Part shown: in pieces, positions 1 to 20,000 of the stretch
How positions within the stretch are numbered: position 1 is the first letter of the stretch
How the letters are laid out: every line of letters starts with the position of its first letter
Assembly (NCBI GenBank): GCA_027604505.1
Contig: JADIIX010000112.1
Coordinates: forward strand, 51,679 to 71,678
DNA length: 20,000 nt
Source: Gonapodya sp. JEL0774
Lineage: Eukaryota
Direction: 5' to 3'
The notes under the pieces: model-generated
Told to the model about the DNA's origin: nothing
What the model saw: the letters and a program-made list of their open reading frames with translations, nothing else
Database searches by the model: none
Position numbers and translations under genes: made by a program

Positions 1-1944
1 TGCGGACGAAGTCGCAGCACCGCGTCGTGTTGTTTGCGATGAACCCGACAATGTGGAGTTGCTGGCTTATTTGCACTCTGGCACATCACGGCGAACCAAG
101 TACTGGGCGCGAGACACTCAGCGTGTATTCACAGAGTTCATGGTGTACATGCCCCACTCTTACTTCGTCAACGACCACCGGCAGGGTTTCCGAGAAGAAG
201 AAATCGCCGATATTGATAAGATGGTTACAACTGGGTCAATCATCCCGGTGGAAGGCTACTGTCCTTATCCGGAGATGTTTGAGGATGAAAGCCACCTAAC
301 AGAGGAGGAAAAGGTCAGATGGCGGAAAGAGGAGATCCGACGGCTTCGAATGAGAGCGGAACTGTTCCCGAAGGTTGCGGAAGACACGGTGATTTTCGCG
401 AACTTCAACCAGCTGTACAAGGTGCGCGGAGTAGCCATTGGCTATGACATTTACCCACAACGTAATCAATTTTCATTGTCAGATCGATCCTCTTATCTTT
501 CGTACCTGGTGTAACATCTTGCGAAGAGTTCCAAACTCGATTCTTTGGCTTCTTCGTTTCCCTCCGGCTGGAGAGGTACATTTGAAGCAAAGAGCTAAGG
601 AGTACGGAGGAGAAGAAGTTGCGCAGCGAGTGATCTTCACTGGTGGGTTGATGTTAGTCCCATGTCTCTTGTCACTATCCTCATTCCCTTTCTTCAGACG
701 TCGCATCCAAGCACCTGCACATTCACCGTGGTCGCATTGCCGACCTGTTTCTCGATACTCCTGAGTGTAATGCTCATACGACTGCAGCTGATATCTTGTG
801 GAGTGGAACACCTTTGATCACATATCCAAAGTATGAGTTCAAGATGTGCTCTCGTGTTGCTGCGAGCATTGCGTATGGAACGGGCACGTGGCCTGAAGCA
901 GAGCAAGCGGACATGATGAGGGAGCTTGTTTCGATCCAACACCTGGAAGATACTAACTGGGAGGCGGTGCAGGAGCAAGCCTTGCGGTACGCAGAACAGA
1001 AGGGCAAGATCGTTACAGGAACGTCTTCTCTCCATGGAAACGATAATTGGATAGAGCTTGAAGGAATGAAGCAAATTCGAGGAGGCAAGACCGGTCGAAG
1101 CGAACGGTTGAGAAGCCCGGCGTACCTCGGACACCTGATGGTTTGTACGAGCTATCAGGAGTATGAGGATAGAGCAGTGAGTTTTGGCGCCGGGTTGAAA
1201 TGGGGATGGAAAGCGATTGCACAACCGAACACCAGGACGCTGTCTGAAGTGCATTCGCAAGGTATTACGTGGAACCGCAACGAAGATTCGTTGGATACGC
1301 GGAGCCAAACTCGCCAAACGAGCGGTCAGGGCAAGGAGCTTTCAAGAGAGATAAGCTCGACCGCTCCGACAAAAATCAAACCTCCTTCGGCGGTGCACGC
1401 CCACAATGTAGTACACCAATTTGGACTTGGCTTTTCGACTCCTTTCCTCACAGCTTCAAGTCCAACCACACGAAACCAGTTGCAGACACCGTTCTATCCA
1501 ACGAAAGCCGCGCCAACCCACATATTTGCACCATACGGACCACTCGTTCGACTGAGGAGACGATTGTTTCTCAATCGCGAGGACATGCCCTTGTTTGATA
1601 CGGCAAAATGGGTGCGAGACTTGGAACGGGGTATTTTGGACTGCTGGGCCAGATGGGAGCGCGGCTGGGCGAAGCTGCAAGCGCGCAACAGGCGGGAAAT
1701 CGAAGAGGGTGGGGCCAACGGACTGGGAAGACTGGAATCTCGGGATCCTCCAGGTGCAGGAGAACGAAAGAAGCGCCGACGTGAGGCAGAGAGTAGTACT
1801 TTTGAGAACAATTCGCTGCCGCGTGGGAACATCGGGGGCAGGGCCATCATTCGGCAAAGCGGGTCAGTTGAGCACGTTCAAGGTCGGAGGGTCTCCACCA
1901 GGTGCATCTGGATAGAAGACGAGTTGTTGACTCCTAGATGGTGA
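1..1944 (+). CDS. OGT: O-GlcNAc transferase (glycosyltransferase family 41), C-terminal catalytic part, 5'-truncated by the window. Exons <1-421, 483-642, 698-1944
   Basis: The spliced translation gives GT41 motifs: MPHSYFVNDHRQ, VIFANFNQLYK|IDP, ILRRVPNSILWLLRFPPAGE, RVIFT|DVA, IADLFLDTPECNAHTTAADILWSGTP, MCSRVAASI, YEDRAV and PLFDTAKWVRDLERG. Introns 422-482 (GTGCGC..CAG) and 643-697 (GTGGGT..CAG) restore the frame. Confidence 0.95.
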
Positions 1945-2118
1945 CTTCGTAGAGGTTCATGGTGCCGTTGCAAAATGTTTTATCAACCACCTGAATATAC
2001 AGTTACTCGGAATTATATTTTATTGGGGTGTTTCCGGGGGTTGAGTTACATAGATCAGGTTTCACAATGAGCACGTATAAGTTTCCACGAGCTATACTCA
2101 CGCATTGATTCGGTAATA

Positions 2119-4972
2119 ATGGCAGCAGCAGCTTCTCCCGAGCCACCTTCGCCACCATCAACACCTCTTAGTCTGACTGCACGCCTTCGTGAACGCATTT
2201 CCTCCCTTCCCCGTGCTATCGCTTCGCGACCTCTTCGACTAGCATTTTTTGGACTCTTCGTCTATGTAAACGCCCAATCTTACAAAAGACAAAAAGAATT
2301 TCTTACTGTTTCCGATTCAACTGTTCTAAGGTGGCGGCTCGATGTGAGTTTTGGAACAAGATGCTTGTTGCGACAAGGGGAACGAACTGGACAGTACCTT
2401 CGCATTCTCATCCAATGTATCCAATTTCACCCGATTGTCTGACTTGCATTTCGGGATCTCGCGCTGACAGAAAACTTCCATTACGGAAGCTCCCCCGGAG
2501 GCTGGCTTTTCGCTTGGTAGCTTGCTTTCACCGGGTCCAGGAGGGCCGTTGGCGAGCCTTACCCAGAGAGGGGTAACTCTCTACGATTTTATTAAGACTC
2601 TGAAAGATGCAGAGAACGATGAGCGTGTCGTGGGATTAGTACTGGATCTGGCGAGTGCCGGACCAATGGCTGTTCAAGAACGACTGGGGTTGGCCCAAGT
2701 GCAAGAAGTGAAGGAAGCTTTGAACAGCTTTCGAAAAACGAAAATTGAGCAATTCAAGGATACTCCTGAGAAGTGGCAAAAGATGGTTGCTGTCACGGAT
2801 TCCTTCGGTGAGTGACGCGGTGGCGCTGAACAGGCTAGCCCCCTAGCATTGGTGCCATGCTAGAAACTCCGGTGCCTATGCTCCAAGATTCACAGGTTGC
2901 GTATTACCTCGCGTCATCGTTTGACTCCATCTCACTTGAGCCGGTCGGCGTGTTACCCTTGGTCGGTGTAAGCGTGAGTTGTTGAGTGAAAAAGTTTAAA
3001 CGAGAATGACACATCCAGTGACCTCAATGAGGGTTGCATGAAACATCGCCAGACTGTACAACCTTTCGTCAAAAATTTATTAGACAGATTGCAATTGTAC
3101 CCGCGAGTCTTCACCAAGGAACAGTACAAGGGGGTATACTCGTTCCTCCAAGGAACTGGGTTTTCCGACCCTATCCGTGAGAATACAACTTCCTTCGTGA
3201 CATCTTTGAATGATCAGCTCGTGGAGGGCATCGCTCGTGGACGTTGGAGATGGCTTCATAATGCAGAGGACTCACTCAATCGTATCGAACGAGGGGAGTT
3301 TTTGGGAGAATCTGGCGAACCTGAGGACTACGCAGATGTTGTTGTCACACCGCCAGCCTCAGCATCTTATGATGAGGCCACCGAAAAGGAACGTCGTGCG
3401 GCCATCAGCACCGTGGAACGAGTTCTGGACTTGGGAGGTCTTTCGGCCCGAGAAGCGCTATCGTTGGGGCTTGTTGATATCCTGAACTACCGAAGGCTCA
3501 TGGTCGAACGTTTCTCGAAAGAGAAGGCGACTCAAGGAATGTTTGGTGAGAAGAAAGTGAAGGAGAACAAAAGTATGTCTATACCTCGGTGAGTTTATTG
3601 CTCGTGGTTTCCTTCGATGAGCTCGTTCTTGTTTGAAACACATCGGAATGCACTAAGTTACAAAGCTGCCCGAGCGTTTGAAAAACGTACTGGAGTCGCC
3701 CGATACGCGAGCACTGCAGGATATCCTTTGCCCGCAGACGCTACACCATCAATAAATCTGTCGGTTTGGAAAACCGGGGAGAAGCCCAAACCTCCCAACA
3801 AAGTTACTGTCGGCATGGTATATATCACTGGTATGATCAGGAAAGGAGATGGCCACGACGGATCGTCGAACCTTGTTCAAGCACTCGTCGATGCCGGAAA
3901 AGACTCTGATATTGAGGCACTAGTAATAAGGATTGGTGCGCTGAATTTCTGTTTGGCATCTTGAAAAGTCTTGGTTTTGACAGTTGATGATGAACCCCAA
4001 CCAGATTCTGGAGGAGGTGATGCAGGAGCATCCGATACGATTTGGGAAGCAGTAAAAGCCGTTTCTAGTTCCTCGGGAAAACCTATTGTTGCAAGTTTCG
4101 GTAATACGTGTGCTTCGGGTGGTACGTCCAGGACCTGTTGTTGCACAGCAAACTGTTACGCCTCTTGATATCGCCCCTCTGTCAGGTTATTACATCGCGG
4201 CAGCCTGCAACCGAATTTTTGCAAGCCCGGGAACTGTGACAGGTAGCATTGGCGTTGCGGCAATGAAGCCCTACGTTTCTGGAGAATTTTTGGACAAAAT
4301 TGGTGTGACGATTGACAGCATATTTACTTCAGAAGGAGCGAAGAACGGCTCCATCTTCCACGATATCGAGGGTCGAACTCTCGATCGCATGTTGAAGAGG
4401 ATGGAGGAATCGTATGTTATTTTCAAAAAGAGGGTGGCAGAAGGTCGTGGCTGGAGTTTGGATAAGGTGGGGTCCATTGCGGGCGGTAGAGTTTACACTG
4501 GCCTTCAAGCGTACAAGCTTGGGCTCGTTGATGAATTGGGTGGGACTCACGACGCTGTCCGGTACGCGGCGACAAGAGCAATGGAGAAGCGACTGGACAC
4601 TTTACCGGAGGAGCTGAAAGCTATTGTGGAAAAGGTCGGCAAAGTAGGACCACCGGAAGAAGTTGACCTAAAAATATTTCCTGCACCCAAATCGGTGTTT
4701 GCAAGGGGTGAGTTAACAGTGAATGTTCTGTGAGCGGACGAGTTTTCGTTAACGTGCCGACGGGTACAGCTGGTGACTTTGAAGACATCGATAACACTCG
4801 TTGGCTGCGGATGGCCAGCAATTTTGTCTCGGGTGTGGCGATGCAAGTTGCTCGAACAGTGTGGTATTCCAGCGGATCCCACCTTGAATGGGAGCGCAGT
4901 TTGGTCGATTTCCCAGGGCGGATGGAGACACGTTTCGAAGATAGAACTTTAACGACTGGCCTTCGGACATAA
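2119..4972 (+). CDS. sppA: S49 family signal peptide peptidase (SppA/protease IV, two-domain type). Exons 2119-2343, 2471-2807, 2888-2973, 3053-3588, 3658-3935, 4005-4121, 4186-4707, 4770-4972
   Basis: Motifs LKDAENDERVVGLVLDL, LGLAQVQEVKEALNSFR, AYYLASSFDSI, YKG (candidate catalytic Lys), ALVIRI|DSGGG, KPIVASFGNTCASG|GYYIAAAC (catalytic Ser), TGSIGV and IAGGRVYTGLQAYKLGLVDELGG. All seven GT-AG introns are phase-consistent. There is a hydrophobic segment near the N-terminus (LAFFGLFVYV). Confidence 0.92.
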
Positions 4973-5256
4973 TATATTCGTGGAAATTTTGGTTTGGCCA
5001 CTTCCAGATCATCTGGTGCCTCTTCGTGGAGAGCTTCGAAGGAGTCGTATTGTCCTATGAGCCATCAAAGACGATCCACTCCGCAACCAGCTGAAGAAAG
5101 AAGAAATCGAAATCCGAGTTCAACGAGAGTGTGAGGTTAATGCCCAACTCACGCTGGTGTCAGGTGATACCCAGACGAACCCCTATTCATTGTCCACACC
5201 ATGCATACAAACTTTTCAGAACATCTGAGCGGTCACTTTTACGGATTGTTGCCGAC

Positions 5257-6115
5257 ATGGCATCTCTAAATGGAAGCGCGGCCATCCAACTTCCCCTGAC
5301 ACCGCGTTTTGGGTTGACGCGGCGCGAATGGTTCAAGTAGGTGCGCGATCACGCTGTTTCTCGTATGTTCAGAGAGAATCTTTAATTTTTTGCATAAAGG
5401 AACGTAGCAAATCGAATCATGTACTCGCGTTTCTACACTGCGTTGTACCTCGGGATGGCAGCACTCTCACTTGCAGCGATCATTTTGGTATGTAGGACAA
5501 GGTGGACGCCCACATCCTCTTACGTGGAACTGAATTATAAGAGAAAAGTCATTCCTGCATCCATGCCCGACTTGGTACTTCATTTTGATGGACGTACTGC
5601 TTAATGTTATCATTGTAGTTGAGGTGGTTCTTCGATACACTGCACTGGGGAAGTTGTTCTGGAAGTCATGGTGGAACGTGTTCGAGTGAGGATGACTTGT
5701 GATTGAGTATTCGCAGTTGATGCAGTTGACGAATTGCCTTTTGTTCAGCCTCGGGGTGTCTATCCTTTGCGTCGCCACTCTTGTCCTGTTGTGCGTCCAC
5801 TTCACCACGTGTGATGCTACTTCTTTCCGAGAAAACGTGGCAGACCTAGCGCTCATAATCGTGCGGAATGGAGTGCAACTTGTGAGAATGCTCTTCATGC
5901 TGCGAAAGTGAGACCTGAACTGGCAACGTCTTCCGTTGCTTAGCTACTCAATGTAGTGATGACTTTTGATTTACCGACCAATATTTTCTTACAGAAACAA
6001 ACGGGGTCTCTTCAATAGACCGGCGCCGATCGAGTTTTCCAACCAAAACGACGAGCGATCACTGCTCGGTCCAGACGATGAAACTTTAGACTGGGACGGT
6101 ACACAGGAAGTGTGA
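5257..6115 (+). CDS. Small four-helix membrane protein resembling the S1-S4 voltage-sensor part of Ion_trans, with no pore domain, ~194 aa. Exons 5257-5336, 5400-5487, 5549-5685, 5749-5907, 5995-6115
   Basis: Spliced product: ...WFKNVANRIMYSRFYTALYLGMAALSLAAIIL|SFLHPCPTWYFILMDVLLNVIIVVEVVLRYTALGKLFWKSWWNVFD|LGVSILCVATLVLLC...ADLALIIVRNGVQLVRMLFMLRK|NKRG... It has an S2 ExxxR, an S3 WNxxD and a basic S4-like helix. Summed exon length is 585 nt, in frame. A GTGAGT overlapping the stop could indicate a further exon. Confidence 0.8.
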
Positions 6116-6665
6116 GTCAGAACATGCTTTGTTTGGAAGTGTGAAAAGTGTCTCTTGTACGCCGGCTTGGTGAAATTTTCTGTGCGGTTCCCCAAACAGA
6201 GTCCCGTCCAACCTCCCCTCACACCTAAGTTCAAATCACAACAATGTTTTGTGGGACGAAGAAGATGACTTTGTATGAAATAGTGAGATGTACTTATCCG
6301 GGTAGGAGATGGAAACATTAATTTCGTCTGATACCAACCATGCATTCAGGTTGAAGCTACATTGTTCGTGTCAAATAGCATGCTGTCATGGAAACGCTGT
6401 GCTTTGACTTTGTACGAGAAAAATTTCATGATTACGTGACGATGGGGTATGGATCTCAGTTCTAAACGGGCGCTTCACGTTATGCCGTCAACATCTGTGG
6501 TGGAAGCGTTACAACAATCTGGGATCAACTGTGCTCACAAAGCGTAGTCGGAAATCCACGCGTACCCACCAATAACTTCTTCCGAAACTTTGGTGACATG
6601 GACCCTGATTTGGGGTTGTGGAATCAAATCAGGCAACTCGAATAGCACATTCTCGTAGTAATGAC

Positions 6666-8502
6666 TCACCCATGAGGGGACACTACCAGAGACCTGAATG
6701 GCTGGATTCCCTTTGCTTCGTTGGAAGGTGCCACGATGGCAACATTTGGACTTGTTGGTGGTCCACGATCAAAGGGAATGTCGAAGACCCCCGACTTCCC
6801 AAAGGATAGTACTTCCATGGGGGGTCGGCTAAATGTATTTTGATGTCGTAGGTATGTTTTTGAGTGGTCTGAGGTCGGGGGGAGGGGAGGGACAGGATTT
6901 CGTGTTTGTTCAGGCGGGGAGCTGGAAGTGGGCGTACAGGATCCAGTTGTGGTACTGCTAGTTTCAGCTTCTCCGTTGCCAGGTACGCGCCATGTGAATC
7001 GCAGTTTCAAGTCAGAGAGGGCTGTAACAGTGGGGATAAGACCTGCGTTTCGTGTTGCTCGCATGGATGTTGGGTACGATTGCGTGCCGTTTGATAAAGA
7101 GTCGTATGTCGAAAAAGAGTGTTGAGTTGCGGTGACTTCCTGTGGAGTAGGGGGTGGTGGGAACATTGCCGGTGGATTGGAAGGGTATGGAGGAAGGGAG
7201 TTGGAGCGGTTCTGGAAATGATGCAAGATACTAGGTTGGCGGCCCTATTGATCGGAATCAGAAATACGTTTGCAGTGAAACTCATCTACAAACAAGAAAC
7301 AGCAATGGATACGTACGGGAACAGGAGGAGATGCGGGTCGATCTTCTGTTGGAGCGGGAAACAAAAATTTCAATCATAGCGATCGCCATCAAGACGCAGA
7401 TGTATTTTACTCCTCACCTCGGTAACGTTTCACACCACCCAATCTGCCCTTGTGTGGGGATGTTCGCCGCTTCCCATTTCCTATTGCCAGCACCACATGG
7501 GAAACAATACGAGTTTCCGGATACATGGAAACGGCTTAAGACACCCGTGAAAAGTTGCAGTCACAACTCACGTCGCTTCCCGGCCTCGGTGCTCCCTTCG
7601 GAGCCTGAGTCAGACGACCATTCGACATATGGAGAGGTCGGCCGGCCAACGTCACTGTTTGTAAAGCGTGATGCAGCATCTCTGCACATATCATTAAAGT
7701 GTGAAAGAGAATGTGATGTGAACTTCGCGCGTCAGAAACGGCAAAACCTGCACCCACCTGGCAGCCTGTCTCGTGCCTCGAGGGCCGAGTCCCAAGCACT
7801 TCTCGAGATGTTGGGCGAACTTCTGTGCGCCGTGGTGTCTACCGCATTCGGGGCAGATGATCGGGTCAAGGCTGTCCACACGTTGGTGGAACGACCGGTT
7901 GTGCGCTAATGGGATTTGACAAGGGGAGGTCGTTTGGTAAGGAGCATTCCTTCACAGAAAATGGCTCCACCAAGACTTTGAGGAACTTGCATCCGATCGA
8001 CTCACATATATCTCGGCAACTTCGAGGGTTACGTTGATAAAATGAAAGGTGCATATCTTTTAGGTAACAACACCAACAGCGCTTTCGAGGAACAAGCTCA
8101 TCAAATCAAGGACAATCCAGCGACATGGCGATTCCAAGTTGTTCAAAAACGACTTTGCAAGCTTTGTGCGTTGGTATTTTCCTGGTCTTCGATGATGGCG
8201 AGATGGGTGGGAAGATTCAGGTGGGGATCCTCCAAACTCACTTTCTCCCACAGACCTGGCAAGGCCTAGTGATGAGCCTGGCGTCCCGAGTCGTTGCCAG
8301 GGCCAATTCGAAGACGCATTCTTCGAGCAAATCGTCGAAAAGCTCCGAATCCTTCCAGAACCAAAGGGTGTTCGGGTGAGGATCGCATTCCCCAGAGCCA
8401 AGGAATTGAGGTTGGAAACGACTCCCGCGTGAGGGGAACTGCGAGAAAAATTGCACACAGGATAAACATCGAACATACCAGAGACTGGCCAGTCTCCGTC
8501 AT
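6666..8502 (-). CDS. SGF11: SAGA deubiquitination module subunit Sgf11/ATXN7L3-like with a long P/S/T-rich tail. Exons 8502-8479, 8351-8242, 8019-8006, 7905-7758, 7681-7572, 7480-7418, 7345-7317, 7244-6666
   Basis: Sgf11 zinc finger ICPECGRHHGAQKFAQHLEKCLGLGPR and an N-terminal helix ELFDDLLEECVFELAL, resembling the Sus1-binding region. The introns are phase-consistent. The exact start and last exon are less certain because a GTGAGT overlaps the stop at 6666. Confidence 0.85.
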
Positions 8503-8651
8503 CGTCGCGTTCCTCCGCTCTGCCGTCCAGTGTGGCGAAGAAAGTAGTGTAGTATGCTGTGAGCACCCAACCTCCACGGATACCTCATTCCTCATATTAA
8601 TATCAGTGCGTTCGACCATAAGCATATCATTCTCCCTGAAAGATTAAGTCT

Positions 8652-10725
8652 CTATTTGTGTCCAAATTGCTGCACTACGTTTTGAAGCGCTCCCATCGGG
8701 TTCCCGAATACCTCCAACAACTTACTTTCAAACGACGACATTAGACCATTTTCGGTCTCGTCCAGCAACCGAGCTCTGAAAAGTCACGTCACTACAGAGT
8801 TTGCGACAGTGTGAGGAAAAGATGGGGACTTACATTTGCTCGTTCGCCTTGGGTTGGATTTTCGGTAAGAGAATGTTACGGATTGCACCTTCACCAGCCT
8901 GGATCGGTCCCGAACGTCGTCATAAACAACGTTGTATTCCGAAGTGAAAAGGAATGACTAGCGTGCTCGCCCACCTGCACAATGTTCTGGACAAAGTCAA
9001 TTAGTCCTCGCTGCCCGTCCGCATCTGGCACCTGTTCGGGAAGGTCACGGTTCCCAGAGATGCCACCTAGAACCTTTGCGACTATATGGGGCGCGTGAGA
9101 TGGGTGTCTGGACACTTGTAAAGTATGCCAAAAAACACGGCGGTCTCGTGCAACCCACGAGACGAACAACTCACTTGCTCGGTCCACGACGTCCGGGATG
9201 ATGGCTTCCAAGCCCGGCTTCGTGCCTTGAAGGATATCACGCACCTGTGCATTGTTGTCCGCGCCATCGAGAGGGGACCCACCGGAGAAGGAAAGATGTG
9301 CGTGTTGGTGATGGAGGGACAGAGGAGGGGGATGGATGATAAGTTCCAAATCCGAAGTTTTAGCCATGGCAACGCACCTCTGGTCGAACCATTTGCACAA
9401 TGGTCGGAACTTTTGACTTGATATCCCCACCAGTAAGGAGCTGTTGCGCTCCCTTGTAAGCCTCGACCGCGCCAATTTTCTTGTCGACGCAAGAGACCGT
9501 GGATTGGGACCGTGTTCAGCACCGTCACGGAAACAACCATGAGCCGCCTGTATCCCCCCGGAATCACGTACCCCGTCCGAGCCGTCGAAGTCAGCAACGG
9601 CTTTTGTCCGGTTGATGACCACATTTGTGACCGCCTTGCCGACATGCTCCATCACCGCATCGAGTTGAGGTTTGAGGTCTTGGGTGATCTATCGACCGGG
9701 GAATATTGGACACAAACCAGCGTCAACTACTTTTGGCACCAGCTGTCAACTTGAGACAAAATGCCCCCGTCGAGCAACTCCCATCCAACACCCCACACAT
9801 CCCTGCAAAACGACATCCCCCAAACAGACGTCGCCCACTTACCGACGCGACCAGCGGTCCCACTTTCCCTTGTACCAATGGCGCGAACCTACCACGCAAA
9901 AGGCAGGGCACACACACGCAAAGGAGTTCAGTCTCCGTGTCAACGCGCAACGCCACAACACCTTCACAGCGAAGCATCAGCTCCCACCCATCCCTCCTCC
10001 CCCAATCCGGTTCGCCGCGTGTTTCAGGTACCCGGTTTCCCACTCACTGCGGTGGTAATTCCGACTGCATCACTGCCTCTGCGGCCCTGGGGATTTCAGT
10101 TTGGCTGGATTGTTTGAATTCCTCAACCTGGGATAATTGGTCGCGAGGAACCGTGTGATAAGGGTGAAAACAGGAGGGAGTTTGGGAACCAATGTAAGAA
10201 GTGCCAGATTGCGAAAACGCTTCACATCACGTTCTACCGCCGCTCCGCTGATTGCCTCCGACCGTGTGTTCTGGTCGTGCTCTGGTCCGTCCACTGGACC
10301 CGACCCGATCCACCCCAAGCAACCCACCTTCTTGTCGGACTCGGCTTGCACGGCAGGTCTAAGTTTCGATTCAATCACCCCGCCTGCCACATTGGTGACT
10401 GGTATGAGGGCGTGGTGGGAGGCGGGATGGGGACAGGATTGGGGGTTGCGTGGTGTGGAATCACGGGAGAAGTGACGTGCGACCGTACGACCGGCGATTC
10501 GAATACGGGCATTCCAGTTGAACCATCAAGCTCAGCGTCGTTGCCTTCCTTTGTCTCGTGAGATCCGCGAGGAAAAAAATGCGACCACGTACGGACTGTC
10601 CCGAGCGCGTTGAGGATCGACGTTCCACCCGCGCCAGTGGTGGATTGCCCCTGGCCGTGTCCCTGCTGTTGCTGATGCTGGAGGGCCTCCGATCCGAGTT
10701 TCCCGAGTTCGTTGAGAAAGTCCAT
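8652..10725 (-). CDS. Uncharacterised ~304-aa amphipathic alpha-helical protein. Exons 10725-10593, 10398-10328, 10127-10048, 9888-9843, 9688-9572, 9479-9378, 9244-9175, 9081-8975, 8898-8834, 8775-8652
   Basis: Nine GT-AG introns give a continuous 915-nt frame from ATG to TAG: MDFLNELGKLGSEALQHQQQQGHGQGQ...VAGGVIESKLRPAVQAESDKKVEEFKQSSQTEIP...ITQDLKPQLDAVMEHVGKAVTNVVINRTK...GLIDFVQNIVQAGEGAIRNILLPKIQPKANEQIARLLDETENGLMSSFESKLLEVFGNPMGALQNVVQQFGHK. I recognise no family. Confidence 0.8.
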
Positions 10726-11998
10726 TCTGGGTTTCTGCGATTGGTTTTGTGTGGAATTGTGTGGGCGGCATTTGGAGAGTGACCTCGTGCCTCAGGGATG
10801 CTCAGGGGAGTTGCACGGAACCCACGAGATTCTCGTTGTTCAAACATACTTTTGCACGTACATACATATTAAGAAAGCAACTGAAAGCTACTGCATCGGT
10901 CACCAGTCTTCCTACCAGCACGACATTGTATGTATGATTGTCTGGAACATTAGACGACGGGAACGCACAGTGGTTCCGGATTCCGATGACTCCATGAGGA
11001 CATGAATACATGCCAGCGCACGTTGCAAAGGGGCGCATGTTTGCGGAGGTGTGCGGGGCAAAAAGGGAACTCAGAGCCGCCGCTGTGATGATCATGGAAA
11101 CCTACCCAAACGAAATTTCGAGTGGCTAATAACGGGACACAGCGGCAGAGAGCGTTCTCTTCCTGAGTGTTATTTTATGCATGTAGTACGTGCTGTACCA
11201 ATGAATTCATCTACGGATTAAGGTACATAATAATAACGTGGTGTTGGGCCGGAGGTGGTCCGGCGGGGGCAGGAAGCACAGATCAAGGGGCACCAGAAAG
11301 TTGAAAAGACCATCATTCACTCTCAAGATGAGCTGATCGATGGGCCACTGCTCCCACTGCTCCCACTCCCCATCGTCATCTGCGCAAGGCTCTCTATTCT
11401 TCTCCATCCCGGCCACGCGCATTCCCAACTCCCGCTTCTCCGCTCTGCCCTTGCGAGGATTTCCTTGGTGTCGTGGTGTTATAGGCGAAGCCGACTGACG
11501 TCACTCTTGAGGACAGCCCCTGTCGGAGAGGCGCGTCCGTTTCTCCCTCGGCGCTAACCGCCTCAGGTTTCTGCGGCGCTGCACGCAGAGGTTTGGAAAA
11601 AGGTCGAGACGGTGAACAGTGGCTGACCCAGCGTCCCCCCGTCTACATGCAGCCAAGGGCTTCGTCTCCTTCGGGCGTGGGCAGGCGTCCACTTATAGAG
11701 GGCGGTTGAAGTGGAGCTGATTCCATTCGGTGAGTGGATGTTGCAACACTAGAGTCAGAGCCTTCTTCGCTCGACGTCGATCAGCTTCCTGAGTCACTGT
11801 CGCGGTTTCCCAGGGACCTTGCCCAGTCCGGAGAGGGGACGCAAGCACCACAGTGAAAAGGGAGTACAACGGGCAGCTTACTCCGCCGCGCACTCCGTCA
11901 CATTTAAGGACGTGATTAAGCGCGAGGGAGGTGGAAAGTGGGCTGGTGTTCGCTTTTTAACTACAGCAGGTCCAGTGGCATGGCTGCACATACCGTAC

Positions 11999-12091
11999 CG
12001 TGCGAGTACCCCGACGGTACGTCACTGTGCATGTAACGTGCGAGTACCCCGACGGTACGTCGTTGTTCATTTCACGTGCTAGTACCCCGAC
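11999..12091. repeat. Tandem repeat, 38-bp period, ~2.5 copies
   Basis: CGTGCGAGTACCCCGACGGTACGTC is identical at 11999 and 12037, and a partial copy CGTGCTAGTACCCCGAC starts at 12075. Confidence 0.9.
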
Positions 12092-12579
12092 TGTTTTTAA
12101 TCGACTTGGGGAACTCCCGAGCGCCTGTTCAACGAGGCTCGCAATGGCCTCTCCAAGGAACGCGGACGTGGTCGGGACTCTGAACAAGCATCTTTGTTGT
12201 CACATTGGATGTGGTAAGGAGTGGCGGGAGTGCAAGTGCGCAGATCGGTTACATTTATTAGCATGCACTGCGAAACGACGATCGAGGTAAGAAAGTGTGG
12301 GGGTATTTGCGAACATCGAAGGTCAGCATTCTCTGGTGAGGTGAGTAAGCCAGATACGGACAGGTCAGTTCACGTAGGCGTTGTACATTCAAATAATACG
12401 ACGCTGTGCACTCAGAGGGAGTGTGTACGTGACACTGGTTTGAAATACCTAAGTATTTATAAACAACTTACAATTGGCAAAACACAAGACTACAACAGTC
12501 ATTCAAATACGTACTTCTAAACAATTGCAGTTGTCCCAGTGTATTCACTTGCCAATCATTCTTCTCAAAACTTCGGAGC

Positions 12580-13836
12580 CTAATTCACTGCTCGTAGTTC
12601 CGTGCGGCTAATGAGCTTGATAATCTCATTGTGACCAAGGCGCTTGGCACGATATACTGCACTCATCTTGTATTGAGATGGCGCTCTGGGATCTGCTCCC
12701 AGCTCCAGCAGTTGCTTAACCACATCAGTCTTACCCGAGGCAACAGCATTCCAAAGTACCTTGTTTTCATGAAATTGAACATTGGGGCTCCGACGAAGCA
12801 AAAGAGAGACTAAATCCCAACGTCCACTGCCCTCAGCATATCTCAGCGGCGATCCGTTTTGGGCATTGACGTCTGCTCCACGATCCAGCAGCAGACACAT
12901 CATTTCGACTAGCCCTAACTGAGCTGCCACACATATTGCTTCATTGTCCCGCGTACCCACATCTGCACCCTTTGATAGCAATAGACGGACTGTGTCCAAA
13001 TGGTCACGAACTGTTGCAACCAACAATGGATAGTCCTCAAAGACGTGAATGTCGGCTCCATGACTCAACAGCTCCAACACTACTTCTGATCGTCCAAACT
13101 CTGCTGCTTCACATAACGCACTACACCCCTCCACGTTGTATTCCCTTGGCTCCAAATTGGCCCCTTTTGAGAGAAGCAGTTGCACGATCTCTACGTTTCC
13201 GCAGCGTGAGGCCATCCGCAGGGCTCCATCATGTTGAAAATGAATGTCTGCACCGCGGTCAAGTAGCATCTTTACAGTTTCAAGATGCCCGGTGGAACAC
13301 GCCTCGATAAGAGCGGTATAAACCTCACGGTTATCCCTGCTGGAAATGTCCACGTTCGCACCCAGGTCCAGCAGATACCGCACAACAGCTGGATTTCCAG
13401 CTTTGATCGCAGCTCTTAGCGGGGTGATTGTATAGATTTGATGCTTCTTATTTCCTCTATTGAGTTGACCTGTCCAGTCCAAATTGAAGTCAGGGCGACC
13501 GTTCGACCGGTCGTATATGGCCTTGACGACCAGAGAATCGCCGGTCGAGGAATTCAGACACTCCCAAACAACCGCTTCCATCAACGGTTTGTAGCGGGCG
13601 ATGGCTCGGGCGGCGATGTTGTTTGGCGTGGCGAAAATGGAAGCCAGATGTCGGTCTAGTGCGCCAGTCGGTAGTCCGAGTCGGAAGTCGAGGTAAACAC
13701 CAATGAGGAGGATAACTTCGGCGGGAAGGAGGGATAAAGTTGATGATGGGTGTTGGGAAAGTGGGAGGAGGGAACGGTTGGGCGGGTCGGCACGGGAGCA
13801 CAGGGAATACGAGCGAGAGGACGAGACGCCAGTCAT
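12580..13836 (-). CDS. Intronless ankyrin-repeat protein (~9 repeats) with an N-terminal F-box-like motif, ~418 aa from ATG 13836
   Basis: Repeats such as TPLRAAIKAGNPAVVRYLLDLGANVD and TALIEACSTGHLETVKMLLDRGADIH. LSLLPAEVILLIGVYL resembles an F-box start. The start is assigned to the ATG at 13836; the ORF stays open further upstream. Confidence 0.88.
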   Translation of the reverse strand: MTGVSSSRSYSLCSRADPPNRSLLPLSQHPSSTLSLLPAEVILLIGVYLDFRLGLPTGALDRHLASIFATPNNIAARAIARYKPLMEAVVWECLNSSTGDSLVVKAIYDRSNGRPDFNLDWTGQLNRGNKKHQIYTITPLRAAIKAGNPAVVRYLLDLGANVDISSRDNREVYTALIEACSTGHLETVKMLLDRGADIHFQHDGALRMASRCGNVEIVQLLLSKGANLEPREYNVEGCSALCEAAEFGRSEVVLELLSHGADIHVFEDYPLLVATVRDHLDTVRLLLSKGADVGTRDNEAICVAAQLGLVEMMCLLLDRGADVNAQNGSPLRYAEGSGRWDLVSLLLRRSPNVQFHENKVLWNAVASGKTDVVKQLLELGADPRAPSQYKMSAVYRAKRLGHNEIIKLISRTELRAVN

Positions 13837-14468
13837 GGGAACTTTGGAAAGAAGGTGGCGGAGGATGGCGCGGGGGGAAAAGCGATGATGTGGGATTGTG
13901 TGGAATGGGCGACAAAAGTCCGAGATGGTTGTGCTGAAGCCCGCTGTGTACTGTGAAGAACTTGAGAACCAACACAATGAAACTCTTTCCGTAAACCTCT
14001 TTCCGACGAATTGATATATCGGTGCGCGCGAACAATTGTTCATCTGAAACAGCTTTGACAATGAGGAATGTGTGACAGACAGAGCGCATTGGGGTTCAGT
14101 TTGCCTGCCACAGACAATGATGTCTCCCTGTAGTAACAATCATGCTGCCATGTAGAATTCGATGATTCTGAGTAAAACATAGAATGTCACTCGATGCGAT
14201 CCCGCGGTCCATGACATCATTAAAAGGAGATTTGCCTCCACCCGGGACTGACGAGAAACGGCGATGGCACCTGGGATTCCAGCCATCTCGACAGGAAGTG
14301 CGGGATTCAGAGTGACACACAGTACCATGGGTGCAACGAGAGCAACAATTGCCGCTCTTCCGTGACGAAAGACGATACTTACCGATGAATGGAAACCATA
14401 ATACCTCCTTGCCACAGATAAATAAATAATTAAACTAATTGGAGACAATGATCTTTTTTGGAGTGAGC

Positions 14469-14502
14469 CAGTCAGTCAGTCAGTCAGTCAGTCAGCCAGT
14501 CA
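14469..14502. repeat. (CAGT)n microsatellite, ~8 units with one variant unit, in the divergent intergenic region
   Basis: cagtcagtcagtcagtcagtcagtcagccagtca read directly from the sequence. Confidence 0.95.
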
Positions 14503-14612
14503 CTGAGTGACCGACAAGCACGAGAGGCCTCAGCAATCAAATCGGCTGCTTCAACCGTCAACTGTTCCACGAGACGAAGAAGCACACCAACGAACATCTT
14601 GGAGCAAATCAA

Positions 14613-17600
14613 ATGGCGCTGGGTGACAATGGCACGACACTGAGTGATTTTCATCCGCTGATTTTCGTCAAGCTATCCCAGACGAGACTGAAACGGAAGC
14701 CGCCCATGCTTACCGAGGCAGCTCGACTTGATGGAGAAGGCTCGCCGAACAACACGATTTATTTCGATCCAAGGAAGAAGGGAAATCTTTGGGGCTTCGA
14801 ATTTCTCTTGTCGTGTGCGGAAAGGAATTGCTGTTGCTATCTAGCGAACGAGGTGGGTTCTGCGTCAAACGGTGTATTCTGGAAAGCCACTTTGACATTT
14901 CACTTTGTAATCAGTTCATTGTCAAGCTGCACGTGTTCTCTGTGAGCAAGAGCGATGGAAAGCTGAAAGACGTCAAAGCTCCTTGTTCCTATCTATTCAA
15001 AGGGACTCACAAGCTAGATGAATCAAACGCCTGTATTTCTTTCAATCTGGAGCCCCAACGCAAGCAGTCTGTCAGCGACAATCTATCAAAGTATGCGGCA
15101 TTTGAGATCCTAACTCCAGAACGGCGTTGGGTCAGCGCTCTTTTTGGTTATCGTTGTTGGGACAACAATCAGACACAACAAATGTCGGCACCGGGGAACG
15201 AGACGAACGAGATTTCTCCCACTCTTGAACTACGTCCTTTACTCACGAGTGAGCAGAAGGATGTACTTAAAGACGCGGACCTATTGCGTGAAATCGGATT
15301 GTTGCAAGACTGGATGGACCTGGAGCAGTCAGGCCCCAAAAGTACACTGATGTGAGTCGTTTTCTCTTTTCCGACGAAGCTCCATCGCGGCTTTGACTAG
15401 TGAGTCGTGATTTTGATCTCGTCGTATGTTCCCCTTTTCATGCACGGAAGTAGCAGTGAGTGCGCTCTACCATCATCGTCTTCCAAATCGAATAAATTGA
15501 ATTGCAATTGTTCTGCTTTCAGACACGGCCCCATTGATGGAAGCCCCAGTGCCCTCGACGAATCATTTTCTTCCCTCGCATCAAGCTCCAGTTGTAACCA
15601 CGAATGTAGTGTCTTCGGGGATCCAATTTGCATTCTCACCAACGAACGTCACGCCGCCACCGATGCAAGCTCCTGCTGCATCCACAAATGTGATATCTCC
15701 ATCTGAGCAAACCCTATTCTCACCCACTCCACTAACGAAACGCATGTCTCGATCAATCCATCCTCCAATGTATCCTCCAATGCAACCCCCATTTCAACTC
15801 AGGGAGTCTGTTTCGCCATCTGCCGAGGCTTGTGATGGGATGGAACTGTCGATTCCGTCATCTTATAACCAAAATGCTCCAATGGAAGTCGGCAGTAAGT
15901 GTCAGAAGTAACTGTTGATCTCCGTTAGCATGGGATCTGTCCCCAAGCCAACAACGCACCAATCATTTGAAGCGTCACCAATGAAAGAGCCAGGGCTGCC
16001 GCATCTGAACCCCAACTTCACGACACTTCGTACACACCCAGTAGTGGTTGTTGAGTGGCCCGACTTTCAAAGTAGGTTAATGGCTTTCACGTAGTTGCCC
16101 GCACATTTTAACATTACACCGGGGCCGTTAAGGTGGTTACGTTAATAAAGTTTTACTCACAAAAATTGATGGAACGGCAGTCGATATAGATGTTCGGCAA
16201 AGCGAACAATATCCTGGTTTTTGGGAAGCTACATTTCCTATGGAGAACCAGGGGTGTGTGGTACAAGTACTTGCTGTCAAATTGATGGGTGTTCGAGTTA
16301 TCGCTTCAAGTGGAAGTGTCCCTTTTACCTACCGCGACGTGGATGGTGAGTGCGAGTACATGATACCATGAGAACAACAAGTGACATGCTTCTCGTCTAG
16401 TTTCACAATTGATGGCTCTCACTCGGCAACAAAAGAGCATTATTGAACAGTATGAACGCCAACTTAATATGTTGCTCACAAATTACGGTGGCAGAAATTT
16501 CTCACCGGGTGAGTGAGCACCGGATGGTCATTTTGCAATACGAATGCCAACATGCGATTTGAGAAGGCATCAGACAATCTCTACCGTACCCACACCTGTT
16601 GGCTTACTGCCGTCGCGATCCTCAGTGGAAAATCTCATATGGACCATCACCGTTGACCCGAGGAACAAGAGTTTTGGTTTCACTGAAAGATCTTGAGATC
16701 GTTAGTTGGGATGAATTTTGGTACGTGAACAAGGTGCTCTGTGGCATTTAGCTTTGGTCTTCAATTGGAGTTCCATACGCAGGCGGTCTTTCACTCTCAG
16801 TCGTGAACCAAATTTTGGCTTCTGGGTGCCTGTCTTTTACGTTCACAAAGGCGTGGTATCAAGAACTTTTGTCCGGCACGACACAGTGTTTGAAACTGAG
16901 GAGTGCATTCTGCTCGCCAAAATCTGGATGATTCTAGCTGCTCGATATTTGAAAAGCTTGGTGGCGACGATCATCACAGAGGAGGGCAAGGCTTTACTTA
17001 ACCACCAATTGAATGTCGTTCAAGAATTTGATCCCTCACAACCCTTGTTCTTGAACACCATGCTGGGCGACAACACTGATGCCGCGAAATCACTTATTCC
17101 AGATACAAATGCACGATCAACGGACATTGTAATAGACTTCCAGAACATCAGTGGCCTCGCCCGTGTTCACATCGGACACAACAACTTGAACAGCATGCTG
17201 GGCAACACTGCTAATGCCGCGAAATCAACGTTTCCCGACTTAAATGCACGAACGGGGGACATAGCAATAGGCAACGAGGACATCGGCGGCTCTGCCCGTG
17301 TTCACATCGGAGATCACATCGAACACAATATTTACTACAACCACCCGACGTAAGTTTCACAATTCGAATCAACAAGGAAACACTTCGTTGACTCTCGCTC
17401 ATTTGATGTCAGACCTACGATCCCAAAAGTGTCTCCAGGAGTTCATTCGGCTCGTTCCTCGTCACCACAGTATTACATTCCATTTCGCCGGAACAAGCAG
17501 TTCGTTGGCCGCGCCAAAACCATCGATGAACTACATCTCAAGTTGTTTCAAGAAAACTGTGGACGCGTTGCTCTTGTGGGACTCGGCGGCGTCGGCAAGA

Positions 17601-20000
17601 CACAGGTTGCACTCGAGTTTGCCCATCGAGTGAAGGACACAGAACGGGACTGCTCGGTGTTCTGGATATCTGCCCTGAGCTGGGAGAGCTTTGAGCTAGC
17701 GTACAACAACATAGCGGAAATATTGGGTATCGGACGCGATGCGGGGAAACAGAAGGATATTCTGAAAACAGTCCACGATTATCTGAGCCAGCGAAAGGCT
17801 GGTCGATGTCTCCTGATCGTGGATAACGCCGACGATGATCGTATTCTGCGTGGCATTGAACCTTTCATTCCCGAGAGTGACGATAGCCGGATCTTGTTCA
17901 CAACTCGCACACGATCCGTGGCCGTCACAGCAGCACAAACGCACATTGTGAGGCTCGACCAGATGGATGAAAAGGAGGCACGCACTTTTTTTCAAACTGC
18001 TCTGATCTGCGGAGAACTTGCTTCAAACGACCCATCTGTTACCGGTGAGCTTTTGAAATATCTCACGTACCTGCCATTGGCGATCAACCAGGCCGCTGCG
18101 TACTTGAATACAAACGAGCCTACTACGTGCAAGCAATACATGGATATCCTCAAGCGCACTGAAAAGGATGGCATGGGGCTCCTGAGTGTCAGTTCCAACG
18201 TTGGAGATGAACAAAGATCCGACATTGCGGTTGCAACGACTTGGGCGGTATCTTTTAACCGGATCCGTGAGCTCAATTCAACTGCTGCAAATCTCCTGCT
18301 CTTCATTGCTTGCATCGAGTCCAAGGAAATTCCGGAATCCATCTTGCCGCGTGCGGAATCTATTACAGATTTTCAAACTGCGATTGGCATCTTGCTTGGG
18401 TACAATTTTCTATCTGTGTCTCGTCAACAAGAAAACAGAACCAGCGAAGTGGTATACACAATGCACCGTCGTGTCCATCTGTCGGCCAAACTTTGGCTCA
18501 GCAAGGAGTCGCGAATGATGGAAGCGGTTAAGAATGCGTGTCAACACATCTCAAACATTTTCCCAACGACTGAATGGAAGAATCGTGAGATTTGGAGGAA
18601 GTACTTACCACACACTGTGAATATTCTCGGGATCAGGGAGGGGAAGGAGCTTGTTGAGAGATATGACCTATGCCACAAGCTGGCAAAGACTATGATGGTG
18701 GATGGAAAATTTGAAGATGCTGTACCATATCTTGAAGAATGTGCTGGTAGGAAGCAGAAACTGGATACTTTGCAACATGATCACCTGAACCGCTCGATGT
18801 CAGAACTGTGGTTCAATCATATCGGCAGACCATTAAGAAACTTCACTCAAACACTTTGGAGCACACCTAACCAGTCTACTGAACGACAGTGGACTGCATC
18901 TGACCTTGATCTGCGGCAGGAGCTCGCACTTGCTTATCTATACAGTGACCAATTTGACAAGGCGGAAGAGTTGTTACTTTTAGTTATCACAGAGAAGAAG
19001 CGCACAATGAAAGATGGGAATCCCTCGCTCCTGCAGTCCCAACACGAACTCGCACGTGCCTGCCGTCTGCAGGGGAAGAAGGAAGAGGCCTTGAACCTGC
19101 TGGCACAGGTCCTTGCCGACAGCAAGAATACGCTTGAGAGTGGCCATGTTGTGCGGCAAGCAATAAAGCAAGATAGGCAGAACTGGATGATTGGTGAGAC
19201 TTAGTACATGCTTCGTTTTTTGTTTGGACTCGTGTGACACAGCCTTCCCATTTATTGCCAGAGGACGTCTTAGCCACATCAGATGGAAGCATGGGCGCAG
19301 TGGTGTGGACTGACGTCCTGAAAACAAACGGCGATGTTGTCGATCTGACAGGTGAGAGGCAACAATCCAGAGAAATGTTTGACTTTGGCAATGAAGGCGC
19401 TGCTCACCTTGTTTGACTTTAACATGCCGTGCATTTACAAGGTAGATCCATTGGGAACGATGGGGCGTCAGTTGTTGCTAATGCACTACGAGAAAACAAG
19501 ATGTGGAGATTCCTCAATCTTAGAGGTGAGTTATTCTCTACAGCAGCCGTCCTCGGAGAATGGTACGCTGTCCCCACACGAATGTGTCCAGTTATGGACT
19601 ATGCGCTCCATCTGCTTCTTGCCCTGCCACACGCTCCCACATGTCATGCTCAAATGCATGCTCTCTCTTCCCAGTCAACTCTATCACTGAGAGGGGCGCC
19701 GAGGCGCTCACTGAGGGATTGAAATCAAACAGCACTCTGGTGCGGCTTGATCTAGGCAGTGAGTTCAGGTTCACCGTGTGTCTGTGTTCTCTCCACCTCA
19801 CCTCATCCCACATGCTCAAACCTCCTGTCCCCACGCAATGACACAGGTAACCTCATCGGCAACACAGGTGCCAGGGCTCTCGCCAAAGCTTTGAGGATCA
19901 ACGGAACATTGTCGTCTCTCAAACTCATAGGTGAGAACCGATTCAGTGTCACAGCTTCTCTGTCTTTCCTCCCTCCCATTGTCCCACACCCTCTACATTC
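14613..20000 (+). CDS. Large multidomain NLR/STAND-type protein, 3'-truncated: unknown N-terminal domain, IPT/TIG-like domain, 2x HET-s-like motif, NB-ARC, TPR, LRR. Proposed exons 14613-14852, 14915-15351, 15451-15455 (micro), 15523-15894, 15973-16071, 16133-16345, 16401-16508, 16567-16720, 16783-17349, 17413-19193, 19262-19351, 19442-19525, 19675-19758, 19847-19930, ...
   Basis: All junctions are GT-AG and phase-consistent, with no in-frame stop in the joined model. The 5' part depends on a micro-exon, so the single-gene model is less certain than the individual domains. Confidence 0.65.
17051..17320 (+). repeat. Coding direct repeat, 135 nt (45 aa) x2, each ending in an ARVHIG amyloid-like motif
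   Basis: LNTMLGDNTDAAKSLIPDTNARSTDIVIDFQNISGLARVHIGHNN versus LNSMLGNTANAAKSTFPDLNARTGDIAIGNEDIGGSARVHIGDHI. GCCCGTGTTCACATCGGA is identical at 17159 and 17294. Confidence 0.92.
17413..19193 (+). CDS. NB-ARC NTPase plus TPR region (one large exon of the NLR gene; unspliced it would stop at 19204)
   Basis: YYIPFRRNKQFVGR, Walker A GLGGVGKT (17579-17602), VFWISA, Walker B LLIVDNAD, sensor ILFTTR, YLPLAINQAAAYL, MHRRV (MHD-equivalent), then TPR-like helices QELALAYLYSDQFDKAEELLLLVI and SQHELARACRLQGKKEEALNLLAQVL. Confidence 0.95.
19442..19930 (+). CDS. Ribonuclease-inhibitor-class (NLRC3-like) 28-aa leucine-rich repeats, one per 84-nt exon
   Basis: Exons 19442-19525 (RSIGNDGASVVANALRENKMWRFLNLR), 19675-19758 (NSITERGAEALTEGLKSNSTLVRLDLG) and 19847-19930 (NLIGNTGARALAKALRINGTLSSLKLI) are each exactly 84 nt, phase 1, with GTGAG donors. 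Confidence 0.93.

Follow-up and report, generated by a model that had tools for sequence, protein, structure and literature searches.

Whether plants and animals evolved NBS-LRR receptors by convergence is a textbook question. Plant LRRs belong to a different, shorter class than those considered here, and the vertebrate pattern, like the one described below, is one repeat per 84-nt exon. Fungal NLRs have been reported without such repeats: surveys and reviews published from 2014 to 2025 describe LRRs as absent, and the canonical fungal sensors are WD40, ANK, TPR or HEAT repeats without an LRR (Dyrka 2014, PMC4986451). This literature agrees with an earlier note on the DNA analyzed here, a 20,000-nt stretch from Gonapodya sp. 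JEL0774 (hereafter, the window), which took fungal NLRs to lack LRRs and read one gene as an exception. The Gonapodya proteins described below depart from the canonical pattern in that their TPRs are predicted to be followed by LRR_6-type repeats. We consider it quite probable that the window locus belongs to a Gonapodya family in which an NB-ARC-TPR exon is predicted to be joined by splicing to RI-type LRRs encoded one exon per repeat, and that its product is likely an intracellular non-self receptor. A kind of sensor that immune receptors of plants and animals use, and that was reported missing in fungi, is thereby predicted in an early-branching aquatic fungus. A literature search found no publication on a Gonapodya NB-ARC-TPR-LRR family.

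The family resembles the NB-ARC-TPR NLRs of Pezizomycotina (PMC4986451; PMC12258605, Bonometti 2025) in having the same NB-ARC subtype, with 33-50% identity. Its 42-residue TPR type matches the Podospora TPR-like structures 4y6w and 4y6c, and its N-terminal HET-s-like motif or PNP_UDP domain recalls the amyloid-motif and PNP_UDP classes of Pezizomycotina. Unlike those NLRs, the Gonapodya proteins have few TPRs and then an RI-type LRR array, and the host belongs to the Monoblepharidomycetes (NCBI label) rather than to the Dikarya. The animal NLRs (NLRC3, NOD2, NLRP) share the 28-residue RI-type repeats but have NACHT, death-fold N-termini and no TPR between the switch and the LRRs. The plant NB-LRRs ZAR1, NRC4 and MLA13 likewise combine an NB-ARC switch of matching fold with C-terminal LRRs and a diversified concave face, but sequence identity to them is only 15-19%, and the plant proteins have CC or TIR N-termini and no intervening TPR. 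The brown-algal NB-ARC-TPR and LRR-ROCO receptors, as summarized in PMC13449251, are expanded, fast-evolving candidate immune families with repeat-per-exon sensors, but in that account NB-ARC occurs together with TPR, LRR is combined with a different NTPase, and the two combinations are found in separate proteins.

The window gene is GenBank HDU93_000702 (P0001), an automated and partial model. Its features are given in Table 1, and the coordinates in the earlier note were all borne out by the sequence and our scripts. The gene runs off the end of the window and likely continues past it, because a donor at 19931 follows exon 19847-19930. Its neighbors are OGT, SppA and Sgf11. The NB-ARC domain (Pfam E 5e-17, 17516-18166) contains a Walker A motif at 17579-17602 together with Walker B, sensor 1, GLPL- and MHD-equivalent motifs, and TPR_10 and TPR_12 were also matched. 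NB-ARC lies above the Pfam cut-off and NACHT below it, and the fold matches NRC4, Apaf-1, ZAR1 and CED-4. At the MHD-equivalent motif the window copy has Arg, as opposed to Leu in the 10 paralogues. The 11 family proteins have no Pfam match to a CC, RPW8 or TIR N-terminus. With its NB-ARC motifs and C-terminal superstructure-forming repeats, the protein has the domain make-up of a STAND/NB-ARC NLR-like receptor.

Table 1. Positions in the window of the features of the NLR gene.
Feature	Position	Strand	Source
Upstream exon of NLR gene	16851..17349	+	GenBank model P0001 mapped
HET-s-like (HRAM-like) putative amyloid signalling motif, copy 1	17129..17185	+	motif scan
HET-s-like putative amyloid signalling motif, copy 2	17264..17320	+	motif scan
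Intron, phase 2, GTAAG...CAG	17350..17412	+	sequence, mapped model
Single large exon: NB-ARC, helical domains, then 42-residue-type TPRs	17413..19193	+	
Predicted phase-1 intron, TPR to LRR, 68 nt	19194..19261	+	same in HDU93_000702
LRR cap / degenerate first repeat exon, 90 nt: helix + first beta-strand	19262..19351	+	
RI-type LRR exon, 84 nt; Arg at Asn-ladder position	19442..19525	+	
RI-type LRR exon, 84 nt; last exon of partial GenBank model	19675..19758	+	
RI-type LRR exon, 84 nt, intact; absent from GenBank model	19847..19930	+	

The NB-ARC-TPR frame extends from 17413 to 19204, and its read-through stop, TAG at 19202-19204, lies inside the predicted intron. The earlier note had placed a GTGAGA donor at 19194, ahead of this stop, and a pyrimidine-rich intron end with CAG at 19261, from which a phase-1 junction would run into exon 19262-19351 and the 84-nt LRR exons. 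All of this is found in the sequence: the donor is in phase 1 and its hexamer recurs at the next donor, 19352; the intron is 68 nt long; the 90-nt exon is open and in frame; and the three 84-nt exons are all phase 1-1 with GTGAG donors. The automated model HDU93_000702 contains the same 19193/19262 splice. The 1.8-kb NB-ARC-TPR exon holds five GTRAG sequences, four of them in phase 1, so the donor at 19194, taken by itself, is little more than chance would give. An alternative acceptor at 19273 keeps the frame, and another at 19242, whose last 8 bases are those of the LRR3/4 acceptor, shifts it and leads to an early stop. A sequencing-error frameshift in the first LRR exon was rejected because the existing frame of that exon is matched by three paralogues. 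It is the paralogue family that provides strong evidence for the predicted splice; a lone donor is weak evidence.

This family has 11 members, including the window gene, in one assembly; they are 31-85% identical and form one clade. Seven of the 11 run from TPR into RI-type LRRs, two partial models (P0239 and P0382) terminate in the LRR cap, one (P0386) halts at the junction and one (P0244) is without LRRs. Pfam LRR_6 is above cut-off in four (P0002, P0240, P0383 and P0384), and a custom LRR profile, built from non-Gonapodya repeats, also matches P0001 (28.6 bits), P0249 (9.8) and P0243 (6.6). The nine LRR- or cap-bearing genes sit on contigs of seven different sizes. The family numbers at least 9-10 genes, a point absent from the earlier note. 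A single fragmented assembly, annotated automatically, is the source of every gene model, so the models share their dependence on one gene finder. Cap exon 19262-19351 is conserved in P0002, P0239 and P0384, and three subfamilies, 31-50% identical to one another, have in common a short, in-frame linker between a conserved Trp and the cap. AlphaFold2 models the cap exon as a helix (976-986) and a strand (990-992), and in both P0001 and full-length P0383 the modelled chain passes from TPR helices through a short loop to the cap helix and then to beta/alpha LRRs. At the level of gene models, LRRs joined in frame to NB-ARC by a predicted splice and kept in paralogues constitute an NBS-LRR architecture. 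The joined reading in the earlier note is supported by the recurrence of this architecture in diverged paralogues of the same assembly, and NB-ARC-TPR-LRR receptors are probably genuine.

If splicing were optional, transcripts that retain the intron would encode a short NB-ARC-TPR receptor that stops at 19204, and spliced ones the long LRR form. The unspliced frame does stop three codons past the donor, directly after the last TPR helix, and the P0386 model has an equivalent ending, Trp-x-x-Gly-Glu, which in the protein looks like the read-through signature of a G/GTGAG donor at the equivalent site. However, any intron gives a stop soon past its donor, and two further models, P0384 and P0249, likewise finish by running into an LRR intron, which looks like gene-finder truncation. 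We regard optional splicing as unlikely. We find it quite unlikely that two tightly linked genes, a receptor and a partner, were duplicated together and that their fusion is a gene-finder artefact. Such an arrangement would fit an LRR array that opens with its own cap repeat, the in-frame ATG at 19291 and the probable mis-joins elsewhere in the same GenBank models, such as the fragment of a multicopper oxidase that terminates P0002, but the gap between the stop and the first LRR exon is only 57 nt, and the short, in-frame linker is shared by the three subfamilies. A separate LRR start at ATG 19291 was rejected, this Met being absent or displaced in paralogues; no conserved Met precedes the LRRs among the paralogues compared.

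The custom profile matches all three 84-nt LRR exons at 16-19 bits. A Pfam search of the joined window model, which the earlier note had proposed as a check, gave no LRR at E<=1, whereas RI-type LRR proteins in the PDB do match the model (best E 2e-12), NOD2 (5e-7) and NLRP14 among them. The best matches to the LRR region are LRR-rich proteins, including NLRC3 proteins and proteins from Mortierellaceae, and neither NB-ARC nor NACHT was found in the 20 of 120 matches that were rescanned. The ladder Asn of the first regular repeat is replaced by Lys or Arg in 6 of the 7 LRR bearers, a change shared across subfamilies, whereas Asn dominates at this position in 118 other LRR proteins. Across two independent paralogue pairs, concave x positions are identical at 15 of 32 sites compared with 43 of 55 for other variable positions (Fisher p 0.004); by this comparison of sequences, the concave LRR residues change fastest.

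Trees of the NB-ARC core, from which TPR and LRR columns were excluded, place all 11 members on one side of one branch (support 99 with FastTree, 342 rows; support 89 with IQ-TREE quick, 57 rows), and LRR bearers occur in both deep arms of the 11-member clade. A non-ascomycete outgroup for this tree was searched for and none was found. Among the matches listed, LRRs are absent from the 331 other top relatives, no NB-ARC-TPR-LRR protein comes from another species, G. prolifera included, and the ESM Atlas returned NB-ARC-TPR clusters and no LRR family for P0240. Likewise, no LRR was found in the 80 metagenome loci kept of 194.

The fungal source of the DNA is taken from the NCBI label, Gonapodya sp. 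JEL0774, which all 11 genes carry. Were the contigs instead to come from an admixed non-fungal eukaryote, the architecture would be real and the rule that fungi lack NB-LRRs would be untouched. The fact that no G. prolifera relative is among the matches listed is compatible with such an admixture, which we nevertheless judge very unlikely: the contigs that carry this label range from 5 to 72 kb, one of them very early-numbered; the named NB-ARC relatives among the matches listed are filamentous ascomycetes, save one record labelled Quercus suber; and the GC3 of the NB-ARC exon (0.53) agrees with that of neighboring genes (0.51-0.55).

For a fungal NB-ARC-TPR-LRR family, the origin may have been a single fusion, preceding the expansion of the family, of an ascomycete-type NB-ARC-TPR gene with an LRR exon array. 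A fuller account, to which we give somewhat less than an even chance, is an independent fungal origin of NBS-LRR receptors in which an ascomycete-type NB-ARC-TPR gene was acquired, perhaps horizontally and in the form of a single exon free of introns, and grafted once onto the host's own exon-per-repeat RI-type LRR array, after which the family expanded while its LRR binding face diversified, and was in part wired to HET-s-type amyloid signalling. If this is true, the family would be a living TPR-to-LRR intermediate on the route proposed for plant NB-LRRs. A fungal family that combines NB-ARC, TPR and LRR in one chain would in any case offer a natural experiment in which LRR addition to a TPR-type STAND protein is recent and tractable and LRR-less relatives are available for comparison. 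It would also extend NLRs, and perhaps amyloid signalling, to a zoosporic lineage in which earlier work found few or none.

The upstream HET-s-like motif, which the earlier note did not mention, lies in a 135-nt tandem duplication inside exon 16851-17349, with ATGs at 17060 and 17195. The copies (17050-17176 and 17185-17311) are 76% identical over 127 nt by blastn. The two closest paralogues, P0002 and P0239, begin at the equivalent Met and have the putative motif in single copy. The HRAM rule describes a 21-residue motif near the N-terminus with hydrophobic positions 3, 6, 8 and 14 and Gly17 (PMC5485727), and the window motif fits 4 of these 5 positions, counted by eye. Pfam HET-S (PF17108) gives a weak match, below cut-off, to the first copy in the ORF (E 0.096), and the amyloid-like region has no meaningful PDB match to HET-s. 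A scan of the six frames of the window found no effector gene (HeLo etc.) with this motif at its end. From the STAND/NLR mechanism, we infer that the TPR and LRR arm would keep NB-ARC ADP-bound and off, and that ligand binding, presumably at the concave LRR face, would lead to exchange of ADP for ATP and ring assembly. The ring would then cluster the N-terminal HET-s-like motifs into an amyloid seed, by which an effector encoded elsewhere could be switched on. One paralogue carries a PNP_UDP enzyme domain in cis, which in that protein might act instead of an effector encoded elsewhere.

The earlier note had proposed that a fungal NB-ARC-TPR frame is spliced, in frame, onto RI-type LRR exons. 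Re-reading the sequence by script, we found all of its coordinates to be correct, and the predicted phase-1 junction does join the TPRs to the LRRs in frame. The large exon encodes an NB-ARC domain (Pfam E 5e-17) followed by TPR repeats, and its unspliced frame soon ends at a stop. Downstream of the predicted intron lie one 90-nt exon and then three 84-nt exons, all of them phase 1-1, and TGAC, 24 nt 5' of the acceptor, could be a branch site. Because the large exon contains five GTRAG sequences, four of them in phase 1, the GTGAGA donor is little proof on its own; among the AGs 3' of the donor, use of 19261 or 19273 would preserve the reading frame, whereas use of 19242 would shift it. The GenBank model HDU93_000702 (KAJ3337695.1, partial; Gonapodya sp. 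JEL0774, Monoblepharidomycetes) was 100% identical to the large exon in a homologue search, and when mapped onto the window it uses the identical splice and takes in two of the three 84-nt exons. This is an automated gene model; funannotate annotation is described for low-coverage zoosporic assemblies as a group in an excerpt of PMC9457484.

Features of the window; (-) marks the reverse strand
Feature	Position	Remarks
O-GlcNAc transferase, C-terminal part	1-1944	Glyco_transf_41; last exon with long unmatched extension
SppA / protease IV-like gene	2071-5000	intron-containing; two Peptidase_S49 pieces
Sgf11 zinc-finger exon	7697-7951 (-)	
Ankyrin-repeat gene	12583-14139 (-)	single exon; N-terminal stretch F-box-like by eye
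Five extra upstream exons of GenBank model	15182-16510	no Pfam/PDB match; low pLDDT; may be part of a separate gene
135-nt tandem duplication, 5' end of NLR-like gene	17050-17311	doubles start Met and HET-s-like motif
Large NB-ARC-TPR exon	17413-19193	Pfam NB-ARC, TPR_10/12
TPR-to-LRR intron, predicted, 68 nt	19194-19261	phase-1 GTGAGA donor, CAG acceptor
Stop of unspliced NB-ARC-TPR frame	19202-19204	

Three homologue searches recovered at least 11 NB-ARC proteins from the JEL0774 assembly; identity between three subfamilies among them is 31-50%. Four paralogues (P0002, P0240, P0383 and P0384) pass the Pfam LRR_6 cut-off, and a custom LRR profile built from 65 non-Gonapodya repeats matches these four, the window gene P0001 (28.6 bits) and, weakly, P0249 (9.8 bits) and P0243 (6.6 bits). 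P0239 and P0382 are partial models that terminate within the degenerate first, or cap, repeat; P0386 ends in Trp-x-x-Gly-Glu plus a few residues, like the window frame reading through its donor, and no LRR was found in the P0244 model. Thus seven of 11 family models carry LRRs, two the cap only and two neither. Among the matches listed, neither the 331 other relatives nor the 80 metagenome loci yielded a single sequence that reached the LRR-profile reporting threshold; these are the best rows of far longer lists, with 692, 28,329, 1,957 and 194 entries. P0002, P0239 and P0384 (HDU93_004228-004231) form a tandem cluster of three members on one 21.5-kb contig; the last part of the P0002 model is a piece of multicopper oxidase that was probably joined to it in error. 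Adjacent LRRs at residues 680-765 of P0383 are near-identical and in this resemble the sensors of het-type fungal NLRs, whose repeats are highly conserved.

In two trees built from just the NB-ARC core, all 11 paralogues fall on one side of one branch (support 99 and 89), with LRR bearers in both deep arms of the clade, about 1.5 changes per site apart. A post-TPR profile made from two subfamilies scores 28-33 bits against three of the four members of the third, the exception being the truncated P0239, and at most 7.7 bits against shuffles. A separate gene start at ATG 19291 is rejected, since no Met ahead of the LRRs is conserved in the paralogues. In the AlphaFold2 models of P0001 and of P0383 at full length, a short loop connects the final TPR helix to a cap helix, which is followed by regular beta/alpha repeats; such models show predicted foldability rather than expression. 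At the Asn-ladder position of the first regular repeat, taken as the first pattern match and not necessarily the true first repeat, six of seven LRR bearers have Lys/Arg, whereas Asn is the prevailing residue in a set of 118 unrelated LRR proteins; Lys/Arg may be a general N-terminal cap trait. From the gene models and the family, we consider the predicted TPR-LRR splice likely to be real.

An intron-free NB-ARC-TPR exon beside intron-rich LRRs suggests, at the level of gene structure, that two unrelated genes were fused, perhaps after horizontal transfer. Among the matches listed, named non-Gonapodya relatives are filamentous ascomycetes except for one record labelled Quercus suber, and the TPRs correspond to the 42-residue type from Podospora; the LRR region matches NLRC3, Mortierellaceae and Capsaspora proteins. 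Codon GC3 resembles that of neighbouring genes. Among the Mortierellaceae, large LRR_6 proteins (P0121, P0122, P0127-P0129, P0136, P0140, P0141 and others) have no annotation over several hundred N-terminal residues, and P0123, a 1946-residue metagenome protein, has many TPRs followed by LRR_6 repeats; Pfam detects no NB domain in any of these.

The claim that fungal NLRs are described as lacking LRRs agrees with the accessible portions of sources from 2014 to 2025. Dyrka 2014 (PMC4986451) reports there no LRR motifs and no chytrid matches, Wojciechowski 2022 (PMC9815663) and Daskalov 2023 (PMC10197012) are in line with this absence, and a 2025 review (PMC12881547) restates that NBS-LRR is seemingly absent from fungi. 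Bonometti 2025 (PMC12258605) screened 122 proteomes, including G. prolifera, using LRR profiles; the available text and supplements report no LRR class among NLRs, and the per-species data may contain an LRR-bearing case. We found no publication on the Gonapodya NB-ARC-TPR-LRR family in the non-subscription literature, including the accessible parts of PMC11291939, PMC13449251 and PMC13618815. The family, whose proteins are already in GenBank as hypothetical proteins, is probably an NLR with a hybrid TPR and RI-LRR sensor in an early-diverging fungus.

The NB-ARC contains Walker A, Walker B, sensor 1, GLPL-type and MHD-type motifs, and its fold matches NRC4, Apaf-1, ZAR1 and CED-4. In two independent paralogue pairs, exposed concave-strand LRR positions are identical at 15 of 32 sites vs 43 of 55 other variable positions (Fisher p 0.004) and 57 of 64 core positions, the pattern expected, from sequence comparison, of a binding surface under diversification. 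We infer that the TPR and LRR repeats would keep the NB-ARC switch off, that a ligand on the LRR face would lead to nucleotide exchange and oligomerisation, and that the N-terminal module would then signal. Taken jointly, it is likely that the NB-ARC-TPR-LRR architecture is real and works as a receptor.

A HET-s-like motif lies on a separate upstream exon, single in P0002 and P0239 and double in the window gene because of the 135-nt duplication; the two-repeat arrangement is usual for effectors, not receptors. The motif is weak, fitting four of five HRAM positions (as described in an excerpt of PMC5485727) with a Pfam match below cut-off, and no partner effector was found for it within the 20-kb window. 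At the P0243 N-terminus, PNP_UDP stands in its place.

What the first reader, a model, noticed from the sequence alone, without database searches (positions are those of the whole stretch)
14613..16508. Transcription-factor-like N-terminus (beta-rich domain plus IPT/TIG-like domain) apparently fused to the NLR
Seen: exons missing from the ORF track (15973-16071, 16133-16345, 16401-16508) splice to PGLPHLNPNFTTLRTHPVVVVEWPDFQSGYVNKVLLTKIDG...GFWEATFPMENQGCVVQVLAVK...SGSVPFTYRDVDVSQLMAL. They are preceded by a P/S/T linker and a ~165-aa domain rich in beta-strand-like segments. Established: IPT/TIG domains end in an FxY motif and follow Ig-fold DNA-binding domains in NF-kB, NFAT and Spt23/Mga2-type factors. 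Inference: the receptor might couple sensing directly to transcription, or carry an integrated decoy. The DNA-binding assignment is speculative.
Basis: partly seen in the sequence, partly recalled or inferred. Interest (0 to 1): 0.75.

Follow-up and report, generated by a model that had tools for sequence, protein, structure and literature searches.

The report
Chimeric chytrid NLR with LRR tail
An early-branching aquatic fungus carries an immune-receptor gene that is predicted to end in leucine-rich repeats, which fungal receptors were reported to lack, and whose front end is likely spliced onto an unrelated orphan gene whose likeness to a transcription factor is unproven.

Summary
The exons are real and at the stated coordinates. 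The window matches a Gonapodya (chytrid) NCBI model letter for letter. One open chain of 14 exons (1,438 aa to the window end) can be built: orphan beta-rich domain, P/S/T linker, IPT-like segment, helix, ~140-aa orphan domain, duplicated HET-s-like motif, NB-ARC, TPR, LRR. The link from the IPT-like exons to the receptor beats chance (9 of 1,500 shuffles at 45-110 nt introns; 546 of 1,500 if introns up to 350 nt are allowed). It needs an AAG or GAG acceptor, and no transcript was seen. The link from the beta domain to the linker needs a microexon or a long intron. The two closest paralogue models start at the Met of 17195, so the extension is private to this copy. The IPT fold and DNA binding were not confirmed: no family or homologue hit, low-confidence models. 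Verdict: new variant of fungal NLR, probably chimeric; the transcription-factor role is speculative.

The parts
14613..14852 (+). exon 1, first half of orphan beta-rich N-terminal domain
   Evidence: ATG, GTGGGT donor, 62-nt intron; codon rank 2 of 6; no family or PDB hit
14915..15351 (+). exon 2, second half of beta-rich domain plus acidic helix
   Evidence: codon rank 1 of 6 in both halves; 0 HMMER hits among 1.84 billion representatives; Atlas best 0.80, chance level
15454..15455 (+). inferred microexon (2 nt, or 5 nt from 15451) that restores the frame
   Evidence: TAG acceptor and GTGAGT donor with 67-nt next intron; such a path exists in 335 of 1,500 shuffles, so not beyond chance
15523..15894 (+). 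P/S/T-rich linker exon
   Evidence: open frame 15501-15911, 40% P/S/T; codon rank only 4 of 6
15973..16071 (+). first part of IPT-like segment (acceptors 15972, 15993 and 16041 are all in frame)
   Evidence: codon rank 3 of 6
16133..16345 (+). main IPT-like exon ending in FTY
   Evidence: AAG acceptor, in P0001; beta strands predicted at low confidence; no Pfam hit
16401..16508 (+). amphipathic helix, possible coiled coil
   Evidence: 5 of 9-10 a/d positions hydrophobic in the best registers; codon rank 1 of 6
16567..16720 (+). connecting exon X1 (needs AAG 16566 or GAG 16563; no Met in frame)
   Evidence: codon rank 1 of 6 but weak score
16783..17050 (+). connecting exon part X2, open into the NLR frame
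   Evidence: ORF 16715-17353; codon rank 1 of 6; weak TRAF4 likeness E 0.034, a lead only
17051..17320 (+). 135-nt tandem duplication of the NLR start; each copy has a Met (17060, 17195) and an ARVHIG HET-s-like motif
   Evidence: 75% DNA identity (TRF); copy 2 is 38 of 39 identical to the N-terminus of P0002, copy 1 is 24 of 39; PF17108 E 0.096 and 0.28, below cut-off
17413..19193 (+). intronless NB-ARC plus TPR exon
   Evidence: PF00931 E 5.9e-17; TPR_12 and TPR_10 above cut-off; Walker A and B present
19262..19930 (+). LRR cap exon (90 nt) and three 84-nt phase-1 exons, each one 28-aa RI-type repeat; probably continues past the window
   Evidence: exon 19675-19758 is 82% identical to an LRR of P0004; PF13516 above cut-off in P0003, P0004, P0017; single window exons alone gave no LRR hit

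Best explanation
The window holds an NB-ARC-TPR receptor gene that is predicted to continue into leucine-rich repeats and is likely transcribed as one chimeric mRNA with upstream orphan exons, whose product would act as an integrated bait or passenger while signalling would still go through the HET-s-like motif. Shown: exon coordinates, open frames, NB-ARC, TPR, the motif duplication, paralogue architecture as annotated. Inferred: (1) the family came from a Pezizomycotina-type PNP_UDP-NB-ARC-TPR ancestor and expanded in this chytrid; (2) one subclade gained host-style exon-per-repeat LRRs as an extra sensor; (3) a smaller subclade swapped PNP_UDP for a short amyloid-like motif; (4) this copy came to lie in frame with the 3' end of an orphan gene near 17045. 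Ligand binding at TPR-LRR, or tampering with the bait, would trigger nucleotide exchange, oligomerisation and templating of an unknown partner.
For: In-frame path 16509 to 17051 is real, and occurs in 0, 9 and 20 of 1,500 shuffles at introns of 50-70, 45-110 (up to 2) and 45-110 nt (up to 3). 8 of 11 reference introns set by eye are 55-69 nt and 2 of 11 end in AAG. The first two AGs after the donor are both in frame. X1 and X2 rank 1 of 6 frames, the CAG frame 5 of 6; control 30 of 36. The NCBI model also joins these exons to NB-ARC, by another acceptor. P0002 and P0003 start at the Met of 17195. All 9 Gonapodya cores form one clade (0.995), the 7 with LRR or cap a subclade (0.892), on contigs of 5 different lengths. 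PNP_UDP in P0005, P0028, P0118. 79 of 79 other named hits are Pezizomycotina genera (classification recalled).
Against: No transcript evidence; all models are automated, and P0003 is itself fused to a multicopper-oxidase piece. With introns up to 350 nt allowed, 49 (one intron) and 546 (two) of 1,500 shuffles pass. The exon 2 to linker join is at chance level (335 of 1,500) and no single intron up to 200 nt makes it. X1 score is matched by 26% of non-coding chunks; linker and first IPT-like exon rank 4 and 3 of 6. A decoy should have a stand-alone homologue; none was found. Motif hit is below Pfam cut-off and I saw no HeLo-type partner among the window ORFs scanned (13 of 101). Changes between the motif copies are mostly non-synonymous, 20 of 23 codons. 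The tree has no outgroup, its nearest sisters are unnamed records, and only the best 120 of 1,333 hits were seen, so transfer is not tested.
Confidence: 0.42

Rival explanations
1. Two separate genes: an orphan gene ending at the stop 16654 (CAG 16573), and a stand-alone NLR that starts at ATG 17060 or 17195 like its paralogues.
For: Both closest paralogue models start at that Met; copy 2 of the motif is 38 of 39 identical to P0002; CAG is the commonest acceptor (8 of 11 reference introns); models in this genome over-fuse (P0003).
Against: It leaves unexplained an 89-codon open frame upstream of the repeats (P 0.024), a typical 62-nt intron at 16721-16782 with a matching frame switch, and the shuffle result.
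Confidence: 0.28
2. A DNA-binding NLR: Ig-fold DNA-binding domain plus IPT dimerisation domain, released or oligomerised by NB-ARC to switch on genes directly.
For: Order beta domain, disordered linker, IPT-like segment, helix resembles Mga2 (domain order in passages of 10.64898/2026.08.31.748402). FTY end motif and a basic patch in exon 1. Bacterial AfsR, a STAND regulator, is a distant NB-ARC relative.
Against: No Pfam, NCBIfam, PDB-sequence, HMMER or Atlas support for either domain. It needs two uncertain junctions. Absent from paralogue models.
Confidence: 0.12
3. A young, decaying chimera: a duplicated NLR fell in frame with a host gene and is drifting without function.
For: 8 deviations at 88 columns conserved in 90% of 120 cores, reached by 3 of 120 sequences; two are private, including MHRR in place of MHRL/MHSL (1 of 120). 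Motif copy 1 shows no synonymous bias.
Against: No stop or frameshift over 1,438 codons; Walker A and B intact; 6 of the 8 deviations fall at columns where close paralogues also deviate.
Confidence: 0.15

Closest known systems
Pezizomycotina NB-ARC-TPR NLRs (PNP_UDP, patatin, HET types; PMC4986451, passages read)
   Same: NB-ARC and TPR, mostly 42-50% identical; PNP_UDP in three Gonapodya paralogues
   Different: LRR tail after TPR (PF13516 in 3 of 120 rows, all Gonapodya); chytrid host; orphan N-terminal exons
NWD2/HET-S amyloid signalling, HRAM motifs (PMC9815663, passages read)
   Same: short N-terminal motif before the NTPase in P0002 and P0003, weak PF17108 hit; doubled in this copy
   Different: NB-ARC not NACHT-WD; hit below cut-off; no partner effector seen; doubled HRAMs are described there at effector C-termini
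NLRs with integrated domains (plants; Sordariales kinase decoys in PMC12258605, passages read)
   Same: extra domain present in one copy of a family, likely taken from a host gene
   Different: no stand-alone homologue found; fusion not shown by transcript
Spt23/Mga2 and NF-kB p105
   Same: domain order: beta-rich domain, IPT-like segment with FxY end, following helix
   Different: no sequence or structural match obtained; no ankyrin or membrane anchor in the same chain; followed by an NLR
Animal NOD1/NOD2 and NLRP receptors (PMC3791470, passages read)
   Same: 28-aa ribonuclease-inhibitor-type repeats; P0003 repeats match RI and NLRP chains; single LRR-encoding exons are mentioned for NOD2
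   Different: NB-ARC plus TPR instead of NACHT; convergent assembly is inferred
Bacterial STAND transcription activators (AfsR; MalT recalled)
   Same: NB-ARC-TPR core; precedent for coupling to transcription (NF053617 E 1.3e-12, far below cut-off)
   Different: their DNA-binding domains are helix-turn-helix types (recalled); none is detected here

Membership tests
Fungal NB-ARC NLR (STAND) | NB-ARC domain above Pfam cut-off with Walker A and B | tested here: met
   62 bits against cut-off 23.5; motifs
Fungal NB-ARC NLR (STAND) | C-terminal superstructure repeats (TPR) | tested here: met
   TPR_12 and TPR_10 above cut-off
NLR with LRR | LRR repeats in the same predicted chain | tested here: met
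   PF13516 above cut-off in P0003, P0004, P0017; window exons align to them. All are gene models.
NLR with LRR | TPR-to-LRR junction seen in a transcript | not testable with these tools
   no reads could be laid
IPT/TIG domain (PF01833, RHD_dimer) | profile match | tested here: not met
   no hit for P0001 or the separate exons; the first strand was never in one query with the rest
IPT/TIG domain (PF01833, RHD_dimer) | seven-strand E-set Ig fold | tested here: inconclusive
IPT/TIG domain (PF01833, RHD_dimer) | terminal FxY motif (feature recalled) | tested here: met
   FTY near 16323-16331; a 3-residue motif is weak evidence
Ig-fold DNA-binding domain (Rel, p53-like, Mga2) | profile or sequence match | tested here: not met
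   exons searched separately
Ig-fold DNA-binding domain (Rel, p53-like, Mga2) | fold of the whole two-exon domain; DNA binding | not testable with these tools
   no stored protein holds both exons; no assay
HRAM / HET-s amyloid motif | profile match to the motif | tested here: inconclusive
   PF17108 13.1 and 11.6 bits against cut-off 24.3; not listed for whole P0002 or P0003 at E 0.1
HRAM / HET-s amyloid motif | partner effector with matching motif in the genome | not testable with these tools
   no genome held
NLR with integrated domain | extra domain in the same protein, with a stand-alone host homologue | tested here: inconclusive
   frame supports fusion; no homologue found

The most novel reading that the evidence does not exclude
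A fungal NLR that both senses and transcribes: Ig-fold DNA-binding domain, IPT dimeriser, double amyloid motif, NB-ARC, TPR and exon-per-repeat LRRs in one chain, built in a chytrid from an ascomycete-type receptor and host parts; a eukaryotic counterpart of bacterial STAND activators.
Probability: 0.12. Interest if true: 0.9.

Novelty: new variant of a known kind. Interest (0 to 1): 0.6.

Why it matters
PMC4986451 reports no LRR motifs in fungal NLRs and no NLR hits in the chytrids then available; PMC9815663 describes ANK, TPR and WD40 in place of LRR. A Gonapodya family that joins NB-ARC-TPR to RI-type LRR exons would be another independent assembly of an NTPase-LRR receptor, caught at an intermediate TPR-plus-LRR stage. 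Paralogues with different N-termini (PNP_UDP, short motif, orphan extension) allow domain shuffling to be studied within one genome. If the orphan part binds DNA, it would be a direct sensor-to-gene link. Searches found no paper describing this family; subscription journals are not covered, and Fig 5D and the per-species tables of PMC12258605 (which included G. prolifera and searched LRR profiles) could hold a case I could not see.

Full report
Setting. The window is intron-rich eukaryotic DNA with O-GlcNAc transferase, S49 peptidase, Sgf11 and ankyrin genes. A search with exon 14915-15349 returned 1 protein among 550 candidates: P0001, an NCBI model from Gonapodya sp. JEL0774. It maps letter for letter onto 15182-19757, apart from one residue split by a junction.

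Observation. A 14-exon chain from ATG 14613 is open to the window end, 1,438 aa. Two junctions are uncertain. First, exon 2 ends in phase 2 and the linker exon needs phase 1; direct splicing stops after aa 286. A microexon ending at the GTGAGT donor 15456, donor 15249, or the 451-nt intron of P0001 repairs this, but such a path arises in 335 of 1,500 shuffles. Second, after donor 16509 the acceptors GAG 16563 and AAG 16566 stay open, while CAG 16573 stops at 16654.

Is the link to the receptor real? Between 16509 and 17050, dinucleotide shuffles allow an open path into the NLR frame in 0 of 1,500 (introns 50-70 nt), 9 (45-110 nt, up to two), 20 (up to three), 49 (one intron up to 350 nt) and 546 (two up to 350 nt). 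Of 11 reference introns that I set by eye, 8 are 55-69 nt and 2 end in AAG. A codon score that ignores stops put 30 of 36 held-out coding chunks first among six frames; X1 and X2 rank first, X1 weakly, and the CAG frame ranks fifth. X1 has no in-frame Met and X2 runs without a stop into the NLR start. I put the IPT-like-to-NLR link at about 0.7 and the whole chain from 14613 at about 0.5; both figures are judgement.

Paralogues. A search with P0001 206-700 gave 1,333 hits; of the best 120, 9 are from the same organism, 79 carry Pezizomycotina genus names (classification recalled) and 32 carry no organism. P0002 and P0003 align at 75% and 78% from window position 17195, beginning at that Met. 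Of 59 other N-termini longer than 40 aa, only these two match any window segment upstream of NB-ARC, and only in the repeat. So the extension is private to this copy as far as annotated proteins show. The window has the NLR start twice, a 135-nt repeat at 75% identity; homology between copies begins near 17045, the likely fusion point. Each copy has an ARVHIG motif with a sub-threshold PF17108 HET-S hit. PMC9815663 (passages) describes such motifs at NLR N-termini and doubled at effector C-termini.

The N-terminal domains. Nothing identifies them: Pfam and NCBIfam, PDB sequences, word searches limited by length, HMMER over 1.84 billion representatives with 0 hits (P0001 itself was not returned, so fused copies may hide in NLR clusters), and the Atlas. 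The single-sequence model of the 71-aa exon has strands but pLDDT 54.6, so the fold is open. The domain order recalls Mga2 (passages of 10.64898/2026.08.31.748402), and the FTY end fits IPT as recalled. That is resemblance, not membership.

The LRR tail. The stop at 19202 lies just behind a donor at 19194. Splicing there leads to a 90-nt cap exon and three 84-nt phase-1 exons of 28 aa each. P0003, P0004 and P0017 pass the LRR_6 cut-off; P0002 and P0019 end in the cap and P0005 in a first repeat; P0028 and P0118 show none. The seven form a subclade (0.892) inside a Gonapodya clade (0.995) in a midpoint-rooted FastTree of all 120 cores, and lie on contigs of five different lengths. Repeated over-fusion at the same place in seven models is less likely than a real architecture, though one predictor made them all. 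None of the 111 other rows lists PF13516. The repeats match ribonuclease inhibitor and NLRP chains. PMC4986451 (passages) found no LRR in fungal NLRs and no NLRs in chytrids. PMC12258605 (passages, section 12, supplement term searches) found as few as one NLR in chytrid species, included G. prolifera, and the term LRR did not occur in its 17 supplements held as text; figures were not visible.

Mechanism. By analogy with STAND receptors (established knowledge), TPR-LRR would hold NB-ARC off until ligand binds, and oligomerisation would cluster the N-terminus. In the paralogues the only N-terminal element is the motif, so amyloid templating of a partner is the likely output (inferred; partner not found). 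In this copy the orphan part most likely rides along as bait or passenger. Walker A and B are intact, but the copy carries two private changes at conserved columns, one in the MH motif, so drift is possible. An intronless NB-ARC exon amid intron-rich genes, ascomycete-only named hits and PNP_UDP paralogues suggest transfer from Pezizomycotina, but this was not tested with outgroups. PMC11291939 (passages) reports NLR transfer into Mortierellomycota from bacteria, not this case. Papers listed were seen only as listings; 10.1101/2024.11.26.625400 and PMC3791470 as passages.

Verdict. Observation partly confirmed, interpretation partly supported. New variant of a known kind; interest 0.6, carried more by the TPR-LRR architecture than by the unproven transcription-factor reading.

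Noticed in passing
window 12580-13836, minus strand: Ankyrin-repeat gene (7 Pfam Ank stretches) head to head with ATG 14613, about 780 nt apart; its N-terminus looks F-box-like (recalled pattern). An IkB-like pairing is speculation.
   Followed up: no
window 14469-14502: (CAGT) x 8.5 microsatellite just upstream of exon 1.
   Followed up: no
window 15352-15461: Three GTGAGT donor hexamers (15352, 15400, 15456) within 110 nt, suggesting microexons or a small duplication.
   Followed up: partly
P0005, P0028, P0118: PNP_UDP-NB-ARC NLRs of ascomycete type in a chytrid; P0005 also ends in an LRR-like repeat.
   Followed up: partly
P0003 residues 997-1062: Model runs into a multicopper-oxidase fragment, probably an annotation over-fusion.
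   Followed up: no
P0001, P0002, P0005, P0017, P0019: All five are flagged partial and end inside the LRR or cap region, suggesting truncated models or assembly breaks in LRR exon arrays.
   Followed up: no
window 18462-18479: MH motif reads MHRR where 93 of 120 cores have MHRL or MHSL type; seen in 1 of 120.
   Followed up: partly
window 16805-16906: Weak likeness to the last strands of the TRAF4 MATH domain, right after a helix and X1 (E 0.034).
   Followed up: partly
window 1-1944, 2119-4970 and 7694-7951 (minus): O-GlcNAc transferase C-terminus with a long insert, S49 signal-peptide peptidase, and Sgf11 zinc finger.
   Followed up: no
window 11995-12091: 38-nt tandem repeat, 2.6 copies, 88% matches, in a GC-rich stretch without an assigned gene.
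   Followed up: no
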